Origin: Escherichia coli | GTDB lineage: Bacteria > Pseudomonadota > Gammaproteobacteria > Enterobacterales > Enterobacteriaceae | DNA: 64,000 nucleotides | NCBI RefSeq assembly: GCF_048403405.1 | Contig: NZ_CP183129.1 | Direction: 5' to 3' (one strand) | Part shown: one piece after another, positions 1-64,000 of the stretch | How positions within the stretch are numbered: the stretch's first letter is position 1 | How the letters are laid out: each line of letters opens with the position of its first letter | Notes under the pieces: generated by a model | Databases searched by the model: none | What the model saw: the letters and a program-made list of their open reading frames with translations, nothing else | Told to the model about the DNA's origin: nothing | Translations under genes and position numbers: made by a program

Positions 1-1862
1 GCTATAGTGATCCCAATCAGGTTGAATTCTATACTTCGGGCCGCACTTCCAATGAAGCTGCCTTTCTTTATCAGCTTTTTGCTCGTGAATACGGGAGCAA
101 TAACTTCCCCGACTGCTCCAACATGTGCCATGAACCGACCAGTGTGGGTTTGGCAGCGAGTATCGGTGTAGGTAAAGGGACCGTGTTGCTGGAAGACTTT
201 GAGAAATGCGATTTAGTCATTTGCATTGGGCATAACCCTGGTACAAACCACCCTCGCATGTTGACTTCGTTGCGCGCTTTAGTGAAACGAGGAGCGAAAA
301 TGATCGCCATCAATCCTCTACAGGAACGTGGCCTGGAGCGATTTACCGCACCGCAAAACCCGTTTGAAATGCTGACGAACTCTGAGACTCAGTTGGCCAG
401 TGCCTACTACAACGTGCGCATTGGTGGTGATATGGCGTTGCTCAAGGGGATGATGCGCCTGTTAATTGAGCGCGATGATGCTGCAAGCGCCGCAGGTCGG
501 CCCTCATTGCTGGATGACGAATTTATTCAAACGCATACCGTCGGCTTTGACGAGCTACGCCGTGACGTTCTCAATTCCGAGTGGAAAGATATCGAGCGTA
601 TTTCTGGACTAAGTCAGACTCAAATCGCCGAACTGGCTGATGCATATGCCGCTGCCGAACGCACCATTATCTGTTACGGAATGGGGATCACTCAGCACGA
701 ACATGGTACCCAGAATGTACAGCAACTGGTCAATCTGCTGTTGATGAAAGGTAACATTGGCAAGCCTGGTGCGGGTATCTGCCCACTACGAGGTCACTCT
801 AATGTACAGGGCGACCGAACCGTCGGTATCACCGAGAAACCGTCTGCAGAGTTTCTGGCTCGCCTGGGTGAGCGCTATGGTTTCACCCCACCTCATGCAC
901 CTGGACATGCTGCAATTGCCAGCATGCAAGCAATATGTACGGGGCAGGCTCGAGCATTGATCTGCATGGGGGGCAACTTTGCACTGGCAATGCCAGATCG
1001 GGAAGCGAGCGCTGTACCGTTAACACAATTAGATCTGACGGTACACGTAGCCACTAAGCTTAACCGCTCTCATCTGCTGACCGCACGGCATAGCTATATT
1101 CTGCCGGTTCTGGGACGCAGCGAGATTGACATGCAAAAAAGCGGTGCGCAGGCGGTAACCGTTGAGGATTCAATGTCGATGATTCATGCCTCGCGTGGCG
1201 TGTTAAAACCCGCCGGTGTAATGCTGAAATCAGAGTGTGCAGTGGTCGCGGGAATCGCGCAGGCAGCACTACCCCAGAGCGTGGTAGCCTGGGAGTATCT
1301 GGTGGAAGATTATGATCGCATTCGCAATGACATTGAAGCTGTGCTGCCAGAGTTCGCCGACTATAACCAGCGCATCCGTCATCCCGGTGGTTTTCACCTG
1401 ATAAATGCAGCTGCTGAAAGGCGCTGGATGACGCCGTCAGGTAAGGCTAATTTCATTACCAGTAAAGGGCTGTTAGAAGATCCCTCTTCAGCGTTTAACA
1501 GTAAGCTAGTCATGGCGACAGTACGCAGTCACGATCAGTACAACACGACGATTTATGGTATGGATGATCGCTATCGAGGGGTATTCGGTCAACGAGATGT
1601 GGTCTTTATGAGTGCTAAACAAGCTAAAATTTGCCGTGTAAAAAACGGCGAAAGAGTTAATCTTATTGCGCTTACGCCAGACGGTAAGCGAAGCTCACGC
1701 CGCATGGATAGATTAAAAGTGGTCATTTACCCTATGGCTGACCGCTCACTGGTGACCTATTTTCCAGAATCGAATCACATGCTAACACTTGATAACCACG
1801 ATCCATTAAGTGGCATTCCTGGCTATAAAAGTATTCCGGTTGAATTAGAACCATCAAATTAA
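1..1862 (+). CDS. ydeP: Molybdopterin oxidoreductase YdeP (acid-resistance protein), 5'-partial; reading frame is open from window start
   Basis: Frame open from nt 3 to stop at 1862; 579-aa ORF-track product resembles formate-dehydrogenase-like molybdopterin oxidoreductases; position upstream of safA-ydeO matches E. coli. Confidence 0.85.
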
Positions 1863-1875
1863 TTCGCCTCCTCAT

Positions 1876-1906
1876 TTCTTCTGCTGTCATCCGCACAGCA
1901 GAAGAA
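1876..1906 (+). terminator. Hairpin downstream of ydeP (12-bp perfect stem ttcttctgctgt/acagcagaagaa, 7-nt loop)
   Basis: Perfect inverted repeat read directly; followed by a T-containing tract. Confidence 0.5.
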
Positions 1907-1980
1907 TTCCTCATTGACCATTGTCGCGCAATTTACTCACATGTGCTAAATTAAACTGCTCGTTATAAGATATATACCTC

Positions 1981-1998
1981 CGCCTACAGCTGTAAGAA
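1981..1998 (+). promoter_or_regulatory. Candidate EvgA box (cgCCTACA-gc-TGTAAGAA) upstream of safA-ydeO
   Basis: Inverted repeat resembling the EvgA consensus as I recall it (TTCYTACA-N2-TGTARGAA); located about 110 bp upstream of safA. Confidence 0.45.
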
Positions 1999-2109
1999 AC
2001 TCCGCTCAGTACTGAAGCGCCAGTCCTATTTCCTCTATTCTCCAGCCTGTTATATTAAGCATACTGATTAACGATGCTTAACGTCATTCGTTTAATAAAC
2101 ACATTTGAA

Positions 2110-2307
2110 ATGCATGCGACCATAGTGAAAAATAAAATCACGCAAAGAGACAACTATAAAGGGATCATGTCTGTAATTGTGGTTGTCTTATTACTGACCC
2201 TTACATTGATAGCCATTTTTTCGGCAATTGATCAGCTGGGTATTTCAGAAATGGGTCGCATTGCAAGGGATCTTACACACTTCATTATCAATAGTTTGCA
2301 AGACTGA
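2110..2307 (+). CDS. safA: SafA, small membrane connector protein (65 aa)
   Basis: Internal Met of ORF 2074..2307 gives the 65-aa product MHATIVKNKITQRDNYKG... with one hydrophobic helix; sits immediately upstream of ydeO. Confidence 0.8.
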   Translation: MHATIVKNKITQRDNYKGIMSVIVVVLLLTLTLIAIFSAIDQLGISEMGRIARDLTHFIINSLQD

Positions 2308-2381
2308 AAATAAACAGCAAATTATAAATATGAAATGTTAAAAAAGTATCGATAAAAACTTTATTGTTTTAAGGAGATAAA

Positions 2382-3143
2382 ATGTCGCTCGTTTGTTCTG
2401 TTATATTTATTCATCATGCCTTCAACGCTAACATTTTAGATAAAGATTACGCCTTCTCTGACGGCGAGATCCTGATGGTAGATAACGCTGTTCGTACGCA
2501 TTTTGAACCTTATGAGCGGCATTTCAAAGAAATCGGATTTAATGAAAATACCATTAAAAAATATCTACAATGCACTAACATCCAGACAGTGACGGTGCCT
2601 GTTCCTGCGAAGTTTTTACGTGCTTCAAATGTACCGACTGGATTGCTTAATGAAATGATTGCTTATCTCAACTCGGAAGAACGCAATCATCATAATTTTT
2701 CGGAACTTTTGCTTTTTTCTTGCCTATCTATTTTTGCCGCATGCAAAGGTTTCATTACACTATTAACTAACGGTGTGCTATCCGTTTCTGGGAAAGTGAG
2801 AAATATTGTCAACATGAAGCTGGCGCACCCATGGAAGCTGAAAGATATTTGTGACTGCCTGTACATCAGTGAAAGCCTGTTGAAGAAAAAACTTAAGCAA
2901 GAGCAAACGACATTCTCACAGATTCTTTTAGATGCCAGAATGCAGCACGCAAAAAATTTGATACGAGTAGAAGGTTCAGTTAATAAAATTGCCGAACAAT
3001 GTGGTTATGCCAGTACATCTTATTTTATTTATGCGTTCCGCAAACATTTCGGCAACAGTCCGAAGAGAGTTTCTAAGGAGTACCGTTGTCAAAGGCACAC
3101 GGGAATAAATACGGGCAACACGATGAATGCTTTAGCTATTTGA
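2382..3143 (+). CDS. ydeO: AraC-family acid-resistance transcriptional regulator YdeO
   Basis: 253-aa ORF with C-terminal AraC-type HTH (…YASTSYFIYAFRKHFGNSP…); synteny with safA. Confidence 0.9.
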   Translation: MSLVCSVIFIHHAFNANILDKDYAFSDGEILMVDNAVRTHFEPYERHFKEIGFNENTIKKYLQCTNIQTVTVPVPAKFLRASNVPTGLLNEMIAYLNSEERNHHNFSELLLFSCLSIFAACKGFITLLTNGVLSVSGKVRNIVNMKLAHPWKLKDICDCLYISESLLKKKLKQEQTTFSQILLDARMQHAKNLIRVEGSVNKIAEQCGYASTSYFIYAFRKHFGNSPKRVSKEYRCQRHTGINTGNTMNALAI

Positions 3144-3191
3144 TTATTTGCTAACGAGTAGTCAACCACACACGCTACGTAAGAATTAAAT

Positions 3192-3223
3192 GGGGCAGCC
3201 ATTTCCTGCCCCGCGTTGTTTTT
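3192..3223 (+). terminator. Rho-independent terminator after ydeO (ggggcag/ctgcccc stem followed by T-run)
   Basis: Hairpin and ttgttttt tract read directly. Confidence 0.6.
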
Positions 3224-3544
3224 AGGCGATATATTTATTGAAATAAATAAGTGACATTCATCACATATTTATGCATTTGCATAACCTGTTGCATGATTAT
3301 TTATGATCTCAATTCGGCATTTTATCAGTAAAATACAATAATTTATTAAATATCAATAGATTAGTTGTTTATCTGCGAGAAATTACTTAGTAGAATAGAA
3401 AGTAATGTCAACAGTTTATGGACTGTTATTTCTCTTTTTTTAGCTAAATCTGCTATCTCTTTATGTGACTAACTTCACTTACATCCACTTATTTCTCTTC
3501 GTAAAATTACTTTGGAATTAAGTACAATAAGAAGAGGAACATTT

Positions 3545-5227
3545 ATGAAGTCTGCATTAAAGAAAAGTGTCGTAAGTACCTCGATATCTTTGATACTGGC
3601 ATCTGGTATGGCTGCATTTGCTGCTCATGCGGCAGATGATGTAAAGCTGAAAGCAACCAAAACAAACGTCGCTTTCTCAGACTTTACGCCGACTGAATAC
3701 AGTACCAAAGGAAAGCCAAATATTATCGTACTGACCATGGATGATCTTGGTTATGGACAACTTCCTTTTGATAAGGGATCTTTTGACCCAAAAACTATGG
3801 AAAATCGTGAAGTTGTCGATACCTACAAAATAGGGATAGATAAAGCCATTGAAGCTGCGCAAAAATCAACGCCGACGCTCCTTTCATTAATGGATGAAGG
3901 CGTACGTTTTACTAACGGCTATGTGGCGCACGGTGTTTCCGGCCCCTCCCGTGCCGCAATAATGACCGGTCGAGCGCCCGCCCGCTTTGGTGTCTATTCC
4001 AATACCGATGCTCAGGATGGTATTCCGCTAACAGAAACTTTCCTGCCTGAATTATTCCAGAATCATGGTTATTACACTGCAGCAGTAGGTAAATGGCACT
4101 TGTCAAAAATCAGTAATGTGCCGGTACCGGAAGATAAACAAACGCGTGACTATCATGACAACTTCACCACATTTTCTGCGGAAGAATGGCAACCGCAAAA
4201 CCGTGGCTTTGATTACTTTATGGGATTCCACGCTGCAGGAACGGCATATTACAACTCCCCTTCACTGTTCAAAAACCGTGAACGCGTCCCCGCAAAAGGT
4301 TATATCAGCGATCAGTTAACCGATGAGGCAATTGGCGTTGTTGATCGTGCCAAAACACTTGACCAGCCTTTTATGCTTTACCTGGCTTATAATGCTCCGC
4401 ACCTGCCAAATGATAATCCTGCACCGGAGCAATATCAGAAGCAATTTAATACCGGTAGTCAAACAGCAGATAACTACTACGCTTCCGTTTATTCTGTTGA
4501 TCAGGGTGTAAAACGCATTCTCGAACAACTGAAGAAAAACGGACAGTATGACAATACTATTATTCTCTTTACCTCCGATAATGGTGCGGTTATCGATGGT
4601 CCTCTGCCGCTGAACGGGGCGCAAAAAGGCTATAAGAGTCAGACTTATCCTGGCGGTACTCACACCCCAATGTTTATGTGGTGGAAAGGAAAACTTCAAC
4701 CCGGTAATTATGACAAGCTGATTTCCGCAATGGATTTCTACCCGACAGCTCTTGATGCAGCCGATATCAGCATTCCAAAAGACCTTAAGCTGGATGGCGT
4801 TTCCTTGCTGCCGTGGTTGCAAGATAAGAAACAAGGCGAGCCACATAAAAATCTGACCTGGATAACCTCTTATTCTCACTGGTTTGACGAGGAAAATATT
4901 CCATTCTGGGATAATTACCACAAATTTGTCCGCCATCAGTCAGACGATTACCCGCATAACCCCAACACCGAGGACTTAAGCCAATTCTCTTATACGGTGA
5001 GAAATAACGATTATTCGCTTGTCTATACAGTAGAAAACAATCAGTTAGGTCTCTACAAACTGACGGATCTACAGCAAAAAGATAACCTTGCCGCCGCCAA
5101 TCCGCAGGTCGTTAAAGAGATGCAAGGCGTGGTAAGAGAGTTTATCGACAGCAGCCAGCCACCGCTTAGCGAAGTAAATCAGGAGAAGTTTAACAATATC
5201 AAGAAAGCACTAAGCGAAGCGAAATAA
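3545..5227 (+). CDS. ydeN: Periplasmic sulfatase YdeN (Ser/Cys-type sulfatase, signal peptide)
   Basis: 560 aa from the MKSALKK start; N-terminal signal peptide; sulfatase motifs (…VSGPSRAAIMTGR…); preceded by aagaggaa RBS. Confidence 0.9.
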   Translation: MKSALKKSVVSTSISLILASGMAAFAAHAADDVKLKATKTNVAFSDFTPTEYSTKGKPNIIVLTMDDLGYGQLPFDKGSFDPKTMENREVVDTYKIGIDKAIEAAQKSTPTLLSLMDEGVRFTNGYVAHGVSGPSRAAIMTGRAPARFGVYSNTDAQDGIPLTETFLPELFQNHGYYTAAVGKWHLSKISNVPVPEDKQTRDYHDNFTTFSAEEWQPQNRGFDYFMGFHAAGTAYYNSPSLFKNRERVPAKGYISDQLTDEAIGVVDRAKTLDQPFMLYLAYNAPHLPNDNPAPEQYQKQFNTGSQTADNYYASVYSVDQGVKRILEQLKKNGQYDNTIILFTSDNGAVIDGPLPLNGAQKGYKSQTYPGGTHTPMFMWWKGKLQPGNYDKLISAMDFYPTALDAADISIPKDLKLDGVSLLPWLQDKKQGEPHKNLTWITSYSHWFDEENIPFWDNYHKFVRHQSDDYPHNPNTEDLSQFSYTVRNNDYSLVYTVENNQLGLYKLTDLQQKDNLAAANPQVVKEMQGVVREFIDSSQPPLSEVNQEKFNNIKKALSEAK

Positions 5228-5239
5228 CTAAACCTTCAT

Positions 5240-5265
5240 GCGGCGGAATTTTCCGCCGCCTTATT
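5240..5265 (+). terminator. Hairpin between ydeN and ydeM (gcggcgga/tccgccgc stem)
   Basis: Perfect 8-bp stem with 4-nt loop followed by cttatt; lies in the 51-bp gap before ydeM. Confidence 0.45.
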
Positions 5266-5278
5266 GAGCGAGATAGCG

Positions 5279-6436
5279 ATGCACGTTACAGCCAAGCCCT
5301 CCAGTTTTCAATGTAATCTCAAATGTGATTACTGTTTTTACCTTGAAAAAGAGTCGCAGTTTACTCATGAAAAATGGATGGATGACAGCACTCTGAAAGA
5401 GTTCATCAAACAATATATCGCAGCGTCTGGCAATCAGGTCTATTTTACCTGGCAAGGCGGTGACCCCACTCTGGCTGGCCTGGATTTTTTCCGTAAAGTT
5501 ATTCACTATCAACAACGCTATGCAGGCCAAAAACGTATTTTTAATGCATTACAAACGAATGGCATTTTATTGAGTAATGAATGGTGTGCCTTTCTCAAAG
5601 AACATGAGTTTCTGGTTGGTATCTCGATCGATGGATCCCAGGAGCTACATGACCGTTACAGACGCAGTAATTCTGGTAACGGTACTTTTGCAAAAGTGAT
5701 AGCAGCCATCGAGCGTCTGAAATCATATCAAGTAGAGTTTAATACGTTAACCGTCATTAATAACGTCAATGTCCATTACCCTCTTGAGGTTTATCATTTT
5801 TTAAAATCTATCGGCAGTAAACATATGCAATTTATCGAATTGCTAGAAACCGGGACGCCGAATATTGATTTCAGTGGTCATAGTGAGAACACATTCCGTA
5901 TCATTGATTTTTCTGTGCCTCCTACGGCTTATGGCAAGTTTATGTCGACCATTTTTATGCAATGGGTTAAAAACGATGTGGGTGAAATTTTCATCCGTCA
6001 GTTTGAAAGCTTTGTCAGCCGTTTTTTGGGGAATGGGCATACCAGTTGTATTTTCCAGGAGTCCTGCAAGGATAATCTGGTTGTTGAAAGTAATGGAGAC
6101 ATTTACGAATGCGACCATTTTGTCTATCCACAGTACAAAATTGGAAACATTAATAAATCTGAACTTAAAACGATGAACAGTGTACAACTGACAGCGCAAA
6201 AAAAACGGATTTCAGCGAAATGTCAGCAATGTGCATATAAACCTATCTGCAATGGCGGTTGCCCTAAGCATCGTATTACTAAAGTAAACAATGAGACTGT
6301 TTCCTATTTTTGCGAAGGTTATAAAATCCTTTTTTCAACCATGGTACCTTATATGAACGCCATGGTGGAGTTAGCCAAGAACAGAGTACCGCTTTACCAC
6401 ATTATGGATGTTGCAAAACAAATGGAGAATAATTAA
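5279..6436 (+). CDS. ydeM: Anaerobic sulfatase-maturating enzyme homolog YdeM (radical SAM, SPASM domain)
   Basis: 385 aa from MHVTAK; CxxxCxxC-type radical-SAM cysteine cluster ([10 protein letters not shown]) and C-terminal Cys-rich SPASM region; adjacent to sulfatase ydeN. Confidence 0.88.
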
Positions 6437-6726
6437 TAACGCTCCTTCTTTGCTCCAGTCTTAGCCTCCGTCTTATGACCTTAACAAAGCACCCGACATA
6501 AATTCCTGTTGGGTGTTTCGTCATAATCATCTTCCCTTGCGAAAATTCTGGCTTACGTGGCATGCGTCAGGGCATTAGCAATACCCTTGATTATCAATAG
6601 CATAACCGTAACCATTGAAAATAAATAATTTCTTTATATTTCAAAATGTTAAATGACACTTAAATAAATTTCATCAGTAAATCATTGCCATAGATAATCA
6701 TTGGATGGCACAATCAATTTTCGCTA

Positions 6727-8412
6727 ATGATAACCATTCCCATTACGTTTCGTATGTTGATAGCAAAGTATCTCTGTCTGCTGAAGCCCTTTTGGCTGCG
6801 TAAGAATAATAAAACTTCAGTGCTGTTAATCATTATTATCCTCGCCATGATCCTTGGCGTGGTTAAAATTCAGGTCTGGTTAAACGACTGGAATAATGAT
6901 TTTTTCAATGCGCTAAGCCAGAAAGAAACCAATAAGCTTTGGCAGCTTGTCCTTTGGTTCCCTGCCCTGCTGGGGATCTTTGTATTAATATCCGTAAACA
7001 AAACATGGTTAATTAAACTGCTGACTATTCGCTGGCGCGAATGGTTAACAGATTACTACCTTAATCGGTGGTTTGCAGATAAAAACTACTACTTCACGCA
7101 GATCTACGGCGAGCATAAAAATACAGATAACCCTGACCAACGTATCGCTGAAGACATTCTCTTACTGATCAGCAAAACGCTCAGTCTTTCATTTGGCTTC
7201 ATCCAGTCACTTAGCATGCTGATCACCTTTACCGTTATTCTTTGGCAAAGCGCGGGTACGCTCTCATTCACTGTTGGTGGAACAGAATGGAATATCCAGG
7301 GGTATATGGTCTATACCGTTGTGCTCATTGTGATCGGTGGAACTTTATTTACTCATAAGGTTGGTAAACGTATTCGTCCGCTTAATGTGGAAAAGCAACG
7401 TAGCGAAGCGACATTTCGAACTAATCTTGTGCAGCATAATAAGCAGGCTGAACTGATTGCGCTAAGCAATGCTGAGTCTCTACAACGCCAGGAGTTGAGC
7501 GACAATTTTCATACCATTAAAGAGAACTGGCATCGTTTAATGAATCGTCAGCGCTGGCTTGATTACTGGCAGAATATTTATTCGCGCTCGCTTAGCGTTC
7601 TTCCCTACTTTCTGTTATTGCCACAGTTTATTAGCGGACAGATCAATCTGGGCGGACTGATGAAATCGCGCCAGGCATTTATGCTGGTATCGAACAATTT
7701 AAGCTGGTTTATTTATAAATATGACGAACTTGCTGAACTGGCTGCGGTTATCGATCGTTTGTATGAGTTCCATCAACTCACCGAACAGCGCCCTACGAAT
7801 AAGCCTAAAAATTGCCAACATGCGGTACAAGTGGCTGACGCGAGTATTCGTACTCCTGATAATAAGATCATATTAGAGAACCTGAACTTTCATGTTTCGC
7901 CAGGCAAATGGCTATTACTGAAAGGTTACTCTGGTGCGGGAAAAACCACACTGCTTAAAACATTATCCCACTGCTGGCCGTGGTTCAAAGGTGATATTTC
8001 TTCTCCTGCTGACAGTTGGTATGTGTCACAAACACCGTTAATCAAAACCGGCTTACTGAAAGAGATTATTTGTAAAGCACTTCCCCTGCCCGTAGACGAT
8101 AAATCGTTGAGCGAAATACTGCATCAGGTTGGTCTGGGGAAATTGGCTGCGCGTATTCATGACCACGATCGCTGGGGAGATATTCTTTCCAGCGGCGAAA
8201 AACAACGTATCGCCCTGGCACGATTAATTTTACGACGTCCGAAATGGATATTTCTTGACGAAACTACCTCTCATCTTGAGGAACAAGAGGCTATCCGCTT
8301 ACTGCGTTTAGTGCGTGAAAAACTACCCACAAGCGGCGTCATTATGGTTACACATCAACCCGGTGTCTGGAACCTGGCTGATGATATTTGTGACATTAGC
8401 GCGGTTTTATAA
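6727..8412 (+). CDS. yddA: ABC transporter YddA (fused permease/ATPase)
   Basis: 561 aa; N-terminal TM region and C-terminal ATPase with Walker A (GYSGAGKTT) and ABC signature (LSSGEKQR). Confidence 0.9.
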   Translation: MITIPITFRMLIAKYLCLLKPFWLRKNNKTSVLLIIIILAMILGVVKIQVWLNDWNNDFFNALSQKETNKLWQLVLWFPALLGIFVLISVNKTWLIKLLTIRWREWLTDYYLNRWFADKNYYFTQIYGEHKNTDNPDQRIAEDILLLISKTLSLSFGFIQSLSMLITFTVILWQSAGTLSFTVGGTEWNIQGYMVYTVVLIVIGGTLFTHKVGKRIRPLNVEKQRSEATFRTNLVQHNKQAELIALSNAESLQRQELSDNFHTIKENWHRLMNRQRWLDYWQNIYSRSLSVLPYFLLLPQFISGQINLGGLMKSRQAFMLVSNNLSWFIYKYDELAELAAVIDRLYEFHQLTEQRPTNKPKNCQHAVQVADASIRTPDNKIILENLNFHVSPGKWLLLKGYSGAGKTTLLKTLSHCWPWFKGDISSPADSWYVSQTPLIKTGLLKEIICKALPLPVDDKSLSEILHQVGLGKLAARIHDHDRWGDILSSGEKQRIALARLILRRPKWIFLDETTSHLEEQEAIRLLRLVREKLPTSGVIMVTHQPGVWNLADDICDISAVL

Positions 8413-8449
8413 AAACAATAAAAGCCCTGCTGTACGGAGATAAAAATAA

Positions 8450-10822
8450 ATGAAGCGAGTTCTTATTCCTGGCGTCATTTTATGTGGCGCTGATGTGGCG
8501 CAGGCCGTCGATGACAAAAACATGTACATGCATGTTTTTGAAGAGATGACGGTCTATGCTCCTGTCCCTGTACCCGTAAACGGCAACACGCATTACACCA
8601 GTGAAAGCATCGAGCGTTTACCGACCGGGAATGGCAATATCAGCGATCTGCTGAGAACCAACCCTGCGGTACGCATGGATTCAACGCAAAGTACCTCATT
8701 GAACCAGGGAGATATTCGCCCTGAGAAAATCTCTATTCACGGTGCGTCGCCCTACCAGAATGCCTATTTGATTGACGGTATTAGTGCAACTAATAACCTG
8801 AACCCAGCGAATGAGTCCGATGCCAGTAGTGCAACCAATATTAGCGGGATGTCACAGGGGTATTATCTTGATGTCAGCTTACTGGACAATGTGACGCTTT
8901 ATGACAGTTTTGTGCCGGTTGAATTTGGTCGCTTCAATGGCGGGGTAATTGATGCAAAGATCAAACGCTTCAACGCTGATGATAGCAGCGTGAAACTGGG
9001 TTACCGCACTACGCGTTCGGACTGGTTAACATCGCATATCGATGAGAATAACAAGAGCGCATTTAATCAAGGCTCTTCAGGAAGTACTTATTACTCCCCA
9101 GATTTTAAAAAGAACTTTTATACTTTGTCATTTAATCAGGAACTCGCTGATAACTTCGGCGTTACCGCCGGTTTATCGCGCCGCCAGTCTGATATCACCC
9201 GCGCGGATTATGTTTCGAATGACGGCATTGTCGCCGGTCGGGCACAGTATAAAAACGTTATCGATACCGCAGTGAGCAAATTTACCTGGTTTGCCAGTGA
9301 CCGCTTTACCCACGATTTAACCTTAAAATATACCGGCTCCAGCCGTGATTATAATACCAGCACCTTCCCGGAGTCTGATCGCGAAATGGGTAATAAATCC
9401 TATGGTCTGGCATGGGATATGGATACGCAGCTCGCATGGGCCAAACTGCGTACTACCGTTGGTTGGGATCATATTAGTGATTATACCCGTCACGATCATG
9501 ACATATGGTACACCGAACTTTCATGTACATATGGTGATATTTCAGGGCGTTGCACCCGTGGCGGATTAGGACACATTTCCCAGGCTGTAGATAATTACAC
9601 CTTCAAAACACGCCTGGACTGGCAAAAATACGCCGTGGGTAATGTTTCGCATCAACCCTACTTCGGCGCGGAATACATCTATTCCGATGCATGGACTGAA
9701 CGCCATAACCAGTCTGAATCCTATGTGATTAATGCTGCCGGAAAGAAAACTAACCATACCATTTACCATAAAGGTAAAGGCAGCCTGGGAATTGACAACT
9801 ACACGCTGTATATGGCGGATCGCATTAGCTGGCGGAATGTGTCGTTAATGCCCGGTGTGCGGTATGACTATGACAACTATCTGTCAAACCACAATATCTC
9901 CCCGCGATTTATGACGGAATGGGATATTTTTGCTGATCAAACCTCAATGATTACCGCAGGTTATAACCGTTACTATGGCGGGAATATTCTTGATATGGGA
10001 TTACGTGATATCCGCAATAGCTGGACGGAATCGGTATCAGGCAATAAAACCCTGACGCGTTATCAGGATTTGAAAACGCCTTATAACGATGAACTGGCAA
10101 TGGGGTTGCAGCAGAAAATCGGTAAGAACGTTATTGCGCGTGCAAACTATGTTTATCGTGAAGCGCATGATCAAATCAGTAAAAGCAGTCGTACCGACAG
10201 CGCGACTAAAACCACCATTACTGAATATAACAACGACGGCAAAACCAAAACGCATTCGTTCAACCTCAGTTTTGAACTGGCCGAACCCCTGCATATCAGC
10301 CAAGTAGATATTAACCCGCAAATTGTCTTTAGCTATATCAAGAGCAAGGGCAACTTGTCGTTAAACAATGGTTATGAGGAGAGCAATACCGGTGATAACC
10401 GGGTGGTTTATAACGGTAATCTGGTCTCTTACGATAGCGTTCCAGTGGCGGATTTTAATAATCCACTAAAGATCTCCTTAAACATGGATTTCACGCATCA
10501 ACCGAGCGGGTTGGTGTGGGCGAATACGCTGACCTGGCAAGAAGCGCGTAAAGCTCGCATTATCCTGGGTAAGACGAATGCGCAATACATCAGCGAATAT
10601 TCAGATTACAAGCAGTATGTTGACGAGAAACTGGATAGCAGCCTGACCTGGGACACCCGCTTGTCCTGGACGCCACAATTTCTGAAACAACAAAACCTGA
10701 CGATCAGTGCCGATATTCTCAATGTACTGGATAGCAAAACCGCTGTTGATACAACGAATACCGGCGTGGCGACCTACGCCAGTGGCCGTACTTTCTGGCT
10801 TGATGTCAGCATGAAATTTTAA
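8450..10822 (+). CDS. yddB: TonB-dependent outer-membrane receptor YddB
   Basis: 790 aa; beta-barrel-type composition ending in the terminal aromatic residue (…WLDVSMKF); synteny with yddA and pqqL. Confidence 0.88.
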   Translation: MKRVLIPGVILCGADVAQAVDDKNMYMHVFEEMTVYAPVPVPVNGNTHYTSESIERLPTGNGNISDLLRTNPAVRMDSTQSTSLNQGDIRPEKISIHGASPYQNAYLIDGISATNNLNPANESDASSATNISGMSQGYYLDVSLLDNVTLYDSFVPVEFGRFNGGVIDAKIKRFNADDSSVKLGYRTTRSDWLTSHIDENNKSAFNQGSSGSTYYSPDFKKNFYTLSFNQELADNFGVTAGLSRRQSDITRADYVSNDGIVAGRAQYKNVIDTAVSKFTWFASDRFTHDLTLKYTGSSRDYNTSTFPESDREMGNKSYGLAWDMDTQLAWAKLRTTVGWDHISDYTRHDHDIWYTELSCTYGDISGRCTRGGLGHISQAVDNYTFKTRLDWQKYAVGNVSHQPYFGAEYIYSDAWTERHNQSESYVINAAGKKTNHTIYHKGKGSLGIDNYTLYMADRISWRNVSLMPGVRYDYDNYLSNHNISPRFMTEWDIFADQTSMITAGYNRYYGGNILDMGLRDIRNSWTESVSGNKTLTRYQDLKTPYNDELAMGLQQKIGKNVIARANYVYREAHDQISKSSRTDSATKTTITEYNNDGKTKTHSFNLSFELAEPLHISQVDINPQIVFSYIKSKGNLSLNNGYEESNTGDNRVVYNGNLVSYDSVPVADFNNPLKISLNMDFTHQPSGLVWANTLTWQEARKARIILGKTNAQYISEYSDYKQYVDEKLDSSLTWDTRLSWTPQFLKQQNLTISADILNVLDSKTAVDTTNTGVATYASGRTFWLDVSMKF

Positions 10823-10866
10823 TAGTTCGGATTTTACTTTACCGGGTAAATTCGCCCGGTTTTCGC

Positions 10867-20346: not shown

Positions 20347-22746
20347 ATGAAGCTAACCGATGCGGATAATGCCGCCGATGGCATTTTTTTCCCCGCCCTT
20401 GAGCAAAATATGATGGGCGCGGTGTTAATTAACGAAAATGATGAAGTGATGTTTTTCAACCCCGCCGCAGAGAAGCTCTGGGGGTACAAACGTGAAGAAG
20501 TTATTGGCAATAACATTGATATGCTGATTCCGCGGGATTTGCGTCCCGCGCATCCTGAATACATCCGTCACAACCGTGAAGGCGGTAAAGCGCGCGTCGA
20601 GGGGATGAGTCGGGAGCTGCAGCTGGAGAAAAAAGACGGCAGTAAAATCTGGACCCGTTTTGCGCTATCGAAAGTGAGCGCCGAGGGGAAAGTTTATTAC
20701 CTGGCGCTGGTACGGGATGCCAGCGTAGAAATGGCGCAAAAAGAACAGACCCGACAATTGATTATTGCCGTTGACCATCTCGACCGACCAGTGATTGTCC
20801 TCGATCCGGAACGCCATATTGTGCAGTGCAATCGTGCATTTACCGAAATGTTTGGTTACTGCATTAGCGAAGCCAGCGGTATGCAGCCCGATACACTCCT
20901 GAACATTCCAGAATTCCCTGCTGATAACCGCATTCGTTTACAACAGTTGCTATGGAAAACCGCCCGCGATCAGGACGAATTTCTGCTGTTGACGCGCACC
21001 GGTGAAAAAATCTGGATTAAAGCCTCTATCAGCCCGGTCTATGATGTGCTCGCGCATCTGCAGAACCTGGTAATGACTTTCTCGGATATCACCGAAGAAC
21101 GGCAAATCCGCCAGCTTGAAGGCAATATTCTCGCCGCCATGTGCAGCAGCCCGCCATTTCATGAAATGGGGGAAATTATTTGTCGTAACATCGAATCTGT
21201 ACTCAACGAATCGCATGTTTCGCTGTTCGCGCTGCGCAACGGGATGCCGATACACTGGGCGTCATCTTCGCACGGTGCAGAAGTTCAAAATGCGCAAAGC
21301 TGGTCAGCGACCATTCGTCAGCGTGATGGTGCGCCTGCGGGGATCCTGCAAATTAAAACCTCGTCAGGAGCAGAAACCAGCGCCTTTATCGAACGCGTGG
21401 CAGATATCAGCCAGCATATGGCCGCGCTGGCGCTGGAACAGGAAAAAAGCCGTCAGCATATTGAACAACTCATCCAATTTGATCCGATGACCGGTCTGCC
21501 AAATCGCAATAACCTGCACAATTACCTCGATGACCTGGTCGACAAAGCCGTCTCTCCGGTGGTCTATCTCATCGGTGTTGACCATATTCAGGATGTGATT
21601 GATAGCCTTGGCTATGCGTGGGCCGATCAGGCATTGCTGGAAGTGGTCAATCGCTTTCGTGAAAAACTCAAACCGGATCAGTATCTCTGTCGTATCGAAG
21701 GTACGCAGTTTGTCCTCGTGAGCCTCGAAAACGACGTCAGTAACATTACCCAGATCGCCGATGAGCTACGGAATGTGGTCAGCAAGCCGATAATGATTGA
21801 CGATAAACCATTCCCGCTCACCTTGAGCATTGGCATCAGCTACGACGTGGGTAAAAACCGCGATTACCTGCTCTCCACTGCTCACAATGCAATGGATTAT
21901 ATTCGCAAGAATGGCGGTAACGGCTGGCAGTTCTTCAGCCCGGCGATGAACGAAATGGTAAAAGAGCGTTTGGTTTTAGGCGCAGCGCTGAAAGAAGCGA
22001 TTAGCAATAACCAACTAAAACTGGTTTACCAGCCGCAAATCTTCGCAGAAACGGGTGAACTCTACGGCATCGAAGCCCTTGCTCGCTGGCACGATCCCCT
22101 GCATGGTCATGTGCCCCCTTCACGGTTTATTCCTCTCGCAGAAGAGATTGGTGAAATCGAAAATATTGGGCGCTGGGTCATCGCGGAAGCTTGCCGTCAG
22201 TTAGCAGAATGGCGTAGCCAGAATATTCATATCCCGGCGTTATCCGTTAACTTGTCGGCGTTGCACTTTCGCAGTAATCAGCTGCCTAATCAGGTGTCTG
22301 ATGCAATGCACGCCTGGGGTATTGACGGCCACCAGCTGACGGTGGAAATCACGGAAAGCATGATGATGGAACACGATACCGAAATCTTTAAGCGCATTCA
22401 GATCCTGCGCGATATGGGCGTGGGTTTATCGGTAGATGATTTTGGCACGGGCTTTTCCGGATTATCCCGCTTAGTCAGTCTTCCAGTAACGGAAATCAAA
22501 ATTGACAAAAGTTTTGTCGATCGTTGTCTGACCGAAAAACGCATCCTTGCCTTACTTGAAGCCATTACCAGCATTGGGCAAAGCCTCAATTTAACCGTCG
22601 TGGCGGAAGGCGTCGAAACCAAAGAGCAATTTGAGATGCTACGCAAGATCCACTGTCGCGTTATTCAGGGATATTTCTTTTCCCGCCCCCTGCCCGCCGA
22701 AGAAATTCCAGGCTGGATGAGCAGTGTGTTACCGCTGAAAATCTGA
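20347..22746 (+). CDS. dosP: Heme-regulated c-di-GMP phosphodiesterase DosP (PAS-PAS-GGDEF-EAL)
   Basis: 799 aa from MKLTDADNAADG…; EAL domain; ORF begins directly after the dosC stop. Confidence 0.92.
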   Translation: MKLTDADNAADGIFFPALEQNMMGAVLINENDEVMFFNPAAEKLWGYKREEVIGNNIDMLIPRDLRPAHPEYIRHNREGGKARVEGMSRELQLEKKDGSKIWTRFALSKVSAEGKVYYLALVRDASVEMAQKEQTRQLIIAVDHLDRPVIVLDPERHIVQCNRAFTEMFGYCISEASGMQPDTLLNIPEFPADNRIRLQQLLWKTARDQDEFLLLTRTGEKIWIKASISPVYDVLAHLQNLVMTFSDITEERQIRQLEGNILAAMCSSPPFHEMGEIICRNIESVLNESHVSLFALRNGMPIHWASSSHGAEVQNAQSWSATIRQRDGAPAGILQIKTSSGAETSAFIERVADISQHMAALALEQEKSRQHIEQLIQFDPMTGLPNRNNLHNYLDDLVDKAVSPVVYLIGVDHIQDVIDSLGYAWADQALLEVVNRFREKLKPDQYLCRIEGTQFVLVSLENDVSNITQIADELRNVVSKPIMIDDKPFPLTLSIGISYDVGKNRDYLLSTAHNAMDYIRKNGGNGWQFFSPAMNEMVKERLVLGAALKEAISNNQLKLVYQPQIFAETGELYGIEALARWHDPLHGHVPPSRFIPLAEEIGEIENIGRWVIAEACRQLAEWRSQNIHIPALSVNLSALHFRSNQLPNQVSDAMHAWGIDGHQLTVEITESMMMEHDTEIFKRIQILRDMGVGLSVDDFGTGFSGLSRLVSLPVTEIKIDKSFVDRCLTEKRILALLEAITSIGQSLNLTVVAEGVETKEQFEMLRKIHCRVIQGYFFSRPLPAEEIPGWMSSVLPLKI

Positions 22747-22758
22747 CAAATTCCTCTC

Positions 22759-22780
22759 GCCCGCACTCGCGGGTTTTCAT
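22759..22780 (+). terminator. Rho-independent terminator after dosP (cccgc/gcggg stem plus tttt)
   Basis: Short GC stem with T-run read directly. Confidence 0.55.
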
Positions 22781-23003
22781 TTAACGTGACACTGTCACTT
22801 AAATACTGTGATTTCAGCTACGATTCCGGGAGATTCCTTCCTTAACTTCCCCTCTTGCACCAAAACTGCACTACGCTGCACAAATGTTGATCAAAAGTTA
22901 AAAAATATAACTTTAAGCCAGCATTCTGGCGCTTATCCCGGCATGGCATGAGATCTGCATAAGCGGAAAGCGCAGCAATTTTTGTCTTATACAGGAACCG
23001 TTT

Positions 23004-23585
23004 ATGTCGGATACCACCGAACTGGTTGATTTAGCCGTGATCTTCCCTGATCTGGAGATCGAATTGAAATACGCCTGCGCTGATAACATCACAGGTAAAG
23101 CTATTTATCAGCAAGCGCGTTGTCTGTTACACAAGGATGCGATTACTGCGCTGGCGAAAAGTATCAGTATCGCCCAGCTGTCAGGCTTACAACTGGTGAT
23201 TTACGATGCGTATCGCCCACAACAAGCACAGGCGATGTTGTGGCAAACCTGCCCAGACCCGCAATATGTTGTTGATGTGACGGTCGGTTCTAATCACAGC
23301 CGTGGCACGGCGATCGACCTGACGCTTCGTGATGAGCACGGGAACATCCTGGATATGGGTGCAGAGTTCGATGAAATGCACGAACGTTCCCATGCATATC
23401 ACCCTTCCGTTCCACCTGCCGCTCAGCGCAATCGGCTGTTGCTGAATGCGATTATGACTGGCGGTGGCTTTGTCGGTATCCCGAGCGAATGGTGGCACTT
23501 CGAATTACCCCAGGCAGCGAGTTACCCACTGCTCGCTGATCAATTCACCTGTTTTATATCCCCAGGCACACAGCACGCCAGTTAA
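23004..23585 (+). CDS. ddpX: D-Ala-D-Ala dipeptidase (VanX homolog)
   Basis: 193 aa; first gene of the ddp cluster. Confidence 0.9.
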   Translation: MSDTTELVDLAVIFPDLEIELKYACADNITGKAIYQQARCLLHKDAITALAKSISIAQLSGLQLVIYDAYRPQQAQAMLWQTCPDPQYVVDVTVGSNHSRGTAIDLTLRDEHGNILDMGAEFDEMHERSHAYHPSVPPAAQRNRLLLNAIMTGGGFVGIPSEWWHFELPQAASYPLLADQFTCFISPGTQHAS

Positions 23586-23598
23586 TCAGGAAACTGCC

Positions 23599-25149
23599 AT
23601 GAAGAGATCGATACCGTTTTGTCCTACATTGCTCGCGATCGTCCTTGCCACAACAATGCCGGTTGCGCACGCCGCCGTACCAAAAGATATGCTGGTGATT
23701 GGTAAGGCCGCCGATCCACAAACCCTCGACCCGGCGGTGACAATTGATAATAACGACTGGACGGTGACCTACCCGTCTTATCAGCGACTGGTTCAGTACA
23801 AAACGGACGGTGATAAAGGCTCAACCGACGTTGAAGGCGATCTGGCGAGTAGCTGGAAAGCGTCTGACGATCAAAAAGAGTGGACGTTCACCTTGAAGGA
23901 CAATGCTAAATTTGCCGATGGCACACCTGTCACTGCCGAAGCAGTAAAACTCTCTTTTGAGCGGTTACTAAAAATCGGCCAGGGGCCAGCAGAAGCATTT
24001 CCCAAAGATTTAAAGATTGATGCTCCCGACGAATATACGGTGAAGTTTACCCTTAGCCAGCCATTCGCACCGTTCCTCTACACGCTGGCGAATGACGGTG
24101 CATCCATTATCAATCCGGCGGTCTTAAAGGAGCATGCGGCGGATGATGCACGTGGTTTCCTCGCGCAAAATACCGCTGGCTCCGGACCGTTTATGCTGAA
24201 AAGCTGGCAAAAAGGTCAGCAATTAGTTCTGGTGCCAAATCCGCATTACCCCGGCAATAAACCGAATTTCAAACGGGTATCGGTAAAAATTATCGGTGAA
24301 AGTGCTTCCCGTCGCCTGCAGCTCTCCCGTGGCGACATTGACATTGCCGATGCGCTGCCGGTGGATCAACTCAACGCACTGAAGCAGGAAAACAAAGTCA
24401 ATGTGGCAGAGTATCCGTCACTGCGCGTCACCTATCTGTATCTGAATAACAGCAAAGCGCCACTTAATCAGGCGGATCTGCGTCGGGCCATTTCCTGGTC
24501 TACCGATTATCAGGGTATGGTTAACGGCATTCTGAGTGGTAACGGAAAACAAATGCGCGGCCCGATTCCGGAAGGCATGTGGGGATACGATGCGACGGCA
24601 ATGCAATACAACCATGACGAAACGAAAGCCAAAGCCGAATGGGATAAAGTGACGAGCAAACCCACCAGCCTGACGTTTCTCTATTCTGATAATGATCCGA
24701 ACTGGGAGCCTATTGCTCTGGCGACACAATCCAGTCTCAACAAGCTGGGCATCAACGTGAAGCTGGAAAAGCTGGCGAACGCCACCATGCGCGACAGAGT
24801 GGGAAAAGGTGATTATGACATTGCGATTGGCAACTGGAGTCCGGATTTTGCCGACCCGTATATGTTTATGAATTACTGGTTTGAGTCAGACAAAAAAGGT
24901 CTGCCGGGTAACCGCTCGTTCTATGAAAACAGTGAGGTCGATAAGTTACTGCGCAATGCGCTAGCGACCACCGACCAGACGCAGCGTACTCGGGACTACC
25001 AGCAGGCACAGAAAATCGTCATTGATGACGCTGCTTATGTGTACCTGTTCCAGAAAAACTACCAACTGGCGATGAACAAAGAGGTGAAAGGTTTTGTGTT
25101 CAATCCCATGCTGGAACAGGTCTTCAATATCAATACCATGAGTAAATAA
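23599..25149 (+). CDS. ddpA: Periplasmic D,D-dipeptide-binding protein of ABC transporter
   Basis: 516 aa from MKRSIPF with signal peptide; the upstream extension in the ORF track overlaps ddpX and is rejected. Confidence 0.9.
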   Translation: MKRSIPFCPTLLAIVLATTMPVAHAAVPKDMLVIGKAADPQTLDPAVTIDNNDWTVTYPSYQRLVQYKTDGDKGSTDVEGDLASSWKASDDQKEWTFTLKDNAKFADGTPVTAEAVKLSFERLLKIGQGPAEAFPKDLKIDAPDEYTVKFTLSQPFAPFLYTLANDGASIINPAVLKEHAADDARGFLAQNTAGSGPFMLKSWQKGQQLVLVPNPHYPGNKPNFKRVSVKIIGESASRRLQLSRGDIDIADALPVDQLNALKQENKVNVAEYPSLRVTYLYLNNSKAPLNQADLRRAISWSTDYQGMVNGILSGNGKQMRGPIPEGMWGYDATAMQYNHDETKAKAEWDKVTSKPTSLTFLYSDNDPNWEPIALATQSSLNKLGINVKLEKLANATMRDRVGKGDYDIAIGNWSPDFADPYMFMNYWFESDKKGLPGNRSFYENSEVDKLLRNALATTDQTQRTRDYQQAQKIVIDDAAYVYLFQKNYQLAMNKEVKGFVFNPMLEQVFNINTMSK

Positions 25150-25150
25150 C

Positions 25151-26173
25151 GTGACCTTCTGGAGTATTTTACGCCAACGCTGCTGGGGGCTGGTGCTCGT
25201 GGTGGCGGGCGTCTGTGTGATAACGTTTATTATCTCGCACCTGATCCCCGGCGATCCGGCGCGGTTACTGGCGGGTGACCGCGCCAGCGATGCTATCGTG
25301 GATAATATTCGCCAGCAACTGGGACTGGACCAGCCACTGTATGTACAGTTTTACCGCTACGTCAGCGACCTGTTTCAGGGTGACCTGGGAACATCCATTC
25401 GTACCGGGCGTCCGGTGCTGGAAGAGTTGCGCATATTTTTCCCGGCGACGCTGGAACTGGCTTTTTGTGCCCTGCTGCTGGCACTCCTGATTGGCATCCC
25501 GCTGGGCATACTCTCTGCAGTCTGGCGAAATCGCTGGCTGGATCATCTGGTGCGAATAATGGCCATTACCGGAATCTCCACACCTGCGTTCTGGCTTGGG
25601 CTGGGCGTCATTGTGCTGTTTTATGGTCATCTGCAAATTCTTCCCGGCGGCGGAAGGCTTGATGACTGGCTGGATCCACCAACGCACGTTACCGGCTTTT
25701 ATCTGCTCGATGCGCTGCTTGAAGGCAACGGTGAAGTCTTCTTCAATGCGCTGCAACATCTCATCTTACCGGCATTAACGCTGGCGTTCGTTCACCTGGG
25801 GATTGTCGCTCGCCAGATCCGCTCAGCTATGCTGGAACAATTGAGTGAAGACTACATTCGTACCGCCCGGGCCAGCGGCTTGCCCGGCTGGTATATCGTT
25901 TTATGTTATGCGCTACCCAATGCGTTGATCCCCTCGATTACCGTATTGGGGCTGGCGCTGGGCGATTTGTTGTATGGCGCAGTGCTCACCGAAACCGTTT
26001 TTGCCTGGCCCGGAATGGGTGCATGGGTAGTAACATCAATACAGGCGCTCGACTTCCCGGCAGTGATGGGCTTTGCCGTCGTGGTTTCGTTTGCTTATGT
26101 GCTGGTGAACCTGGTGGTGGATTTGCTCTATTTGTGGATTGATCCGCGTATCGGACGTGGAGGTGGTGAATGA
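25151..26173 (+). CDS. ddpB: D,D-dipeptide ABC transporter permease
   Basis: 340-aa polytopic permease. Confidence 0.9.
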   Translation: MTFWSILRQRCWGLVLVVAGVCVITFIISHLIPGDPARLLAGDRASDAIVDNIRQQLGLDQPLYVQFYRYVSDLFQGDLGTSIRTGRPVLEELRIFFPATLELAFCALLLALLIGIPLGILSAVWRNRWLDHLVRIMAITGISTPAFWLGLGVIVLFYGHLQILPGGGRLDDWLDPPTHVTGFYLLDALLEGNGEVFFNALQHLILPALTLAFVHLGIVARQIRSAMLEQLSEDYIRTARASGLPGWYIVLCYALPNALIPSITVLGLALGDLLYGAVLTETVFAWPGMGAWVVTSIQALDFPAVMGFAVVVSFAYVLVNLVVDLLYLWIDPRIGRGGGE

Positions 26174-27066
26174 TGCTAAGCGAGGAAACGTCAGCCGTGC
26201 GCCCACCAAAACAAACGCGATTTAACGGTGCAAAACTGGTATGGATGCTGAAAGGCAGCCCGCTTACCGTGACCGGCGCAGTCATCATTGTATTAATGCT
26301 ACTGATGATGATTTTTTCACCGTGGCTGGCGACGCATGATCCCAACGCCATTGATTTAACCGCCCGCCTTTTGCCGCCTTCTGCGGCGCACTGGTTTGGT
26401 ACCGATGAAGTGGGACGCGATCTGTTTAGCCGCGTACTGGTCGGCAGTCAGCAATCAATTCTCGCCGGATTAGTGGTGGTCGCCATTGCAGGTATGATGG
26501 GGTCGCTACTCGGGTGTCTATCCGGTGTGCTTGGCGGACGCGCAGACGCGATCATCATGCGCATCATGGACATTATGCTGTCGATTCCTTCGCTGGTGCT
26601 GACAATGGCACTGGCTGCCGCACTTGGACCGAGTTTGTTTAACGCCATGCTGGCGATTGCTATCGTGCGAATCCCGTTTTATGTGCGCCTGGCGCGGGGG
26701 CAAACATTAGTTGTCCGCCAGTACACTTACGTTCAGGCGGCGAAAACCTTTGGTGCGTCACGCTGGCATCTGATCAATTGGCATATTTTACGTAACTCCC
26801 TGCCGCCGCTGATTGTGCAGGCATCGCTGGATATCGGTAGCGCGATTTTAATGGCCGCCACGTTGGGATTTATTGGCCTGGGTGCTCAACAACCGAGTGC
26901 TGAATGGGGGGCGATGGTGGCGAATGGTCGCAACTATGTGCTCGATCAATGGTGGTATTGCGCATTTCCGGGGGCAGCGATTTTGCTTACCGCCGTCGGG
27001 TTCAATCTCTTTGGTGATGGTATTCGCGATCTGCTTGACCCGAAAGCAGGAGGAAAGCAGTCATGA
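26170..27066 (+). CDS. ddpC: D,D-dipeptide ABC transporter permease
   Basis: 298 aa; 4-nt overlap with ddpB. Confidence 0.9.
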   Translation: MMLSEETSAVRPPKQTRFNGAKLVWMLKGSPLTVTGAVIIVLMLLMMIFSPWLATHDPNAIDLTARLLPPSAAHWFGTDEVGRDLFSRVLVGSQQSILAGLVVVAIAGMMGSLLGCLSGVLGGRADAIIMRIMDIMLSIPSLVLTMALAAALGPSLFNAMLAIAIVRIPFYVRLARGQTLVVRQYTYVQAAKTFGASRWHLINWHILRNSLPPLIVQASLDIGSAILMAATLGFIGLGAQQPSAEWGAMVANGRNYVLDQWWYCAFPGAAILLTAVGFNLFGDGIRDLLDPKAGGKQS

Positions 27067-28049
27067 CCCAACCCGTTCTGGACATTCAACAACTGCATTT
27101 GAGTTTCCCCGGTTTTAACGGTGATGTTCACGCGCTCAACAATGTGTCATTGAAAATCAACCGCGGTGAAATTGTCGGTCTGGTGGGAGAATCCGGCTCG
27201 GGTAAATCAGTCACTGCAATGTTGATTATGCGTCTGCTACCGACGGGCAGTTATTGCGTACATCGGGGACATATTTCACTGCTGGGAGAAGATGCTCTTA
27301 ACGCTCGGGAAAAACAGCTTCGTCAGTGGCGCGGCGCACGAGTGGCGATGATCTTTCAGGAACCGATGACCGCCCTTAATCCGACACGTCGAATAGGTCT
27401 TCAGATGATGGACGTGATCCGCCATCATCAACCAAAAAGTCGTCGGGAAGCCAGAGCTAAAGCGATTGCCCTGCTGGAAGAGATGCAAATCCCGGATGCC
27501 GTGGAAGTTATGTCGCGCTATCCGTTTGAGCTTTCAGGTGGTATGCGACAGCGGGTAATGATTGCGCTGGCATTCTCCTGCGAGCCGCAATTGATTATTG
27601 CCGACGAACCGACTACGGCGCTGGACGTCACGGTACAGTTGCAGGTACTGCGTCTGCTTAAACATAAAGCCCGCGCCAGTGGAACTGCGGTACTGTTCAT
27701 CAGCCATGATATGGCCGTGGTGTCGCAACTGTGCGATAGCGTTTACGTGATGTATGCCGGAAGCGTGATTGAGAGCGGCGTGACGGCAGACGTTATCCAT
27801 CATCCCCGGCATCCGTATACCATTGGTTTGCTGCAATGCGCACCGGAACATGGAATACCGCGCCAGCCATTACCCGCTATTCCGGGGACGGTACCAAACC
27901 TCACCCATTTGCCTGACGGCTGCGCTTTTCGCGATCGTTGCTATGCGGCAGGTGCACAGTGTGAAAACGTCCCGGCGCTAACAGCGTATGGTGACAACAA
28001 CCACCGCTGCGCCTGTTGGTATCCTCAGCAGGAGGTCATTAGTGTCTGA
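27063..28049 (+). CDS. ddpD: D,D-dipeptide ABC transporter ATP-binding protein
   Basis: 328 aa; Walker A GESGSGKS. Confidence 0.9.
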   Translation: MTQPVLDIQQLHLSFPGFNGDVHALNNVSLKINRGEIVGLVGESGSGKSVTAMLIMRLLPTGSYCVHRGHISLLGEDALNAREKQLRQWRGARVAMIFQEPMTALNPTRRIGLQMMDVIRHHQPKSRREARAKAIALLEEMQIPDAVEVMSRYPFELSGGMRQRVMIALAFSCEPQLIIADEPTTALDVTVQLQVLRLLKHKARASGTAVLFISHDMAVVSQLCDSVYVMYAGSVIESGVTADVIHHPRHPYTIGLLQCAPEHGIPRQPLPAIPGTVPNLTHLPDGCAFRDRCYAAGAQCENVPALTAYGDNNHRCACWYPQQEVISV

Positions 28050-28968
28050 CACGTTATTAACGTTACGCGACGTCCATATCAATTTCCCGGCCCGAAAAAA
28101 CTGGCTTGGTAAAACTACGGAACATGTTCATGCCATCAATGGTATTGATTTACAGATCCGTCGTAGTGAAACCTTAGGGATCGTCGGTGAGTCAGGCTGC
28201 GGCAAAAGCACCCTCGCACAGCTTTTAATGGGTATGCTGCAACCGAGCCACGGGCAGTACATCCGTTCAAGATCACAACGCATTATGCAGATGGTGTTTC
28301 AGGACCCGCTCTCTTCGCTCAATCCGCGCTTACCGGTGTGGCGCATCATCACAGAACCGCTCTGGATAGCTAAGCGTAGTAGTGAACAACAGCGGCGAGC
28401 GTTGGCAGAGGAGCTGGCTGTGCAGGTGGGTATTCGTCCGGAATATCTCGACCGCCTGCCTCATGCGTTCTCCGGCGGGCAGCGGCAACGCATCGCCATT
28501 GCCAGAGCACTCTCTTCGCAGCCTGACGTGATTGTGCTTGATGAGCCAACCTCTGCGCTGGATATCTCTGTGCAGGCGCAGATCCTAAATTTACTGGTAA
28601 CGCTACAGGAAAATCGCGAGCTGACTTATGTGCTGATTTCACACAATGTCTCGGTGATACGTCATATGAGCGATCGGGTGGCGGTGATGTATCTCGGACA
28701 GATTGTGGAACTAGGAGACGCGCAACAGGTGCTGACAGCTCCGGCACATCCATACACCCGATTATTGCTGGATTCCCTCCCCGCCATTGATAAACCGCTG
28801 GAGGAAGAATGGGCATTACGTAAAACGGATCTACCAGGAAACCGCACGTTGCCACAAGGCTGTTTTTTCCGCGAACGCTGCCCTCTGGCAACCCACGGAT
28901 GTGAAGTCCGGCAATCATTAGCAATAAGGGAGGACGGACGTGAGATCCGGTGCTGGCGGGCGCTGTAG
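28042..28968 (+). CDS. ddpF: D,D-dipeptide ABC transporter ATP-binding protein
   Basis: 308 aa from a GTG start preceded by aggagg; Walker A GESGCGKST; overlaps the ddpD end. Confidence 0.85.
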   Translation: MSDTLLTLRDVHINFPARKNWLGKTTEHVHAINGIDLQIRRSETLGIVGESGCGKSTLAQLLMGMLQPSHGQYIRSRSQRIMQMVFQDPLSSLNPRLPVWRIITEPLWIAKRSSEQQRRALAEELAVQVGIRPEYLDRLPHAFSGGQRQRIAIARALSSQPDVIVLDEPTSALDISVQAQILNLLVTLQENRELTYVLISHNVSVIRHMSDRVAVMYLGQIVELGDAQQVLTAPAHPYTRLLLDSLPAIDKPLEEEWALRKTDLPGNRTLPQGCFFRERCPLATHGCEVRQSLAIREDGREIRCWRAL

Positions 28969-29023
28969 AGATGCTAACAACGCATCAGGCAATCACGCGC
29001 CTGACGCGTCATACGGCAACGCT

Positions 29024-29455
29024 TTATGATTTCAACTGGTAATCAAGCGTAATTTCCGCTTTCAGTACCTGGGAAACCGGGCATCCTGCTTTTGCTTTCT
29101 GGATAATGCCGTCAAAGGTGGCGGCATCAATACCCGGCACCGCAACTTCGCTCTTCAGTGCGATTTTAGTAATCGCAAAACCGGCATCCACTTTATCCAG
29201 CGACACATCGGCGGTGGTATCAATCGATGTTGGCGTGAATCCCGCTTCCCCCAGCATTAATGAAAGCGCCATTGAGAAACATGCGGCATGCGCTGCGCCA
29301 ATCAGTTCTTCAGGGTTGGTTCCTTTTTCGCCTTCAAAACGCGTGTTAAATCCATACGGCTGTTGGTTCAGCACGCCGCTCTCGGTGGATACTGTTCCCT
29401 TCCCGCGTTTGATATCGCCTTCCCAGTGTGCCTGACCTTTCTTATGGATTGTCAT
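29024..29455 (-). CDS. osmC: Osmotically inducible peroxiredoxin OsmC
   Basis: 143 aa; OsmC/Ohr family. Confidence 0.93.
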   Translation of the reverse strand: MTIHKKGQAHWEGDIKRGKGTVSTESGVLNQQPYGFNTRFEGEKGTNPEELIGAAHAACFSMALSLMLGEAGFTPTSIDTTADVSLDKVDAGFAITKIALKSEVAVPGIDAATFDGIIQKAKAGCPVSQVLKAEITLDYQLKS

Positions 29456-29799
29456 TGTTGCTCTCCTGTGGGCTTAAAAAGGAAATTATAGACTACGTGA
29501 GAAACCGCACGAGGATAAGCAGGATATTCCGAATAAAATCCGGCGAAAACATTATCTCTGTACTTAAATTAAATTCCCACAATAGATAACGGGGAATATA
29601 TAATCCAAAAGATATTGTATCAATATTAATCGGATCGCCCCAATTACAATCCCTATGAATATCATGGTGTTAAAATATAAAAATTATCAACCAGGACTAA
29701 TCTTAACAACGAAGCGGCAAATATTTGCCATGCTGAATGTGCTTTATAAATCTGCGATCCGTAGCAGACACCAAAAATACACAGACACGGAGAATCGCT

Positions 29800-30015
29800 A
29801 TGTTTACTTATTATCAGGCAGAAAATTCAACAGCAGAACCCGCTCTGGTTAATGCCATTGAGCAAGGCCTTCGGGCAGAGCACGGTGTTGTCACTGAAGA
29901 TGACATTCTCATGGAGCTGACCAAATGGGTAGAAGCTTCTGATAACGACATCCTCAGTGATATCTACCAGCAAACGATCAATTATGTGGTCAGTGGCCAG
30001 CACCCTACGCTTTAA
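29800..30015 (+). CDS. bdm: Biofilm-dependent modulation protein Bdm
   Basis: 71 aa from MFTYYQAENSTAEP; divergent from osmC. Confidence 0.85.
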   Translation: MFTYYQAENSTAEPALVNAIEQGLRAEHGVVTEDDILMELTKWVEASDNDILSDIYQQTINYVVSGQHPTL

Positions 30016-30116
30016 GGTGCTATGCTTGATCGGCAACCTAATTTAGGGGTTTAGCACGTGTTTCTTCGCTACGGCGATGTTGTCCTTAAAACTAGCAACA
30101 GGATTGAGGAGTTAAA

Positions 30117-30254
30117 ATGAAATCGAACCGTCAGGCACGTCATATTCTTGGACTGGACCATAAAATTTCTAACCAGCGCAAAATAGTTACCGAAGGTGAC
30201 AAATCCAGCGTGGTAAATAACCCAACCGGCAGAAAACGCCCCGCTGAAAAGTAA
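30117..30254 (+). CDS. sra: Stationary-phase-induced ribosome-associated protein Sra (RpsV), 45 aa
   Basis: Hand-translated [45 protein letters not shown]; aggag RBS; below the ORF-track length cut-off. Confidence 0.85.
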
Positions 30255-30283
30255 TCTTTAACAATCAGTCCTCAATGACGATT

Positions 30284-30319
30284 AAACACCATTGCCTGCG
30301 CAATGGTGTTTTTGTTTTT
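30284..30319 (+). terminator. Rho-independent terminator after sra
   Basis: acaccattg/caatggtgt stem followed by tttttgttttt. Confidence 0.75.
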
Positions 30320-30410
30320 ATCTGCTTTATACTTGGGGCCGACGCCCTGGCGGTAAAGCAAAGACGATAAAAGCGTGCCAGGGATGGATATTCAAAAAAG
30401 AGTGAGTGAC

Positions 30411-32108
30411 ATGGAACCAAAAACAAAAAAACAGCGTTCGCTTTATATCCCTTACGCTGGCCCTGTACTGCTGGAATTTCCGTTGTTGAATAAAGGCAGT
30501 GCCTTCAGCATGGAAGAACGCCGTAACTTCAACCTGCTGGGGTTACTGCCGGAAGTGGTCGAAACCATCGAAGAACAAGCGGAACGAGCATGGATCCAGT
30601 ATCAGGGATTCAAAACCGAAATCGACAAACACATCTACCTGCGTAACATCCAGGACACCAACGAAACCCTCTTCTACCGTCTGGTAAACAATCATCTTGA
30701 TGAGATGATGCCTGTTATTTATACCCCAACCGTCGGCGCAGCCTGTGAGCGTTTTTCTGAGATCTACCGCCGTTCACGCGGCGTGTTTATCTCTTACCAG
30801 AACCGCCACAATATGGACGATATTCTGCAAAACGTGCCGAACCATAATATTAAAGTGATTGTGGTGACTGACGGTGAACGTATTCTGGGGCTTGGTGACC
30901 AGGGCATCGGCGGGATGGGCATTCCGATCGGTAAACTGTCACTCTATACTGCCTGTGGCGGCATCAGCCCGGCGTATACCCTTCCGGTGGTGCTGGATGT
31001 CGGGACGAACAACCAACAGCTGCTTAACGATCCGCTGTATATGGGCTGGCGTAATCCGCGTATCACTGACGACGAATACTATGAATTCGTTGATGAATTT
31101 ATCCAGGCTGTGAAACAACGCTGGCCGGACGTACTGTTGCAGTTTGAAGACTTCGCACAAAAAAATGCGATGCCGTTACTTAACCGCTATCGCAATGAAA
31201 TTTGTTCTTTTAACGATGACATTCAGGGCACCGCGGCGGTAACGGTCGGCACACTGATCGCAGCCAGCCGCGCGGCAGGTGGTCAGTTAAGCGAGAAAAA
31301 AATCGTCTTCCTTGGCGCAGGTTCAGCGGGATGCGGCATTGCCGAAATGATCATTGCCCAGACTCAGCGCGAAGGATTAAGCGAGGAAACGGCGCGGCAG
31401 AAAGTCTTTATGGTCGATCGCTTTGGCCTGCTGACCGACAAGATGCCGAACCTGCTGCCTTTCCAGACCAAACTGGTGCAGAAACGCGAAAACCTCAGTG
31501 ACTGGGATACCGACAGCGATGTGCTGTCACTGCTGGATGTGGTGCGTAATGTAAAACCAGATATTCTGATTGGCGTCTCAGGACAGACCGGGCTGTTTAC
31601 GGAAGAGATCATCCGTGAGATGCATAAACACTGTCCGCGTCCGATCGTGATGCCGCTGTCTAACCCGACGTCACGCGTGGAAGCCACACCGCAGGACATT
31701 ATCGCCTGGACTGAAGGTAACGCGCTGGTCGCCACTGGCAGTCCGTTTAATCCAGTGGTATGGAAAGATAAAATCTACCCTATCGCCCAGTGCAACAACG
31801 CCTTCATTTTCCCGGGCATCGGGCTGGGCGTTATTGCTTCCGGCGCGTCACGTATCACCGATGAGATGCTGATGTCGGCAAGTGAAACGCTTGCTCAGTA
31901 TTCGCCGCTGGTCCTGAACGGCGAAGGTCTGGTACTACCGGAACTGAAAGATATTCAGAAAGTCTCCCGCGCAATTGCGTTTGCGGTTGGCAAAATGGCG
32001 CAGCAGCAAGGCGTGGCGGTGAAAACGTCTGCCGAAGCTTTGCAACAAGCCATTGATGATAATTTCTGGCACGCCGAATACCGCGACTACCGCCGTACCT
32101 CCATCTAA
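30411..32108 (+). CDS. maeA: NAD-dependent malic enzyme
   Basis: 565 aa from [18 protein letters not shown]. Confidence 0.95.
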
Positions 32109-32241
32109 GCCTGCGCCCGGTGGTGAAAGCTGCCGGGCAATTTTCCTCTCCCTTTTTCAGATCTCATCCATACTGGGTAGTGGCGAATAAATCTCATTTG
32201 CCTCACCTGCTATGCAGAACATCATCCGAAAAGGAGGAACT

Positions 32242-33252
32242 ATGAAGGCTGCAGTTGTTACGAAGGATCATCATGTTGACGTTACGGATAAAACACTGCG
32301 CTCACTGAAACATGGCGAAGCCCTGCTGAAAATGGAGTGTTGTGGTGTATGTCACACCGATCTTCATGTTAAGAATGGCGATTTTGGTGACAAAACCGGC
32401 GTAATTCTGGGCCATGAAGGCATCGGTGTGGTGGCAGAAGTTGGCCCAGGTGTCACCTCATTAAAACCAGGCGATCGTGCCAGCGTGGCGTGGTTTTACG
32501 AAGGATGCGGTCATTGCGAATACTGTAATAGTGGTAACGAAACCCTCTGCCGTTCTGTTAAAAACGCCGGATACAGCGTTGATGGCGGGATGGCTGAAGA
32601 GTGCATCGTGGTCGCCGATTACGCGGTAAAAGTGCCCGATGGCCTGGACTCGGCGGCGGCCAGCAGCATTACCTGTGCGGGCGTCACCACCTACAAAGCG
32701 GTGAAGCTGTCAAAAATTCGTCCCGGTCAGTGGATTGCTATCTACGGTCTTGGCGGTCTGGGTAACCTCGCCCTGCAATACGCGAAGAATGTCTTTAACG
32801 CGAAAGTGATCGCCATTGATGTCAATGATGAGCAGTTAAAACTGGCAACCGAAATGGGCGCTGATTTAGCGATTAACTCACGCACCGAAGACGCCGCCAA
32901 AATTGTGCAGGAAAAAACCGGTGGCGCTCACGCTGCGGTGGTGACAGCGGTAGCTAAAGCTGCGTTTAACTCGGCAGTTGATGCTGTCCGTGCAGGCGGG
33001 CGTGTTGTGGCAGTCGGTCTGCCGCCGGAGTCTATGAGCCTGGATATCCCACGGTTGGTGCTGGATGGTATTGAAGTGGTCGGTTCGCTGGTCGGCACGC
33101 GCCAGGATCTAACCGAAGCCTTCCAGTTTGCGGCCGAAGGCAAAGTGGTGCCGAAAGTCGCCCTGCGTCCGTTAGCGGACATCAACACCATCTTTACTGA
33201 GATGGAAGAAGGCAAAATCCGTGGCCGTATGGTGATTGATTTCCGCCGCTAA
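32242..33252 (+). CDS. adhP: Zn-dependent alcohol dehydrogenase, propanol-preferring
   Basis: 336 aa from [11 protein letters not shown]; zinc-ligand cysteines; aaaggagg RBS. Confidence 0.95.
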
Positions 33253-33397
33253 GAGGCCTTTGCTGCGACTGCCATGTTCGGGTCGCAGCATCGCACACTC
33301 TCCAACATGAAATGGCTAAATGGATTATTGTTGCGTAGGAAGGAACAATAATGATAGTGTTCCTGGTGAAGGAACGCTACTGAGAGTAAAGACACTA

Positions 33398-33682
33398 ATG
33401 AAAATGGCCAATCATCCCCGCCCGGGGGACATTATTCAGGAATCACTGGACGAACTTAATGTCAGCCTGCGCGAGTTTGCCAGAGCAATGGAAATTGCGC
33501 CCTCAACGGCAAGCCGATTGCTGACCGGAAAAGCAGCTTTGACACCAGAAATGGCGATTAAACTTTCCGTGGTGATCGGCAGTTCGCCGCAAATGTGGCT
33601 GAATCTGCAAAACGCCTGGAGTCTGGCAGAGGCAGAAAAAACGGTGGATGTGTCGCGATTACGCCGTCTGGTTACGCAATAA
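33398..33682 (+). CDS. yddM: HigA/VapI-like HTH (XRE-family) protein YddM
   Basis: About 94 aa from [14 protein letters not shown]; the exact start is uncertain (ORF track begins at 33320). Confidence 0.7.
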
Positions 33683-33690
33683 ATAAATAT

Positions 33691-33714
33691 CCTCCGGCAT
33701 AGCCGGAGGTTTTT
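33691..33714 (+). terminator. Hairpin cctccggc-ata-gccggagg plus ttttt after yddM (may alternatively be an IS200 end structure)
   Basis: Perfect 8-bp stem plus T-run. Confidence 0.55.
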
Positions 33715-33790
33715 CAAATGCGCCTGTAAGGCTCTGTTACCAGCCGCGCCCTAACAGGCGCATACGATCTGACATTTGCATTCAACTTCG

Positions 33791-34249
33791 TTACTTACGG
33801 CCCGTAAACGGGCTGCCCGGATAGGGAATCGATAACTGCTCCCCCATTTTATCCTCTTCAAGCTGGTGCTTTATGTAGTCCTGTATCTTCGCCGTGTTCT
33901 TACCCACCGTATCGACATAGTACCCTCGGCACCAGAACTCCCTGTTTCTGTATTTGAATTTCAAATCCCCAAACTGCTCGTAAAGCATCAGACTGCTTTT
34001 CCCTTTCAGATATCCCATAAAGCCGGATACGCTCATTTTGGGTGGGATTTCCACAAGCATATGGATATGATCTGCGCAGCACTCTGCTTCCAGAATCCGT
34101 ACGCTTTTCCACTCACACAGCTTTCTCAAAATACTGCCTATCGCCCTACGCTTCTCTCCGTAAAACGCCAGTCTTCGGTATTTCGGCGCAAAAACTATGT
34201 GATATTTACAGTTCCAGCGGGTGTGCGCTAAGCTCTTTTCGTCCCCCAT
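33791..34249 (-). CDS. tnpA: IS200 transposase TnpA (Y1 HUH, 152 aa)
   Basis: MGDEKSLAHTRWNCKYHIVFAPKYRR…; contains the HUH motif (DHIHML) and a catalytic-Tyr region typical of IS200 TnpA. Confidence 0.88.
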   Translation of the reverse strand: MGDEKSLAHTRWNCKYHIVFAPKYRRLAFYGEKRRAIGSILRKLCEWKSVRILEAECCADHIHMLVEIPPKMSVSGFMGYLKGKSSLMLYEQFGDLKFKYRNREFWCRGYYVDTVGKNTAKIQDYIKHQLEEDKMGEQLSIPYPGSPFTGRK

Positions 34250-34387
34250 TGGGACCCCCTTTTGATTTCTTGTTTGACACTTGCAGTTGCCAGACCGCAA
34301 GGTGTTTTAACAAATCAAAAGGGGTTTTAATAACTGGCTCAAAGCTGAAAGCTTTCCGGAACCCCCAGCCTAGCTGGGGGTTTTCTG

Positions 34388-34422
34388 TGCACAAAAAAAT
34401 GGCGCTTCTTAAAGCGCCATTT
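34388..34422 (-). terminator. Rho-independent terminator of fdnGHI (aatggcgctt/aagcgccatt stem; T7 run on the minus strand)
   Basis: 10-bp stem followed by ttttttt in the minus-strand sense, just downstream of the fdnI stop. Confidence 0.7.
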
Positions 34423-34444
34423 TCAGCTTAAAGTTCAAAAGAGA

Positions 34445-35098
34445 TTATATCCCTTCTTCACTCTCTTTTTTCGCTTCTGCCTTCTCGATTTCACGATACC
34501 AGCGCGGATGGTGTTTCTTCGCCCAGCGACGGCTCACCTTCCCTTCGATCATCCCTTTAATCGATCCTTTCACCCAGAATGCCATATACATATGGATCAG
34601 GATGGCGTGGATCAGGATGATACCCGCAGCCGCGTGAATCAGCAGGCTGTAGCGAACAACCTGCATCGGGAAGTACTGCGCAAAGTACGGACGCCAGATA
34701 ATCACCCCGGTCACCAGCAGCACGAAAATCATGCTCATGATCGACCAGAACATCATCTTTTGCCCGGCGTTGTACTTACCGACATCCGCCACTTTGTGCT
34801 CATTGCCTTTTAATACTTCGACAATGTTCAACAGCCACGGAATATCTTTCTTATCCGGGATGTTGTGATGCACAAAACGCACAAACATAAACATCAGCGC
34901 GACGAAAATCGCAATGCCGAAGAACGGGTGCAAAATGCGTCCCATCTGCGGCGTACCGAAGGTTTGCGTCAGCCATTGCAGCGTCGGGAAGAAGAATGAA
35001 ATCCCGGACAGCGCCACCAGGAAGAAGCAAATCACCACGGTCCAGTGACAGGCGCGATCAATAAATTTGGTGCGCACAATCATTTTCGACTTACTCAT
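34445..35098 (-). CDS. fdnI: Formate dehydrogenase-N gamma subunit (cytochrome b556)
   Basis: 217 aa from [12 protein letters not shown]; membrane cytochrome b. Confidence 0.93.
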
Positions 35099-35975
35099 GA
35101 TGATCCTCCTCGTCATCGTCCACTTCCTTATTCGGGCCAATACCGATGTAGTGGAAAATCAACCCGGCAAAAGTGGCAATAAAGCCAGCCGCTGCCAGCG
35201 GTTTCAACGCGCCTTTCCACAGGCTTACCGAGGTGTCGATCTTCGGATCTTTCGGCAGACCGTGATACAGCTCCGGCTGATCGGCGTGATGCAGCACGTA
35301 CATAACGTGCGTACCACCGACCCCTTCCGGGTTGTAGACGCCAGCATGTTCGTAACCACGCGCTTTCAGTTTCGCCACGCGCTGTTCCGCCAGCTCCAGC
35401 ATCTCCTTCTTGGTGCCGAAGTGGATAGCCCCGGTCGGACAGGTTTTCACACAAGCCGGTTCCTGGCCGACGCTGACGCGATCGACGCAGAGCGTGCATT
35501 TATATACCCGGTTATCCTCTTTGTTGAGGCGCGGAATATTAAACGGACACCCGGCAATGCAGTAACCACAGCCGATGCAGTTTTCCGACTGGAAATCGAC
35601 AATCCCGTTAGCGTACTGAATGATTGCACCAGCAGACGGGCACGCCTTCAGGCAGCCCGGATCTTCACAGTGCATACAGCCGTCTTTACGGATCAGCCAC
35701 TCCAGCTTGCCGTTCTGTTCGGTTTCGCTAAAGCGCATCACCGTCCAGGACTTGGCGCTCAGATCGGCGGGGTTATCGTAAACCCCGACGCAGTGCCCCA
35801 CTTCATCACGGATGTCGTTCCACTCCGAACACGCCACCTGACAGGCTTTACAACCGATACAGGTGGAAACGTCGATAAGTTTCGCGACTTCTGCTTTGTA
35901 ATCACGCACCTGAGAAGGCGGCGTGATGGAGTTAGTTGCGGACCTTTTGATAATGTCCTGCGTTTCCATAGCCAT
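35091..35975 (-). CDS. fdnH: Formate dehydrogenase-N beta subunit (4Fe-4S ferredoxin-type)
   Basis: 294 aa; multiple CxxCxxCxxxC clusters. Confidence 0.93.
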
Positions 35976-35987
35976 CTGTTCGCCCCC

Positions 35988-38900
35988 TTACGCCTTCTCA
36001 ATGTTGACTAAGAACGCTTTATATTCCGGCGTTTGCGAGTTTGCATCACCGACATTCGGCGTCAGAGTGTTAGCGATATAACCTTTACGCGCGACACCCT
36101 CAAAGCCCCAGTGGATTGGAATACCCACCGTTTCAACCTGCTGACCGTTTACATTCAGCGGCTTCAGACGGCGCGTTACCACAGCCACCGCGCGGATAAA
36201 GCCACGCTTGCTGGATACGGTGACACGGTCGCCATTGGCGATGCCTTTCGCCGCCGCCAGCGTTTCGCTGATTTCCACAAACTGTTCCGGCTGAGCAATG
36301 GCGTTGAGCAATGCATGCTTAGTCCAGGTGTGGAAGTGCTCGGTCAGACGATAGGTCGTACCCACATACGGGAACTGCTCTTTTTTACCCATCCGCAGCG
36401 CGTCTTGTTCATACAGACGAACGACCGGGTTAGACACCACGTTCGGATGCAGCGGGTTAGTGCCCAGCGGCGTTTCAATTGGCTCGTAGTGTTCCGGGAA
36501 CGGACCTTCCGCCATTTTGTTGATGGCAAACAGGCGTCCCATCCCTTCCGGCTGCATGATAAACGGTCCGGTTAGTGTACCTGGCGCGGCATTGCCGAAG
36601 TCCGGAATATCGTTACCCGTCCACTTGCTGCCGTTCCACTGGATCAGCATCCGTTTCGGATCCCACGGTTTACCGTTGATATCCGCCGAAGCACGGTTGT
36701 AGAGTACGCGACGGTTGAGCGGCCACGCCCAGGCCCATCCCAGCGTATTCCCCAGACCGGACGGGTCGGAGTTATCGCGGTTAGCCATCTGGTTGCCCTG
36801 CTCTGTCCAGCTACCGGTGTAGATCCAGCAAGAAGATGCGGTTGTACCGTCATCACGCAGATGCGCAAAGCTACTCAGCAACTGACCTTTCTTCGCAATC
36901 AGCACGCCATTGGCATCATAGAGATCTTCCAGCGCGTAGCCGTTGTTCTCTTTAGCTACTTCGTCAGATTGCGGTTCGTGCGGCTGCTTGTAGTTCCAGC
37001 TCATCTTCATCAGCGGTTCTACGCCTTTACCACCTTCGGCCTGGTACAGCTCGCGCAGATGATGGTAGATACCCGCCAGAATTTCGCCGTCGTTACGCGC
37101 TTCGCCCGGCGCGTCCTGACCTTTCCAGTGCCACTGCAACCAGCGACCGGAGTTAGCAATAGAACCATCTTCCTCAGCAAAGCAGGTCGAAGGCAGACGG
37201 AATACTTCAGTCTGAATAGACGCAGGATCGACATCGTTCGACTCGCCGTGGTTCTGCCAGAAGGTAGAAGTTTCAGTCACCAGCGGATCGATAACCACCA
37301 TATACTTCAGCTTGCTCAGGCAGCTTACCACTTTGTTTTTGTCCGGGAAGGACGCAACCGGGTTAAAGCCCTGGCAGAAATAACCGGTGACTTTGCCTTC
37401 ATCCATCATGTTGAAATACTTGATGACGTCGTAGGTCTGGTCCCACTTGGGCAGCCAGTCGTAGCCCCAGTTGTTCTCTTTCTGCGCAGCATCGCCGTAG
37501 AAAGATTTCATCAGGCTAACGAAGAACTTCGGATAGTTGCTCCAGTAGTTCACCTGATCAGCCAGCGTCGCTTTCGGCGTGTTCGCTTCCAGATACGACT
37601 GCAAATCAACCTGTTTTTCTGACGGCAGCGTCAGATAACCCGGCAGGCTGGTAGAGAGCAGGCCTAAGTCGGTCAGCCCCTGAATGTTGGAGTGACCACG
37701 CAATGCGTTCACGCCGCCACCGGCCATACCCATGTTACCGAGCAGTAACTGGATCATCGCCATAGTACGGATGTTCTGCGCACCCACGGTGTGCTGCGTC
37801 CAGCCCAGCGCGTAAAGGAAGGTGGTTGTGCGATCCGGTGCGCTGGTGGAGGCCAGCACTTCACACACTTTCAGGAAGTCGGCTTTTGGCGTACCACAGA
37901 TGTTTTCTACTACGTCCGGCGTGTAGCGGGAAACGTGCTCTTTCAGCAAGTTCCACACACAGCGCGGATGAGTCAGTGTTTCATCGCGTTTCGCATAGCC
38001 GTTTTCATCGAACTGATAGTTCCAGGACGATTTATCGTATTGACGTTTTTCAGCGTCGTAGCCGCTGAACAGACCGTCTTCGAAAGCAAAATCATCACGC
38101 ACCAGCAGACTGGCGTTGGTGTAATGCTTAACGTATTCGGCGTTGATTTTGTTGTTTTCGATCAGGTAGCGCAAAACGCCAGACAGGAACGTAATGTCCG
38201 TACCGGAACGAATAGGTGCGTAAATATCCGCTACAGAAGCGGTACGCGTAAAACGGGGATCGACAACGATCAAGGTTGCATCGTTGTTGTTTTTCGCTTC
38301 CATCGCCCAGCGGAAACCGACGGGATGCGCTTCAGCAGCGTTACCGCCCATCACCATTACGACGTTAGCGTTTTTGATATCCACCCAGTGGTTGGTCATC
38401 GCACCGCGACCAAATGTTGGAGCAAGACTTGCTACCGTTGGTCCGTGTCAGACGCGCGCCTGGTTGTCTACCGCCAGCATCCCGAGGGAGCGGGCAAATT
38501 TCTGGGTCAGCATCCCGGTTTCGTTGCTGGCACCGGAGGCACACAGCATACCGGTAGAAAGCCAACGGTTTACCGTTACGCCCTGCTCGTTCTTTTCAAT
38601 AAAGTTAGCGTCACGGTCAGCTTTCATCAGCTTCGCAATACGGGAGAATGCTTCATCCCAGCTAATGCGCTGCCATTTGTCAGAACCTGGCGCACGATAT
38701 TCCGGGTAGCGCAGACGGTTTTCGCTGTTGACGTAATCCAGCAAACCGGCCCCTTTCGGGCACAGCGCACCACGGCTTACCGGATGATCCGGGTCACCTT
38801 CAATGTGATAAATCGCTTCTCTGGCGTTTTTCGCGCCATCACCCAGGCTATACATCAATAGCCCGCAACCTACGGAACAGTATGTGCAGGTGTTACGGAT

Positions 38901-39035
38901 CTCTTTAGCGCGTAATAATTTGTAGTTTCGCGCCTGAGCCAGTGCTTGCTTTGGGGCAAAGCCCAATGCCGCTACTGTTGTTCCAGCCATACCGCCCGCG
39001 CAGATTTTAAAAAATTGTCTGCGACTGACGTCCAT
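35988..39035 (-). CDS. fdnG: Formate dehydrogenase-N alpha subunit, selenoprotein; in-frame TGA (Sec) at 38448..38450
   Basis: Twin-arginine signal (MDVSRRQFFKICAGG) in the 195-aa upstream ORF; TGA followed in the same frame by the 803-aa ORF; combined 1015 aa matches FdnG. Confidence 0.9.
38400..38447 (-). promoter_or_regulatory. Presumed SECIS region immediately 3' of the fdnG UGA codon
   Basis: Position only, based on the bacterial SECIS rule; structure not verified. Confidence 0.45.
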
Positions 39036-39099
39036 TGCTTTCCTCTTTTTTCAGGGGTATTACTGCGCGAGGAAACTAACAGTAAAATTCTGAATCTTT

Positions 39100-39113
39100 T
39101 TGCGCGAAATCAA
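39100..39113. promoter_or_regulatory. FNR-like site (TTGCG-CGAA-ATCAA) in the fdnG/yddG divergent promoter region
   Basis: Partial match to TTGAT-N4-ATCAA about 65 bp upstream of the fdnG start. Confidence 0.35.
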
Positions 39114-39266
39114 AAAGAACACGTGTTTGCCACAAAATAATCCGCCTGCGCAAATTGACCTACCTCAATAGCGGTAGAAAAACGCACCACTGCCTGACAG
39201 GCCAGTTAAAAAAATGCTATAAAATTCAGCTTAATTTTTAACGGCAAGAGAGACAAAACAGCGAGC

Positions 39267-40148
39267 ATGACACGACAAAAAGCAACGCTCATAGGGCTAA
39301 TAGCGATCGTCCTGTGGAGCACGATGGTAGGATTGATTCGCGGTGTCAGTGAGGGGCTCGGCCCGGTCGGCGGTGCAGCTGCTATCTATTCATTAAGCGG
39401 GCTGCTGTTAATCTTCACGGTTGGATTTCCGCGTATTCGGCAGATCCCGAAAGGCTATTTACTCGCCGGGTGTCTGTTATTCGTCAGCTATGAAATCTGT
39501 CTGGCGCTTTCCTTAGGATATGCGGCGACCCGTCATCAGGCGATTGAAGTGGGTATGGTGAACTATCTGTGGCCCAGCCTGACAATTCTCTTTGCCATTC
39601 TGTTTAATGGTCAGAAAACCAACTGGCTGATTGTACCAGGATTATTATTAGCCCTGGTTGGCGTCTGCTGGGTGTTAGGTGGTGACAATGGATTACATTA
39701 TGATGAAATCATCAATAATATCACCACCAGCCCATTGAGTTATTTCCTGGCGTTTATTGGTGCGTTTATCTGGGCAGCCTACTGCACAGTAACGAATAAA
39801 TACGCACGCGGATTTAACGGAATTACCGTTTTTGTCCTGCTAACGGGAGCAAGTCTGTGGGTTTACTATTTTCTCACGCCACAACCAGAAATGGTATTTA
39901 GCACGCCAGTCATGATTAAACTCATCTCTGCGGCATTTACCTTAGGATTTGCTTATGCTGCATGGAACGTCGGTATATTACATGGCAACGTCACCATTAT
40001 GGCGGTAGGTTCGTATTTTACGCCCGTCCTTTCCTCAGCGCTTGCAGCCGTGCTGCTCAGCGCCCCGCTGTCGTTCTCGTTCTGGCAAGGCGCGCTAATG
40101 GTCTGCGGCGGTTCCCTGCTCTGCTGGCTGGCGACACGTCGTGGCTAA
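39267..40148 (+). CDS. yddG: Aromatic amino acid exporter YddG (DMT superfamily)
   Basis: 293-aa polytopic membrane protein. Confidence 0.9.
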   Translation: MTRQKATLIGLIAIVLWSTMVGLIRGVSEGLGPVGGAAAIYSLSGLLLIFTVGFPRIRQIPKGYLLAGCLLFVSYEICLALSLGYAATRHQAIEVGMVNYLWPSLTILFAILFNGQKTNWLIVPGLLLALVGVCWVLGGDNGLHYDEIINNITTSPLSYFLAFIGAFIWAAYCTVTNKYARGFNGITVFVLLTGASLWVYYFLTPQPEMVFSTPVMIKLISAAFTLGFAYAAWNVGILHGNVTIMAVGSYFTPVLSSALAAVLLSAPLSFSFWQGALMVCGGSLLCWLATRRG

Positions 40149-40406
40149 AATAATTGTCGGGTCTACGGCCCGGCAGTTAATCAGATAAATTCCGACAATA
40201 TAAAAAAATAAATTTCAAATACCAGTAGTTCACCTTATATTTCATTTCGACTTCGATCACATATCGATAAATAATATTATTTCATCTATTTTTCTCATTG
40301 TTTTTAATCACCATTCTATTTTAAAAACAGTATGTCATTTATAAATGACGCCGTTTAAAATTCGTTTAGAAAATACGTTTAACGATAATTAAAAGGATTC
40401 TGTTAA

Positions 40407-41507
40407 ATGAAATTAAAAATAGTTGCGGTGGTTGTAACTGGTTTGTTAGCTGCGAACGTAGCACACGCTGCCGAAGTCTATAACAAGGATGGTAATAAAC
40501 TCGACCTTTATGGCAAGGTTACCGCTCTACGTTATTTTACTGATGATAAGCGTGACGATGGTGATAAAACTTATGCCCGTCTCGGCTTTAAAGGAGAAAC
40601 GCAAATCAATGATCAAATGATTGGTTTTGGTCACTGGGAATATGATTTTAAAGGCTATAACGATGAAGCCAACGGCTCGCGCGGTAACAAGACCCGTCTG
40701 GCCTATGCAGGTTTAAAAATTAGTGAATTTGGCTCTCTGGACTATGGTCGTAACTACGGTGTCGGCTATGACATTGGTTCATGGACCGATATGTTGCCAG
40801 AATTTGGTGGCGATACCTGGAGTCAGAAAGATGTCTTCATGACATACCGTACTACCGGTGTGGCAACCTATCGCAACTACGATTTCTTCGGCTTAATTGA
40901 AGGTCTGAACTTTGCCGCGCAATATCAAGGCAAAAATGAACGCACTGACAATGGCCATCTTTATGGTGCTGACTACACGCGTGCCAATGGTGACGGTTTC
41001 GGTATCTCCTCAACTTATGTTTATGATGGCTTTGGTATCGGTGCGGTGTATACCAAATCCGATCGGACAAATGCGCAGGAAAGAGCCGCTGCTAATCCTC
41101 TCAATGCCTCCGGTAAGAATGCAGAACTGTGGGCTACAGGTATAAAATATGATGCCAACAACATCTACTTTGCAGCTAATTACGCTGAAACATTAAACAT
41201 GACCACCTATGGCGATGGTTATATCTCTAACAAAGCACAAAGTTTTGAAGTAGTGGCACAATATCAATTCGACTTCGGCTTGCGCCCATCACTCGCTTAC
41301 CTGAAATCGAAAGGCAGAGATCTGGGCCGCTACGGCGACCAGGACATGATTGAGTATATCGACGTTGGTGCGACGTATTTCTTCAACAAAAATATGTCGA
41401 CCTATGTTGATTATAAAATCAACCTGATTGATGAAAGCGACTTTACCCGTGCCGTAGATATTCGCACCGATAACATCGTCGCAACGGGCATTACCTATCA
41501 GTTCTAA
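40407..41507 (+). CDS. yddL: OmpC/OmpF-family general porin, apparently intact (K-12 yddL position)
   Basis: 366 aa; signal peptide (…[23 protein letters not shown]); C-terminal …TGITYQF. Confidence 0.8.
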
Positions 41508-41518
41508 CATCCTCTCCT

Positions 41519-41547
41519 GACCAGCCCTTCTCTGGGCTGGTTTTTGA
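41519..41547 (+). terminator. Rho-independent terminator after the porin gene (ccagccc/gggctgg plus ttttt)
   Basis: Read directly. Confidence 0.7.
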
Positions 41548-41670
41548 TTTAAGTGCTGCTGTATGACTCCTTAAGTAAAAATGAGCAATTTTTGATATTT
41601 CTGGTCACTCACCTCAATTAATATTCTTCCATACCCTCCGGGGACATCTTACTATAATATTTATTGATGT

Positions 41671-52780: not shown

Positions 52781-53674
52781 ATGAAACCGCAGGTGTACCA
52801 CATCGATGCTTTTACCTCACAACCGTTTCGCGGCAATTCTGCCGGTGTTGTTTTCCCCGCCGATAATCTCAGTGAAGCGCAAATGCAGCTTATCGCCCGC
52901 GAATTAGGTCATTCCGAAACTGCTTTTCTGCTGCACAGCGACGACAGCGATGTGCGCATCCGCTACTTTACGCCAACAGTTGAAGTGCCGATTTGTGGTC
53001 ACGCGACGGTAGCAGCGCATTATGTACGTTCGAAGGTATTAGGTTTGGGAAATTGCACGGTCTGGCAAACATCGCTGGCAGGAAAACACCGCGTGACTAT
53101 AGAAAAGCAAAATGATGATTATCGTATTTCGCTGGAACAAGGTACTCCTGGCTTTGAGCCACCACTGACAGGTGAAACACGAGCGGCAATTATCAACGCG
53201 CTTCATCTCACTGAAGACGATATTCTGCCAGGCTTGCCAATTCAGGTGGCTACCACAGGACACTCAAAAGTGATGATTCCACTGAAGCCGGAAGTGGATA
53301 TCGACGCCCTTTCGCCTGACCTTAATGTGCTGACCGCTATCAGCAAACAGATTGGCTGCAATGGTTTCTTCCCGTTCCAGATCCGCCCTGGCAAAAACGA
53401 AACCGACGGTCGTATGTTCTCGCCTGCCATTGGTATTGTGGAAGATCCGGTGACCGGCAATGCCAATGGCCCGATGGGTGCATGGTTGGTACATCACAAC
53501 GTATTGCCCCACGATGGCAACGTGTTGCATGTTAAAGGCCATCAGGGGCGCGCATTGGGGCGTGACGGCGTGATTGAAGTGACGGTGACAATTCGCAATA
53601 ACCAACCGGAGAAAGTCACCATTTCTGGCACAGCGGTGATTTTGTTTCATGCCGAATGGGCAATTGAACTCTGA
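52781..53674 (+). CDS. yddE: PhzF-family isomerase YddE
   Basis: 297 aa. Confidence 0.88.
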   Translation: MKPQVYHIDAFTSQPFRGNSAGVVFPADNLSEAQMQLIARELGHSETAFLLHSDDSDVRIRYFTPTVEVPICGHATVAAHYVRSKVLGLGNCTVWQTSLAGKHRVTIEKQNDDYRISLEQGTPGFEPPLTGETRAAIINALHLTEDDILPGLPIQVATTGHSKVMIPLKPEVDIDALSPDLNVLTAISKQIGCNGFFPFQIRPGKNETDGRMFSPAIGIVEDPVTGNANGPMGAWLVHHNVLPHDGNVLHVKGHQGRALGRDGVIEVTVTIRNNQPEKVTISGTAVILFHAEWAIEL

Positions 53675-53679
53675 AACCG

Positions 53680-53760
53680 TTGCCTGATGCGCTTCGCTTA
53701 TCAGGTCTACAACCGAGCTAATGTATGCCGGATAAGGCGTTTACGCCGCATCCGGCAACC
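53680..53760. repeat. REP pair (BIME-like) between yddE and nhoA
   Basis: tgcctgatgcgcttcgcttatcaggtctac and gccggataaggcgtttacgccgcatccggca REP-type palindromes. Confidence 0.65.
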
Positions 53761-53769
53761 TGACATAAA

Positions 53770-54615
53770 TTATTTTCCCGCCTCCGGGTGCGTATCAAAC
53801 GCCGCCATCACCAACGCTAACTCATCCACAGTAAAGCCATGTTTCACATCATCCACGCCCAGACCAAACTGTTCTTGCATCACAGCATATAACGACGCCA
53901 CATCCGCTAGATTTCGCTGTTCCACCGCGTGCCCATTTTCATAATGGGTAAAATGAAAATTGGTCAGTGTCAGCTTGCCGCCGTCCGGCAAATGGCGGCA
54001 CATCAGCAAATGATGGCGAAAATGCGACTGCGGCCAGTGTGCAGACCAGAAATTGCCCATTACATAATCGCTTTGTTGCTGCTCGCAGAGATCAAAACGG
54101 TACATCGACTGCCAGTGCTGATGATGATTAAACTGCAACACCCAATCATCACCCTCCTGTAACAACCGATACTCTCCGTGTGGCGTGAACTGCACGAGAT
54201 CGGGAACTAACCGAATCGGCGCGGTTAGCGTCTGTCCACCGAAACCGACATCAGCAATCCATTTTTCCCCTTCCAGTTCCACCAACAGCAAACGATGGGT
54301 GCGCGGCGGTAATGCTGGCGGATTTGATAACACTACGCGCCCTAACAAGCTGCGAACGTTAAACCCCAGCTCGCGTAACACCCGCTCAAACACGCCATTC
54401 TGCTCAAAACAGTAACCGCCACGACGGGCTGTCACCAGTTTCTCTTCCAGCGATTGATCATCAAGCTGTATTTCCCTTGGCAGCAAAACGTCGAGGTTTT
54501 CAAATGGAATGGTGCAATTGTGTTTCAGGTGCAATGCACGCAGCGTATCAATATTGGCCGCAGCAGCTCCCAACCAGTTAATACGGGCAAAATAGTGATT
54601 CAGAATGGGCGTCAT
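53770..54615 (-). CDS. nhoA: N-hydroxyarylamine O-acetyltransferase
   Basis: 281 aa; arylamine N-acetyltransferase family. Confidence 0.92.
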   Translation of the reverse strand: MTPILNHYFARINWLGAAAANIDTLRALHLKHNCTIPFENLDVLLPREIQLDDQSLEEKLVTARRGGYCFEQNGVFERVLRELGFNVRSLLGRVVLSNPPALPPRTHRLLLVELEGEKWIADVGFGGQTLTAPIRLVPDLVQFTPHGEYRLLQEGDDWVLQFNHHQHWQSMYRFDLCEQQQSDYVMGNFWSAHWPQSHFRHHLLMCRHLPDGGKLTLTNFHFTHYENGHAVEQRNLADVASLYAVMQEQFGLGVDDVKHGFTVDELALVMAAFDTHPEAGK

Positions 54616-54789
54616 CAGGCGTTTCCCTTAGTGGTTTTCTCAACTTATAACCTGGAATAGACGCTGCACCGGCTATTTTGTGCGATCGCGGACATGCATC
54701 ACGTTCGCAAATCGCCAATCCCGTTAATTTCGTTACTTATTGCGTTACGAGCTACGCTTTTAAAACACCCTTCATAGCGAGGCGATACC

Positions 54790-55359
54790 GTGAGCCGATT
54801 CATCCCTGTCGAATTACACCATGCCAGCCGTCTGTTAAATCATGGCCCAACTGTCTTGATCACCAGTTTCGATGAGCAATCCCAGCGGCGTAACATTATG
54901 GCAGCCGCCTGGTCAATGCCGGTGGAGTTTGAACCGCCACGCGTGGCGATTGTGGTAGATAAATCGACATGGACCAGGGAGTTGATTGAACGTAATGGTA
55001 AGTTTGGCATCGTTATCCCGGGTGTTGCAGCAACTAACTGGACGTGGGCGGTGGGAAGTGTGTCGGGGCGTGATGAAGATAAGTTTAATTGCTATGGTAT
55101 TCCGGTTGTGAAAGGTCCGGTGCTTGGTTTGCCGCTGGTCGAGGAAAAATGTCTGGCGTGGATGGAGTGTCGCCTGCTACCTGCAACTTCCGCGCAAGAA
55201 AAATACGATACGCTATTTGGCGAAGTGGTATCTGCAGCGGCAGACGCACGAGTATTTGTCGAAGGCCGCTGGCAGTTTGATGATGACAAACTCAATACGT
55301 TGCATCATTTAGGTGCTGGCACGTTTGTTACCAGCGGCCAGCGTGTTACGGCAGGTTAA
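54790..55359 (+). CDS. yddH: Flavin reductase-like protein YddH
   Basis: 189 aa. Confidence 0.85.
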   Translation: MSRFIPVELHHASRLLNHGPTVLITSFDEQSQRRNIMAAAWSMPVEFEPPRVAIVVDKSTWTRELIERNGKFGIVIPGVAATNWTWAVGSVSGRDEDKFNCYGIPVVKGPVLGLPLVEEKCLAWMECRLLPATSAQEKYDTLFGEVVSAAADARVFVEGRWQFDDDKLNTLHHLGAGTFVTSGQRVTAG

Positions 55360-55362
55360 GCA

Positions 55363-55590
55363 TTACATGCTGTAACCGGGTTTCTTTATCAAAGCCTCCA
55401 TTTGGGGCTCGATTTCGGCATCCCAGATAGCTTGCCAAGATTCTGGTTGAATCTGCTGTAGAGAAATGCTTATCGAGCTATCTTTACTGTTCAGATGGCG
55501 AATAATAACGTCGGTAATATCTGCAGCGAGTGCTGCTTTTTGTTGTTCGTCCAGTTCACGCGGAAAACATTTAATGTCTATGTGCGGCAT
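55363..55590 (-). CDS. pptA: Tautomerase PptA (4-oxalocrotonate tautomerase family, Pro1 after Met)
   Basis: 75 aa from [17 protein letters not shown]…. Confidence 0.85.
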
Positions 55591-55895
55591 GATTGTGCTC
55601 CTTTTGAAAGATGTCAGTAAAATTAACACACGTTGTGAATGTCGTGTGTCCGGTAATGCGTTTTTACGGCAATAATGCCTACTTGAAATTGTACATATTT
55701 GTACTACACACTTTTAAATAAAGCGCCAATGAAAACGTTAACTTGCAGAATATATTCTTCGCCAACATGCCATTAAGAAAACATCAAGTTCCCGGCTTGC
55801 CAATTGGTTAACGCCCATTATAGTTATTCTTGCCCTCACTAAAAATTTTCATCCGTAATTACCCCCAATAAAAATCCATTCTGGAGACGCTTAAG

Positions 55896-57872
55896 ATGCA
55901 GCTTAATCATATCGTTAAAAGTCTGCTAATAACGGGATTATTCACCACCAGTTCTTTACCTCTCCTCGCGGCGGAAGCTCCTAAAGACGCCACCGCAGCC
56001 ACGCAACAAGCAAACAATTTACTCTACAACCAGTTGCCGTTTGCCGATAACACTGACTTTACTGATGCCCATAAAGGTTTTATTGCCCCTATCCCTCAAG
56101 ACGTGATTAAGGGCGAACAAGGGAATGTTATCTGGGATCCACAACATTACGCTTTTATCAAAGAAGGCGATAAAGCCCCTGATACGGTGAATCCGAGTTT
56201 ATGGCGTCAGGCGCAACTGATAAATATCAGCGGGTTATTCGAAGTAACTGAAGGTGTCTATCAGATTCGCAATCTCGATCTATCAAATATGACCATCATT
56301 GAAGGCAAAGAGGGTATTACCGTCGTTGATCCCCTTGTTTCAGCAGAAACAGCCAAAGTGGGTATGGATCTCTATTACAAAAATCGCGGCAAAAAACCGG
56401 TAGTGGCGGTTATCTATACACACAGTCATGTCGATCACTACGGTGGTGTTCGTGGCGTAATTGATGAAGCTGACGTTAAATCAGGCAAAGTTAAAATCTA
56501 TGCGCCAGCCGGATTTTTGGAGGAAGCCGTTTCCGAAAACATCATGGCTGGCAATGTTATGAGCCGACGAGCCAGTTATATGTATGGCAACTTATTGAAA
56601 CCTGATGTTAAAGGCCAGGTGGGGGCTGGACTGGGAACGACTACTTCAGCAGGAACAGTCACGTTGATTGCTCCTACTAACTACATCACCAAAACCGGAC
56701 AAAAAGAAACTATTGACGGGTTGACTTATGATTTCCTGATGGCGCCAGGTTCTGAAGCGCCTTCTGAAATGCTGTGGTTTATTGAAGAAAAGAAACTGAT
56801 CGAAACCGCTGAAGATGTCACGCACACCCTTCATAACACCTATTCGCTGCGTGGGGCTAAAATTCGCCAACCGCTGCCGTGGTCAAAATATATTAATGAA
56901 GCTCTCAATTTGTGGGGTGATAAAGCCGAGATTATTCTCGCTCAACATCACTGGCCAACCTGGGGCAACGATAACGTGGTCAAACTGCTTAAAAGCCAGC
57001 GTGATTTGTATCGTTACATCAATGATCAAACTCTGCGCATGGCTAATCAAGGGATGACCCGTGATGAAATTGCCGCAAACTTTAAACTGCCCTCTTCACT
57101 GGCTAACACCTGGGCGAATCGCGGCTATTACGGTTCGGTAAGTCATGACGTGAAAGCAACTTACGTGCTTTATCTCGGCTGGTTTGATGGTAACCCCGCG
57201 ACGCTTGATGAACTGCCGCCAGAAGAAGGCGCAAAAAAATTCGTCGAGTATATGGGCGGTGCTGATGCCATTTTACAGAAAGCCAAACAGGATTATGACC
57301 AGGGTAATTTCCGCTGGGTTGCCCAAGTTGTTAGTAAGGTGGTGTTTGCCGATCCAAACAACCAGGCAGCGAGAGATCTGGAAGCTGATGCGCTTGAGCA
57401 GTTAGGCTATCAGGCTGAATCTGGGCCGTGGCGTAATTTCTATCTCACTGGTGCACAGGAATTGCGTAATGGCGTACAAAAATTACCAACACCAAATACT
57501 GCCAGCCCAGACACCGTGCGTGCGATGACGCCGGAGATGTTCTTTGATTATCTTGCCGTCCATATTAATGGTGAGAAAGCGGCAGATGCCAAAACCGTGT
57601 TGAATTTCGATTTTGGTGAAGATGGCGGCACCTATAAAGTGGAGCTTGAAAATGGTGTTCTCAATCATACCGCTGGTGTAGAGGCTTCGGATGCTGATGC
57701 CACTATCACTCTGTCTCGTGATGTATTGAACAAAATTGTACTGAAAGAAGAGACGCTGAAAGAAGCCACGGCCAAAGGAGATGTCAAAATTACTGGCAAT
57801 GAGGAAAAACTCAACGAGCTGTTAGGTTATATGGATAATTTTGAATTTTGGTTCAATATAGTGACACCATAA
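55896..57872 (+). CDS. Periplasmic alkyl/aryl sulfatase (metallo-beta-lactamase fold, SdsA1/YjcS-like)
   Basis: 658 aa; signal peptide; metallo-beta-lactamase HxHxDH motif (YTHSHVDHYGG); C-terminal SCP2-like region. Confidence 0.8.
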   Translation: MQLNHIVKSLLITGLFTTSSLPLLAAEAPKDATAATQQANNLLYNQLPFADNTDFTDAHKGFIAPIPQDVIKGEQGNVIWDPQHYAFIKEGDKAPDTVNPSLWRQAQLINISGLFEVTEGVYQIRNLDLSNMTIIEGKEGITVVDPLVSAETAKVGMDLYYKNRGKKPVVAVIYTHSHVDHYGGVRGVIDEADVKSGKVKIYAPAGFLEEAVSENIMAGNVMSRRASYMYGNLLKPDVKGQVGAGLGTTTSAGTVTLIAPTNYITKTGQKETIDGLTYDFLMAPGSEAPSEMLWFIEEKKLIETAEDVTHTLHNTYSLRGAKIRQPLPWSKYINEALNLWGDKAEIILAQHHWPTWGNDNVVKLLKSQRDLYRYINDQTLRMANQGMTRDEIAANFKLPSSLANTWANRGYYGSVSHDVKATYVLYLGWFDGNPATLDELPPEEGAKKFVEYMGGADAILQKAKQDYDQGNFRWVAQVVSKVVFADPNNQAARDLEADALEQLGYQAESGPWRNFYLTGAQELRNGVQKLPTPNTASPDTVRAMTPEMFFDYLAVHINGEKAADAKTVLNFDFGEDGGTYKVELENGVLNHTAGVEASDADATITLSRDVLNKIVLKEETLKEATAKGDVKITGNEEKLNELLGYMDNFEFWFNIVTP

Positions 57873-57886
57873 ATTTACTGCATACC

Positions 57887-57909
57887 GGGCAGGTATCCTG
57901 CCCTTTTTT
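57887..57909 (+). terminator. Rho-independent terminator after the alkyl sulfatase gene (gggcagg/cctgccc plus tttttt)
   Basis: Read directly. Confidence 0.7.
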
Positions 57910-57918
57910 GGTTAAAAA

Positions 57919-59016
57919 ATGGCTGAACGAAGAAAAACGCATCACTCATGGAAAACCCGCCGCGATATGGTTATTCGCGGCATGACGATTAGTTTGCCAT
58001 GGTTTGCTTTTATCAATGTCAGTTTTGCATTGATAATTTTGCTGCGCCGTGTTCTGTTTAATGACCTTACTCCACCCTGGTTAAATGAAAAAAGCCTTAT
58101 ACATTCTATTGATATATCTGCAACGGGTATTCTGCTGATTTGCAGTGGTTTACTACTCATCCCTCGGCAAAAAACATTACCTATCCAGGTGCTATTAGTT
58201 GCCCTGAGCCTGCTATGGTCATGGTGTAGTTATCACTTTATTGCGTACTGGACGCTGCAGTTTGCTTATCCACTATGTGTATTATTAATGCTTAGTGGCG
58301 TTGTCGCACTTTATTTCCATACCCCATCATTGCTCGCATTTGTCATTCCCTTATGGTTCACCACTCCAATAGCGAGTCTTATGCTTAATCAACAGATCAA
58401 TATTCATTTTGCTGTTGTATGGTGTATTTTTTCACTGGCGCTATATGGTGGGCGACTCATTTTGTTACGTTGGTTTGAAGAAGCATGGGTACAAAACAGT
58501 TATAACAACCAGTTAATTAATCGCCTTGATGCATTAGCACATCGTGATCCTTTAACTGGGATAGCAAACCGACGTGCAATGAACAGTATCTTACACGACG
58601 CGATGGATAACGGCGGGTCATTTGCTCTTATTATGCTGGATGTCGATTTTTTTAAACGTTACAACGACACTTACGGGCATCCTGCTGGGGATCGTTGTCT
58701 AATACAAGTTGCCGACGCTCTACAGCGTTCAACTCGCCAGTCGGAGGATGTTGTTGTCCGTTATGGTGGCGAAGAGTTTGCCATCATACTTTTTAATGCA
58801 ACATTGCCGGAAGCAGAGACGGTAGCAGCCAGAGTGAAGCAAGAACTTAAACTGGCAGCTATCCCACATCAGGCATCTGCTGTTAATGCATTTGTTACGG
58901 TTAGTCAGGGGATTACCTGTTCTGCTCCCGCAAAAACGGCTGAACAAATTATTTCAGATGCCGACGCTGCGTTATACCGGGCGAAAGAAAGTGGGCGAAA
59001 TCGATGGGCTTTATAA
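57919..59016 (+). CDS. Membrane-anchored GGDEF diguanylate cyclase; start codon uncertain (could be the internal MVIRGMTISL)
   Basis: Several N-terminal TM helices and a C-terminal GGDEF domain with an intact RYGGEEF active site. Confidence 0.8.
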   Translation: MAERRKTHHSWKTRRDMVIRGMTISLPWFAFINVSFALIILLRRVLFNDLTPPWLNEKSLIHSIDISATGILLICSGLLLIPRQKTLPIQVLLVALSLLWSWCSYHFIAYWTLQFAYPLCVLLMLSGVVALYFHTPSLLAFVIPLWFTTPIASLMLNQQINIHFAVVWCIFSLALYGGRLILLRWFEEAWVQNSYNNQLINRLDALAHRDPLTGIANRRAMNSILHDAMDNGGSFALIMLDVDFFKRYNDTYGHPAGDRCLIQVADALQRSTRQSEDVVVRYGGEEFAIILFNATLPEAETVAARVKQELKLAAIPHQASAVNAFVTVSQGITCSAPAKTAEQIISDADAALYRAKESGRNRWAL

Positions 59017-59089
59017 GCATTAGGGGACTGGACAGATTACGTCTCTCCTCGCTTAACAAGGGCTGACGGAGGGTAATAATTGTCTATAG

Positions 59090-59641
59090 CTATCTTCTTA
59101 GCGATGTCTTTCTGGTATCACATTGGATCGGTGCAATTATTTTTCCTTTAATACCCATTATGTTAAGAAATTCAGAAACAGCTGTAATCTCATTGTTTTT
59201 TTCATTCGTCTTGATCTTACAAGGAATCTGACTGTGCATTATTGAGAACACACTAATAACGTGAATCGCTCCCTTGCGACGACTCTTGTCATAAGAGTAC
59301 CGGAGCGTTTTTCCATCAATTGCAATGACGTCTTTATCATCTGAAGAATGGCAGTCAAGCATCCAGTTAATAAAGCACTCATGAAATTTTTCAGGACTGA
59401 TACAGGATACAACTCTGGCAATGGTATCGTGAACAGGAATACCATTATCAAAATCACCATATTGCTTCAAAAAATCGAGATGTGTTTCCCCAAAATCCTC
59501 TATATCTTCCCAGCCTTCTGCACCCGAAATAACGGCACAAATAGTCAACAGTAGAATATCCGATAATTTATGTTCCACTTTCCAGGCTTGTCTGTAATCG
59601 GGGATAATAGAAATATGTCCCATCAATTTTTTAAGTTCCAT
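59090..59641 (-). mobile_element. H-repeat-associated (ISAs1-family) transposase remnant, N-terminal 183 codons only, frameshifted and truncated
   Basis: [51 protein letters not shown]… matches the conserved H-rpt N-terminus; the DDE catalytic region is absent. Confidence 0.8.
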
Positions 59642-60226
59642 TTTGTTCTCCTTAATTATGTAAGGAGTATTTGATCATGTATACGCAATAAAAAACAGCT
59701 TCAGGTAATGAGGAATATCTCAATTGTTAAACATAAAATGCGAATTGTCTAGTACAAAAAAGCAGCGTTACGTGATCTTTCCGTGGATCGTCAAATTGTT
59801 CGAGAGAAAATACCAACATGATGGATTTTACTGTAAAAGTAATGTCGTAGTTTAAAAACTCATCATCCGGTAAAGCCTTGTGGGGCGTGGGCTTTCATAC
59901 TTTTACCCTGATGTCTGCTATACGCCGGACACCCTTTACGTAGCATTCGGAATTCACCCGTAAATTTATCACGGCGGTATCACGAAACCTCCGGTTCTGA
60001 TGCCGCTTAGGACTAACGACACGTCAACACAGGTTCGGGTTTATTCATTTCACTGTATCTCATATAATCTGAGCACTCCCCCTGCGCTCGCTACTATGAC
60101 TCTTTACCACAGCAACCGGGGTTGTTTGGGATCGGCTTTCAACAGCAGATCCCGGTGGCTATTGCAAGTAAGTCTACTTTCCACATCAGTGTTACTGACA
60201 CAGAAAATAATGAGTTATGATCCTTG

Positions 60227-60712
60227 TCATATTTTTAATATAGCCCCATGAGCTATAGGATCAAAACCTTCTAACCATGAGGTGTTTTTATCGAATAATG
60301 CACCTGTTATATTTATATCGCCATATCTATCACATAATAAATTAGCGCCACATAAGTCAGCACCAGAAAAATTTGAATCTTTAACGTCTGCATTGCAAAA
60401 GGTTGAATTAGTTAATATAGCACCCTCAAAGTTTGCACCTATTGACCTTGAATTACTAAAGTCACTTCCAGTGAAATCTGAGTTATTAAGAATAGCGTTC
60501 ATCAGAGCCGCATTGCGAAAGACAGCATTTCTAGTTGATGTATGTTGAATCATTACATTTCTTAAATGGGAATTTTCAAATTTCGCCCCATCAAGACAAT
60601 AACCATTGAGGATGGCACGATGTAGATCCATCCCGCTAAAATCATATCCAGCAAGAGTGGTACTATCTATATCAAGAAATTTATTGGTTATTAAAAACGC
60701 GATTCTTATCAT
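60227..60712 (-). CDS. Pentapeptide-repeat protein, putative Rhs immunity protein (K-12 ydcD position)
   Basis: 161 aa; tandem A(D/N)(L/F)xx pentapeptides ([25 protein letters not shown] …); start overlaps the Rhs stop by 4 nt. Confidence 0.75.
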
Positions 60713-63700
60713 CTATTCCCCCAATCATCTAACTCCGGAAAAATTTGGCTAAACGGATATAGTGGTGCCGATAATGGACGCGTACCTGGCCGCTCAGGAG
60801 GAAGTTTATCACATAACAGACCCGCAACCATCCTGTGATTACCATTAACAATCACATTCCCATCCATATCAACCGGTGGTGCTCCACTACCATCTTCCAG
60901 CATTTGTACGTAGTGAGCTACTACGGGTACTGAGACTTTTTGTTGTACTGTCAACAAGGGACTGTTGGCCACAACCATCCTGATGTTTTCAGGTGTCGTA
61001 GGTAAACATTTAGTCTTCTCTTGACTAAAGGTATCATCCCACAATTTTGTTAAACCCATCACTGCCTGTTGTCTGTATTTATCCATGGGGTCAGCAATCA
61101 ACCAAGATGGACCTGACTGCTCTATGGAATCTTCTCCGGAGAGACCCAACGGATCTATCTTAGTAGTTGGATTCAATGGATACTGATACAGGTTCCATGC
61201 ACCTCTTAGCCCAATGGGATCCTGGGTGATATACCGCCCCTGCAACGGGTCATAGTACCGGTTGCGGTTATAGTACAGCCCCGACTCCTCATCATACTGC
61301 TGCCCCGGCAGACGGTACGGCTGTTGCAGTTGCTGCGCGCTGGTTTCGCCCAGCAGGTTTCCCCACTCGTCATACTCCCCCTGCCACGCCGTTTCCCCTT
61401 CCGGGCTGATGAGCGCCTGCGGCAGCCCCCGGTGGTCGCAGTGGTAAAGATGAAGTGTCCTCTCCGGGATGTATTCCGCCTCCATCTGGTTTTTCATCTG
61501 TTCCGCCGTCAGCCCGCACTGCTGAAGCCATGCCTCACTCTCCGCACTCACCGCACCCGCGCGCAGTTCCCGCTCCAGCCTCCCCAGCATCACCGACAGC
61601 TCCGCCGGTAGCGTCACCCCCGTGTCCTCCTGCAACACCTCCGCCAGACTCCGGTGCCGCGCCTTCGCCTGTTCACCATTCTCTGTTTCGATTCTGATGA
61701 GCGGCGTGAAGCTCCCCGGCTGGTATACCGTCTGGATACGCGTGGTGCCGGTCTGTACCGTCGTCAGCCTGTCACCGTCCCACCCGTACCAGGTCTCCTC
61801 CGGTTTACGCGACAGCGACATCCACCCCGTCAGGTCACGCTCCCGCCGCCACACCCGTTTCCCCGTCCGGCGGCCCAGCGGGTCATAGAGGTAGCGGCTC
61901 TCCACCTGTGGCTCGCCGTGCTGTATCCGCGTGTAGAACACCAGGCGGTGCTGGCTGTCGTAATGGTAGTGGTGCGTCCGCTCGTCGTGCATCCGTATCA
62001 CCCCTTCCGGGATACGGTCCGTCTTCTCCGCCAGCCTGCCGTATTCATCGTAGCGGTAGACATAGTGCGCATCTTCCGTGATGCGGTTATCCGGCCACGC
62101 CGTGAAGGTGCTGTCCGGGTGCAGTTCCGGGTCCGGCAGCCGGTTTCCTGCCGGGTCCGTCGCATACGGGATATCGATATCCAGGTTCGCCGCCGTGGTG
62201 TGAACGCCCGTCAGTCTTCCCGTGTCGCTGTAACGGTACTTCCGGCTCTCCTGCGGGCCGCTGATGCGCACCAGTTGCCCGTTATCGTTCCACGTATACT
62301 CACGGTCAAGCTGCGGAAGGTTCAGGTGCCTGCTCCGGAGCTGCCCTGTGAGGGTGTACGCCGTGGCCTGTTCGTACCCCGCTGTACTGCCCGCCCCGCC
62401 GAAGCTGCGGGCCGTCTCACGGTGCAGCCGGTCCCGCGTGTACTCGACCAGCGGCGTTCCGCCCAGCTTCATCCCCGCAAGATAACCGCTGCCATACGTC
62501 AGCCACTCCACCGGCGGCAGACCGTCCGGCTCCTGACGGGTCGCCAGCCCCTGTTCGCTGTAGACGTGCCTCGTCTCATGCTCCCACAGCATCTCCCCCG
62601 TCTCCTGGTTCTCCACCGTCTGCCGTTCGCCCGTCAGGCGGCCTTTATCGTCATAGCCGTAGTGGACCGCCACACGGTGGCCTTCGCTCAGGTGGCTGAT
62701 TTCTGTCAGCCAGCCGTGGTCGTCATACTGCCACTGCTCCGCCGGGTCGCCGTTCACCGTCCGGTGCGTGATGCGCCCGGCGTCATCGTAGTACCACTGC
62801 GTGACCTGCCCCTCATCCTCGCTGCGGATGAGCTGCCCTGTGGCGCTGTACCGGTAACGCTGTGTCCTGCCGTCAAAGCCGCGCTGCTCCGTCAGCCTGT
62901 CCACCGGGTCATACCGGAACGTGGACTGGCTGCCGTTCTCGTTGGTCAGCACGGTGATGCGCCCGGCGGCGTCATACTCCATGCTGCGCGTCAGTCCGCC
63001 CTGCGTGGTGCTGACGGCCTTTCCCCACGCATCATACTGTGTCTCACTCCGGCTGCCGTTCGGGGCAATGATAGCGGTGAGGTCGCCTGCGGCGCTGTAC
63101 TCATAACGGGTTTCACGTCCCTGCGCATCCTTCTGACTGACCAGTTGACCACGCGGGTTATAACTGCTGTAAGTGCTGATGCCTTCCTCCCGGTGAACCG
63201 CCGTCCTCTGACCGTACCGGTCGTATTCATACCGCGTCGTGTACCCTGAACAGTCCGTAAATGCCTGAAGCTGACCGTACCGGTTTCGCGTTATTCTCCG
63301 CCTCACCCCGGTTCCGTCTTCCACCGCACAGGGCAGGCCACTGCGGGAAGAATCATAAAACCAGCGCGTAATGTTACCGTTGCGCGAGACCTCTTCCGCC
63401 AGCCTGCCCTGACGGTCATATTTCCGGCTGCGGCGCAGCCCGTCCGGGTACGTCACTGACGTCAGTTGCAACTGGTTGTTGTAACCATACCGTACCGTCC
63501 TGCCGTCCGGCAGTATCACTGAAGTCAGCTTTCCCGACGCCATATGCAGCCGGTACTCCGTCCGCCGTCCCGCCGCATCCGTCTGCGCCTTCAGCCTCCC
63601 CGCCTCATCATACTCGCTGCGGGTGATGCTCCCGTCCCCATACTCCTTCTTCACCACCCGCTTCAGGCCGCCCTCGCCCTCCGTGTACAGCACCTCCCGC

Positions 63701-64000: not shown

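Follow-up and report, generated by a model that had tools for sequence, protein, structure and literature searches.

Without its maturase, a Ser-type sulfatase has no use; as a catalyst, however, the maturase is needed in far smaller amounts. In E. coli, the genes for two such proteins, ydeN and ydeM, are separated by a short gap containing a GC-rich hairpin, which raises the question of whether this structure has been selected and what it contributes to the expression of the two genes. YdeN and YdeM represent a core-genome sulfatase system of E. coli that is poorly understood. The gene pair itself was previously known, and the comparative conservation of its hairpin is new.

Ortholog set

The comparison covered 21 orthologous sulfatase-to-maturase cassettes from Enterobacterales, Vibrionales, Aeromonas, Psychromonas and two Betaproteobacteria. 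The more remote maturase homologs L012-L014 and L025, and plasmid-borne paralogs found in Serratia, Pasteurella, Vibrio diabolicus and Salmonella, were left out, because they have another gene order or lack an adjacent sulfatase gene and are thus not comparable. Two DNA-pattern scans of metagenome contigs for further orthologs yielded no match in the first case and, in the second, two AslB-like maturases only, without an SGPSR sulfatase upstream.

Identity and layout of the gene pair

Both genes are located on the plus strand of the window (the whole stretch of 64,000 nt analysed), with ydeN at 3545-5227 and ydeM at 5279-6436, as an earlier note on this DNA had placed them. The RefSeq record of E. 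coli strain 4621, which is 100% identical to the window, annotates them under the same names. The product of ydeN is a 560-aa S1 (formylglycine-dependent) sulfatase with a hydrophobic, signal-like N-terminus. It matched the Pfam model Sulfatase (PF00884) with E = 1.3e-70, covering profile positions 1-301 in full length, and its closest solved relatives were the S1_19 carrageenan sulfatases (E = 3e-52). In the translation, the (C/S)-x-P-x-R active-site signature appears with Ser in first place, as S132-G-P-S-R-AAIMTGR (S-G-P-S-R at 3938-3952, plus strand; Ser132 codon at 3938-3940), and it is unchanged in 21/21 orthologs. Because the residue at the formylglycine site is Ser132, YdeN is specifically a Ser-type enzyme; its earlier description as a "Ser/Cys-type" sulfatase named the right family (S1) under too broad a label. 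Ser132 is predicted to be the residue turned into formylglycine, and YdeN to be active as a sulfatase. The N-terminus (MKSALKKSVVSTSISLILASGMAAFAAHA-ADD) resembles a Sec signal on visual inspection only, and, with this putative export signal judged by eye, YdeN looks like a periplasmic sulfatase. Its gene has a dN/dS of 0.013-0.025 and a strong Shine-Dalgarno (SD) sequence, read as GAGGA at 3534-3538 (plus strand), 6 nt before the ATG.

The product of ydeM is a 385-aa anaerobic sulfatase-maturating enzyme (anSME) of the radical SAM type with a SPASM domain. Beyond Pfam matches to Radical_SAM and SPASM, it scored 498.3 bits against the anSME equivalog model TIGR03942 (curated cutoff 349.45), so that its description as "anSME-like" held against a curated model, and it was aligned over 356 residues with anSMEcpe (PDB 4K36; E = 2.5e-61). 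The radical-SAM cluster cysteines (C12, C16 and C19) lie in the CX3CX2C motif CNLKCDYC, translated from 5312-5335 (plus strand), whereas eight auxiliary (SPASM) cysteines were assigned to C257, C263, C278, C315, C318, C324, C328 and C345, with the core CX2CX5CX3C at 6221-6262 (plus strand) aligned with the 4K36 cysteines. All 11 cluster cysteines are kept in 21/21 orthologs and aligned with those of 4K36. The SAM-binding motif GGE reads GGD (E62D) in this strain, as opposed to GGE at the same site in K-12, in the majority E. coli allele and in the 20 other orthologs; going by these alleles, GGD is a rare variant of this strain's lineage and the substitution is conservative. With a dN/dS of 0.04-0.06, ydeM is under strong purifying selection. 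Its SD-like stretch, GAGCGAGA (5266-5273, plus strand; sequence reading), is weak.

ydeN and ydeM form a two-gene operon, in which a Ser-type sulfatase gene is followed, at a distance of 51 nt, by a radical-SAM maturase gene, an arrangement common to 21/21 orthologous loci. The earlier view of a classic sulfatase-maturase pair was borne out by the Pfam matches, TIGR03942, the signature residues and the adjacency of the genes. A terminator-like hairpin 3' of ydeO (3191-3213, plus strand), matched by the terminator scan on both strands and also seen on reading the sequence, provides an upstream boundary, so that ydeN, with a 401-nt gap before it, opens a separate unit. The window also contains the second sulfatase that had been noted, an alkyl sulfatase of the MBL fold encoded at 55896-57872. 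The two-gene cassette is mobile and is also found on plasmids.

Structure of the hairpin in the E. coli gap

The gap between the two genes (5228-5278, plus strand) comprises exactly 51 nt, as had been stated, and was found at >=95% identity in 5336/5426 E. coli genomes. It contains a stem-loop at 5240-5259 (plus strand), which starts 12 nt 3' of the ydeN stop codon and consists of a 5' arm (5240-5247), a loop (5248-5251) and a 3' arm (5252-5259). The stem has 8 bp, including 7 G-C pairs, and the loop is the 4-nt sequence AUUU. The 5' arm reads GCGGCGGA, and its designed stem-disrupted counterpart is CGCCGCCT. At the DNA level, the two 9-nt arms of the inverted repeat (5240-5248 and 5251-5259) match perfectly. 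The perfect GC hairpin reported earlier at 5240-5265 is therefore confirmed as a repeat in the gap but ends at 5259, since positions 5260-5265 (CTTATT) belong to the tail.

The 51-nt gap folded with -18 kcal/mol (z = -3.1 versus 200 shuffles) and the stem-loop by itself with -15.5 kcal/mol; it still formed in a 111-nt context fold. Same-strand gaps of >50 nt in the window nearly all hold a hairpin (-11 to -19 kcal/mol), and by the E. coli sequence alone the ydeN-ydeM hairpin exceeds chance only weakly. The motif has a single match in the window and a median of 1 place per E. coli genome, which rules out a REP/BIME repeat, as these need many copies per genome. A search of 3000-7000 with the Rfam covariance models gave no match at the gap at E-values up to 5, and the two matches listed elsewhere were at chance level.

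Conservation across orthologous cassettes

In the cross-species comparison, the hairpin clearly exceeds chance. One GC stem-loop was present at the equivalent position of the gap in 21/21 orthologous cassettes (-11.6 to -22.6 kcal/mol), always as a single simple stem-loop in a gap of 42-89 nt. The stem begins 4-42 nt past the stop codon (4-20 nt in 19/21 loci) and ends 6-40 nt upstream of the ATG (18-23 nt in about 15/21). Each ortholog carries an SD of its own immediately 3' of the hairpin tail, and never within the stem.

Covariation was evaluated in a MAFFT alignment of the 21 orthologs. Double changes were observed in 12/12 stem pairs; 80% of the cells were paired, compared with 68 +/- 1.6 in shuffles, and there were 42 double-change cells, compared with 16.3 +/- 3.4, values that none of the 500 shuffles and none of the slid controls (41-56% paired) reached, although shuffle-based statistics of this kind are inflated by kinship among the sequences. 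Pair counts from alignment A2, which was obtained by covariance-model search and holds four mirror-strand matches, were not treated as primary evidence. In the 255 kb searched, the covariance model matched only the gap site of each locus. About 15 distinct stem sequences occur, spread over two classes of Proteobacteria and unrelated genomic settings; the loop and the flanks are not conserved in sequence, whereas the pairing is. Each genus has different genes next to the cassette, so the hairpin moves together with the gene pair. In a paralogous Klebsiella sulfatase-to-maturase cassette, no hairpin was found in the 48-nt gap (-4 kcal/mol, z = -0.16). Because of the compensatory changes and this hairpin-free paralog, selection on the ydeN-ydeM stem is favoured over chance persistence: as judged from the alignment, compensating mutations have preserved the hairpin in 21 lineages, which indicates selection on RNA structure.

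RNA levels and termination

In-gut RNA-seq data from a single study (PMC10878103, Table S3) give mean normalised counts of 5399 for ydeN and 371.5 for ydeM. Taking these counts as not length-normalised, ydeN RNA exceeds ydeM RNA about 10-fold per nucleotide (induced ydeM/ydeN ratio about 0.096); the counts are whole-gene averages, and the place of the step-down relative to the hairpin lies beyond their resolution. Equal transcript levels on both sides of the hairpin, named by the earlier note as an argument against attenuation, are thus not what the published data show. In the same study, ydeM was co-derepressed with ydeN, among other genes, in a strain without araC. The YdeN/YdeM system is derepressed in the gut when araC is deleted, and mucin-type sulfated glycans have been suggested as its targets. 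Several transcriptome studies flagged differential expression for ydeN alone, and an RNA element that fixes the ratio of the two messages would explain why such studies detect ydeN and not ydeM.

A scan of 5100-5278 for promoter-like sites on the plus strand found none, and the stem-to-ATG space in the 21 loci is too short to fit a promoter for ydeM. Since no promoter fits, yet ydeM is under purifying selection and co-derepressed with ydeN, the hairpin must be leaky.

The hairpin has the stem of an intrinsic terminator (GC-rich, >=5 bp, loop of 3-8 nt). In E. coli, it was not reported by the terminator scan, which requires at least 5 T within the 8 nt right after the stem, because its weak U-rich tail, CTTATTGA (5260-5267, plus strand), starts with C and has T at just 4 of 8 positions. 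Adequate U-tracts were present in 8/21 orthologous hairpins and lacking in 13/21, including those of E. coli, Escherichia sp. and E. albertii; ortholog tails at the equivalent place often read TTATTTT or TAATTTTT. A terminator role on the minus strand was rejected, as only 2 of 8 positions in the tail there (ATGAAGGT) are T. No RNA 3' end at the hairpin is entered in the searchable supplements of PMC7815308 and PMC12207403; this is weak evidence, because the operon is nearly silent in the conditions of these E. coli tables, with ydeN barely expressed. A bicyclomycin-sensitive (Rho) site inside ydeM of K-12 is given in the supplement of PMC7815308. The proposal that the hairpin could attenuate the maturase gene accordingly gains from the covariation in 21/21 loci and the RNA step-down, whereas its termination part is weakened by the poor U-tract and the missing 3'-end entry.

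Proposed function and alternative explanations

We consider it somewhat better than an even bet (probability about 0.58) that the hairpin is a selected, leaky polarity element that sets the 3' end of a plentiful mRNA carrying ydeN alone and leaves ydeM on minority transcripts, roughly a tenth of the total. It is probably conserved so that the sulfatase message far exceeds the maturase message. YdeM, a cytoplasmic enzyme, would convert Ser132 of YdeN to formylglycine, which in a Sec-exported sulfatase has to take place before export, and a single promoter would yield a high sulfatase:maturase ratio, with the maturase acting catalytically. Two routes to the ydeN 3' end are likely, with shares that would vary by species. 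One is partial intrinsic termination, which may dominate where tails are U-rich (Shimwellia, Mixta, Salmonella, Citrobacter) and is supported by the adequate U-tracts of the eight conserved hairpins; it would be damped by the ribosome completing ydeN just 4-20 nt upstream, terminating ribosomes being known to repress terminators located less than about 17-30 nt from the stop codon (Li et al. 2016, PMC4824070). In the other, the stem would block 3'-to-5' exonucleases after Rho termination or cleavage in poorly translated ydeM, a route supported by the Rho site inside ydeM and the strong ydeN and weak ydeM SD. With its degraded U-tract, E. coli probably relies mainly on the exonuclease block. 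It is from these data that we infer both the hairpin as the cause of the unequal RNA levels and the route used. Against a polarity element speak the short-falling U-tracts of 13/21 orthologous hairpins, that of E. coli among them, weakly also the missing 3'-end entry, and the abundance of gene-end hairpins in the window, which makes generic persistence possible.

The last point also underlies the reading that the hairpin is a generic gene-end structure and that ydeM RNA is low for other reasons (weak translation, Rho termination inside ydeM or faster decay). Comparable hairpins in almost all same-strand gaps >50 nt of the window, the poor U-tract in E. coli, the Rho-dependent site and the weak ydeM SD all fit this reading, and unequal stability of the mRNA, or termination by Rho within ydeM, could account for the step-down equally well. 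It leaves aside, however, that compensatory changes keep the stem in about 15 versions across two classes and unrelated contexts and that the Klebsiella paralog, with a gap of like length, lacks a hairpin, and we regard it as unlikely. Of much the same standing, and tentative at best, is the idea that the stem-loop is a translation-coupled conditional terminator that belongs to the ydeNM cassette and is transferred horizontally with it. With the stem just 4-20 nt past the stop codon, a ribosome tailing the polymerase would occlude the 5' arm and allow read-through into the maturase gene, while ydeN transcripts lacking translation or coupling would end, or be trimmed back, at the hairpin; if so, maturase would be made only from messages with a translated sulfatase gene, at a fixed low ratio. 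Somewhat less probable is an action on translation, with the hairpin insulating or shaping the ydeM ribosome-binding site such that maturase translation is set independently of the sulfatase, for example by blocking re-initiation of ribosomes finishing ydeN or by keeping the SD unpaired. The position of the stem 6-12 nt upstream of the ydeM SD, its fairly constant spacing to the ATG as compared with the more variable stop-to-stem distance, and the SD right behind the hairpin tail of each ortholog are consistent with such a role. On the other hand, the SD lies outside the stem in every case, the inspected gaps contain no conserved anti-SD pairing, and a purely translational element leaves the RNA difference unexplained. 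The 3' arm as an anti-SD was dropped as a candidate, since E. coli has no complementary sequence, although one looks possible in Leminorella.

Two further readings are very improbable. In a regulated attenuator, a choice between terminator and antiterminator would sense a ligand, protein or sRNA (reporting, for instance, oxygen, sulfate or SAM status); conditional read-through would make sense for a maturase that works only anaerobically, and the stem is close enough to the stop codon for the position of the ribosome to influence termination. The gaps of just 42-89 nt, however, hold one simple stem-loop with no alternative conserved pairing found, no leader peptide, no Rfam match and no sequence conservation in the loop and flanks. 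Least probable of all is that the palindrome acts as DNA, be it as the operator of a dimeric regulator, a recombination site or a cassette junction. The palindrome is indeed perfect and the cassette mobile and in some cases plasmid-borne, but conserved pairing without conserved sequence marks it as an RNA structure and not a protein-binding site, and the palindrome is internal to the cassette, away from its borders. For the favoured reading, a leaky polarity element, mutations in the stem offer a handle for expressing active YdeN.

Comparison with known systems

The atsB-atsA operon of Klebsiella pneumoniae likewise combines a Ser-type S1 sulfatase with a radical-SAM/SPASM maturase (the anSME AtsB), with the maturase gene in first place. 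In ydeNM, by contrast, the sulfatase gene stands first, and the closest solved relatives of YdeN are S1_19 carrageenan sulfatases. The three cluster-binding cysteine sets of Clostridium perfringens anSMEcpe (4K36) are all present in YdeM. E. coli without aslB and ydeM reportedly still matured sulfatase (a deletion result attributed to Benjdia et al. 2007, FEBS Lett 581:1009), so that the action of YdeM on YdeN remains putative.

The hairpin shares with canonical Rho-independent terminators a GC-rich stem (8-12 bp), a loop of 3-8 nt and a position just after a stop codon, but differs from them in that it must let transcription pass and in the inadequate U-tracts of the three Escherichia versions. 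As for the terminators of Li et al. 2016, position relative to the stop codon would matter. Within the same window, gadB-gadC serves as an illustration only, with co-directional genes and a strong hairpin in the gap (-19.1 kcal/mol). Control inside an operon by the ydeN-ydeM hairpin is of an ordinary kind, and no concept is changed by it. As in the malE-malF REP hairpins, Rhodobacter puf and partial intra-operon intrinsic terminators, a stable hairpin lies just 3' of the more abundant cistron, the downstream gene relies on read-through and the upstream RNA is about 10-fold higher. Unlike the malE-malF REP hairpins, the ydeNM stem is single-copy and neither REP nor BIME; it further differs from the malE-malF and puf type in its presumed rather than established causal role and in being cassette-specific, having moved with its genes across Gamma- and Betaproteobacteria. 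ydeN-ydeM thus adds to these systems a clean, covariation-backed case of an operon-internal hairpin that moves between genomes together with the genes it would tune.

The ydeN-ydeM gene pair

The sulfatase gene ydeN (3545-5227) and the maturase gene ydeM (5279-6436) are separated by a gap of 51 nt (5228-5278) and lie in the annotated order ydeP-safA-ydeO-ydeN-ydeM-yddA-yddB, with all genes on the plus strand. The surrounding 4-kb stretch was 100% identical to the chromosome of E. coli strain 4621 and was found in 5392 of 5426 complete E. coli genomes; together with the annotated gene order, this shows that the finding concerns a core-genome gene pair that has been named before. Within Escherichia, dN/dS values of 0.01-0.06 show that purifying selection on both genes is strong. 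YdeN matched the Pfam Sulfatase domain over its full length (E = 1.3e-70), and its closest solved relatives were S1_19 carrageenan sulfatases (E = 3e-52). Its signature reads S132-G-P-S-R, so that the earlier assignment as a Ser/Cys-type sulfatase can be narrowed to a specifically Ser-type enzyme. As judged by eye, its N-terminus resembles a Sec signal peptide. YdeM scored 498 bits against TIGR03942 (anaerobic sulfatase maturase; cutoff 349) and was aligned to anSMEcpe (PDB 4K36) over 356 residues (E = 2.5e-61), with the CX3CX2C motif and all eight auxiliary cysteines retained. The previous description of a classic sulfatase-maturase pair is correct. At the level of sequence, YdeN and YdeM have the sulfatase domain, the Ser-type signature, the anSME-model score, the cluster cysteines and the gene adjacency of the Ser-type sulfatase/anSME family, of which they are members and which is typified by Klebsiella AtsA/AtsB and anSMEcpe.

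YdeM of this strain carries the substitutions E62D (changing the SAM-binding GGE to GGD), N99S and P120S (ydeM codons at 5462-5464, 5573-5575 and 5636-5638, respectively). E62 and P120 were invariant in the 20 other orthologs, K-12 and the majority E. coli allele, and the exact 41-mer spanning codon 62 was present in only 5 of 5426 E. coli genomes. The lineage of this strain may have a weakened maturase. In E. coli strain W137 (search match H6, NZ_CP163067.1), an IS2 element divides ydeM into two annotated pieces, and the maturase is thus dispensable in at least some isolates. Deletion of aslB and ydeM in E. coli, in work of Benjdia et al. from 2007, reportedly left sulfatase maturation not abolished. 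A minus-strand ORF of 40 codons (6402-6524), annotated as hypothetical in this strain, overlaps the 3' end of ydeM and contains a hairpin of -17 kcal/mol (6486-6523); it may be the 'protein YneP' listed by other strains in the same 4-kb region. No obvious intrinsic terminator was found downstream of ydeM on the plus strand.

The second, unrelated sulfatase reported previously proved to be an MBL-fold alkyl sulfatase (55896-57872), which has a different fold and is located 50 kb away from ydeNM. A gene of identical domain composition lies directly downstream of the ydeNM-like pair in Shimwellia blattae (4766-6742 of comparison locus L018), an adjacency that hints at a functional link between both sulfatase types.

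The intergenic hairpin in E. coli

The earlier note had placed a perfect hairpin at 5240..5265 in the 51-nt gap. The perfect inverted repeat was recovered, with 9-nt arms at 5240-5248 and 5251-5259, but the stem stops at 5259 and the last six bases belong to the tail. As RNA, the repeat folds into an 8-bp stem with 7 G-C pairs and an AUUU loop (-15.5 kcal/mol for the stem-loop by itself; -18 kcal/mol, z = -3.1, for the gap), which still forms within a 111-nt context. The tail CTTATTGA following the stem contains just 4 T in 8, and a terminator scan gave no report at this site. A REP element was rejected because the hairpin is single-copy. The gap sequence was identical in 1640 E. coli records and differed by 1-2 mismatches in 3700; the only common polymorphism affects loop base 5248 (A here, T in K-12 and the B2-type strains checked), and the stem was unchanged in the E. 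coli strains inspected.

Nearly all same-strand gaps of >50 nt in the window contain a hairpin (-11 to -19 kcal/mol). Operon-internal or gene-end stem-loops are thus the rule in the window and, judged in E. coli alone, the ydeN-ydeM hairpin is not special. Strong hairpins of -17 to -19 kcal/mol were present, for example, in the co-directional gaps gadB-gadC and narI-yddE (15425-15579 and 52704-52781 being among such gaps).

Conservation and covariation of the stem-loop

Twenty further orthologous cassettes, nine obtained by a reference-genome scan and eleven from contigs encoding YdeM homologs, were compared with the E. coli pair. A tenth scan match (L002; JARKOR010000108.1, 'Candidatus Nanosynbacter' MAG), which shares 99% identity with ydeN-ydeM of E. 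coli, hairpin included, was left out of the count as an E. coli contig that almost certainly contaminates this bin. The cassettes came from Escherichia sp., E. albertii, Citrobacter werkmanii, Dryocola, Mixta, Shimwellia, Salmonella, Leminorella, Budvicia, two Yersinia species, one Enterobacteriaceae MAG, Proteus and Providencia (plasmid-like contexts), Aeromonas, Photobacterium, Vibrio mimicus, Psychromonas, and the Betaproteobacteria Iodobacter and Jeongeupia. Their flanking genes differ in each genus, so both genes move as one cassette. Across L021, L022 and matches H66 and H67 (plasmids of Providencia alcalifaciens and Proteus sp. NMG38-2), the cassette and its hairpin are found on large plasmids and also as neighbours of genes for Rep3, RelB/YafQ and a resolvase, as would be expected if the two genes spread horizontally as a unit.

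The sulfatase was Ser-type (SGPSR) and the maturase cysteines were kept in 21/21 cassettes. Each gap (42-89 nt) contained one dominant stem-loop (21/21; 8-14 bp, -11.6 to -22.6 kcal/mol), starting 4-20 nt past the sulfatase stop codon in 19/21 cases and usually ending 18-23 nt upstream of the maturase ATG, just before the Shine-Dalgarno sequence. The stem sequences vary yet compensate (GGCAGG/CCTGCC, GGCGGG/CCCGCC, GGCAAG/CTTGCC, GGTAGG/CCTACC). Covariation was counted for a 12-pair helix in an unsupervised MAFFT alignment, with 500 shuffles as reference: 80% of the cells were paired (shuffled 68 ± 1.6%), 12/12 pairs had changes on both sides (8.0 ± 1.2) and 42 cells were doubly changed (16.3 ± 3.4), values reached by 0/500 shuffles for all three measures. 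When the partner column was shifted by 1-3 positions, pairing fell to 41-56%. The covariance model derived from the alignment matched each locus only at the sulfatase-maturase gap (255 kb searched), and an Rfam search returned no family matching the hairpin. As a negative control, a paralogous sulfatase-to-maturase cassette from a Klebsiella pneumoniae plasmid was used (NZ_CP092401.1; maturase 45% identical), whose 48-nt gap (L034, 2432-2479) lacks structure (-4 kcal/mol, z = -0.16). Among other paralogs, the maturase comes first in Vibrio diabolicus, and a GntR-family regulator gene and DUF202 genes lie in between in Serratia. Covariation, the structureless control, the absence of an Rfam match and the loop-only variant of E. 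coli together indicate, on comparative grounds, that selection acts on the stem as a structure in RNA and that the stem is part of the ydeNM cassette.

Read-through and transcript levels

At least 5 T in the 8 nt after the stem were found in 8/21 conserved hairpins, among them those of Shimwellia (TATTTTTT), Salmonella (TAATTTTT) and Citrobacter (TTAATTTT); conservation of the U-tract is far below that of the stem. All three Escherichia versions fell short of this threshold, and a canonical intrinsic terminator was rejected for E. coli. Room for a promoter between stem and maturase ATG is absent in every locus, and a sequence scan detected no promoter-like site ahead of the E. coli ydeM ATG. 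Derepression of ydeM together with ydeN has been reported for a strain from which araC and other genes are missing (PMC10878103). Because of this co-derepression, the lack of a promoter and the conservation of ydeM, the hairpin is not a complete terminator and has to be read through. Normalised in-gut RNA-seq counts averaged 5399 for ydeN and 371.5 for ydeM in the derepressed strain, and were 92 and 22 in the control strain (PMC10878103). With the counts assumed not to be length-normalised, ydeN exceeds ydeM ~10-fold per nucleotide (induced ydeM/ydeN ~0.096). Other published studies called ydeN alone responsive. A ribosome terminating at a stop codon represses terminators that lie <~17-30 nt from this codon (PMC4824070), and the ydeNM-type hairpins fall inside this zone.

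Proposed role of the stem-loop

We favour, with a probability of roughly 0.58, a leaky polarity element that determines where an abundant mRNA encoding only the sulfatase has its 3' end. With a good U-tract, the stem-loop would cause partial intrinsic termination; with a poor one, such as that of E. coli, it would halt 3'-to-5' exonucleases once Rho termination or cleavage has occurred in the ydeM segment, which is poorly translated. The maturase, being catalytic, would be translated from the minority of full-length transcripts. We infer that the hairpin causes the unequal ydeN and ydeM RNA levels by such a route. The previous suggestion that it could attenuate the maturase is supported by the covariation and the published RNA levels; termination itself would be only a possible route, and the E. 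coli tail points to a weak terminator at best.

A bicyclomycin-sensitive (Rho-dependent) site within K-12 ydeM (position 1579674, minus strand; PMC7815308 supplementary file 2) may be one cause of the low RNA level of ydeM, and the Shine-Dalgarno sequence is strong for ydeN (GAGGA) and weak for ydeM. That the step-down arises only from Rho termination and weak translation, with a hairpin lacking any specific effect, is unlikely, and a role in translation, exerted at the ribosome-binding site of ydeM, appears somewhat less probable still. An attenuator regulated by a ligand or protein is improbable, as the gap lacks the size and complexity for one and pairing is its sole conserved feature. Slightly further down ranks a palindrome acting at the DNA level, because pairing is kept without sequence conservation, which favours RNA.

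An earlier description of the ydeN-ydeM hairpin was not found in the searchable literature. Both genes are already known, and the conserved hairpin joins a well-known kind of element: its action is likened to that of partial terminators and of the intra-operon polarity/stability hairpins of malE-malF and puf.

Follow-up and report, generated by a model that had tools for sequence, protein, structure and literature searches.

Several HigA-type systems have been described with which the yddM locus of Escherichia coli can be compared. The HigB-HigA module of Rts1 (PDB 4MCX/4MCT, 6CHV) is carried on a plasmid, and its operators O1 and O2 overlap the -35 and -10 elements of a promoter that HigA alone represses about 211-fold (PMC12266136). 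HigA of Pseudomonas aeruginosa (PA4674) has the same fold as the HigA structure of E. coli CFT073 (PMC6987408). By way of palindromes it acts as a repressor of its own operon, and its control extends to further genes, for example mvfR; a wider regulatory role of an antitoxin thus has a precedent. The CFT073 structure itself (2ICP/2ICT) is named "YddM from E. coli CFT073" in a review (PMC3968373). In the adherent-invasive (AIEC) strain NRG857c, a pair is listed as TA20 (ParE-2/HigA-2), and K-12 and HS are antitoxin-only at that locus (PMC7232551). For the YbaQ/HigB-1 pair of E. coli, higB-1 survives only in B2 and F strains and was lost in K-12, leaving a conserved DNA-binding orphan; the essentiality of YbaQ in toxin-bearing strains and the derepression of the toxin were both shown experimentally (Rousset et al., bioRxiv 10.1101/2020.05.25.114553). 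In the literature that we searched, no comparable essentiality or derepression data were found for YddM. The orphan status of YddM in K-12 and HS, its structure, its DNA binding in K-12 and the parallel YbaQ/HigB-1 case are already published. Our additions to these are incremental, namely the population frequencies of the two arrangements, the deletion scar, a conserved operator pair and the recurrent inactivation of the toxin.

The DNA analysed here (the window) is a stretch of 64,000 nucleotides from an E. coli chromosome. A 1401-bp stretch around yddM is 100% identical to several complete E. coli genomes, from whose annotation the gene names were taken, and the gene order is maeA-adhP-yddM-(IS200)-fdnI-fdnH-fdnG. 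The genes next to yddM and a hairpin in the intergenic region are as follows.

32242-33252, plus strand: adhP (alcohol dehydrogenase), the upstream neighbour of yddM (PGAP annotation of the identical locus; tblastn, 100% identity)
33261-33290, plus strand: hairpin just 3' of adhP, with a 9-bp stem (TGCTGCGAC/GTCGCAGCA) and no T-run (inverted-repeat search)
33398-33682, plus strand: yddM, HigA-type antitoxin / XRE helix-turn-helix protein of 94 aa (ORF, Pfam, NCBIfam, PGAP and PDB matches)
34445-35098, minus strand: fdnI, the convergent downstream neighbour of yddM (annotation; tblastn)

The yddM reading frame starts with ATG, stops with TAA at 33680-33682, and is separated from the adhP stop (33252) by exactly 145 bp. 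PGAP labels the identical sequence "yddM: HigA family addiction module antitoxin". The hairpin after adhP was found in toxin-less and toxin-bearing alleles alike. A longer reading frame of 120 aa from an ATG at 33320 was considered as the true yddM and is not credible, because the extension begins upstream of the conserved operator region and higB fills this position in toxin-bearing strains; the Pfam match is the same with or without the extension. As a side observation on the neighbourhood, fdnG (35988-38399, minus strand) appears in the list of reading frames with 803 aa, while the annotated gene has 3048 bp. This is consistent with a mechanical split at the known in-frame TGA selenocysteine codon of formate dehydrogenase-N.

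When compared with the systems above, the locus is closest to that of CFT073 and NRG857c. The TA20 coordinates in NRG857c were checked and lie in the same adhP-fdnI locus, and the HigA protein of CFT073 and HigA-2 of NRG857c, also at this locus, are 100% identical to YddM of the window. The difference is that a 279-bp toxin gene precedes the antitoxin in those strains, whereas in the window this gene has been lost by deletion and the stop codon of yddM is followed by an IS200. The Rts1 module is similar in its toxin-first order, in the N-terminal XRE helix-turn-helix of its HigA and in having two operators over the -35 and -10, which at yddM are candidate sites. However, the yddM module is chromosomal, old at its locus and without a toxin in the window, and, unlike those of Rts1, its operator half-sites and their 29-bp spacing were derived from sequence only. 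P. aeruginosa HigA is distant from YddM (E 2e-8), uses a different palindrome (TTAAC GTTAA) and still has its toxin. The YbaQ/HigB-1 pair has the same evolutionary story as YddM, but at a different locus and with a different protein. K-12 HigA (YgjM) of higBA (ygjNM) resembles YddM in name, in its toxin-first order and in having an XRE helix-turn-helix; its helix-turn-helix is at the C-terminus (PMC6987408), and with this different family architecture and its different locus it is distinct from YddM. The higB counter-selection toxin of PMC4513841 was also considered as the higB of this locus and was rejected, as it is the unrelated ygjN of K-12.

The sequence-only reading had described YddM as a short XRE/HigA-like helix-turn-helix protein, and this is borne out by a profile search and by identity to a solved antitoxin. 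YddM falls in the HigA family, scoring 93.7 bits against the equivalog model TIGR02607 (antidote_HigA, NCBIfam; cutoff 47.7, E 4.5e-27) over 80 of the 81 model positions, and Pfam HTH_3 matches its residues 14-65 (E 7.6e-10). In size and domain content it agrees with the family, whose members have an N-terminal Cro/C1-type XRE helix-turn-helix and about 95-105 aa, and it is identical in 94/94 residues (100%) to PDB 2ICP/2ICT ("antitoxin HigA", E. coli CFT073). The next-best solved relatives are Rts1 HigA of Proteus vulgaris (4MCX, E 1.3e-18), GraA and the E. coli paralogue YbaQ, which is detectable with E 5.6e-9 (PDB 2EBY). A HigA is further expected directly downstream of HigB (PF05015) in one operon. 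This position is not seen in the window, and it is occupied by the identical protein in 1329 E. coli genomes and by the products of orthologous loci; the missing toxin partner is a feature that was lost in the window rather than one absent from the start. From the 100% identity with the HigB-paired copies, YddM is predicted to bind and neutralise HigB.

Short XRE proteins are often over-annotated, and the K-12 protein is listed just as a putative transcription factor, so that one may ask whether YddM has always been a stand-alone XRE regulator, with no past as an antitoxin, and carries the HigA label by over-annotation. We give this practically no credence. Not only does YddM pass an equivalog-level HigA model, but the identical protein is encoded in a translationally overlapping operon with HigB in a quarter of E. 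coli genomes and in all of the related genera sampled, and these synteny data refute it.

The partner was found in strain KE48, where a 279-bp gene annotated as "RelE/ParE family toxin" lies between adhP and yddM, its stop overlapping the yddM start (TGATG). The KE48 locus was first met by tblastn of plasmid records, where it is a mis-filed chromosomal fragment. The 92-aa product matches Pfam HigB-like_toxin (PF05015, E 3.8e-17). Its alignment with Rts1 HigB (4MCT_B, E 1.2e-31) runs over the full length of both proteins and takes in the LHPL and C-terminal YEDYH segments. For the 5426 complete E. coli genomes, yddM is present in some form in 5412; higB and yddM occur together in 1329 genomes, including Nissle 1917, ST131 and NRG857c, and the toxin-less arrangement of the window occurs in 4077, including K-12, BL21, O157:H7 and NCTC86. 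A cross-species scan with one genome per species gave 41 loci. The yddM orthologue is immediately preceded by an intact higB in E. albertii, other Escherichia lineages, 13 Citrobacter species, Cedecea, Buttiauxella, Pluralibacter, Enterobacter, Chimaeribacter and Erwinia. It adjoins fdnI in Escherichia, Citrobacter, Pluralibacter and Enterobacter; adhP is its neighbour in Escherichia and two Citrobacter. Since the higB-yddM pair is present in related genera, the pair is old at the locus and the toxin-less allele is derived. The orphan YddM thus descends from a complete toxin-antitoxin pair, with the same locus, the same promoter-operator block and the toxin in the outgroups. The sequence-only reading had held that a partner toxin in an operon with yddM would speak against an orphan antitoxin. 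Such a partner exists as an intact higB upstream at the same locus in other strains, and there is none in the window; therefore, the orphan state arose by deletion and is not original.

The toxin has been inactivated at this locus in other ways as well. In E. coli H105, higB has a 1-nt deletion at codon 33 and is labelled "frameshifted" by PGAP; when 30 evenly spaced rows of the higB search were inspected, 12 showed this 278-nt form. A large share of the toxin-bearing B2-type genomes thus probably carry a dead toxin beside an intact yddM, and the toxin may be intact in only about 15% of E. coli genomes. A single O157:H7 genome, TR01, has the O1 region fused directly to the last 47 nt of higB, with an adhP-side segment resembling the toxin-bearing type; this allele is either an independent toxin loss or a recombinant. 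Independent decay of higB beside an intact yddM orthologue was seen in Citrobacter sp. FP75, C. portucalensis A60, Xenorhabdus lircayensis, X. khoisanae and Chimaeribacter californicus, where it takes the form of internal deletion, frameshift, 5' truncation or absence. Toxin loss at the yddM locus is recurrent, and at least four independent routes of inactivation are visible, with the antitoxin sequence unchanged.

In the window, no trace of the toxin was recognised. With a HigB profile HMM built from 24 orthologous toxins, no HigB-like translation was found at 33240-33420 in six-frame fragments with all filters off, and the six-frame search of the whole 64 kb was equally empty, its best match having 6.2 bits (E 2.8) at a place distant from yddM. 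A tblastn search for HigB was likewise negative. The two earlier statements on this point, that no toxin adjoins yddM and that the 145 bp upstream are too short for a HigB-type toxin, both stand, since higB at the same position elsewhere has 279 bp. A degraded toxin pseudogene, which had been proposed as something to be sought in the flanks, does not exist in this allele, where at most about 9 nt of higB are left within a scar of 21 nt.

The window is only 64 kb of the genome, and further HigB-like toxins are known from E. coli, such as the higB-1 that precedes ybaQ in B2/F strains. YddM might therefore serve a cognate toxin encoded elsewhere in the same genome and be no orphan at all. This we regard as very improbable. 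Besides the absence of HigB-like sequence in the window, DNA matches to higB were found at 1330 chromosomal places in the 5426 genomes, which is consistent with one copy per toxin-bearing genome; the matches listed all lie over yddM, and among these 1330 there is no sign of a second higB copy at the DNA level. The toxin higB-1, for its part, has its own antitoxin in YbaQ. Both labels offered at first for YddM, orphan antitoxin and stand-alone regulator, hold; they are just not alternatives, as the orphan can now act only as a stand-alone DNA-binding protein.

The region between adhP and yddM has kept the elements by which the former operon may have been controlled.

33329-33347, no strand assigned: operator-like palindrome O1, TGTTGC-N7-GGAACA (cross-genus conservation; pattern search; inverted-repeat search)
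33331-33336, plus strand: candidate -35, TTGCGT (alignment, by eye)
33353-33358, plus strand: candidate -10, GATAGT, abutting O2 (alignment, by eye)
33358-33376, no strand assigned: operator-like palindrome O2, TGTTCC-N7-GGAACG, extended to 33355-33379 as TAGTGTTCCT/AGGAACGCTA (conservation; pattern and inverted-repeat searches)

When 25 higB upstream regions from some eight genera were aligned, two inverted repeats of the form TGTTSC-N7-GGAACR proved to be conserved, with the candidate -10 hexamer between them. This exact pattern occurs twice in the window, both times upstream of yddM. O1 and O2 were also detected as inverted repeats of 9-10 nt, and their centres are 29 bp apart. O1 sits within an extended 9-bp inverted repeat at 33324-33352 and overlaps the candidate -35, while the position of the candidate -10 is occupied by GATAAT, TATACT or TATGAT in the orthologues. 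A consensus scan called no sigma-70 promoter upstream of yddM, and the candidate hexamers are weak, with 3/6 and 4/6 matches. We infer the position of the promoter from the conservation across genera and from the published binding peak of the RNA polymerase sigma-70 holoenzyme between adhP and yddM in K-12 (PMC3946193). In the same toxin-less strain, in vivo DNA binding by YddM was confirmed by ChIP-exo, which also yielded a motif (PMC6237786).

Two further variants of this region were seen in toxin-less strains. Some of them have a 29-bp deletion (window 33339-33367) between 8-bp direct repeats GAAGGAAC (33339-33346 and 33368-33375), which removes the candidate -10 and leaves a hybrid of the O1 left half and the O2 right half. 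E. coli ECSC054 is one carrier, at least one carrier shares the IS200 insertion of the window, and the frequency of the deletion can be given roughly as 3 of 45 evenly spaced rows in the yddM search and 1 of 30 rows in the higB-yddM search. The deletion fits either tolerance of silencing or a promoter located elsewhere. In three toxin-less strains, the perfect 9-bp inverted repeats ATTATTGTT/AACAATAAT within 33324-33352 enclose their 11-nt loop in the opposite orientation, CCTTCCTACGC in place of GCGTAGGAAGG. This is a hairpin-loop inversion in which the half-sites of O1 are swapped and the palindrome is preserved.

The loss of higB itself is recorded immediately downstream of O2.

33377-33397, plus strand: deletion scar of 21 nt, CTACTGAGAGTAAAGACACTA (O2 end to yddM ATG compared between alleles)

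From the end of O2 to the yddM ATG there are 21 nt in the window and 289 nt in toxin-bearing strains, a net loss of 268 nt; the 289 nt consist of an 11-nt leader and the 279-bp higB, which shares one base with the yddM ATG. A 48-bp block is common to both alleles (window version TGTTGCGTAGGAAGGAACAATAATGATAGTGTTCCTGGTGAAGGAACG), and upstream of O1 and this block a further net 50 nt are missing in the window when compared with the toxin-bearing allele. The same scar was found in all of the sampled toxin-less alleles (10/10), which points to one single deletion event. Global alignments of the two alleles put the gap wrongly, and the exact breakpoints are ambiguous; the simplest reading of the deletion would be a 3-nt microhomology (CAC) at AGACAC / ATCAC, with extra small indels required. 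The Shine-Dalgarno sequence of the operon (GAGGA inside higB) was lost with the deletion, and a weak GAGAG remains 11 nt upstream of the yddM ATG. Taking these comparisons together, we are nearly certain that YddM is an orphan HigA produced by the deletion of higB.

On the other side of the gene, the window carries an insertion that is absent from most genomes.

33684-34395, minus strand: IS200 insertion of 709-712 bp, the range reflecting ends that are ambiguous within an A-run (empty-site comparison)
33691-33709, plus strand: hairpin at the IS200 right end, CCTCCGGCATAGCCGGAGG followed by TTTTT (terminator scan)
33791-34249, minus strand: tnpA of IS200, convergent with yddM (Pfam Y1_Tnp PF01797, E 7.8e-37; NCBIfam transpos_IS200 NF033573, 144 bits; annotation)
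34259-34382, minus strand: IS200 5' leader RNA, Rfam STnc490 (146.4 bits against a gathering score of 56, E 1.6e-31)
34393-34423, no strand assigned: original bidirectional terminator of yddM and fdnI, A7-TGGCGCTTCTTAAAGCGCCA-T4 (empty sites)

The element has all the marks of its family, with a Y1 (HUH) transposase, a length of about 0.7 kb, a terminal hairpin and a leader RNA. Weak Rfam matches to Ysr202 and STnc320 were far below their gathering scores and were ignored. The insertion had been placed about 10 bp downstream of yddM; from the comparison with empty sites this has to be corrected, as it starts 2 nt after the stop codon. In the empty sites, the terminator comes directly after the yddM stop, the original sequence containing CAATAAAAAAATGGCGCTTCTTAAAGCGCCATTTT. 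IS200 leaves the yddM reading frame intact and separates the original terminator from it, and the first terminator-like structure that now follows yddM is the hairpin of the IS200 right end. Of the 5426 complete E. coli genomes, 308 share this insertion. As for the spacer between yddM and fdnI, K-12 has 406 bp, KE48 has 228 bp and other strains have only 50 bp; since these lengths differ, other insertions, possibly REP-type elements, occupy the spot used by IS200 in the window.

We propose the following course of events. The ancestor was an old chromosomal higB-higA module of the Proteus/Rts1 type between adhP and fdnI, from which higB was excised in the lineage of the window, giving the allele that is the commonest in E. 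coli and is also that of K-12. The deletion spared the promoter region and both operator-like palindromes, which leaves yddM as a single gene behind the control region of the former operon. Without a toxin to neutralise, the remaining activity of YddM would be DNA binding as an XRE-type dimer. The protein most probably represses its own promoter, with O1 over the -35 and O2 over the -10 and the start site, like Rts1 HigA, and it may bind a few further chromosomal sites. IS200 has swapped the shared terminator for its own terminal hairpin, the coding sequence being untouched. For the statement as a whole, that YddM is an orphan HigA from a higB deletion and now a stand-alone XRE regulator repressing its own promoter, our confidence is moderate, leaning towards acceptance.

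The next consideration is whether the orphan is still maintained. Eight of 10 toxin-less alleles encode the same YddM protein as the toxin-bearing strains, with up to 11 synonymous differences in the DNA. The segregating changes in the ten toxin-less alleles number 10 synonymous and 3 nonsynonymous, when about 72% nonsynonymous changes would be expected under neutrality (P<=7e-4), and the comparison with Citrobacter gives a dN/dS of about 0.04. In these ten alleles, which include K-12, O157:H7 and environmental strains, yddM is free of frameshifts and premature stops, and it is covered at full length in all of the 4077 toxin-less genomes. These counts suggest purifying selection on yddM during the orphan period.

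It could be that yddM is a neutral relic, functionless since the loss of higB, which persists because the deletion is recent relative to the diversity of E. coli or through recombination from toxin-bearing strains, in which it is needed. In the yddM gene tree, toxin-less and toxin-bearing strains are unseparated, with zero fixed differences between the groups, and of the variants confined to toxin-less alleles, only 4 are synonymous and 2 nonsynonymous (P=0.056). The loss of the candidate -10 by the 29-bp deletion in a few percent of the sampled genomes, the weak translation signals in the scar and the viability of the K-12 knockouts (Keio strains) agree with such a relic, and the sole reported knockout phenotype is epetraborole hypersusceptibility, without complementation. 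But the near-universal presence and full length of the gene, the lack of disrupted copies, the excess of synonymous changes overall and the DNA binding that K-12 YddM still performs in vivo all count against it, and we consider a relic rather unlikely.

A second possibility is anti-addiction, with the orphan YddM retained to neutralise HigB that plasmids or phages bring in. Orphan and HigB-paired YddM have the same sequence, the toxin-binding surface of the orphan thus being intact. YddM-related HigA/HigB pairs were found on 386 plasmid records (76 from Escherichia) and higB at 60-80% DNA identity in 25 plasmid places. However, when mis-filed chromosomal fragments are set aside, the plasmid HigA relatives are at most 57% identical to YddM. 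At such HigA identities, cross-neutralisation is usually lost, and we think this explanation improbable. In a wider form, the orphan YddM would be actively kept by selection in the roughly 75% of E. coli without HigB, either as an autoregulated host transcription factor with a small, possibly stress-related regulon or as standing immunity to incoming HigB. We put this forward as a tentative idea only, any present-day benefit of YddM being conjectural. If it were true, the recurrent, independent higB inactivations, that is, the common deletion, the widespread 1-nt frameshift, the partial deletion of TR01 and the decay in Citrobacter and Xenorhabdus, would form a natural series for the domestication of an antitoxin.

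For annotation, the label "HigA family addiction module antitoxin" is in this strain no evidence of a working toxin-antitoxin system, because the toxin is gone. Beyond correct annotation the locus has little importance, but it is a tidy natural case of toxin loss with the antitoxin kept. In parallel with YbaQ/HigB-1, the yddM locus can be used to ask why solitary antitoxins persist.

What the first reader, a model, noticed from the sequence alone, without database searches (positions are those of the whole stretch)
33690..34440. IS200 copy inserted between yddM and the fdnGHI terminator
A complete IS200-type transposase gene with its characteristic upstream stem-loops sits immediately next to the fdnI terminator hairpin. 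As far as I recall K-12 has no IS200 here, so this is a strain-specific insertion. It is useful as a lineage marker and could affect expression of yddM or adhP, or termination of fdn.
Basis: partly seen in the sequence, partly recalled or inferred. Interest (0 to 1): 0.35.

Follow-up and report, generated by a model that had tools for sequence, protein, structure and literature searches.

The report
Ordinary IS200 copy behind fdnI terminator
This is a complete, already-annotated copy of the small mobile element IS200, sitting exactly at the end of the transcription stop signal of the formate dehydrogenase operon; it is absent from K-12, present in about 6% of E. coli genomes, and probably harmless to its neighbours.

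Summary
Window 33682-34392 (minus strand, 711 bp, plus one ambiguous A at 33681) is an intact IS200.

- **Parts:** a 152-aa Y1/HUH transposase gene (33791-34249), the full IS200 5'UTR/art200 RNA module (Rfam STnc490, 146 bits), a left-end terminator hairpin and a right-end hairpin.
- **Boundaries:** the hairpin at 33691-33709 is not yddM's own terminator. It is the IS200 right end.
- **Empty sites:** MG1655 and other strains have no IS200 here.
- **Distribution:** 308 of 5426 complete E. coli genomes carry IS200 at this exact site and orientation. They carry two IS200 alleles that differ at 26-29 of 711 positions, and two junction types one base apart. It is therefore a poor simple lineage marker.
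- **Neighbours:** fdnI keeps its hairpin and seven-T tract. yddM keeps its stop codon and gains the right-end hairpin as a replacement terminator. Effects on them are probably small.
- **Wider pattern:** 88 of 100 distinct IS200-type left ends from many bacteria sit directly after a GC-rich hairpin plus T-run, against 6% of matched T-runs. IS200 is found almost only behind terminators.

Novelty: already known. Interest is low.

The parts
33681..34392 (-). IS200 element. The 711-bp block shared with other copies is 33682-34392 (GTGCAC...ATATTTATT in tnpA orientation). The A at 33681 is one extra base seen in this lineage and in L004, but not in L135-L137.
33691..33709 (.). Right-end subterminal hairpin CCTCCGGC-TAT-GCCGGAGG. 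It looks like a terminator on both strands: TTTTTC follows it on the + strand (yddM direction) and ATATTTATT follows it on the - strand (end of tnpA and of the IS).
   Evidence: (I5). Conserved in E. coli and Y. pestis copies.
33718..33763 (.). Second inverted repeat in the right end (14-nt arms, 93% complementary).
   Evidence: I2
33791..34249 (-). tnpA, a 152-aa Y1 HUH transposase. The HUH motif is in 'ADHIHML' and the catalytic Tyr in 'IQDYIKHQ'.
   Evidence: WP_000502112.1; aligns to 2ec2, 2f4f, 2a6m, 2xm3
34256..34324 (-). 5'UTR stem-loop whose 3' arm holds the Shine-Dalgarno sequence (AAAAGGGGG). It is the translation-blocking structure of IS200.
   Evidence: (I1). Role taken from Ellis 2015/2017.
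34259..34382 (-). Match to Rfam RF01405 STnc490, the IS200 5'UTR / art200 antisense RNA module.
   Evidence: 146.4 bits, model positions 1-124 of 124
34360..34382 (.). Left-end hairpin AACCCCCAGC-TAG-GCTGGGGGTT. It is the bidirectional terminator of IS200. On the + strand it is followed by TTTTCTG, which would end art200.
   Evidence: (I6). Function from the literature.
34383..34392 (-). Left-end tip GTGCACAGAA. It and the next bases, which start the hairpin arm, read GAAAAC just 5' of the C-run of the hairpin. This is the candidate 'guide' that pairs with the T-run target. That role is inferred.
   Evidence: GAAAAC is conserved in nearly all loci. The analogy is to IS608 GL/CL.
34393..34423 (-). 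fdnI intrinsic terminator, which is the target and not part of the IS. The hairpin has 12-nt perfect arms. The seven-T tract (34393-34399 on the minus strand) ends exactly at the IS left end.
   Evidence: I4; -17.6 kcal/mol
33398..33682 (+). yddM, a HigA-like HTH antitoxin homologue. Its stop codon TAA is at 33680-33682. The last base of that stop codon coincides with the IS right end.
34445..35098 (-). fdnI, the gamma subunit of formate dehydrogenase-N. It runs in the same direction as tnpA.

Best explanation
The feature is an intact member of the IS200 group of the IS200/IS605 family, an isoform about 96% identical to copies that RefSeq labels IS200C.

**Shown here**
- It lies at the 3' end of the seven-T tract of the fdnI intrinsic terminator, in the same direction as fdnGHI.
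- In the 711-bp junction type there is no target duplication.

**Inferred from IS608 and ISDra2**
- The Y1/HUH transposase excised the top strand as a single-stranded circle. It pasted the circle 3' of a T-rich target on the lagging-strand template.

**My inference**
- The T-run is read by the conserved GAAAA just 5' of the left-end hairpin.
- The terminator hairpin favours the site, either mechanically or because insertions there survive selection.

**Regulation, taken from Salmonella IS200.** All the sequence elements are present here.
- Read-through from fdn is stopped first by the fdnI terminator and then by the left-end hairpin.
- tnpA translation is blocked by the stem-loop that buries the ribosome-binding site.
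- tnpA is also repressed by the antisense RNA art200.
- The copy is therefore nearly silent.

**Neighbours.** They are buffered. fdnI keeps its terminator. yddM keeps its stop codon and now ends at the right-end hairpin plus TTTTT.
For: **Identity**
- establish the RNA module, the Pfam domain and the catalytic motifs.
- 96.3% identical to IS200C-labelled copies, 99.7% to another window-type copy, and 86.8% to Y. pestis IS1541.
- RefSeq annotates the ORF as an IS200/IS605 family transposase.

**Insertion point**
- Junction variants are.

**Intactness and selection**
- The two alleles differ at 17 synonymous and 4 non-synonymous positions in tnpA.

**Target rule**
- 10 of 10 E. coli sites and the Y. 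pestis sites lie directly after a hairpin plus T-run. In 7 of the 9 other E. coli sites the upstream gene is annotated in the same direction as tnpA.
- 88 of 100 unique left-end flanks have a GC-rich hairpin 3-9 nt upstream, and 97 of 100 are T-rich. Only 6% of T-run-matched controls and 0.9% of random positions have such a hairpin.

**Structures**
-.

**Mechanism and regulation from the literature**
- Ellis 2015, 2017; IS608 guide and cleavage sites; lagging-strand template.

**Strand**
- fdnGHI is on the + strand of MG1655 at 1.547-1.552 Mb.
- From my own knowledge of where oriC and dif lie, this puts the IS top strand on the lagging-strand template.
Against: - No transposition, RNA or termination assay was possible. 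Activity and silence are inferred.
- The window's copy has one extra base at the right junction compared with 711-bp copies at the same site. The exact ends are therefore uncertain by 1 nt.
- The terminator association could come from purifying selection against insertions elsewhere, rather than from target choice.
- The promoter scan found no sigma-70-like site. This fits a weak tnpA promoter but proves nothing.
- GC skew in the window is too noisy to confirm the replication direction.
Confidence: 0.9

Rival explanations
1. A single old insertion was inherited vertically in all 308 genomes. The two IS alleles at the site arose later, by gene conversion from other IS200 copies in each genome or by recombination between lineages.
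For: - The position and orientation are the same in every case examined.
- The 1-nt junction variant occurs with both alleles. Conversion of the IS interior, leaving the junctions untouched, would produce exactly this pattern.
- Genomes carry up to 35 copies that could serve as donors.
Against: - IS divergence is decoupled from flank divergence. L135 has 1.2% flank and 0.14% IS divergence. L004 has 1.0% flank and 3.7% IS divergence.
- A conversion tract would have to begin inside the terminal 44-52 bp of homology at each end.
- No mosaic of the two alleles appeared in the five occupied loci examined.
- The strong terminator targeting makes repeated hits plausible.
Confidence: 0.35
2. The copy is a dead relic. 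It is immobile and retained only by drift.
For: IS200 is notoriously dormant (Ellis 2015). No promoter-like site was found.
Against: - The ORF is intact and the catalytic HUH and Tyr residues are present.
- The two alleles differ at 17 synonymous and 4 non-synonymous positions.
- Both ends and the whole 5'UTR module are complete.
- The same allele is found at other sites, for example cof|decR at 99.7% identity.
Confidence: 0.1
3. The copy is kept mainly as a small-RNA gene. As in Salmonella, art200 and the processed 5' end of tnpA would regulate host genes.
For: - The RNA module is the best-conserved part. The Rfam match is 146 bits, and only 1 of the 26 allele differences falls in the first 143 nt.
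- The Salmonella precedent is and in the 2024 preprint listed.
Against: - No E. coli targets are known from the sources read here.
- tnpA itself is under purifying selection, which an RNA-only role does not explain.
Confidence: 0.15
4. It is a REP-associated tyrosine transposase (RAYT / TnpA-REP) locus rather than an insertion sequence.
For: The Pfam family is the same. REP/BIME repeats occupy this very spacer in K-12.
Against: - The window copy has no REP flanks.
- The element is multi-copy and sits at different sites in different genomes.
- Its borders against the empty site are sharp.
- The Rfam IS200 leader is present.
Confidence: 0.01

Closest known systems
IS200 of Salmonella enterica / E. 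coli (IS200 group of the IS200/IS605 family; RefSeq label 'IS200C')
   Same: - It has a single tnpA of 152 aa.
- The left-end terminator hairpin is at nt 11-33 and the stem-loop that buries the ribosome-binding site at nt 69-137. Published positions are 12-34 and 69-138.
- The art200/STnc490 module is present.
- There are no terminal inverted repeats.
- It is 96.3% identical in DNA to IS200C-labelled E. coli copies.
   Different: - It is 711 bp (712 with the extra base), against the 707 bp quoted for Salmonella IS200.
- It has 4 amino-acid differences from the common E. coli IS200C protein WP_000526135.1.
- PGAP names this allele only 'IS200/IS605 family transposase'.
IS1541 of Yersinia pestis
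   Same: The architecture is the same, and so are the left-end and right-end hairpins and the terminal ...ATATTTATT. It shows the same habit of sitting after a hairpin plus T-run.
   Different: DNA identity is 86.8% over 710 bp, and there are 10 amino-acid differences. Head-to-tail tandem copies are seen in Y. pestis but not in the window.
IS608 (Helicobacter pylori) and ISDra2, the mechanistic models for the family
   Same: - The Y1 HUH transposase fold is shared: phmmer gives E=3e-19 to 2a6m and 5e-16 to 2xm3.
- Both have subterminal hairpins.
- Both insert 3' of a short target that stays in the left flank.
- Neither makes a target duplication.
   Different: - IS608 and ISDra2 also carry tnpB.
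- Their targets are TTAC and TTGAT. Here the apparent target is a T-run at the end of a terminator.
- The guide-to-target pairing for IS200 (GAAAA with TTTT) is my inference and has not been shown.
Group IIC introns
   Same: They also home to the 3' side of intrinsic-terminator stem-loops.
   Different: They are unrelated in mechanism: ribozyme-based retrohoming rather than DNA transposition by an HUH enzyme. The similarity is in behaviour only.

Membership tests
IS200 group, IS200/IS605 family | Encodes a Y1 (single catalytic tyrosine) HUH transposase | tested here: met
   Pfam Y1_Tnp, E=7.9e-37, profile positions 2-121 of 121. The HUH motif 'HIH' and the Tyr in 'QDYIKHQ' align to 2ec2 and 2f4f.
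IS200 group, IS200/IS605 family | tnpA only, no tnpB, about 0.7 kb | tested here: met
   711-712 bp is inserted relative to the empty site. The one ORF that matches a protein family is the 152-aa tnpA.
IS200 group, IS200/IS605 family | No terminal inverted repeats; a subterminal hairpin at each end | tested here: met
   The ends GTGCAC... and ...ATATTTATT are not inverted repeats of each other. The hairpins are at 34360-34382 and 33691-33709.
IS200 group, IS200/IS605 family | No target-site duplication; inserts 3' of a short conserved target kept in the left flank | tested here: inconclusive
   Copies of the 711-bp type at this site (L135-L137) fit the 7-T empty site with no duplication. The window copy has one extra T/A at the right junction. 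That base could be part of the IS, a slippage product or a 1-nt duplication.
IS200 group, IS200/IS605 family | IS200-specific leader: left-end terminator, SD-sequestering stem-loop, art200 antisense RNA | tested here: met
   Rfam RF01405 matches full length at 146 bits. The fold has z=-5.3. Expression of the RNAs was not tested.
IS200 group, IS200/IS605 family | At least 95% DNA identity to a named ISfinder reference (the isoform rule, recalled from memory) | not testable with these tools
   ISfinder is not available. As a proxy, identity is 96.3% to copies that PGAP labels IS200C.
IS200 group, IS200/IS605 family | Multi-copy, at different sites in different genomes (mobility) | tested here: met
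   2063 of 5426 genomes have a copy covering at least 80% of the element, with up to 35 places per genome. Ten different flanking contexts were seen. Actual transposition was not tested.
RAYT / TnpA-REP (REPtron) | Single-copy tnpA flanked by REP/BIME repeats at a fixed locus | tested here: not met
   There are no REP flanks, and the element is multi-copy at variable loci.

The most novel reading that the evidence does not exclude
IS200-group elements may be terminator-homing transposons.
- They would integrate at the last T's of the T-tract of intrinsic terminators.
- The conserved GAAAA 5' of the left-end hairpin would read the tract.
- The terminator hairpin would act as a mimic of the element's own right end, which is also a hairpin followed by T-rich bases.
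- The fdnI terminator would then be a hot spot hit independently by two IS200 alleles, and IS200 presence at a site would be homoplastic.

[quoted passage not shown] I found no explicit statement of this target rule or of the guide pairing.
Probability: 0.3. Interest if true: 0.45.

Novelty: already known. Interest (0 to 1): 0.15.

Why it matters
**For this window, very little.** It is a routine, already-annotated insertion sequence at a polymorphic intergenic site, and it is predicted to be neutral for fdnGHI, yddM and adhP.

**Two practical points follow.**
- IS200 presence at yddM|fdnI should not be used alone as a lineage marker. The site is occupied in 308 genomes, by two alleles and two junction types.
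- Annotators should not call the hairpin at 33691-33709 a yddM terminator of host origin.

**The wider pattern is of moderate interest.** IS200-type elements from several phyla sit almost only behind intrinsic terminators. This would explain why such a dormant element persists harmlessly, and it suggests a testable target-recognition rule for IS200, whose target has been poorly defined.

Tried and rejected
- **RAYT/REPtron reading.** Rejected: no REP flanks and the element is multi-copy.
- **GC skew to confirm replication direction.** Uninformative over 64 kb. I relied instead on MG1655 coordinates plus textbook positions of oriC and dif.
- **Promoter scan.** It found none, against 1.9 expected by chance. 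This is no evidence either way.
- **Terminator scan.** It missed the fdnI terminator, because the stem extends into A-U pairs and uses up the T-tract. I confirmed the terminator by inverted-repeat search and folding.
- **Genome-contig scan.** E. coli sites were instead fetched one by one.
- **Odaert et al. 1998 on IS1541 insertion sites.** Not held in the library.
- **Literature searches for an explicit IS200 terminator-target statement.** Four searches found only the preprint read; a fifth search, on IS1541, added nothing useful.
- **Independent insertion versus gene conversion.** I tried to decide this from five occupied loci. The data are suggestive but not decisive.
- **Strand of the Rfam match.** The STnc490 match is on the tnpA-sense strand, although art200 is described as antisense. 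I could not resolve which strand the Rfam seed represents.

Full report
**What is there**

Between yddM (33398-33682, + strand) and fdnI (34445-35098, - strand) lies a 762-bp spacer. Its core is a 152-aa ORF on the minus strand (33791-34249).
- The ORF matches Pfam Y1_Tnp ('Transposase IS200 like') over the whole profile, E=7.9e-37.
- It aligns to solved IS200/IS605 transposases: 2ec2 at E=2e-23, IS608 TnpA 2a6m at 3e-19, ISDra2 2xm3 at 5e-16. The HUH motif (HIH) and the C-terminal tyrosine are conserved.
- Upstream of it, the Rfam model RF01405 (STnc490, the IS200 leader/art200 module) matches end to end at 34259-34382(-), 146 bits against a gathering score of 56.
- The first 158 nt of the element fold into the two published IS200 structures. 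These are a perfect GC hairpin at nt 11-33 and a long stem-loop at nt 69-137 that buries the ribosome-binding site. The fold is -63.9 kcal/mol, z=-5.3. Published positions are 12-34 and 69-138.
- RefSeq annotates the identical sequence in strain TUM14771 as an IS200/IS605 family transposase.
- There is one copy in the window.

**Exact ends and target**

An empty site exists. In strain CUVET19-970 the spacer is 50 bp and reads ...GGTTACGCAATAAAAAAATGGCGCTTCTTAAAGCGCCATTTTCAGC.... Against it, the window carries 712 extra bases, with the junction ambiguous inside the A-run.

Ten E. coli copies at ten different sites and about twenty Y. pestis IS1541 copies share a constant block. It runs from GTGC(A/C)C... 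to ...GGAGGATATTTATT. This places the element at window 33682-34392, 711 bp.

Other genomes with IS200 at this same site (L135, L136, L137) lack the A at 33681. They fit the seven-T empty site exactly, with no target duplication. The window, L001 and L004 have one extra base.

Read in the direction of tnpA, the arrangement is:
- the fdnI terminator hairpin;
- TTTTTTT;
- the element, [GTGCAC...ATATTTATT];
- (T)ATTGCG, which is the complement of the end of yddM.

The element therefore sits at the very end of the T-tract of the fdnI terminator. That tract abuts the complement of yddM's stop codon. The stop codon TAA (33680-33682) is preserved.

- The hairpin at 33691-33709 belongs to the IS right end. 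It is not a host yddM terminator.
- The fdnI terminator (34393-34423) is outside the IS.

**Comparison with K-12 and the species**

MG1655 has no IS200 here. Its 406-bp spacer holds two tandem 178-bp units, each made of a copy of the terminator hairpin plus a BIME. BLAST of the IS against that stretch finds nothing. Other strains have one unit (228 bp) or none (50 bp).

Across 5426 complete E. coli genomes:
- 2063 carry a copy covering at least 80% of the element, with a median of 2 matching places and up to 35 per genome.
- 308 carry the yddM|IS200 junction (one search gave 303 with a longer query).
- About ten genomes match the window at about 100% over 24 kb, among them MS 69-1, TUM1226 and TUM14771.
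- TUM14771 has 11 places matching IS200 on its chromosome.

**Is it a lineage marker?**

Only with care. Among the 308 junctions, 140 carry the window-type allele and 168 the IS200C-type allele. The two alleles differ at 26-29 of 711 positions. The one-base junction variant occurs with both alleles.

IS divergence is decoupled from flank divergence:

| Locus | Flank divergence from window | IS divergence from window |
|---|---|---|
| L135 | 1.2% | 0.14% |
| L004 | 1.0% | 3.7% |

Either the site was hit more than once, or the resident copy was overwritten by gene conversion. I could not decide between these from five loci. I lean to repeated insertion (about 0.55 to 0.35, the remainder undecided) because of the target rule described next.

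**Target rule**

In all nine other E. coli sites examined, the left end directly follows a GC-rich hairpin plus T-run. In seven of them an upstream gene is annotated in the same direction as tnpA: cof, gndA, lom, galU, mukB, a phage tail gene and an iro-island ORF. The same holds for Y. pestis IS1541.

It also holds for IS200-type elements sharing the left-end hairpin CCCCAGCTAGGCTGGGG in Oxalobacter, Mailhella, Desulfovibrio, Vibrio, Brenneria, Edwardsiella and in Bacillota, Saccharibacteria and Elusimicrobia MAGs.

Counts:
- Of 100 distinct left-end flanks, 97 are T-rich in the last six bases.
- 88 have a GC-rich stem ending 3-9 nt upstream.
- Among T-runs matched for composition in the same DNA, only 6% have such a stem.
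- Under a stricter terminator test, 77 of 91 flanks pass, against 0.9% of random positions.

A recent preprint reports the same enrichment statistically for the IS200/IS605 family. I found no explicit statement of the rule for IS200.

**How it most likely works**

*Shown here:* the anatomy, the insertion point, and the conservation of all regulatory elements.

*Taken from the family literature:*
- TnpA excises the top strand as a single-stranded circle. It pastes the circle 3' of a short target, which is recognised by base pairing with a 'guide' just 5' of the left-end hairpin (IS608: guide AAAG, target TTAC).
- Insertion is preferentially on the lagging-strand template.

*My inference:*
- In IS200 the conserved GAAAA(C) 5' of the left-end hairpin is the guide and TTTT is the target. 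The same motif precedes the right-end hairpin, and it is conserved in nearly every locus.
- The right end (hairpin plus ATATTTATT) looks like a terminator itself. This may be why terminators are accepted as targets.
- fdnGHI is on the + strand at 1.55 Mb in MG1655. By textbook positions of oriC and dif, that is co-directional with replication. This puts the IS top strand on the lagging-strand template, as expected.

*Regulation, as shown in Salmonella:*
- a weak promoter;
- a left-end hairpin that stops about 85% of incoming transcripts;
- a 20-fold translational block by the stem-loop;
- a 15-fold block by art200.

Here the fdnI terminator adds a further barrier upstream.

**Is the copy alive?**

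Probably. The ORF and both ends are intact. The two alleles differ at 17 synonymous but only 4 non-synonymous sites, which indicates purifying selection. The window-type allele occurs at other sites at 99.7% identity.

**Effect on neighbours**

Predicted to be small.
- fdnI keeps its hairpin (-17.6 kcal/mol) and seven U's.
- yddM loses direct access to the shared bidirectional terminator. Eight nt after its stop codon it meets the right-end hairpin followed by TTTTTC, which the scan flags as terminator-like on the + strand.
- adhP lies upstream of yddM and is untouched.

**Verdict**

The element is a known kind and is already annotated in public genomes. Interest is low. The terminator-homing pattern is the only part that may deserve follow-up.

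Noticed in passing
L138 (MG1655) 2493-2898; L003 884-1111: The yddM-fdnI spacer is a length-polymorphic hot spot. It is 50 bp in some strains, 228 bp in others and 406 bp in MG1655. The extra DNA is one or two tandem 178-bp units (98.4% identical to each other), each made of a copy of the terminator hairpin plus a BIME (two REPs).
   Followed up: partly
window 33681; L135/L136/L137 at the yddM|IS200 junction: There is a one-base polymorphism (711 or 712 bp) at the IS200 right junction. It occurs with both IS200 alleles at this site. Seven of ten E. coli copies have a T just after ...ATATTTATT, so the right-end cleavage point or the T-run split may vary by 1 nt.
   Followed up: partly
window 33253-33397, compared with rows H21-H26: In UTI89-like strains, a RelE/ParE-family toxin is among the features annotated under the match to this region. 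No such gene lies next to yddM in the window or in K-12, so yddM appears to be an orphan HigA-like antitoxin here.
   Followed up: no
L110, L111, L113 (Yersinia pestis NCTC5923): There are head-to-tail tandem IS1541 copies. The right end (...ATATTTATT) abuts the next left end (GTGCCC...) directly, which is the sequence expected of a circle junction.
   Followed up: partly
L084 (Dickeya undicola), around 700-716: A solo IS200 left-end hairpin is embedded in a perfect palindrome, GTCTATAGAAAACCCCCAGCTAGGCTGGGGGTTTTCTATAGAC. It sits between two terminator-like hairpins, with no transposase gene downstream. It may be a remnant or a miniature derivative.
   Followed up: no
L088-L098 (Ruminococcus MAG RUG14215), also L010, L024, L025, L066: The same 17-nt hairpin occurs at the end of a different repeated element (…GTTAAAGAAATAC-hairpin-GATGCTTATT). 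It appears in both orientations and often at contig ends. It lacks the IS200-type leader and is not preceded by terminators. It may be another IS200/IS605-family end.
   Followed up: no
window 34259-34382: The Rfam RF01405 (STnc490) model scores 146 bits on the tnpA-sense strand and only 23 bits on the opposite strand. The literature, however, describes STnc490/art200 as antisense to tnpA. The Rfam seed may be on the other strand.
   Followed up: no
summary: One of the 308 yddM|IS200 junctions is on a record typed as a plasmid. It may be a mis-assigned contig or a chromosomal segment captured on a plasmid.
   Followed up: no
window 1-8000 and 40001-48000: GC content drops to 0.43-0.44, against about 0.50-0.52 elsewhere in the window. 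A leucine-rich-repeat protein is annotated within 22-46 kb in matching genomes. These may be horizontally acquired segments.
   Followed up: no

What the first reader, a model, noticed from the sequence alone, without database searches (positions are those of the whole stretch)
38400..38450. In-frame UGA in fdnG is selenocysteine recoding, not a pseudogene
The ORF track splits fdnG into 195-aa and 803-aa pieces at TGA 38448..38450. The downstream reading frame is continuous with it, and the combined 1015 aa matches the known selenoprotein FdnG (Sec at residue 196). A SECIS hairpin is expected directly 3' of the UGA.
Basis: partly seen in the sequence, partly recalled or inferred. Interest (0 to 1): 0.3.

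Follow-up and report, generated by a model that had tools for sequence, protein, structure and literature searches.

The report
Selenocysteine UGA and SECIS in fdnG
The apparent stop codon that splits this E. coli formate dehydrogenase gene is the well-known UGA that is read as selenocysteine with the help of an RNA hairpin right after it, so the gene is intact and the finding is correct but ordinary.

Summary
Confirmed, and already known. The window is E. coli chromosome. fdnG lies on the minus strand (35988..39035) and has one in-frame TGA, at + strand 38448..38450, which is codon 196. The frame is open on both sides: 195 + 1 + 819 = 1015 residues. The product aligns end to end with the crystal-structure sequence of formate dehydrogenase-N alpha (PDB 1kqf_A), and the TGA falls on its residue 196, which that sequence also writes as X.

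Directly 3' of the UGA, Rfam SECIS_3 (RF01989) matches at 84.3 bits against a gathering score of 63. The hairpin has the same bulged U17 and loop G23/U24 spacing as the fdhF SECIS. The same 59 nt are identical in the paralogue fdoG and in 22 loci of other enterobacterial species, while their flanks are about 80% identical. Across 75 distinct sequences from many phyla, the apical helix is 96.8% paired and 4 of its 7 pairs show changes on both sides, two of them between synonymous third-codon positions.

selC, selA/B and selD are in at least 5424 of 5426 complete E. coli genomes. The window itself does not contain them. RefSeq already annotates a single fdnG CDS across the TGA, and UGA = Sec in fdnG was published in 1991. 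Folding energy alone does not discriminate. Interest is low.

The parts
35988..39035 (-). fdnG, formate dehydrogenase-N alpha subunit: 1015 codons plus stop, with Sec at codon 196 and an N-terminal twin-arginine motif (SRRQFFK)
   Evidence: Translation. RefSeq annotates a single CDS across the TGA in a 99.98%-identical genome. PDB 1kqf_A aligns 1-1015 to 1-1015 at 2392 bits. NCBIfam TIGR01553 scores 1622.7 bits against a cut-off of 814.
38448..38450 (-). In-frame UGA, codon 196, decoded as selenocysteine
   Evidence: The + strand reads 'tca'. It is the only internal stop. It aligns with residue 196 of 1kqf_A, also written as X. The same TGA is at codon 196 of K-12 fdoG and codon 140 of fdhF.
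38395..38453 (-). Full match to Rfam SECIS_3 (RF01989), model positions 1-59
   Evidence: 84.3 bits against a gathering score of 63, E = 7.6e-20. It was found again in the scan of the whole window. The 59 nt are identical to the K-12 fdoG SECIS.
38405..38447 (-). SECIS hairpin proper (16 base pairs in the Rfam consensus), starting at the base after the UGA
   Evidence: Rfam structure line. The MFE fold reproduces it. On 75 distinct sequences, 89.9% of cells are paired, against 28-50% when the 3' partners are slid by 1-3 columns.
38419..38436 (-). Apical minihelix GG-U-AGCAA-GUC-UUGCU-CC, the inferred SelB-binding part. Bulged U17 is at 38434; loop G23 and U24 are at 38428 and 38427.
   Evidence: Same register as the fdhF SECIS. 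The helix is 96.8% paired and 4 of its 7 pairs show changes on both sides. U17 and U24 are invariant and G23 is at least 90% conserved across 76 sequences. The minihelix folds at z = -2.43. SelB binding is inferred from established work on fdhF and fdnG and was not tested here.
35091..35975 (-). fdnH, beta subunit, next gene in the operon
   Evidence: RefSeq annotation of the matching genome, mapped to the window
34445..35098 (-). fdnI, gamma subunit, last gene of the operon
   Evidence: RefSeq annotation of the matching genome, mapped to the window

Best explanation
This is the E. coli fdnGHI operon. The UGA at codon 196 of fdnG is recoded as selenocysteine. The mRNA directly 3' of the UGA folds into a SECIS hairpin. 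By established knowledge of the bacterial Sec pathway, SelB carrying GTP and Sec-tRNA(Sec) binds the hairpin's apical minihelix (bulged U17, loop G23/U24). When the UGA reaches the ribosomal A site, SelB delivers selenocysteine in competition with release factor 2. The full 1015-residue catalytic subunit is then made, with Sec196 as a ligand of the molybdenum centre. Shown here: the gene's identity, the open frame on both sides, the alignment of the UGA with residue 196 of the solved protein, the SECIS match and its register, RNA-level selection on the hairpin, and the near-universal presence of the sel genes in E. coli genomes. Inferred and not shown: SelB binding, actual selenium incorporation, and its efficiency in this strain.
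For: There is one internal TGA at codon 196, with 195 open codons before it and 819 after. The window is 99.94-99.97% identical to E. coli TUM14771, where RefSeq annotates one fdnG CDS across the TGA, flanked by fdnH, fdnI and yddG. PDB 1kqf_A aligns 1-1015 with X at 196 opposite the TGA. TIGR01553 is matched well above its cut-off. Rfam SECIS_3 scores 84.3 bits against 63 at 38395..38453 (-). Bulged U17 and loop G23/U24 are in the same register as in the fdhF SECIS_2. The longest identical run between fdnG and fdoG is 71 nt at codons 195-218; the next longest is 35 nt and overall identity is 74%. In that region 20 of 20 conserved-residue codons are identical, against 57% gene-wide. Twenty-two loci of other enterobacterial species carry the identical 59-mer while their 240-nt flanks are 79% and 82% identical. 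Across 75 distinct sequences the apical helix is 96.8% paired. Pairs 21-33 and 24-30 join third codon positions and covary: GC/AU/CG at the first, AU/CG/GC at the second. The covariation score is 0.232, against 0.115 for shuffles (0 of 500 reach it) and 0.10 or less for slid controls. selC, selB plus part of selA, and selD are in 5424-5425 of 5426 genomes. A 2026 review (PMC13188914) names the three E. coli formate dehydrogenases as the best-characterised bacterial SECIS elements and cites Berg et al. 1991 for UGA = Sec in fdnG.
Against: Folding energy alone is unremarkable. The 56-nt segment scores z = -0.45 (61 of 200 shuffles fold at least as well), the 42-nt segment z = 0.02, and only the apical minihelix reaches z = -2.43. 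The lower helix is less well supported than the apical one (84.6% paired, one pair with changes on both sides), and its 5' arm was partly fixed by the search pattern used to collect the homologues. The sel genes are not in the window, which holds no tRNA gene at all, so their presence in this exact strain is inferred from other E. coli genomes. Some invariant bases, such as U17 (second position of a Val codon), are also constrained by the protein.
Confidence: 0.98

Rival explanations
1. fdnG is a pseudogene in this strain, inactivated by a nonsense mutation at codon 196.
For: A mechanical ORF call splits the gene into 195-aa and 803-aa pieces.
Against: The TGA sits exactly at the position that the solved-structure sequence of the functional enzyme (1kqf_A) also writes as X, residue 196. 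The 819 codons after it are open, and only five substitutions were seen in the displayed alignment to the crystallised protein. The TGA region is at least 99% identical in 5366 of 5433 E. coli records. The same TGA occurs in 116 loci of other species with open frames on both sides. A SECIS follows it.
Confidence: 0.005
2. The TGA is a sequencing or assembly error for a sense codon such as TGC (Cys), and the enzyme is a Cys-type formate dehydrogenase.
For: Cys-containing homologues of Sec formate dehydrogenases exist in other bacteria (general knowledge, not tested here).
Against: The 4-kb query around the gene is 100% identical in at least ten independent complete genomes. The TGA-containing 91-mer is at least 99% identical in 5366 records. 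The solved-structure sequence has X (Sec), not C, at residue 196.
Confidence: 0.003
3. The gene is the paralogue fdoG (formate dehydrogenase-O), not fdnG.
For: The 59-nt SECIS is identical in fdoG, both genes have Sec at residue 196, and the two proteins share 781 of 1016 aligned positions.
Against: The length is 1015 aa, not 1016. The protein matches the 1kqf_A sequence (nitrate-inducible enzyme) with only five substitutions seen. The neighbours are fdnH, fdnI, yddG, adhP and narZ/narU, whereas fdoG lies next to fdhD in K-12. Nucleotide identity to K-12 fdoG is only 74%.
Confidence: 0.005
4. The extreme conservation of the 59-71 nt after the UGA reflects protein-level constraint on active-site residues or gene conversion between fdnG and fdoG, not an RNA structure.
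For: The segment encodes the conserved active-site peptide U-HGPTVASLAPTFGRGAM. U17 is the second position of a Val codon. The paralogues could exchange sequence by gene conversion.
Against: Synonymous sites are conserved as well: 20 of 20 codons against 57% gene-wide. In more distant species, third-codon positions on opposite arms covary to keep pairing (columns 21-33 and 24-30). Where residues change (Ala-Ser-Leu-Ala to Ser-Ser-Leu-Gly), the codons change so that the pairs are kept (GCA/UGC to UCC/GGG). U24 is an invariant third-codon base. Gene conversion cannot explain identity across genera whose flanks are about 80% identical.
Confidence: 0.02

Closest known systems
E. coli K-12 fdnG (b1474) Sec196 UGA with its SECIS, Rfam RF01989 SECIS_3; protein structure PDB 1KQF/1KQG
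   Same: It is the same gene in another E. coli strain. The length (1015 aa), the Sec position (196) and the operon and neighbours are the same, and the match to the SECIS_3 model is full-length.
   Different: Only strain-level differences were found. Five amino-acid substitutions were seen in the displayed alignment to the 1kqf_A sequence (D127 vs E, F342 vs L, A666 vs S, L821 vs P, A933 vs N). An IS200/IS605 copy lies downstream of fdnI.
E. coli fdoG (formate dehydrogenase-O alpha) SECIS
   Same: The 59-nt SECIS_3 sequence and the Sec196 position are identical, and 71 nt are identical across codons 195-218.
   Different: It is a paralogous gene at another locus, next to fdhD. It is 1016 aa and 74% identical in nucleotides overall.
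E. coli fdhF (formate dehydrogenase-H) SECIS, Rfam RF01988 SECIS_2, the reference bacterial SECIS
   Same: The UGA is followed at once by a hairpin. Bulged U17 and loop G23/U24 are at the same distance from the UGA, and the sequence UGACACGG..CC..CGGU.GCA.GUCU is shared.
   Different: The apical stem and loop differ: fdhF has UGCA-GGUC-UGCA (4 pairs, tetraloop) and fdnG has AGCAA-GUC-UUGCU (5 pairs, triloop as drawn by Rfam). The lower stem also differs. The window element scores only 28.8 bits against a gathering score of 70 on SECIS_2. Sec is at residue 140 of a 715-aa cytoplasmic enzyme.

Membership tests
Bacterial SECIS element (Rfam RF01989, SECIS_3) | In-frame UGA inside a coding region, with the reading frame open on both sides | tested here: met
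   One TGA at codon 196, with 195 codons before it and 819 after
Bacterial SECIS element (Rfam RF01989, SECIS_3) | Sequence and structure match to the family covariance model at or above its gathering score, placed directly 3' of the UGA | tested here: met
   84.3 bits against 63, model positions 1-59 of 59, with the hairpin starting at the base after the UGA
Bacterial SECIS element (Rfam RF01989, SECIS_3) | Apical minihelix with a bulged U at +17 and G/U in the loop at +23/+24 (U of the UGA = +1), the SelB recognition determinants known from fdhF | tested here: met
   Same register as fdhF in the alignment. U17 and U24 are invariant and G23 is at least 90% conserved in 76 sequences. That these bases are the determinants is established knowledge and was not tested here.
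Bacterial SECIS element (Rfam RF01989, SECIS_3) | Base pairing kept in evolution by compensatory changes | tested here: met
   The apical helix is 96.8% paired and 4 of its 7 pairs change on both sides. The covariation score is 0.232 against 0.115 for shuffles and 0.10 or less for slid controls. The lower helix is weaker at 84.6%.
Bacterial SECIS element (Rfam RF01989, SECIS_3) | Thermodynamic stability beyond that of shuffled sequence | tested here: inconclusive
   z = -0.45 for 56 nt, 0.02 for 42 nt and -2.43 for the apical 19 nt. The reference fdhF SECIS is no better (z = -0.91 and -1.24), so this test does not discriminate.
Bacterial SECIS element (Rfam RF01989, SECIS_3) | Sec machinery (selA, selB, selC, selD) present in the same genome | tested here: inconclusive
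   The genes are not in the 64-kb window, which has no tRNA gene. They are present in 5424-5425 of 5426 complete E. coli genomes, and K-12 selC matches Rfam tRNA-Sec. The source strain's own genome was not available.
Bacterial SECIS element (Rfam RF01989, SECIS_3) | SelB binding and selenium-dependent read-through of the UGA | not testable with these tools
   This needs a gel shift, a UGA-lacZ fusion, 75Se labelling or mass spectrometry.
Formate dehydrogenase-N alpha subunit FdnG (NCBIfam TIGR01553; PDB 1KQF) | Full-length match to the equivalog model above its curated cut-off | tested here: met
   1622.7 bits against 814.2, residues 2-1014 on profile positions 1-1009
Formate dehydrogenase-N alpha subunit FdnG (NCBIfam TIGR01553; PDB 1KQF) | Catalytic selenocysteine at the position that is Sec196 in the solved structure | tested here: met
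   The TGA codon (entered as X) aligns with X196 of 1kqf_A in an ungapped 1-1015 alignment.
Formate dehydrogenase-N alpha subunit FdnG (NCBIfam TIGR01553; PDB 1KQF) | fdnGHI operon organisation and the fdn locus (not the fdo locus) | tested here: met
   fdnH and fdnI follow on the same strand. yddG is divergent upstream, and adhP and narZ/narU are nearby. The fdo locus in K-12 has fdhD upstream instead.
Pseudogene (nonsense-disrupted) | A stop codon that is absent from functional orthologues, usually with decay of the downstream frame | tested here: not met
   The TGA is present in the crystallised enzyme's gene position, in essentially all E. coli genomes and in 116 loci of other species. The downstream frame is intact.

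The most novel reading that the evidence does not exclude
In Enterobacterales the 59 nt around the UGA are frozen: fdnG and fdoG are identical there, and so are 22 loci of other species and genera whose flanks are about 80% identical. Other clades vary the same hairpin freely through compensatory changes. This could mean that enterobacterial SelB or the ribosome reads more of the element than the apical minihelix (lower stem and 3' flank, base by base), or that there is an additional overlapping function. The evidence here does not exclude this reading and does not test it.
Probability: 0.1. Interest if true: 0.2.

Novelty: already known. Interest (0 to 1): 0.05.

Why it matters
The value is practical. 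A naive ORF caller splits a functional selenoprotein gene in two, so a scan should recognise UGA followed by a SECIS and not report a pseudogene. Biologically nothing is new. UGA = Sec in fdnG was published in 1991 (Berg et al., cited in PMC13188914). The Sec196-Mo site is seen in PDB 1KQF, the RNA element is a curated Rfam family, and RefSeq already annotates the CDS across the TGA.

Tried and rejected
1) Folding energy was tried as a test for the SECIS. The z-scores are weak for the whole element, and the reference fdhF element is no better, so energy was dropped as a criterion in favour of the covariance model and covariation.

X was used at residue 196 instead.

3) Rfam SECIS_2 (the fdhF type) was considered as the family. 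It scores 28.8 bits against a gathering score of 70, so the element is SECIS_3, not SECIS_2.

4) H22, the most divergent E. coli hit to the 91-mer (96.6%), was fetched to look for within-species variation. It appears to be a 3051-nt fdoG-length gene labelled fdnG in a genome with only one place, so it gave no fdnG variants and was not pursued.

5) The pseudogene, sequencing-error and fdoG-identity readings were tested and rejected (see the rival explanations).

6) The promoter/terminator scan of 33400..39400 found no more sites than shuffles do. It gave no information on fdn regulation.

7) The paper searches found no open-access primary paper on the fdnG hairpin itself. They found only reviews and genome papers that cite the primary work.

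Full report
**Observation.** The ORF list for 36500..44000 contains a 195-aa ORF at 38448..39035 (-) and an 803-aa ORF at 35988..38399 (-). The + strand reads 'tca' at 38448..38450, which is TGA on the minus strand. Translating 35988..39035 (-) in one frame gives 1015 codons plus the terminal stop, with a single internal stop at codon 196. The 803-aa figure comes from the ORF caller's need for a start codon (Met213). The frame is in fact open from the codon after the TGA, so 195 + 1 + 819 = 1015. It omitted that the gene is on the minus strand.

**Identity of the gene.** A 4-kb query around the site is 100% identical to at least ten complete E. coli chromosomes and matches 5425 of 5426 genomes. 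The features under the match are annotated fdnG, fdnH and yddG. In the near-identical strain TUM14771 (99.94-99.98% over the window), RefSeq annotates one 3048-nt fdnG CDS across the TGA. It is followed by fdnH and fdnI, with yddG divergent upstream and adhP, maeA, narU and narZ nearby. The product, with X at 196, aligns 1-1015 to 1-1015 with PDB 1kqf_A ('formate dehydrogenase, nitrate-inducible, major subunit') at 2392 bits. That sequence also has X at residue 196, opposite the TGA, and only five substitutions were seen in the displayed alignment. NCBIfam TIGR01553 (formate dehydrogenase-N subunit alpha, equivalog) scores 1622.7 bits against a cut-off of 814.2. The gene is not the paralogue fdoG. 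K-12 fdoG is 1016 aa, lies next to fdhD, and is 74% identical in nucleotides.

**The SECIS element.** Rfam SECIS_3 (RF01989) matches 38395..38453 (-) over the whole model at 84.3 bits (gathering score 63, E = 7.6e-20). SECIS_2, the fdhF type, reaches only 28.8 bits against 70. The hairpin starts at the base after the UGA and occupies 38405..38447. Its apical part is GG-U-AGCAA-GUC-UUGCU-CC at 38419..38436.
- The MFE fold reproduces this structure.
- Folding energy is not discriminating: z = -0.45 for 56 nt, 0.02 for 42 nt and -2.43 for the apical minihelix. The reference fdhF element is no better.
- Aligned with K-12 fdoG and fdhF, the bulged U lies at +17 and the loop G and U at +23/+24 from the U of the UGA in all three. 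By established knowledge these are the SelB recognition determinants of the fdhF SECIS.
- K-12 fdoG carries the identical 59 nt (84.3 bits), fdhF matches SECIS_2 (87.1 bits), and selC matches Rfam tRNA-Sec.

**Evidence for RNA-level selection, independent of Rfam.**
- Between the window's fdnG and K-12 fdoG, the longest identical run is 71 nt at codons 195-218. The next longest is 35 nt, against 74% identity overall.
- Among codons for conserved residues, 20 of 20 are identical in the window of codons 195-216, against 57% gene-wide. Only 7 of 713 sliding windows reach 19 of 20.
- One scan of genome contigs used a pattern that fixes only the upstream coding motif and the first bases after the stop (CARGCNCGNGTNTGACAYGG, that is Q-A-R-V-TGA-H-G).
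- Of those, 116 are FdnG-type genes with open frames on both sides of the TGA. They come from Alpha-, Beta- and Gammaproteobacteria, Acidobacteriota, Desulfovibrionaceae, Actinomycetota, Chloroflexota and others. Three are chance hits and one is cut by a contig end.
- Twenty-two loci of other enterobacterial species (Citrobacter, Enterobacter, Klebsiella, Yersinia, Photorhabdus, Providencia, E. albertii and others) have the identical 59-mer. Their 240-nt flanks average 79% and 82% identity to the window.
- On 75 distinct sequences and the Rfam structure, 89.9% of cells are standard pairs, against 28-50% when the 3' partners are slid by 1-3 columns.
- The covariation score is 0.232, against 0.115 for shuffles (0 of 500 as high) and 0.10 or less for slid controls.
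- The apical helix is 96.8% paired, and 4 of its 7 pairs change on both sides.
- Two of these pairs join third codon positions: Val201/Ala205 with GC 56, AU 7, CG 7; and Ala202/Leu204 with AU 40, CG 29, GC 4. Protein constraint therefore cannot explain them.
- Where residues change (ASLA to SSLG), pairing is kept.
- The lower helix is weaker (84.6%), and its 5' arm was partly fixed by the search pattern.

**Sec machinery.** The window has no tRNA gene and does not contain the sel genes. K-12 selC, selB plus part of selA, and selD were used as queries. They are found in 5424, 5425 and 5425 of 5426 complete E. coli genomes.

**Mechanism.** By established knowledge, summarised in PMC13188914, the steps are:
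1. SelD makes selenophosphate.
2. SelA converts Ser-tRNA(Sec) to Sec-tRNA(Sec).
3. SelB with GTP and Sec-tRNA(Sec) binds the SECIS just downstream of the UGA.
4. SelB delivers Sec when the UGA enters the A site.

Shown here are the cis elements and their conservation. SelB binding and selenium incorporation are inferred.

**Comparison with what is known.** This is the known fdnG Sec196 recoding site. It was published by Berg et al. [quoted passage not shown] It is solved as PDB 1KQF, curated as Rfam RF01989, and annotated in RefSeq.

**Verdict.** The finding is already known and of low interest (0.05). The only mildly open point is why the enterobacterial 59-mer is frozen base for base while other clades vary it by compensatory change. 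This was noted and not pursued.

Noticed in passing
window 33682..34397 (tnpA 33791..34249, -; STnc490 match 34259..34382, -): An IS200/IS605 copy sits between fdnI and yddM. It carries a full-length match to the Rfam Hfq-binding sRNA STnc490 (146 bits against 56). Strain TUM14771 has a second identical copy between digH and gadC that the window lacks; the junction is near window 17164..17173.
   Followed up: partly
window 60051..60159 (-): Rfam group-II-D1D4-2 (RF01999) matches at 48 bits against 36. The match lies in the gap between a pentapeptide-repeat gene and a frameshifted ISAs1-family transposase next to an RHS core gene. It is probably a group II intron fragment. No reverse-transcriptase ORF was looked for.
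   Followed up: no
window 38383..38453 (-) vs L004 (K-12 fdoG): fdnG and fdoG share a 71-nt perfectly identical run at codons 195-218, twice the next longest run, in genes that are 74% identical overall. The 59-mer is also identical in 22 loci of other enterobacterial species whose flanks are about 80% identical. The element is conserved more tightly than pairing alone requires.
   Followed up: partly
loci L033, L065 (Desulfovibrionaceae) and L088, L114 (Eggerthellaceae): These FdnG-type genes keep V-TGA-HGP but have a different sequence in the apical region (for example GGTACCGGCTCTGGCAGAG, encoding VPALAE) and lack G23. They probably carry a different SECIS form.
   Followed up: no
window 40407..41507 (+), 41671..42936 (+): Between yddG and narU there is a 366-aa porin gene that RefSeq labels 'ompC', followed by a leucine-rich-repeat protein gene. 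From memory, K-12 has the fragmentary yddL/yddK/yddJ here. This was not checked.
   Followed up: no
window 1..about 1860 (-): The window starts inside ydeP, an FdhF/YdeP-family molybdoenzyme gene and a distant relative of fdnG (TIGR01701 and NF007406 appear among the weak hits of FdnG). Whether it has Cys or another residue at the Sec-equivalent position was not examined.
   Followed up: no
NZ_CP061758.1 4634135..4637185 (L009): In E. coli O68:H12 strain 97.3 the only match to the SECIS 91-mer is a 3051-nt CDS, the length of fdoG, that RefSeq labels fdnG. This genome may lack the true fdnG, or the label may be a paralogue mix-up.
   Followed up: no

Follow-up and report, generated by a model that had tools for sequence, protein, structure and literature searches.

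[quoted passage not shown] Its gene (STM1572) lies in a slot 3' of yddG and 5' of narU and narZ, and in Salmonella as in Citrobacter koseri the gene order is fdnI-fdnH-fdnG on the minus strand, yddG and the porin gene on the plus strand and, further along, narU and narZ. A report on Enterobacter hormaechei describes a single 2.4-kb deletion that disrupts both yddG and ompD, i.e., the two genes are neighbours there as well (PMC11874173). In E. coli, the interval between yddG and narU is known from O-island 62 of EHEC EDL933 (z2239-z2242), which was found in O157/O55:H7, in ECOR group D strains (042, UMN026, IAI39 and SMS-3-5) and in Shigella sonnei (Okeke et al. 2011; PMC3079680). The same authors noted that yddL of K-12 resembles the 5' end of z2239, and they regarded all of O-island 62 as recently acquired and the K-12 locus as "disrupted by insertion of yddK" (PMC3079680). 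The island also encodes EspR1, which is Z2242/ECs2073 (PMC4060028; PMC5931665), and EspR2, which corresponds to z2240/z2241 in O157, where it is a pseudogene, and to orf1600 in enteroaggregative E. coli (EAEC) 042 (PMC3079680; PMC5931665). In a 2023 survey, YddL still counted as a beta-barrel protein awaiting characterisation, with a possible link to osmotic stress (PMC9976479). Our literature searches found no paper linking yddL or z2239 to OmpD and, under the names Z2239 and ECs2076, no functional, expression, proteomic or channel data on the porin; a search for ECs2074 likewise returned no functional porin data, ECs2074 being an EspR2' fragment.

The window analysed here, a 64,000-nucleotide stretch of an E. 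coli genome, has the same gene frame as Salmonella and C. koseri, and the gene set between its yddG (39267..40148, plus strand; an aromatic amino acid/drug-metabolite exporter matching the NCBIfam model NF008676 YddG at E=1e-141) and narU is that of O-island 62. Across 5.2 kb, the region shares 95.7% identity with O157 genomes, in which the genes are annotated as porin, LRR and espR1. The porin gene (40407..41507, plus strand) runs from ATG to TAA and encodes 366 aa, as the first-pass annotation had claimed. The Pfam family Porin_1 (PF00267) matches residues 27-366 over the whole profile (1-337/337) with E=2.2e-134 and 448.6 bits, where the curated cut-off is 23.7 bits. Codons 1-21 (40407-40469) constitute a signal peptide by alignment with OmpC and OmpF, leaving a mature protein of 345 aa; the predicted cleavage site aligns with those of OmpC and OmpF, and A21/A22 are invariant. 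The C-terminus reads ITYQF, so the beta-signal with its terminal Phe is present. Strains 746 and MS 69-1 encode exactly this protein (WP_000768393.1; 100% identity), and every full-length allele that we examined keeps the 366-aa frame.

To compare the porin with solved structures, we searched the structural database and obtained matches to OmpK36, OmpC, OmpF and PhoE (E=1e-127 to 1e-100), with OmpK36 and OmpC the best (~1e-127). In alignments with K-12 OmpF, OmpC and PhoE, the OmpF-type constriction residues K16, R42, R82, R132, D113 and E117 (OmpF numbering) and the loop-3 motif PEFGGD are all conserved. An AF2 model superimposed on OmpC and OmpK36 with TM scores of 0.80-0.82, normalised to the target, which fits a 16-stranded beta-barrel; the model was built from a 32-sequence alignment and is of moderate confidence (pLDDT 69.6, pTM 0.73), with loop 3 so poorly modelled that it is unusable for loop 3 or pore size. 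Judged by these profile and alignment data, the protein is a general diffusion porin of the Porin_1 (OmpC/OmpF/PhoE) type.

Downstream of the porin gene lie two genes for LRR proteins, both on the plus strand. LRR gene 1 (41671..42936) is an open 421-aa frame of the EspR2/z2240-z2241/orf1600 type according to profile matches and published descriptions (PMC3079680; PMC5931665); the frame is open as in EAEC 042, whereas it is frameshifted in the O-island 62 of O157. LRR gene 2 (42998..44251; 417 aa from its ATG) is an orthologue of EspR1 (Z2242/ECs2073), although it is only 89% identical to the EspR1 of O157, which RefSeq names "T3SS effector LRR protein EspR1". For both proteins, the searches hit the LRR part of two type III effectors, SlrP and SspH2, and by sequence they are members of the EspR1/EspR2 type III effector family. 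The first-pass annotation had called the porin and LRR genes a surface-associated islet. That description does not suit the LRR proteins, which belong to a type that in O157 is counted among the type III secretion effectors and at whose N-termini no hydrophobic, signal-peptide-like stretch was seen by eye.

We next surveyed the locus by megablast of the porin gene against 5426 complete E. coli genomes. The gene was matched in 4267 of them; at least 80% of it was covered in 1111 genomes, counted by coverage, and the matches other than the full ones cover only bases 1-278/284. With a 5.2-kb query reaching from yddG to narU, three states of the locus were defined, bearing out the suggestion that it varies between strains. 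The full state, with the porin gene and both LRR genes, occurs in about 1008-1111 genomes, including those of O157:H7 and of MS 69-1, which is 100% identical to the window. In O157:H7, this gene stands at the corresponding locus as Z2239, with 97.9% nucleotide identity and three amino-acid differences. The second state, found in about 3150 genomes (K-12, O104:H4 and O111:H2 among them), consists of the yddL stump and a hybrid LRR gene and differs from the full state by two internal deletions. In about 1150 genomes, a number estimated from the genomes without a porin match, the locus is cleanly absent through a 4.15-kb deletion (40226-44379). In CFT073, which represents this state, the deletion has taken away the porin gene, the greater part of the porin upstream region and the two LRR genes, and yddG and narU are 272 bp apart; ST131 was assigned to it from the same 20% coverage pattern.

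The junction sequences define both deletions of the K-12 type. Deletion 1 (1547 bp; 40685..42231) has a CGG microhomology junction and removes porin codons 94-366 together with the 5' part of LRR gene 1. It leaves 93 porin codons followed by KNL*, which is exactly the 96-aa YddL, a protein reduced to the signal peptide and about four strands. Over its first 278-284 bases and upstream of them, K-12 yddL (b1472), a pseudogene annotated as a putative porin, shares 99% identity with the window. Deletion 2 (652 bp; 42549..43200; junction ATTGA(A/T)TTATC) fuses LRR gene 1 in frame to LRR gene 2; the fused gene is interrupted by a frameshift in K-12, where it is yddK/yddJ, and in O104:H4 it is an intact ORF of 443 aa. 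On the present evidence from these junctions, yddK is a deletion chimera. The K-12 derivative RP437 retains only porin bases 1-284, for which the RefSeq annotation reads "yddL, porin, incomplete, missing C-terminus"; yddG lies on one side of this remnant and, upstream of narU, an LRR pseudogene on the other. The first-pass statement that K-12 has only a truncated yddL at this position was therefore correct, and the K-12 gene is neither intact nor identical to that of the window.

To determine the relationship of the porin to other porins, we constructed a simple neighbour-joining tree, with K-12 OmpC, OmpF, PhoE and OmpN taken from RP437. The window porin fell inside a clade of OmpD, NmpC and Lc, with 71-78% identity, and showed 59-62% identity to OmpC, OmpF, PhoE and OmpN, which share the Porin_1 family, fold and constriction architecture but lie at other loci and form a separate clade; the tree carries no bootstrap values and leaves the branching order among the OmpD, NmpC/Lc and Citrobacter subclades undecided. 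Among the sequences compared, the C. koseri porin is the closest relative outside Escherichia (78% identity). Salmonella OmpD is 72-74% identical and shares the pore-lining residues and the loop-3 motif, and about 230 bp 5' of the porin start can be aligned to the sequences that precede ompD in Salmonella and its counterpart in C. koseri. As judged by position, phylogeny and upstream homology, the window porin is the E. coli orthologue of Salmonella OmpD. In the proposed comparison with yddL, OmpN, OmpD and NmpC, yddL is a 5' stump of this gene, OmpD and NmpC belong to its clade and OmpN to the more distant group. The prophage porins NmpC (DLP12) and Lc (phage PA-2) are 66-71% identical to the window porin. 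Membership in this prophage group was considered and rejected, given that the window porin has yddG on one side, the LRR genes and narU on the other, and no phage genes in its vicinity; a 360-aa E. coli porin from the NmpC/Lc part of the tree is instead a late-region gene of a lambdoid prophage, flanked by the genes for the antiterminator Q and the holin. An E. fergusonii relative is found at yet another locus.

The sequences flanking the porin gene were examined for regulatory signals. The upstream region (40149..40406, plus strand) has a GC content of 27% and contains a candidate sigma-70 promoter, ATGTCA-18-TAAAAT (40332-40361), found by consensus scan; promoter-like sites in this AT-rich region are only about twofold more frequent than the shuffled expectation. 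A Shine-Dalgarno sequence, AAGGA (40393-40397), ends 9 nt before the ATG. At the aligned upstream position, a TTGACA of Salmonella and C. koseri reads TTTATA in E. coli, and no convincing -10 partner for that TTGACA was seen in Salmonella or C. koseri. The OmpD group is characterised by dependence on cAMP-CRP, by anaerobic induction and by a part, with YddG, in the efflux of methyl viologen; for CRP, only a weak TCACA half-site is visible, in the conserved upstream block, and a permissive Rfam scan of 38500-45000 detected no known RNA element. A terminator-like hairpin of nine pairs, six of them G-C, followed by a T-run (41519-41552, plus strand), lies 3' of the porin stop; it is specific to E. 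coli and absent from E. albertii. This hairpin suggests that the porin gene is transcribed alone, separately from the LRR genes.

Codons 23-26 of Salmonella ompD were reportedly identified by Pfeiffer and colleagues in 2009 as the target of MicC. We located the MicC sequence in K-12 by Rfam and predicted its duplex with the presumed 12-bp site at these codons. The predicted energies are -15.5 kcal/mol for Salmonella and -15.4 kcal/mol for C. koseri, but only -6.6 kcal/mol for E. coli because of two substitutions in the site. H-NS silencing of the porin gene was considered as a lead from the low GC content of the upstream region and from the low density of Tn5 insertions in yddL in K-12 TraDIS data; H-NS is not discussed in the TraDIS paper.

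We then investigated the selection acting on the porin gene. Between the window and O157 alleles there are 20 synonymous and three nonsynonymous differences, giving a dN/dS of 0.04 (binomial P=1e-10 against neutrality), and the loops L1, L2, L4 and L7, predicted to be external, account for all four amino-acid polymorphisms seen among three alleles. At least 1000 contigs encode a protein identical to that of the window. These results point to strong purifying selection on the gene within E. coli and to its maintenance by selection where it is retained.

Codon usage was used as an indirect proxy for expression, measured as the C-ending share of Asn, Tyr, Asp, Phe and His codons (the NAC fraction) and as the CTG share of Leu codons. 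The window porin (NAC 0.40, CTG/Leu 0.32) and its E. albertii orthologue (0.35 and 0.32) show weak bias, whereas Salmonella ompD (0.71 and 0.84) has high-expression codon usage; the values are 0.76 and 0.83 for the C. koseri orthologue, 0.86 and 0.89 for K-12 ompC, 0.69 and 0.78 for ompF, 0.35 and 0.61 for phoE, and 0.45 and 0.63 for ompN. The window porin thus lacks the codon usage that serves as a proxy for major-porin abundance, which suggests that it is minor or conditionally expressed in E. coli. The low bias is shared by E. albertii, and the relaxation is therefore older than the E. coli/E. albertii split. The low polymorphism of the loops, together with the weak codon bias, argues against a heavily exposed major surface protein; the roles of phage receptor or alternative porin, which had been raised from the sequence, are plausible. 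Mentions of "OmpD" in an APEC GWAS, a recurrent-UTI pangenome, Crohn's-isolate proteomics and an olaquindox study of ATCC25922 are automatic names that fit prophage NmpC/Lc equally well. They are not assignable to this locus and were not counted as evidence of expression.

RefSeq names the protein "porin OmpC", and PGAP calls the gene ompC, which would make it a second, paralogous copy of OmpC. The name stems from a broad subfamily model, NCBIfam NF007841, which the protein passes narrowly (495 bits against a cut-off of 484 bits). The protein is 62% identical to K-12 OmpC, however, and branches with OmpD and NmpC, outside OmpC and OmpN; it carries the OmpD-clade signatures K80 and GDTW.Q.DVFMT.RTTGV, and the true ompC locus lies elsewhere, between apbE and rcsD. 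These observations refute orthology with OmpC and make a paralogous copy of it extremely improbable. The first-pass label "OmpC-family" holds in a broad sense only, the gene being the counterpart of ompD rather than of ompC, ompN or prophage nmpC. A second alternative concerns the origin of the OmpD orthologue, which in the 2011 proposal would have arrived together with the LRR genes in a recently acquired O-island 62. The absence of the whole islet from K-12, CFT073 and ST131 and its reported GC content of 33-36% (PMC3079680) speak for it, as does the AT-richness of the porin upstream region, but that region is homologous to the one upstream of ompD, and the porin gene itself has a GC content of 44%, compared with 34% for the LRR block. 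The porin gene adjoins yddG in Salmonella, C. koseri and E. albertii alike. In E. albertii, where the order is yddG-porin-narU and the porin gene is split by an IS1, it is present without LRR genes, and its nucleotide similarity to E. coli (82%) is about that of the flanking yddG (83%). The porin stop codon is precisely where E. coli and E. albertii cease to be homologous; on the right-hand side, homology begins again near 44365-44380, roughly where it does for C. koseri, and these breakpoints, with the GC content, delimit the LRR block as a low-GC insertion (~41508-44379). The slot of the block holds GFA-smvA-smvR in Salmonella and Citrobacter. Synonymous divergence from the Salmonella and Citrobacter orthologues is saturated, and vertical descent therefore rests on synteny and flanking similarity, not on a molecular clock. 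For the porin gene, recent acquisition is thus largely refuted and, as an account of how it came to stand beside the LRR genes, very improbable. The simplest history that we can infer is that the porin already stood between yddG and narU in the ancestor of Escherichia and that the LRR block is a later, E. coli-specific insertion. The idea of porin and LRR genes as one islet accordingly survives only in that both lie within the strain-variable segment; the difference in GC content and the E. albertii arrangement show that they are not one unit.

A vertically inherited ompD orthologue could nevertheless be a decaying, silent and functionally irrelevant relic that is heading for loss in E. coli. 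In the simplest history, the porin was lost at least three times independently, by the K-12-type deletion, by the CFT073/ST131-type deletion and by the IS1 in one E. albertii strain, and such repeated losses could mean that the gene is dispensable or costly. The weak codon bias and the degraded MicC site point in the same direction. Against decay stand the low dN/dS between divergent E. coli alleles, the intactness of all pore-lining residues and of the C-terminal signal, the retention of the reading frame in every full-length allele, and the presence of a candidate promoter, a Shine-Dalgarno sequence and a terminator-like hairpin. On this balance a mere relic is improbable, and it is likely that the gene is a chromosomal, vertically inherited orthologue of ompD that is intact, under selection and probably expressed at a low level, with yddL as its deletion remnant. 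The integrity of the gene, its orthology, the history of the locus and the selection on it follow from the comparisons above, while export, pore function and expression level are predictions from the sequence.

By analogy with known porins, the precursor of this OmpD orthologue would be exported by Sec and cleaved after AHA, and the mature protein would be inserted by BAM through its C-terminal Phe signal to form a trimer of 16-stranded barrels. Loop 3, with PEFGGD, D113 and E117, would narrow the pore opposite the basic cluster K16/R42/R82/R132, and small hydrophilic solutes, probably including beta-lactams, would diffuse through it passively. In E. coli, the protein would most likely be a minor or conditional porin beside OmpC and OmpF, unlike the major porin OmpD in Salmonella. 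The 1547-bp microhomology deletion removed it from K-12 and most other E. coli, leaving yddL, and the 4.15-kb deletion removed it from CFT073 and ST131. [quoted passage not shown] We regard this as tentative and rather doubtful; if true, such effects would be invisible to models based on K-12.

Both the locus and the protein family were already known, the porin is annotated in thousands of genomes, and nothing here amounts to a new kind of biology. The refinements added are the OmpD orthology, the composite nature of O-island 62, the exact deletion junctions, the counts of the three locus states, and purifying selection set against weak codon bias. On the present evidence, the composite origin of O-island 62 and the origin of yddK as a deletion chimera modify the view published in 2011. 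For annotation, yddL is best described as the stump of an OmpD orthologue, the name under which RefSeq lists the gene product, "porin OmpC", misleads, and O-island 62 should be treated as composite.

The porin repertoire sets the antibiotic permeability of the outer membrane, and porins serve as phage receptors and antigens. OmpD is said to be a protective antigen in non-typhoidal Salmonella, as Gil-Cruz and colleagues described in 2009. In Enterobacter hormaechei, joint loss of OmpD and OmpC trades virulence for carbapenem resistance (PMC11874173). Permeability models of E. coli rest on K-12, which lacks this porin, whereas about 20% of complete genomes carry it, as counted by coverage. Its carriage is therefore relevant when resistance through loss of ompC or ompF, or phage host range, is interpreted in carrier lineages.

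K-12 yddK/yddJ (positions 6270-6601 of comparison locus L001) is a chimera that arose from two deletions, and not an inserted gene as a 2011 paper proposed for yddK (PMC3079680). The lost segments correspond to window positions 40685-42231 and 42549-43200. The second deletion (window 42549-43200) joined LRR gene 1 to LRR gene 2 in frame, within an 11-nt near-identical stretch where an LRR unit begins. The fusion ORF of 443 aa is intact in O104:H4 and frameshifted in K-12.

LRR gene 1 (window 41671-42936, + strand) contains a 421-aa frame without interruption, whereas its O157 counterpart is truly split (z2240/z2241, EspR2'). The sequence of MS 69-1 matches the window at 100% identity across 39700-44900, yet the sole feature in its RefSeq annotation within LRR gene 1 is a 288-nt fragment labelled "hypothetical protein, incomplete" (corresponding to window 42268-42555). 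A gap in the annotation seems likelier here than a true pseudogene. On the - strand, fdnG (window 35988-39035) shows up as two ORFs, of 195 aa and 803 aa, with an in-frame TGA between them. The gene is not disrupted: formate dehydrogenase-N is expected to have a selenocysteine codon, and this TGA is that codon. RefSeq annotates fdnG in matching genomes as a single 1015-aa product.

The porin (window 40407-41507) has an orthologue in E. albertii (CP034213.1, L010 6137-8014) with about 91% amino-acid identity, which is broken by an IS1 around codon 84. This genome has another IS1 fragment in the interval from the porin to narU, and narU is followed by an Rhs/VgrG cluster in place of narZ. The E. 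fergusonii comparison loci (L011/L012 4369-7113) contain two porin genes side by side, of 351 aa and 370 aa, the latter with 68% identity to the window porin; this pair is at another locus, with a drpB-like gene on one side and a trkH-family gene on the other.

Codons 23-26 of the porin (window 40473-40484) correspond to a 12-bp site complementary to the MicC 5' end. Salmonella ompD has kept this site, as has the orthologue in C. koseri. The E. coli version is disrupted by two substitutions (GAGGUAUAUAAC to GAAGUCUAUAAC), which weaken the predicted MicC duplex from -15.5 to -6.6 kcal/mol. The region upstream of the porin (window 40149-40406) is 27% GC. A TraDIS study placed K-12 yddL among the genes with unexpectedly low transposon-insertion frequency, a list that also holds many AT-rich prophage genes (PMC5821084). 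Going beyond that study, low insertion in yddL together with the 27% GC would be consistent with H-NS or another nucleoid protein occluding the DNA.

Comparison with O157:H7 showed that 3 of the 366 porin residues differ, versus 44 of the 417 residues of the EspR1 orthologue (window 42998-44251; 89% identity). The LRR genes are evolving at a far higher rate than the porin, owing either to relaxed or diversifying selection or to recombination.

Follow-up and report, generated by a model that had tools for sequence, protein, structure and literature searches.

Genes at the locus

The window, a stretch of 64,000 nucleotides, is E. coli chromosome and matches several E. coli chromosomes at 100%. 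On its conserved left flank lies pptA, the gene of a tautomerase (55363..55590, minus strand, as annotated by RefSeq in an identical record), beyond which come the genes of an alkyl sulfatase and a membrane-bound GGDEF cyclase. Both identities, together with an intact GGEEF motif, had been proposed in a sequence-only reading of this DNA, and the open reading frames and their Pfam matches bear them out. Hundreds of E. coli genomes in RefSeq already carry both genes as annotated features, and the locus is an ordinary one. The two-gene segment is carried by 438 (~8%) of the 5426 complete E. coli genomes. K-12, as the same reading had stated, lacks it: K-12 is collinear with the window through pptA up to 55679, and the H-rpt gene ydcC adjoins pptA there, with neither sulfatase nor cyclase.

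The first gene (55896..57872, plus strand) encodes, to judge from Pfam and PDB matches, a 658-aa type III alkyl/aryl sulfatase of the metallo-beta-lactamase fold, predicted to be exported. Pfam finds Lactamase_B (1.1e-16) and, over the full models, Alkyl_sulf_dimr (1.3e-62) and Alkyl_sulf_C (3.1e-44), and the zinc-binding HxHxDH motif reads HSHVDH at residues 176-181. The protein aligns over its full length with 7tl5, 4nur, 4pdx, 2yhe and 2cfu; the closest PDB match is 7tl5 (an unnamed structure, 80% identity), and PSdsA (4nur) and E. coli YjcS (4pdx) are matched at E=0 and 9e-210. With SdsA1, PSdsA, YjcS and Pisa1 (PDB 2cfu, 4nur, 4pdx, 2yhe) it shares a three-domain architecture, composed of a metallo-beta-lactamase catalytic domain bearing HxHxDH, a dimerisation domain and an SCP2-like C-terminal domain. 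YjcS of K-12 is a paralogue, encoded at another locus. At the N-terminus, MQLNHIVKSLLITGLFTTSSLPLLAA followed by EAP resembles a Sec signal; alignments to the solved homologues begin at residue 26-29, and the constructs that were crystallised start near residue 26. We infer a Sec-exported, zinc-dependent enzyme of the SdsA1/YjcS/PSdsA type, which would convert alkyl sulfate esters to alcohol and sulfate in the periplasm. A dN/dS of 0.03-0.09 indicates purifying selection on the gene. Upstream, a consensus scan gives a candidate sigma-70 promoter (55797..55824, plus strand; TTGCCA-16-TATAGT, 10 of 12 consensus positions matched).

The second gene (57967..59016, plus strand) encodes a MASE5-GGDEF diguanylate cyclase of 349 aa when the RefSeq start is used, an assignment based on Pfam and on alignment with homologues. 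The longest open reading frame runs from 57919 to 59016 and would give 365 aa; 14 homologues all have the methionine of 57967, and where their frame is likewise extended they also keep a tryptophan seven residues upstream of it. MASE5 (PF17178) is matched at positions 2-192 of 192 (E 7.5e-44) and GGDEF at positions 1-161 of 161 (E 1.9e-48). About six hydrophobic, putatively transmembrane segments lie between residues 21 and 184, and the protein would be an enzyme of the cytoplasmic membrane in which these six or so helices make up the MASE5 sensor. GGEEF is intact at residues 283-287 of the 365-aa form, and the D-x-D-F-K, N, D and K/R positions of the GGDEF domain are invariant in the 14 homologues. 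The domain should be catalytically competent, making c-di-GMP in response to a membrane-borne signal. The cyclase has no canonical I-site, the optional RxxD five residues ahead of GG(D/E)EF that marks the product-inhibited subclass. The region reads R-Q-S-E-D-VVVRY-GGEEF, with R at -10, Q at -9 and D at -6; this RxxxD is conserved throughout the MASE5 family alignment, and because it occupies the I-site position, canonical I-site feedback is probably absent from the enzyme.

It could be argued that the cyclase is a remnant in decay or without enzymatic activity, either an incipient pseudogene or a degenerate GGDEF domain that works through protein contacts alone. The locus is prone to deletion, some genomes carry truncated or IS1-interrupted copies of the gene, the neighbouring Rhs insertion has altered its last two codons, and the I-site is non-canonical. 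We nonetheless consider decay very unlikely, since the gene has an unbroken reading frame and a GGDEF match over the whole model, GGEEF and the conserved residues of the domain are invariant in the family alignment, and a dN/dS of 0.19 against E. whittamii points to purifying selection.

Identity of the cyclase and its relation to the sulfatase

We take the MASE5 cyclase of the window to be DgcY, a published cyclase of the E. coli pangenome. DgcY is said to have been described by Povolotsky and Hengge in 2016 as the second non-K-12 membrane diguanylate cyclase of that pangenome, and it shares with the window protein the character of a membrane GGDEF cyclase absent from K-12. The identification is made by elimination. 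No MG1655 counterpart of a MASE5-GGDEF protein appears in the table of PMC7232144, and the other candidate, DgcX of EAEC and O104:H4, combines a MASE4 domain with an intact RxxD I-site (PMC4287979, PMC10459773); with MASE5 in no K-12 protein and DgcX a MASE4 protein, the window cyclase should be DgcY, and probably is. DgcX resembles it in being an extra membrane-bound GGDEF cyclase with intact GGEEF in a minority of E. coli strains. However, DgcX adjoins lambdoid prophages, whether at attB or elsewhere, and is considered a product of horizontal transfer (PMC4287979, PMC10459773), in contrast to the fixed chromosomal position and vertical inheritance of the window cyclase. DgcX was thus ruled out as the identity of this protein, being a prophage-associated MASE4 cyclase with RxxD as against a MASE5 cyclase with RxxxD and no prophage. 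The cyclase has a fixed position in the nar-ansP region, in which the RefSeq annotation shows no prophage.

The genomic contexts of sulfatase and cyclase homologues were taken from exact-protein look-ups. MASE5-GGDEF proteins of Enterobacter, Lelliottia, Leclercia, Pantoea, Salmonella and Hafnia are 48-55% identical to the cyclase over their full length and have its architecture, with both RxxxD and GGEEF. The promoter of a MASE5-GGEEF gene of Pantoea sp. YR343 is induced in biofilm and on roots (PMC8294551). Equating the Salmonella homologue P0102 (50% identity) with STM4551, a cyclase already studied, was set aside, as the published catalytic mutant is E267A and the GGEEF of P0102 lies at 271-275. 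A scan of contigs with the cyclase protein gave, among the matches listed, only unrelated GGDEF proteins that share generic peptides (YGGEEFAI, MLDVDFFK).

The sequence-only reading had placed a strong terminator between the sulfatase and cyclase genes, and such an element is found at 57887..57909 (plus strand): a 7-bp stem with 6 G-C pairs and a 3-nt loop (GGGCAGG-TAT-CCTGCCC), followed by TTTTTT. The fold does not differ significantly from shuffled sequences on its own (z = -1.8); the assignment as an intrinsic terminator of the sulfatase gene follows from the canonical stem, the T-run and their conservation, the hairpin being kept in E. whittamii and also in E. albertii, where no cyclase lies downstream. 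The sulfatase transcript most likely ends there, and separate transcripts for the two genes are plausible. A consensus scan gave no convincing promoter between the terminator and the cyclase start, so that co-transcription by read-through may occur.

Another way to view the pair is as one functional module, in which the cyclase is expressed by read-through of the terminator, MASE5 senses alkyl sulfates or their long-chain alcohol product, and surfactant leads via c-di-GMP to biofilm. The genes lie on the same strand 94 bp apart, with no good promoter match between terminator and cyclase start, E. coli and E. whittamii retain them together, and a membrane-embedded MASE5 would suit the sensing of amphiphiles. 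However, a canonical terminator separates the genes and is kept even where the cyclase is absent, relatives carry the sulfatase alone or the cyclase alone at the locus, and in Enterobacter the cyclase homologue has an unrelated setting, flanked by tynA and feaB, the 6 kb inspected on each side containing no sulfatase. A single module is therefore improbable in our estimation, and the two genes are probably independent in function. Somewhat more improbable still is the specific proposal that MASE5 cyclase and periplasmic alkyl sulfatase form a surfactant-responsive system in which MASE5 detects alkyl sulfates or fatty alcohol and raises c-di-GMP. Were it true, MASE5 would gain its first proposed class of ligands, and carrier strains a trait setting them apart from K-12-like strains.

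Mobile DNA beside the cyclase and the origin of the pair

Beyond the cyclase lies an Rhs element. By comparison with the Rhs-free allele, its left edge falls at 59008/59009, where the last two codons of the cyclase are replaced (EK* to AL*), and opens with an 82-bp segment (59009..59090) that has no counterpart in that allele. This left junction is present in 343 genomes and also in E. whittamii. Next comes the 5' half of an H-rpt of the ISAs1 family (ISEc1-like; 59091..59782, minus strand), identified through RefSeq, NCBIfam and ydcC homology, with a frameshifted transposase cut at codon 184. The remaining frame (59090..59641, minus strand) has 183 codons, as the sequence-only reading had noted for this side of the pair; it matches the NCBIfam model transpos_ISAs1 at positions 1-142 of 314 (9e-50), and RefSeq annotates it as frameshifted and without its C-terminus. 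DNA homology to K-12 ydcC spans 59091-59760 at 91% and ends at ydcC codon 184. The element retains its left terminus, near 59782, but neither its right half nor its right terminus. The H-rpt copy near the cyclase is a truncated relic and not an intact insertion sequence. The full-length copies set beside it match it at 89-92.5%, lower than the 93-96% seen between those genomes in the core DNA of the flanks.

Farther on, RefSeq annotates a pentapeptide-repeat gene (60227-60712, minus strand) and the Rhs core gene (60709-64000, minus strand), which continues past the end of the window. A Pfam search with the C-terminal tip of the Rhs protein gave no match. In an identical genome the insertion ends ~2.9 kb past the window, beside a yncG pseudogene; the inserted DNA is a 7.9-kb Rhs/H-rpt element between the last two codons of the cyclase and the stop of yncG. 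The RhsE element of K-12 occupies the same site, between yncG and pptA, and has a related Rhs core. Unlike RhsE, however, the window element keeps a full-length core, whose C-terminal tip differs, and downstream of it a pentapeptide-repeat gene. The H-rpt nearest pptA is also reduced to its 5' half in the window, where, unlike in K-12, sulfatase and cyclase are retained.

The absence of the pair from K-12 had earlier been read as an insertion of sulfatase and cyclase between pptA and the Rhs element, with an H-rpt-mediated rearrangement junction near 59017..59100. Two real discontinuities lie close to that position, the Rhs insertion edge at 59008/59009 and the H-rpt truncation at 59090/59091. 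The proposed junction is thus half right. The truncation is internal to the element, corresponds to no IS terminus, and is shared with E. whittamii, which makes it old; junctions exact to an H-rpt terminus do occur, in genomes that have lost the sulfatase and cyclase.

Nor does the distribution of the genes agree with their having been inserted. In Rhs-free E. coli (strain XDL type) the order is pptA-sulfatase-GGDEF-yncG-ansP with no mobile DNA, and the junction of cyclase and yncG is found in 87 genomes. E. whittamii has pptA-sulfatase-GGDEF, E. albertii pptA-sulfatase without the cyclase, Citrobacter sedlakii yddH-sulfatase-yncG-ansP, and another enterobacterial relative yddH-MASE5-GGDEF-yncG, with cyclase and no sulfatase. 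Nucleotide identity of the two genes tracks that of flanking core genes in comparisons with E. coli XDL, E. whittamii, E. albertii and C. sedlakii. Presence in the same slot and divergence in step with the flanks together imply that the Rhs/H-rpt element was inserted and that K-12 underwent a deletion.

We therefore weighed horizontal insertion of the pair by an H-rpt-mediated rearrangement against ancestry. K-12 lacks the pair, as do 92% of complete E. coli genomes; one of its edges bears an H-rpt remnant; and the G+C content of the genes (43-46%) is below the 52% of the nar-pptA flank. Low G+C would fit a foreign origin, but one older than the Escherichia-Citrobacter split. Set against insertion are the occupation of the same slot without mobile DNA in Rhs-free E. 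coli, E. whittamii, E. albertii, C. sedlakii and the further relative, a divergence that matches that of the flanks, sulfatase fragments that remain in genomes lacking the genes, and mobile DNA on one side only, at an internal truncation of H-rpt rather than at its terminus. Repeats flanking the pair, sought as a sign of insertion, were only short matches at chance level. A recent transfer from E. coli to the outgroups clashes with identities of 77-92% that track the flanks. Insertion is thus extremely unlikely, and sulfatase and cyclase are very probably two independent genes of the ancestral Escherichia yddH/pptA-yncG interval that were deleted in K-12 and in most other lineages.

On the ancestral reading, the 7.9-kb Rhs element with its H-rpt copies would have entered later, between the convergent ends of cyclase and yncG, after which the H-rpt copy nearest the cyclase would have lost its 3' half, a state common to the window and E. 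whittamii. As the Rhs junction occurs in both E. coli and E. whittamii and some E. coli are Rhs-free, ancestral polymorphism or recombination between species is required. Between two E. coli lineages dS is 0.010 for the cyclase and 0.076 for the sulfatase, an inequality that marks the region as a recombinational mosaic.

Losses in other lineages

The direction of the event is thereby corrected: K-12 has the derived, deleted state, and absence from K-12 need not mean insertion elsewhere. Relative to K-12, carrier strains, among them ST405 and ST69 isolates, have one more predicted source of c-di-GMP and a second predicted alkyl sulfatase, which could matter when strains are compared for biofilm or detergent tolerance. 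Beyond such bookkeeping the significance is small, the genes being routinely annotated and the sulfatase having close solved homologues.

The K-12-type deletion has its breakpoint at 55679..55680, 89 bp upstream of the pptA ATG, where the intact right terminus of the H-rpt ydcC abuts in K-12; 2375 of the 5426 genomes share this junction. A second class, found by genome comparison in 84 genomes, breaks at 55965..55966, where the terminus of a full-length H-rpt adjoins the retained sulfatase codons 1-23. Scars of the sulfatase gene persist as codons 1-23 in L003-type genomes and as codons 620-641 in SM107-type genomes. Across the 5426 genomes, homology on the pptA side ends at seven points, one belonging to the full-length class and six to truncated classes (55965, 55823, 55679, 55640, 55419 and 55377), and in three junction classes the identical H-rpt terminus, CAGGG(C/A)AAGATTACGAAAG, abuts the remaining DNA. 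Events at H-rpt termini would have removed variable stretches towards pptA in other lineages, giving rise to the K-12 arrangement and several others; as to the exact pathway at the pptA side, we infer that the DNA was lost through adjacent deletions or, alternatively, that H-rpt copies inserted anew and then recombined with one another. With six truncated end-points, three of them at the same intact H-rpt terminus, the pptA-yncG interval is a recurrent deletion hotspot, and these terminus junctions are indirect evidence of past activity of these ISAs1-family elements in natural E. coli.

Ancestry of the sulfatase and cyclase genes

The window is chromosomal E. coli DNA. The 7.5 kb around the sulfatase-cyclase pair is 100% identical to several complete E. 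coli genomes, and we used the RefSeq annotation of one of them, strain 4621 (NZ_CP103479), together with the ORF list of the window, to establish gene order. The order begins with narZYWV, yddE, nhoA and yddH, after which comes pptA (55363-55590, minus strand). It is followed by genes for an alkyl/aryl sulfatase (55896-57872, plus) and a GGDEF protein (57967-59016, plus, with the longest ORF from 57919), an ISAs1-family transposase pseudogene (59090-59641, minus), and genes for a pentapeptide-repeat protein (60227-60712, minus) and an Rhs core protein (60709 onward, minus). This agrees with the sequence-only reading, which had placed the pair between pptA and the H-rpt/Rhs element, and the K-12 map given there matches MG1655, where the intact H-rpt gene ydcC adjoins pptA, followed by yncI, ydcD and rhsE; neither the sulfatase nor the GGDEF gene was found at the pptA-rhsE locus of MG1655.

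The same reading, however, took the pair to be an insertion, and here the comparisons reverse it. Of the 5426 complete E. coli genomes, 438 carry the two-gene segment (55640-59089). An XDL-type allele (87 genomes) has the order pptA-sulfatase-GGDEF-yncG-ansP-yncE, in which no Rhs or H-rpt was found at the pptA-yncE locus and the stop codons of the cyclase gene and yncG directly abut. The same slot holds pptA-sulfatase-MASE5-GGDEF in E. whittamii, pptA-sulfatase in E. albertii, yddH-sulfatase-yncG-ansP in Citrobacter sedlakii and yddH-MASE5-GGDEF-yncG in a further enterobacterial relative. In every comparison the nucleotide identity of both genes tracks that of narW, nhoA, yddH and other flanking genes (for the sulfatase, 96% against flanks of 83-95% in E. 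whittamii, 86% against 79-88% in E. albertii, and 80% against 77-83% in C. sedlakii), and dN/dS values of 0.03-0.19 indicate purifying selection on both. Genomes lacking the genes retain fragments of them: sulfatase codons 1-23 in those of L003 type (homology ending at 55965) and codons 620-641 in those of SM107 type (ending at 55823). Taken together, the Rhs-free allele, the synteny in relatives, the flank-like divergence, the purifying selection and the leftover fragments show that the segment is ancestral rather than inserted. The sole feature against this is the low G+C of the two genes (43-46%, against 52% in the flank), which could reflect an acquisition predating the Escherichia-Citrobacter split. 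Both genes are known and annotated, and there is little new in them.

Over 55896-59013, comparison with E. coli XDL gives a dS of 0.010 for the cyclase but 0.076 for the adjacent sulfatase; the two differ in recent history, which makes the region a recombination mosaic. narV (52023-52703) shares 98% identity with K-12, against only 85% with XDL and 83% with E. whittamii, whereas its neighbours are 94-97% identical to XDL, a pattern that suggests two deeply divergent alleles or a recombination patch. One copy of the segment that has the window-type junction comes from a record described as a plasmid; the replicon may have been mislabelled or misassembled, or the capture may be real. In two other genomes the segment carries an IS1A insertion (H37) or a cyclase truncated after its MASE5 part (H50).

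The Rhs/H-rpt insertion and deletions in other strains

Measured against the Rhs-free allele, the genome to which the window belongs has a 7.9-kb insertion running from 59009 to about 2.9 kb past the window end. Besides the pentapeptide-repeat and Rhs core genes, this comprises an H-rpt remnant and a second H-rpt pseudogene. The insertion falls precisely where the cyclase gene and yncG converge, between their ends, and changes the last two codons of the cyclase from EK* to AL*. Homology of the cyclase-proximal H-rpt to K-12 ydcC runs from 59760 down to 59091, that is, from 119 bp upstream of the start to codon 184; since it stops there, the 59090/59091 junction is an internal H-rpt truncation and not an IS end. 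The junction, found at 99% identity or above in 343 E. coli genomes, is also old, since E. whittamii shares it, together with the 82-bp segment preceding it, and since identity between the remnant and the full-length copies compared is only 89-92.5%. Some 35 bp of the truncated H-rpt are shared with E. whittamii as well. The presence of the junction in E. whittamii while some E. coli are Rhs-free implies either ancestral polymorphism or inter-species recombination. Past the junction, E. whittamii (L005, 11196-13247) has two unannotated genes, of 241 and 263 aa, whose products gave no Pfam match, and then a further H-rpt 5'-end fragment before ansP.

We sampled matches to 55300-56100, spread across genomes, to locate the pptA-side endpoints, and used junction-spanning queries for exact class counts; approximate counts are from the sample. 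Homology ends at seven positions, full length (438 genomes, the window) included: 55965 (84 genomes, L003), 55823 (about 180, SM107), 55679 (2375, the K-12 type), 55640 (about 1100, L094), 55419 (about 500, L095, with pptA lost) and 55377 (about 700, B2-type strains including ATCC 25922). An identical intact H-rpt terminus, CAGGG(C/A)AAGATTACGAAAG, abuts in three of these: the 55679 class (L002, 12884-12963), the 55965 class (L003, 6321-6400) and the 55419 class (L095, 5121-5200). A truncated H-rpt abuts in the 55640 class, and the 55823 class has a sulfatase gene with an internal deletion. The shared intact terminus is the signature of events at IS ends, which could be adjacent deletions, or fresh insertions after which H-rpt copies recombined with each other. 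Thus, the proposal of an H-rpt-mediated junction, which fails for the internal truncation in the window, is sound for deletions in other strains, and the three classes indicate, indirectly, that H-rpt/ISAs1 elements have been active in natural E. coli populations.

A full-model match to Rfam group-II-D1D4-2 (RF01999; 60051-60159, minus; 48 bits, gathering score 36) lies in the interval that separates the truncated H-rpt from the pentapeptide-repeat gene, with no reverse-transcriptase ORF nearby. It resembles what would be left of a group II intron's 5' portion within the Rhs element, and a piece of it (60093-60158) is found next to the sulfatase scar in SM107 too. The C-terminal tip of the Rhs protein (last 196 aa; region 60227-61299, minus) gave no Pfam match, and the gene directly downstream, in the usual immunity-gene position, encodes a pentapeptide-repeat protein of 161 aa, whose Qnr/MfpA/HetL-like matches are weak. 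If this is a DNA-mimic-type immunity protein, that would be a hint that the toxin's target binds DNA.

Properties and independence of the two gene products

The 658-aa protein has the three type III alkyl sulfatase domains (Lactamase_B, Alkyl_sulf_dimr and Alkyl_sulf_C in Pfam), an architecture it shares with SdsA1, PSdsA, YjcS and Pisa1. It carries the zinc motif HSHVDH and a signal-peptide-like N-terminus. Alignments to solved alkyl sulfatases span its full length (80% identity to 7tl5; E=0 with PSdsA, 4nur; 9e-210 with E. coli YjcS, 4pdx; also Pisa1, 2yhe, and SdsA1, 2cfu), and the crystallised homologue chains begin at about its residue 26. From this close homology to characterised enzymes we infer a periplasmic alkyl sulfatase, as originally called.

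Another way to view the pair is as a coupled surfactant-sensing module, for which only the adjacency of the genes speaks. We consider this very improbable, because each gene is found singly at this locus in relatives, because the Enterobacter cyclase homologue (51% identity) is flanked by tynA and feaB and the 6 kb examined to each side of it contain no sulfatase, and because a conserved terminator separates the two genes. This terminator, already noted as strong, is canonical (GGGCAGG-TAT-CCTGCCC, then T6) and is kept not only in E. whittamii but in E. albertii too, which has no downstream cyclase gene, and so belongs to the sulfatase gene. On these grounds we treat the sulfatase and cyclase as independent genes. 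A consensus scan between the terminator and the cyclase start gave no convincing promoter. The start codon itself is ambiguous between 57919 and 57967: the Met at 57967 (the RefSeq start) is invariant in all homologues, yet a Trp seven residues before it is conserved wherever the ORF extends, as it does in many homologues. The ATG at 57919 is only 9 nt past the terminator T-run.

The description of a membrane GGDEF protein with an intact GGEEF site is borne out by matches to MASE5 (7.5e-44) and GGDEF (1.9e-48) and by about six hydrophobic segments, and the usual GGDEF catalytic positions are all invariant across 14 aligned homologues; we treat it as a putative membrane cyclase with a MASE5 sensor. 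The canonical RxxD I-site is absent (RQSED-VVVRY-GGEEF, with Q at the expected arginine position); in its place RxxxD, with R at -10 and D at -6 from GG (58740-58790), is kept across the whole MASE5-GGDEF family. Two membrane cyclases absent from K-12, DgcX and DgcY, were reportedly described by Povolotsky and Hengge in 2016. DgcX, the extra cyclase of EAEC/O104:H4, is ruled out, as it is prophage-adjacent and has MASE4 and an RxxD I-site (PMC4287979, PMC10459773), whereas the window cyclase has MASE5 and RxxxD. MASE5 is present in no K-12 protein (the table in PMC7232144 has no MG1655 counterpart for a MASE5-GGDEF protein), so by elimination the window cyclase is very probably DgcY. The same MASE5-GGDEF architecture is common in homologues from Enterobacter, Lelliottia, Leclercia, Pantoea, Salmonella and Hafnia.

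Follow-up and report, generated by a model that had tools for sequence, protein, structure and literature searches.

The gap behind a Rhs toxin/immunity cassette at the Escherichia coli rhsE locus reads as a mosaic of group II intron and insertion sequence remnants

The group II introns E.c.I2 and E.c.I9 home into Rhs insertion sequences (ISEc1–5) at two different positions (Leclercq & Cordaux 2012, PMC3522654). For E.c.I9, a full-length copy 'in a Rhs region' has been described from ATCC 8739; O157:H7 and other strains have orthologous fragments of 193 bp, and BL21 and REL606 have a 159-bp fragment in another Rhs region (PMC3522654). These fragments were named E.c.I9-tr1 (193 bp) and E.c.I9-tr2 (159 bp) under the Zimmerly intron database nomenclature and belong to class D (PMC3522654).

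The published arrangement was recovered in the loci compared here. In L003 to L006, the intron 5' end (GTGTGCCG) lies directly after the first ~15 nt of the H-rpt terminal repeat, with CAGGGAAAGATCAC(C)G as the homing site. The rhsE locus of O157:H7 (L004) and the Rhs region by yafV (L005) reproduced the published fragments at 192 and 159 bp, and both fragments stop exactly where a complete H-rpt terminal repeat begins. E.c.I9 5' fragments beside H-rpt were detected in ~2,500 of 5426 E. coli genomes, with various cut points and ~57–209 nt kept. The layout at L004:3895-4130 and L005:3906-4095 consists of 15 nt of H-rpt repeat, the intron 5' part and a complete H-rpt starting from its own repeat, and in L004 a partial repeat (GGGAAAGATCA) occurs twice in tandem, at 3895 and 3908. 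This layout and the varied cuts suggest repeated H-rpt left-end events, possibly with tandem H-rpt arrays as their source.

The gap described here lies in a 64-kb window (the whole stretch of DNA that was analysed) covering an rhsE-type E. coli region, in which narW-narI-yddE-nhoA-yddH-pptA is followed by an alkyl-sulfatase gene, a GGDEF gene and then minus-strand features. The gap was read on the minus strand, the strand of the Rhs, immunity and H-rpt genes. The minus-strand features, by coordinate, and the four segments into which the gap was divided are as follows.

59090-59641, minus strand: truncated ORF-H, 183 codons (PF13808, 4e-34)
59642-60226, 585 bp: the gap under study, between the ORF-H ATG and the stop codon of the pentapeptide-repeat gene
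60226-60159, minus strand, 68 bp: segment d, 3' flank of the immunity gene, spacer
60158-59911, minus strand, 248 bp: segment c, assigned as a piece of domain I of an E.c.I9-type group II intron
59910-59786, minus strand, 125 bp: segment b, assigned as the left end and part of the leader of a second ISAs1-family IS ('ISAs1-2')
59785-59642, minus strand, 144 bp: segment a, assigned as the H-rpt (ISEc1-type) terminal repeat and leader, up to the ORF-H ATG
59648-59667, minus strand: hairpin CUCCUUA-N6-UAAGGAG in the H-rpt leader, pairing the ORF-H Shine–Dalgarno AAGGAG with an upstream complement
60227-60712, minus strand: pentapeptide-repeat gene, putative immunity gene (PF00805, 1e-19; PGAP 'pentapeptide repeat-containing protein')
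60709 onward, minus strand: Rhs core gene

Of 5426 complete E. coli genomes, 144 contained the entire 585 bp with 100 % identity (carriers were counted from 99 % identity over the full length), and the PGAP annotation of all these carriers leaves the gap blank. No further copy was found within the window by self-BLAST. Intron or IS sequence was positively identified for 517 of the 585 bp, with the remaining 68 bp making up 12 %. The gap is very probably a non-coding mosaic of nested mobile-element remnants 3' of the Rhs toxin/immunity cassette at the rhsE locus. An earlier note on this DNA had described a large gap of mixed composition with no convincing ORF on either strand, and both points held. 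There were 12 ORFs of at least 20 aa, the longest being 83 aa, and a Pfam scan of the 83-aa and 43-aa ORFs gave no match; apart from a few of 20–27 aa inside one fragment, the ORFs cross junctions between segments. GC content was 50.0 % in segment c and 32.6, 39.2 and 35.3 % in the other three (35 % in segment d), and this mixture is explained by the division into four segments. The GC-richer block that the note had placed at 59880..60130 does exist, although its actual limits are 59911-60158. An H-rpt promoter, also proposed as the content of the gap, fits only 59642-59785 (144 bp), which holds the H-rpt left end and leader and is the predicted site of a promoter, RBS and hairpin; it does not account for the rest.

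Segment c is identified from its sequence as an internal domain-I fragment of an E.c.I9-type group II intron. On the minus strand, 60051-60159 matched Rfam model RF01999 (group-II-D1D4-2) with 48 bits (gathering cut-off 36); bona fide copies scored 82–105 bits. The segment corresponds to nt 80–339 of E.c.I9 (class D), with a 12-nt deletion that removes one hairpin. Its identity to the E.c.I9 copies at L006:6095-6354 and L003:4001-4260 was 84.6–85.8 %, and the label 'E.c.I9-like' rests on this 85 % identity; identity to the E.c.I2-type intron in L002 was 70.6 %. The intron of NCTC9066 (~L006:6016-7905), to which segment c is 84.6 % identical, is a full-length E.c.I9 with ltrA, a 92-bit RF01999 match and an RF00029 match (domains V/VI), and it occupies the same rhsE position, between the last immunity-type gene and ORF-H. 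In an RNAalifold consensus of five family members, 10 pairs showed compensatory changes, and the domain-I helices of the family covary. The window copy keeps most helices of this consensus, with one hairpin missing and a few pairs broken.

Both ends of the intron are lacking in segment c. With sensitive BLAST, homology in other genomes always begins at 60158, and since homology starts at nt 80 the 5' splice-site motif GUGYG and the homing-site exon are absent. The domain V/VI model RF00029 had no match at its gathering cut-off anywhere in the 64-kb window, and none with E ≤ 1 when 58900-61000 was scanned. There is no intron-encoded reverse transcriptase; the fragment ends at nt 339, and in L006 the ORF begins near nt 488. 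Without a 5' splice site, domains V/VI or a reverse transcriptase, segment c can neither splice nor move. The search for a parent intron gave none that exceeds 90 % identity to segment c. Among E. coli genomes and plasmids, the closest match to the full 248-bp fragment had 85.8 % identity. Among GTDB species representatives (one exact-pattern scan), only Escherichia sp. MOD1-EC7003 carried partial E.c.I9-like pieces, with 90–91 % identity over 81–143 nt and a range of 83–91 %. No other RNA family reached the Rfam gathering level in the gap. An RsmY match at 59872-59969 (15.8 bits against a cut-off of 57, E=0.6) was rejected as chance. Elsewhere in the window, gathering-level matches were obtained for the Hfq-binding sRNA STnc490 (34259-34382, minus strand, 146 bits) and the selenocysteine insertion element SECIS_3 (38395-38453, minus strand, 84 bits), both of which are expected for this chromosomal region.

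Segment b is recognized as the left end of a rare second ISAs1-family IS. It consists of a terminal inverted repeat (CAGGGTAAAAGTATGAAAGCCC...) and part of the leader, and is cut 47 nt before the expected transposase ATG. Over 127 nt it is 83 % identical to the left end of a near-complete copy (L001:14884-15010, minus strand), and the similarity sets in precisely at the CAGGG terminus. The near-complete copy itself (L001:13701-15008, minus strand) is located upstream of the Rhs gene of the carriers, slightly past the right edge of the window (~65.3–66.6 kb in window numbering). Its terminal repeats, CAGGGAAAAAGCATGAAAGCCC... and ...CCCTG (CAGGG...CCCTG), match at 26 of 34 positions, and its ORF has 378 codons with one internal stop and resembles ORF-H by eye. 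ISAs1-2 was confined to the same ~145 genomes, each of which has two copies. A possible AAAGCC...GGCTTT hairpin in segment b was discarded (z=+0.61), being merely part of the ISAs1-2 terminal repeat region. The two ISAs1-2 copies have the same orientation and bracket the Rhs cassette, which hints that the cassette arrived as one block. A further ISAs1-2-like left-end fragment, with 85.8 % identity and no transposase gene, was observed at L010:3501-3613 (E. coli 2020CK-00188). Immediately downstream of it is a gene pair coding for a peptidoglycan-binding protein and a lysozyme inhibitor of the LprI family, with complete ISAs1 elements on both sides of the pair. The fragment is another orphan IS left end beside a putative toxin/immunity pair.

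Segment a is assigned to the left end and leader of the multi-copy H-rpt element. When the whole gap was searched by megablast, matches were returned in 5310 of 5426 E. coli genomes (median of 3 places per genome), and nearly all of these covered query positions 1 to 141–148 with 86–97 % identity, beside ISAs1 transposase genes (ybfD, ybfQ). The segment was aligned with the H-rpt left ends of L002, L004, L005 and L006. Its terminal repeat (CACGGAAAGATCACG) is at 59785 and reads CACGG where other copies read CAGGG; from 59785 downward, CACGGAAAGATCACGTAACG aligns to the CAGGGAAAGATCACG termini of other copies with one mismatch. H-rpt homology extends over 59785-59091 (~695 bp), about the first half of the element, and ISEc1-type copies share 91–92 % identity with the remnant over 672–697 nt. 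The right terminal repeat of H-rpt is absent, as homology to complete copies stops at 59091. PGAP labels ORF-H a pseudogene ('ISAs1 family transposase; frameshifted; incomplete; missing C-terminus'), and PF01609 reached 16.8 bits on it against a cut-off of 23, short of a complete transposase of ~378 aa. Neither IS piece in the gap has a right end or a complete transposase, and both are thus remnants rather than mobile elements. The break at 59091 may be the edge of an insertion or replacement involving the sulfatase and GGDEF genes. In this lineage, alkyl/aryl-sulfatase and GGDEF genes (55896-59016, the GGDEF gene at 57919-59016) are located between pptA and the truncated H-rpt, unlike the rhsE loci of L004 and L006, where H-rpt directly abuts pptA.

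The leader hairpin appeared in both the minimum free energy and the centroid folds of the RNA, and alone it is not exceptional (z=−1.35). A role in translational control can be proposed for it from knowledge of other IS elements. Promoter-like matches for sigma-70 numbered four in the gap against 3.5 in shuffles, and terminator-like matches two against 0.7, indicating no excess of either; the two promoter-like sites in the H-rpt leader are consensus matches only. No segment of the gap is expected to retain intron or IS function. Residual activity is plausible only in the form of a promoter and RBS in the H-rpt leader, driving the transposase fragment, and of passive read-through from the rhs operon.

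Segment d had no E. coli homologue outside the ~144-genome lineage. By eye, parts of it resemble the intron 5' end or a decayed H-rpt repeat (GTGTCAGTAACAC versus GTGTGCCGTAGGCAC, and GATCATAAC versus GATCACGTAAC). These candidates were rejected, and in local alignments of segment d with the E.c.I9 5' end, the H-rpt end and the ISAs1-2 end the score was reached by 152, 114 and 177 of 300 shuffles, respectively. A strand-specific, G-U-rich hairpin of 16 bp was likewise dismissed as a terminator or stabilizer (z=−1.07; 33 of 200 shuffles fold equally well; no U tract).

The pentapeptide-repeat gene next to the spacer ends with a TGA at 60229-60227 and is located 3' of the Rhs core and the C-terminal toxin region. 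The stretch 60428-60747, which takes in the final 35 nt of the Rhs ORF and ~285 nt from the start of the pentapeptide-repeat gene, has 95 % identity to a pentapeptide-repeat locus elsewhere in E. coli, which is present in 132 further genomes and as a second copy in the carriers. Homology ends abruptly at 60428, and the 3' part of the gene is confined, together with segment d, to the carrier lineage. The 'immunity' gene thus looks chimeric. The last 170 aa of the Rhs protein (window 60712-61221, minus strand), including the toxin domain after the DPLGL motif, gave no Pfam match. The pentapeptide-repeat fold is a known DNA mimic. The pairing at this locus of a toxin without a Pfam family and a pentapeptide-repeat protein may merit separate study.

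Both IS junctions in the gap fall exactly at IS termini. The intron piece is joined to the CAGGG of ISAs1-2 and the ISAs1-2 leader to the CACGG of H-rpt, and the same precision is seen in L004 and L005. Terminus-exact junctions suggest nested insertions or IS-mediated adjacent deletions. The starting point would have been an intron-bearing H-rpt or Rhs downstream region that was remodelled stepwise. At each step, either an ISAs1-family element would have inserted into the element upstream, with loss of the remainder, or an intramolecular adjacent deletion at the left end would have removed the sequence from the IS left end up to some upstream point. A separate rearrangement would be required for the 5' truncation of the intron at nt 80 (the junction of segments d and c), because this junction has no IS-terminus signature. 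The order and mechanism are deduced from junction positions only, and no intermediate genome for the rearrangement steps was found. The 15 % divergence of the intron piece and the two lineage-only copies of ISAs1-2 suggest that the cassette and intron piece came from outside; a donor of either was not found.

Other readings give the gap a function or a different origin. Co-option as an RNA, whether the whole gap or its intron-derived core serves as a 3'-UTR element or sRNA of the rhs–immunity operon or as an insulator of read-through toward the convergent GGDEF gene, is considered very unlikely. The 585-nt minus-strand RNA folds somewhat better than shuffled sequences (z=−2.61), but this is expected because ribozyme domain-I helices are present. 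No intrinsic terminator is predicted on the minus strand from the immunity gene to ORF-H, and for this reason the gap is probably transcribed passively with the rhs–immunity operon. The persistence of E.c.I9 5' fragments by H-rpt in the ~2,500 genomes could also be taken to favour co-option; however, vertical inheritance of a neutral scar explains it, and the ~57–209 nt kept in other lineages belong to the 5' part, whereas the window copy is without nt 1–79, so that the stretch in common is only ~50 nt. The loss of one hairpin from the window copy, the unexceptional hairpin of segment d and the presence of the intron model as the sole Rfam family above threshold all weigh against a functional RNA, and the small RNA envisaged in the earlier note accordingly found no support. 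Conservation within the lineage is uninformative on function, as all 144 carriers are identical across the gap. The lack of conservation beyond the lineage, which the note had named among the findings that would refute it, does not discriminate either; segments a and c owe their conservation outside the lineage solely to being parts of repeated mobile elements. Less probable again is a reading in which the intron-derived RNA (59911-60158), still structured in part, and the IS leaders would control read-through from the rhs–immunity operon into ORF-H and the GGDEF antisense strand, or the weaker one in which segment c would be all that is left of an E.c.I9-like intron lineage not yet sampled, having come with a foreign Rhs cassette between two copies of a rare ISAs1-family IS.

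Decayed orphan Rhs toxin/immunity fragments, which the note had also considered, are a highly improbable filling for the gap, rated below any of the RNA readings. Orphan modules do exist at the corresponding place in other rhsE loci; in NCTC9066, the interval from the main Rhs gene to the intron holds a partial gene for an RHS core domain together with two small genes. In addition, the 68 bp of segment d are the only part outside identified intron or IS sequence. However, intron or IS sequence takes up the other 517 bp, with the GC-richer block being the intron piece and its AT-rich neighbour the ISAs1-2 left end, and segment d, at only 68 bp, has no homologue in other E. coli Rhs loci. In a nucleotide search of 5426 E. 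coli genomes, 59642-60226 matched no other Rhs cassette and gave intron and IS matches only, segment d being too short for protein-level comparison. Least probable of all is that the gap encodes a small protein, a further suggestion of the note, for which the 83-aa ORF (60000-60251, plus strand) is the leading example. This ORF is the longest and has an ATG start, and the antisense frame is also free of stops (~57 codons) across the homologous part of two E.c.I9 copies (L003, L006). It nevertheless lacks a Pfam match, is called by PGAP in none of the 144 genomes and is a chimera of unrelated pieces, running antisense to the intron piece and through segment d into the 3' end of the immunity gene. 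By our own count, ~11 of 53 aligned residues differ from the E.c.I9 copies (~79 % amino acid versus 85 % nucleotide identity). The protein thus diverges faster than the DNA, and no purifying selection is shown on this frame. A stop-free frame of ~57 codons would arise by chance at roughly 6 % per frame (our own estimate), and the open antisense frame in intron domain I is probably due to chance.

The best-supported statement is that the gap is an ordinary inert scar, neither a new gene nor a new RNA. The gap at rhsE of ~144 E. coli genomes is now labelled base by base as an intron fragment, two IS left ends and a 68-bp spacer. With this labelling it can be dropped as a candidate sRNA or small-protein locus, which is of use for annotation but carries little biological weight. 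The terminus-exact IS junctions are consistent with repeated remodelling of the sequence 3' of Rhs cassettes by ISAs1-family left ends.

Among known systems, segment c is closest to E.c.I9-tr1 and E.c.I9-tr2, with which it shares the intron family, the Rhs immunity gene upstream, the H-rpt downstream and the state of a dead fragment. It differs from them in being ~15 % diverged, above the 10 % rule for a new name (PMC3522654), and in occurring in only ~144 of the 5426 complete genomes. Both of its ends are cut off: nt 1–79 and the 5' exon are gone, while in tr1 and tr2 the true 5' end is retained along with a 15-nt exon derived from the repeat. Its 3' side is cut by ISAs1-2, and theirs by H-rpt. 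The H-rpt portion resembles the H-rpt/ISEc1 IS in its left ~695 bp, with the terminal repeat, leader and Shine–Dalgarno in place, but it is a remnant without the right half and right repeat and has CACGG instead of CAGGG. The E.c.I2-type intron of NMBU-W13E19 (L002) is a more distant class D relative, which likewise targets the Rhs IS and has the same RF01999 substructure, with 70.6 % identity in domain I; unlike segment c, it is complete, with ltrA and domains V/VI, and its insertion site is a different one, close to the 3' end of ORF-H. Fragments of E.c.I9 next to Rhs-linked H-rpt are already published (PMC3522654), and all that the gap adds is one example with greater divergence and a different truncation.

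Follow-up and report, generated by a model that had tools for sequence, protein, structure and literature searches.

What is the last stretch of an Rhs protein for when it resembles no curated toxin family, and why should the gene behind it encode a pentapeptide-repeat protein (PRP)? New antibacterial activities come in large part from Rhs, CDI, and T6SS toxins, most of whose tips have no assigned activity. We address this question for an rhsE-type locus on an Escherichia coli chromosome. The window that we analyzed (64,000 nucleotides) contains this locus, and all of the features described here lie on the minus strand (Table 1). In outline, we propose that the tip is a ParB/sulfiredoxin (Srx)-fold polymorphic toxin, directed against DNA or a nucleotide-dependent substrate, and that the cognate PRP neutralizes it by binding it directly. 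We put the probability of this explanation as a whole at roughly 65%.

Table 1. Coordinates of the Rhs gene, its toxin tip, and neighboring features in the window.
Feature	Position	Strand	Remarks
Rhs core (YD-repeat shell)	61171..64000	-	gene runs past the window end; GC 0.60-0.68; frame open to 63999
PxxxxDPxGL demarcation motif (10 residues)	61141-61170	-	read from sequence; the conserved core ends here
Tip residues 1-44, linker or pre-toxin segment	61009..61140	-	poorly conserved; pLDDT 57-66; homologs align only from about residue 40
ParB/Srx-fold toxin domain (predicted), tip residues 45-143	60712..61008	-
N99-G100-N101-H102-R103, local form of the DGNHR motif	60832..60846	-	start of helix 101-109
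ATGA overlap of Rhs stop and PRP start	60709..60712	-	ATG 60712-60710, TGA 60711-60709; translational coupling
161-aa PRP, predicted cognate immunity protein	60227..60712	-	stop included; Pfam matches; AlphaFold model; downstream orthologs
Disrupted ISAs1 (H-repeat) transposase	59090..59641	-	ORF; downstream bound of the Rhs element

A swappable cassette at the end of an Rhs gene

From the window end (64000), the Rhs reading frame continues without interruption to a stop codon at 60709-60711. The window is identical to the DNA of E. coli CFSAN061763, in whose complete genome the Rhs gene is intact (1,403 codons). The NCBIfam model RHS_core (NF041261) matches residues 1-1260 of this identical protein at 2,513 bits (cut-off 2,000), Rhs_assc_core (TIGR03696) matches residues 1183-1260, and six YD repeats are also found. 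Along with the core and its PxxxxDPxGL motif, the locus has the third mark of an Rhs polymorphic toxin, a small gene in the immunity position that varies with the tip. The motif is expected to be the site at which Rhs cleaves itself. In the identical genome, the transposase that bounds the element downstream is annotated as ISAs1 family, frameshifted and incomplete.

The initial annotation had placed a sharp break in base composition at the DPLGL motif, whose D codon begins at 61155, the upper limit of the annotated interval, and had read the tip and the overlapping gene as a swappable toxin/immunity cassette. Both points hold. In 200-nt windows, GC is 0.60-0.68 at 61200-63999, 0.42-0.46 at 60700-61199, and 0.325-0.365 at 60200-60699, so the switch is sharp and lies at the motif; the means are about 0.44 for the tip (143 codons, 61140-60712) and about 0.34 for the 161-aa gene. 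Across 5,426 complete E. coli genomes, the tip and the downstream gene occur together in only 143 (at least 99% identity), while 3,211 align with no more than the opening ~130-156 nt of the query, which are the end of the Rhs core, at 84-92% identity. In genomes with a different tip, similarity ends at the PxxxxDPxGL motif. As the core end is common to more than 3,200 genomes and the tip with its gene is limited to 143, the cassette is swappable. A pseudogene or decayed cassette is ruled out: the two ORFs are intact, a complete genome has them at 100% identity, and the 143 carriers agree at 99% identity or better. We are confident that the 3' end of this intact E. coli Rhs gene carries a toxin/immunity cassette.

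The tip belongs to a large family with a ParB/Srx fold

Even at E ≤ 10, Pfam offers no family for the tip, and no NCBIfam model, PADLOC model, or PDB sequence (phmmer) matches it. So, the initial statement that it belongs to no characterized toxin family stands as regards Pfam, NCBIfam, and the PDB, and the Pfam search assigned it to no known non-toxin domain either. The tip is nevertheless classifiable. Its domain has the core beta-alpha-beta-beta-alpha fold of the ParB/sulfiredoxin superfamily, and it carries at the N-terminus of a helix the G-x-x-R phosphate-binding loop that takes the forms GERR, GCHR, or DGHHR in that superfamily. The loop N99-R103 is the predicted phosphate-binding active-site loop. 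hhalign places it on the GCHR of sulfiredoxin (P = 0.002) and on the GERR of ParB/Spo0J (P = 0.0095), although these scores are weak. Sequence profiles do not reach this far: 59 family members have no match to any Pfam family, including ParBc (PF02195) and its relatives, and a profile of these 59 members against PDB sequences gave only chance matches to SRP54 N-domains (E > 0.2). With neither a Pfam match (E ≤ 10) nor a significant PDB profile match, the tip falls outside the ParB superfamily as sequence profiles define it. On the fold and the motif, we consider it very likely that the tip is a ParB/Srx-fold toxin domain.

The family comprises 329 representatives (clusters at 50% identity), in which the domain is always C-terminal. 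Its carriers include DUF6531/RHS, TEN_YD-shell, SpvB/TcdB, Fil_haemagg/DUF637, and Hint proteins. These relatives came from an exhaustive search of representatives; a word-indexed homolog search gave only two fragments, because Rhs proteins probably cluster by their cores, so that their tips were missed. Within the family, three residues of the loop (G100, H102, and R103) never vary, and N101 is conserved at 97%. Position 99 can be D, E, N, or G (N in E. coli, giving NGNHR), and the consensus is DGNHR, with H instead of N at the third position of the motif in a minority of members.

The downstream gene encodes a short, acidic pentapeptide-repeat protein

The initial annotation of the overlapping gene as a pentapeptide-repeat gene in the immunity position is confirmed by three matches to PF00805 (Pentapeptide; best E = 1.8e-8), along with matches to Pentapeptide_4 and Pentapeptide_3, and by the ATGA overlap, which recurs in three loci with distant homologs. 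The AlphaFold model contains about 22 regular five-residue rungs over about 110 residues, with a strand every 5 residues and pLDDT of 94-99, as expected for tandem pentapeptide repeats that form a quadrilateral beta-helix (the PF00805 class). The protein has its own N-terminal cap (MI.I...LHRA) and a C-terminal W-P-x-G-F-D-P...G-A-I element.

All 37 PRPs that we scored are net acidic (mean −6.4), yet the most conserved residues of the PRP surface are basic rather than acidic. In particular, H31, R32, and R51 are invariant and face outward with a 20-residue period along one face. Another E. coli strain has a fragment of the PRP gene within an orphan immunity array behind a different Rhs gene, and tblastn against plasmids yielded nothing beyond generic PRPs and a single E. 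coli fragment. There is no other candidate immunity ORF between the 161-aa gene and the ISAs1 remnant. We also used a paired alignment to model the toxin joined to the PRP by a (GGGGS)6 linker: both halves folded confidently, and the fused model as a whole reached pTM 0.69, a value that says nothing about contact between the two.

Toxin and PRP are paired across phyla

At 51 of the 61 loci that have room for one, the ORF that directly follows the toxin domain is matched by a family-specific HMM for the PRP. A six-frame search of 323,691 bp of flanking sequence gave a single additional PRP match, a possible orphan copy at one locus. The pairing spans at least 10 phyla (Pseudomonadota, Bacteroidota, Bacillota, Actinomycetota, Planctomycetota, Verrucomicrobiota, Myxococcota, Gemmatimonadota, Acidobacteriota, and Fusobacteriota), which makes the link between tip and PRP stronger than initially proposed. 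The two proteins also diversify together: their pairwise identities are correlated (r = 0.71; Mantel test, 0/2,000). Furthermore, whether the carrier is T5SS-type (Fil_haemagg/DUF637), TcdB/SpvB-type, or Gram-positive, the same PRP family follows its toxin domain, so the PRP goes with the toxin irrespective of the delivery route. This conserved pairing points to a widespread, previously undescribed toxin/immunity pair.

Among the ten loci that lack a PRP, the partner in six is a HAD-like protein. A partner resembling HAD-type phosphatases (HAD_SAK_2, E = 1.7e-26) is present at loci L012 and L035 and in a divergent clade of standalone toxins (L057 and L065-L067). A literature search that joined HAD_SAK, ParB, and RNA repair returned no match.

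Proposed mechanism and alternatives

We propose that the Rhs shell would cleave itself at the demarcation motif and release the 143-residue tip, the last ~100 residues of which would form a minimal ParB/Srx-fold enzyme. Its active site would be built on Q66, S70, and the G100-N-H102-R103 loop. In the cytoplasm of the target cell, the enzyme would attack DNA or a nucleotide-dependent substrate, with nickase or DNase activity the likeliest. The PRP, as a short acidic right-handed beta-helix of about 22 rungs, would bind the toxin directly via the conserved face with H31, R32, and R51, and might occupy the toxin surface that otherwise holds nucleic acid. That the tip is toxic and that the PRP protects against it we infer from their genomic context. 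As the PRP follows the toxin on any carrier, diversifies with it, and has a surface stripe of its own, the pattern fits a direct binder of the toxin rather than a protector of a conserved target, and the PRP probably confers immunity in this way.

The chemistry of the toxin is harder to predict. In characterized relatives with the ParB/Srx fold, the same loop binds the phosphate of a nucleotide, and in some of them it also serves in DNA cleavage (PMC4619093): Osa, plant sulfiredoxin, and a ParB-like nuclease of Pyrococcus furiosus are NTPases or DNases that use this site (PMC4619093). Also, ParB domains on Rhs and hemagglutinin carriers were predicted to be nuclease toxins in a survey (PMC3482391). 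Set against this, no acidic residue is invariant across the family and position 99 is variable, which would be unusual for a metal-dependent nuclease; and the toxin domains carry almost no net charge (mean +0.6; −2 in E. coli), so they do not offer the basic surface expected of a DNA binder. We rate an activity directed against DNA at slightly under even odds. As the PRPs are acidic and the toxin domains are neutral, net charge does not discriminate for or against DNA binding and mimicry. The basic, invariant surface of the PRP is a poor fit to simple mimicry of a phosphate backbone. DNA mimicry is only a tentative suggestion for how the PRP inhibits.

The toxin could instead be an NTP-dependent phosphotransferase or an NTPase that phosphorylates or depletes a protein, a metabolite, or RNA, with the PRP as a rigid scaffold that blocks the nucleotide pocket. 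Models for such an activity would be sulfiredoxin, the free-serine kinases SerK and SbnI, and the CTP-binding proteins ParB, KorB, and PadC. The best structural neighbors of the tip domain are mostly nucleotide-using enzymes that are not nucleases; the invariant Q, S, and G-N-H-R fit a phosphate-binding loop, with no invariant carboxylate; and the toxin domains are not basic. Moreover, the phosphatase-like HAD partners at a minority of loci and in the sister clade would suit immunity by reversal of phosphorylation, which hints at phosphotransfer rather than DNA cleavage. However, these partners are only putative phosphatases and putative immunity proteins, the majority partner is a PRP, whose fold is best known for imitating B-form DNA, and both the 2012 survey (PMC3482391) and the precedent of Osa (PMC4619093) favor a nuclease. 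So, we regard a phosphotransferase or NTPase as rather unlikely.

It had also been suggested, by analogy with Qnr and its relatives, that the toxin poisons gyrase, topoisomerase IV, or another DNA-binding enzyme and that the PRP guards this target as a DNA mimic. All of the family's PRPs are acidic, and the PRP does show generic similarity to structures of the QnrB1, MfpA, and AlbG type (E from 1e-11 to 1e-4), but PRPs that have nothing to do with topoisomerases are equally similar. Its scores are also far below the curated cut-offs for MfpA (37.2 bits against 360), Qnr (32.3 against 240), and QnrB (33.5 against 460). Co-diversification with the toxin across phyla would be needless in a protector of a highly conserved target, and the private H-R/R stripe, the translational coupling, and the fragment in an orphan immunity array also argue for a partner of the toxin. 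We know of no ParB/Srx-fold protein that poisons a topoisomerase. The proposed topoisomerase target thus finds no support in our analysis, and we think it very improbable. It is even harder to see the PRP as a secretion accessory or chaperone (of the TagA/TagB, DUF2169-linked type of T6SS), with the true immunity gene elsewhere or absent. Pentapeptide_4 proteins do recur as T6SS accessory genes near vgrG and PAAR (PMC3942780), but in the complete genome there are no vgrG, PAAR, or DUF2169 genes within 12 kb on either side of the cassette. The PRP gene overlaps the 3' end of the toxin gene by ATGA, no alternative immunity ORF precedes the ISAs1 remnant, and the PRP tracks the toxin over T5SS-type, TcdB/SpvB-type, and Gram-positive carriers. 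We give such a role hardly any weight.

Returning to direct binding of the toxin by the PRP, a speculative extension is that the PRP clade, in its at least 10 phyla, consists of rigid, DNA-shaped plugs for the cleft of ParB/Srx toxins, with the HAD partners as a second, enzymatic route to immunity.

Relation to known systems

The Tox-ParB class was predicted to be polymorphic toxins in 2012 (Zhang et al., Biol Direct 7:18, PMC3482391). As that survey describes them, Tox-ParB and Tox-ParBL1 resemble the tip in being C-terminal ParB-fold domains on RHS and filamentous-hemagglutinin carriers in many phyla, with a conserved arginine-containing motif at the DGHHR position, and a conserved upstream serine of Tox-ParBL1 is the counterpart of S70 (PMC3482391). 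The motif of Tox-ParB is DGHHR, whereas our family has DGNHR and only a minority has H at the third position; this comparison with the 2012 families is by description (PMC3482391). The immunity genes differ as well. The survey lists Imm20, Imm27, and Imm-SuFu, or SUKH and Imm44 (PMC3482391). Of our 61 loci, 51 have a PRP and six of the ten without one have a HAD-like protein, which differs from the association of Tox-ParB with Imm20, Imm27, or Imm-SuFu. The word "pentapeptide" does not occur in the available text of the survey (PMC3482391). Our literature search found no biochemical characterization of Tox-ParB or Tox-ParBL1 toxins. More broadly, the tip shares its fold core with Osa, plant sulfiredoxin, the P. 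furiosus ParB-like nuclease, GmrS/DUF262, and DGQHR domains (PMC4619093). A D-G-x-x-R phosphate loop at the start of a helix is common to ParB/Srx enzymes, and the forms DGQHR and DGQQR are close to DGNHR (PMC4619093).

Like the PRP in the window, the gyrase protectors QnrB1, MfpA, McbG, and AlbG are right-handed quadrilateral pentapeptide beta-helices with a net acidic charge, and they protect their producer or host from a toxic agent, as we predict for the PRP. In contrast to them, the PRP is shorter (161 aa, ~22 rungs), has its own N-terminal cap and C-terminal element, and is coupled to the gene for a protein toxin rather than to a small-molecule pathway or a gyrase context. Its partner is likely to be the toxin itself, unlike that of the gyrase protectors.

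Two reports describe similar gene pairs. In Stenotrophomonas rhizophila, the Rhs-Ct toxin Tse6 pairs with a pentapeptide-repeat-like immunity protein, Tsi6a, and in Mycobacterium chelonae, the T7SS toxin DYE20_11250 pairs with a pentapeptide-repeat antitoxin, DYE20_11255 (bioRxiv 10.64898/2026.07.13.738213). Orthologs of Tse6 are found on PAAR, Rhs, HINT, and TPS carriers in Actinomycetes, Planctomycetes, and gamma- and deltaproteobacteria, and deletion of tse6 lowers killing in competition assays (bioRxiv 10.64898/2026.07.13.738213). The Tse6 domain, which was termed rare (37 strains) and for which no fold was named, can be likened to our tip by description (bioRxiv 10.64898/2026.07.13.738213). 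Our genome scan for toxin-PRP loci returned no locus from Stenotrophomonas. The second report concerns the GH-E (His-Me finger) Rhs toxins, predicted nucleases that, like our tip, are encoded beside a PRP gene (YjbI-like) in many species (Jablonska et al., 2017, PMC5714182). Their fold differs from that of the tip. The authors did not take the PRP for an immunity protein, and by their account no immunity gene was found (PMC5714182).

Implications

The tip defines a large family (the 329 clusters) that has no curated model and whose fold class is not known to have been characterized in any toxin. On the other side of the pair, pentapeptide-repeat proteins number in the tens of thousands, and, to our knowledge, almost none has a known partner, gyrase protectors aside. 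With a toxin partner that is conserved and translationally coupled, one clade of these proteins gains a function that is directly testable. As the two proteins are short (about 100 aa and 161 aa), originate in E. coli, and are easily expressed, both the action of ParB-type toxins and DNA mimicry by PRPs become questions for the bench. Our finding may also explain the PRP genes beside GH-E toxins (reported in 2017) and the PRP-like Tsi6a (2026). If the PRPs of this clade are indeed DNA-shaped plugs, they would be the first DNA-mimic immunity proteins in polymorphic toxin systems, and a large set of orphan PRPs would have its first assigned function. The toxin would then be the first experimentally tractable ParB-type effector, acting as a nucleotide-gated nickase or as a nucleic-acid phosphotransferase.

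An Rhs tip and its downstream gene form a swappable cassette

The C-terminal tip of the Rhs protein and the downstream gene, which encodes a pentapeptide-repeat protein (PRP), form a swappable cassette (see table). Our query matched 3,211 of 5,426 complete E. coli genomes, and nearly all of these matches were confined to its first 130–156 nt, where the Rhs core ends (84–92% identity). The tip and the downstream gene are present in only 143 of the 5,426 genomes, at identities of at least 99%. GC content is 0.60–0.68 in the core, 0.42–0.46 in the tip, and 0.33–0.37 in the downstream gene. The initial annotation had described an Rhs tip/immunity cassette with a composition break at the core motif, and every element that it observed was correctly placed. 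In E. coli strain 405, an rhsB-type locus near nikR (L002, 8036–8401) contains two annotated PRP pseudogene fragments with 94.7% DNA identity to window bases 60428–60747. Downstream of a different Rhs gene there, a series of orphan immunity genes (NTF2-fold immunity proteins, DUF6258, and the HEAT-repeat protein YibA) encloses both fragments.

Features of the window and partner genes at related loci
Sequence	Feature	Coordinates	Strand	Remark
Window	Rhs frame	from window end to TGA 60709–60711	minus	open
Window	Core end	61141–61170	minus	motif [10 protein letters not shown]
Window	143-codon tip	61140–60712	minus	directly after core motif
Window	161-codon PRP ORF	60712–60227	minus	ATG overlaps Rhs stop (ATGA)
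Window	Disrupted ISAs1 (H-repeat) transposase gene	59090–59641	minus	boundary of Rhs element
Window	Membrane GGDEF protein, 365 aa	57919–59016	plus	between Rhs element and pptA/yddH/nhoA
Window	Alkyl/aryl-sulfatase, 658 aa, signal peptide	55896–57872	plus	between Rhs element and pptA/yddH/nhoA
L008	Cys/Phe-rich repeat protein gene	584–1033
L009	Cys/Phe-rich repeat protein gene	3288–3845
L010	Cys/Phe-rich repeat protein gene	1155–1604
L011	Cys/Phe-rich repeat protein gene	3311–3709
L012	HAD-type phosphatase-like gene	1155–1526
L035	HAD-type phosphatase-like gene	273–701
L057	HAD-type phosphatase-like gene	3324–3806
L065	HAD-type phosphatase-like gene	3385–3843
L066	HAD-type phosphatase-like gene	3335–3805
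L067	HAD-type phosphatase-like gene	3336–3812

The window is chromosomal E. coli DNA. E. coli CFSAN061763 is 100% identical to window bases 60100–61300. Its gene order is yncG, an ISAs1 pseudogene, the RHS element core protein (1,403 aa), the pentapeptide repeat-containing protein, an ISAs1 fragment, the GGDEF protein, the alkyl/aryl-sulfatase, pptA, yddH, and nhoA. The sulfatase and GGDEF genes are presumably absent from this position in E. coli K-12, and this stretch may be strain-variable. The spacer between the ISAs1 remnant and the PRP gene (59642–60226, about 585 nt, GC up to 0.48) contains no convincing ORF. At the other end of the PRP gene, the conserved D-W-G-N-R at the toxin's C-terminus is encoded by GAT TGG GGG AAT AGA (60713–60727), and the G-run in these codons precedes the overlapping PRP ATG by about 5 nt and resembles a ribosome-binding site for it. 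Because these codons double as an apparent translation signal, they may be constrained both as protein sequence and as signal.

The tip family

As a single sequence, the tip has no match in Pfam, NCBIfam, PADLOC, or the PDB, in keeping with the initial annotation, which recognized no characterized toxin family. When 1.84 billion cluster representatives were searched exhaustively with HMMER, 329 related proteins were recovered at E ≤ 1e-3 (117 at E ≤ 1e-10). Among the best 150 of these 329, which are 73 to 2,388 residues long, every match spans tip residues ~40–143 and lies at the C-terminus. According to contig look-ups and AlphaFold DB descriptions, the carriers are DUF6531/RHS, teneurin-like YD shell, SpvB/TcdB-midN/RHS, Fil_haemagg_2/DUF637 (CdiA-like), and Hint or intein-containing proteins. 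C-terminal placement on so many carriers is the hallmark of a polymorphic toxin module. Among 59 aligned members, S70, G100, H102, and R103 are invariant and Q66, G84, and A106 are conserved in at least 90%; the consensus is Q..VS.P.VQ.YV...E.G...PPIKVDG..IVDGNHRYIAG.

A conserved partner across phyla

The downstream gene does encode a PRP, as initially annotated: it has three Pfam Pentapeptide matches (best E 1.8e-8) as well as Pentapeptide_3 and Pentapeptide_4, and it resembles many solved pentapeptide-repeat structures, none of them specifically. In five of five distant homologues examined by contig look-up, a PRP of 150–163 aa begins no more than 12 nt from the toxin stop (in L005, the ORF is present although it was not called as a gene). 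Scanning one genome per species gave 64 toxin-domain loci from Pseudomonadota, Bacteroidota, Bacillota, Actinomycetota, Planctomycetota, Verrucomicrobiota, Myxococcota, Gemmatimonadota, Acidobacteriota, and Fusobacteriota. A family HMM built from five PRPs (the window's and four from the contigs) matched the ORF just downstream in 51 of the 61 loci with at least 300 nt of downstream sequence, mostly at E 1e-33 to 1e-76. When all 323,691 bp of these loci were searched in six frames, the sole match elsewhere was a second copy upstream in L032. Furthermore, pairwise identities of toxin domains and PRPs are correlated (r = 0.71 over 41 pairs; reached by 0 of 2,000 permutations). Thus, by sequence, the two are a conserved, co-inherited gene pair, although pairing alone does not establish protein-protein binding.

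In L032 (Candidatus Thiomargarita nelsonii), the toxin domain (3001–3177) is truncated, and a full-length family PRP (816–1304, 177 bits) lies about 1.7 kb upstream of it and not after it, an arrangement that points to tandem or orphan cassettes. In the tip's closest relatives (54–61% identity; L008–L011, from Neisseria lactamica, N. perflava, Aggregatibacter, and a gammaproteobacterial MAG), the next gene encodes a degenerate repeat protein of another kind, rich in Cys and Phe (F-x-N-C-x-F), that scores only 40–59 bits with the PRP HMM. The PRP of E. coli is a canonical family member, so within this sub-clade the lineages of toxin and immunity protein do not match strictly.

In the AlphaFold model of a toxin-PRP fusion, the PRP has about 22 regular five-residue rungs (pLDDT 94–99), capped by a hairpin at the N-terminus and by a short helix at the C-terminus. 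The window's PRP and those of the distant homologues have two terminal sequences of their own in common, MI.I...L...LHRA at the N-terminus and W-P-x-G-F-D-P...G-A-I at the C-terminus. Invariant outward-facing residues repeat with the 20-residue period of the coil (H31 and R32 in one coil, R51 in the next) and are stacked on an inward L30/L50/L70 ladder, which marks out a conserved surface on one face of the first coils. The PRPs are acidic in 37 of 37 scored (mean net charge −6.4).

How the toxin and its partner might act

We propose that the PRP is an immunity protein that neutralizes the toxin by direct binding. This seems most likely because the PRP accompanies the toxin irrespective of how the toxin is delivered, the two genes are translationally coupled, and the PRP has invariant outward-facing residues. 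The initial annotation had proposed, only by analogy with Qnr, MfpA, McbG, and AlbG, that the toxin may act on a topoisomerase, such as gyrase, or on another DNA-binding enzyme. The window's PRP scores just 33–37 bits against the NCBIfam models for Qnr, QnrB, and MfpA (cut-offs 240–460 bits), which places it outside the gyrase-protecting families, and the genetics look like toxin-specific immunity rather than protection of a target. We consider this model very improbable.

As for the toxin's activity, well-studied proteins of the ParB/sulfiredoxin fold bind nucleotide phosphates through a G-x-x-R loop, and DNA is also cleaved by Osa (at the same site), plant sulfiredoxin, and a ParB-like protein of P. 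furiosus (PMC4619093). Given this precedent, a DNA-directed activity, possibly nucleotide-gated, would be the likeliest. The main alternative is that the toxin is an NTP-dependent phosphotransferase or NTPase. Sulfiredoxin and SerK transfer phosphate, and a phosphatase-type partner would fit a toxin that did likewise. A HAD-type phosphatase-like gene directly follows the ParB-like domain in 6 of the 10 loci that lack the PRP. In two of these, from Mitsuaria and Paucibacter (Burkholderiales; L012 and L035), the toxins are 44–45% identical to the E. coli tip, and the next gene encodes a small non-PRP protein that contains the DxDxT motif YVDVDDTL and weakly resembles HAD or viral phosphatases. 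In the other four, from Bacteroidota, a divergent ParB-like domain precedes a clear HAD_SAK_2 member (motifs LLDIDGVMV...TTSHKS...IIDDD); for L066, the locus that was read completely, the partner matches Pfam HAD_SAK_2 at E 1.7e-26 and the ParB-like neighbor is a standalone protein of 128 aa. Such partners hint at phosphate transfer by some toxins with this fold.

If the toxin is instead DNA-directed, the PRP might occupy its nucleic-acid site. PRPs are classic DNA-shaped proteins, and this shape together with their acidity makes such a mechanism attractive. On the other hand, the toxin domains have a net charge near zero and no invariant carboxylate, the invariant surface residues of the PRPs are basic, and the fusion model has a pTM of only 0.69, without an interface read-out. 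For these reasons, we give DNA-directed activity a probability of roughly 45%, and DNA mimicry by the PRP seems rather doubtful.

Relation to known toxins

PRPs are not listed as immunity proteins in a 2012 catalogue (PMC3482391). According to a 2017 survey of His-Me finger nucleases, GH-E Rhs toxins in many species have genes for YjbI-like PRPs beside them; these were not seen as immunity proteins, and no immunity gene was recognized (PMC5714182). A 2025 preprint mentions Pectobacterium Rhs tips 'containing a ParB motif', and a P. parmentieri Rhs protein is among the AlphaFold DB homologues of our tip (39% identity). More recently, a July 2026 preprint described Tse6, an Rhs tip of Stenotrophomonas rhizophila with no assigned function, together with a PRP-like immunity protein, and also a T7SS toxin of Mycobacterium chelonae with a PRP antitoxin (bioRxiv 10.64898/2026.07.13.738213). 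The preprint names no fold. The carriers and taxa that it describes are like those of our family, and Tse6 may belong to the same family.

As an Rhs toxin/immunity cassette, the system is of an ordinary kind, and it is more general than was initially stated. What it represents is a large, uncurated family of ParB/sulfiredoxin-type toxins, whose function we infer, with a conserved and essentially undescribed PRP immunity partner. PRPs may recur as immunity proteins against toxins that target nucleic acids and have unrelated folds.
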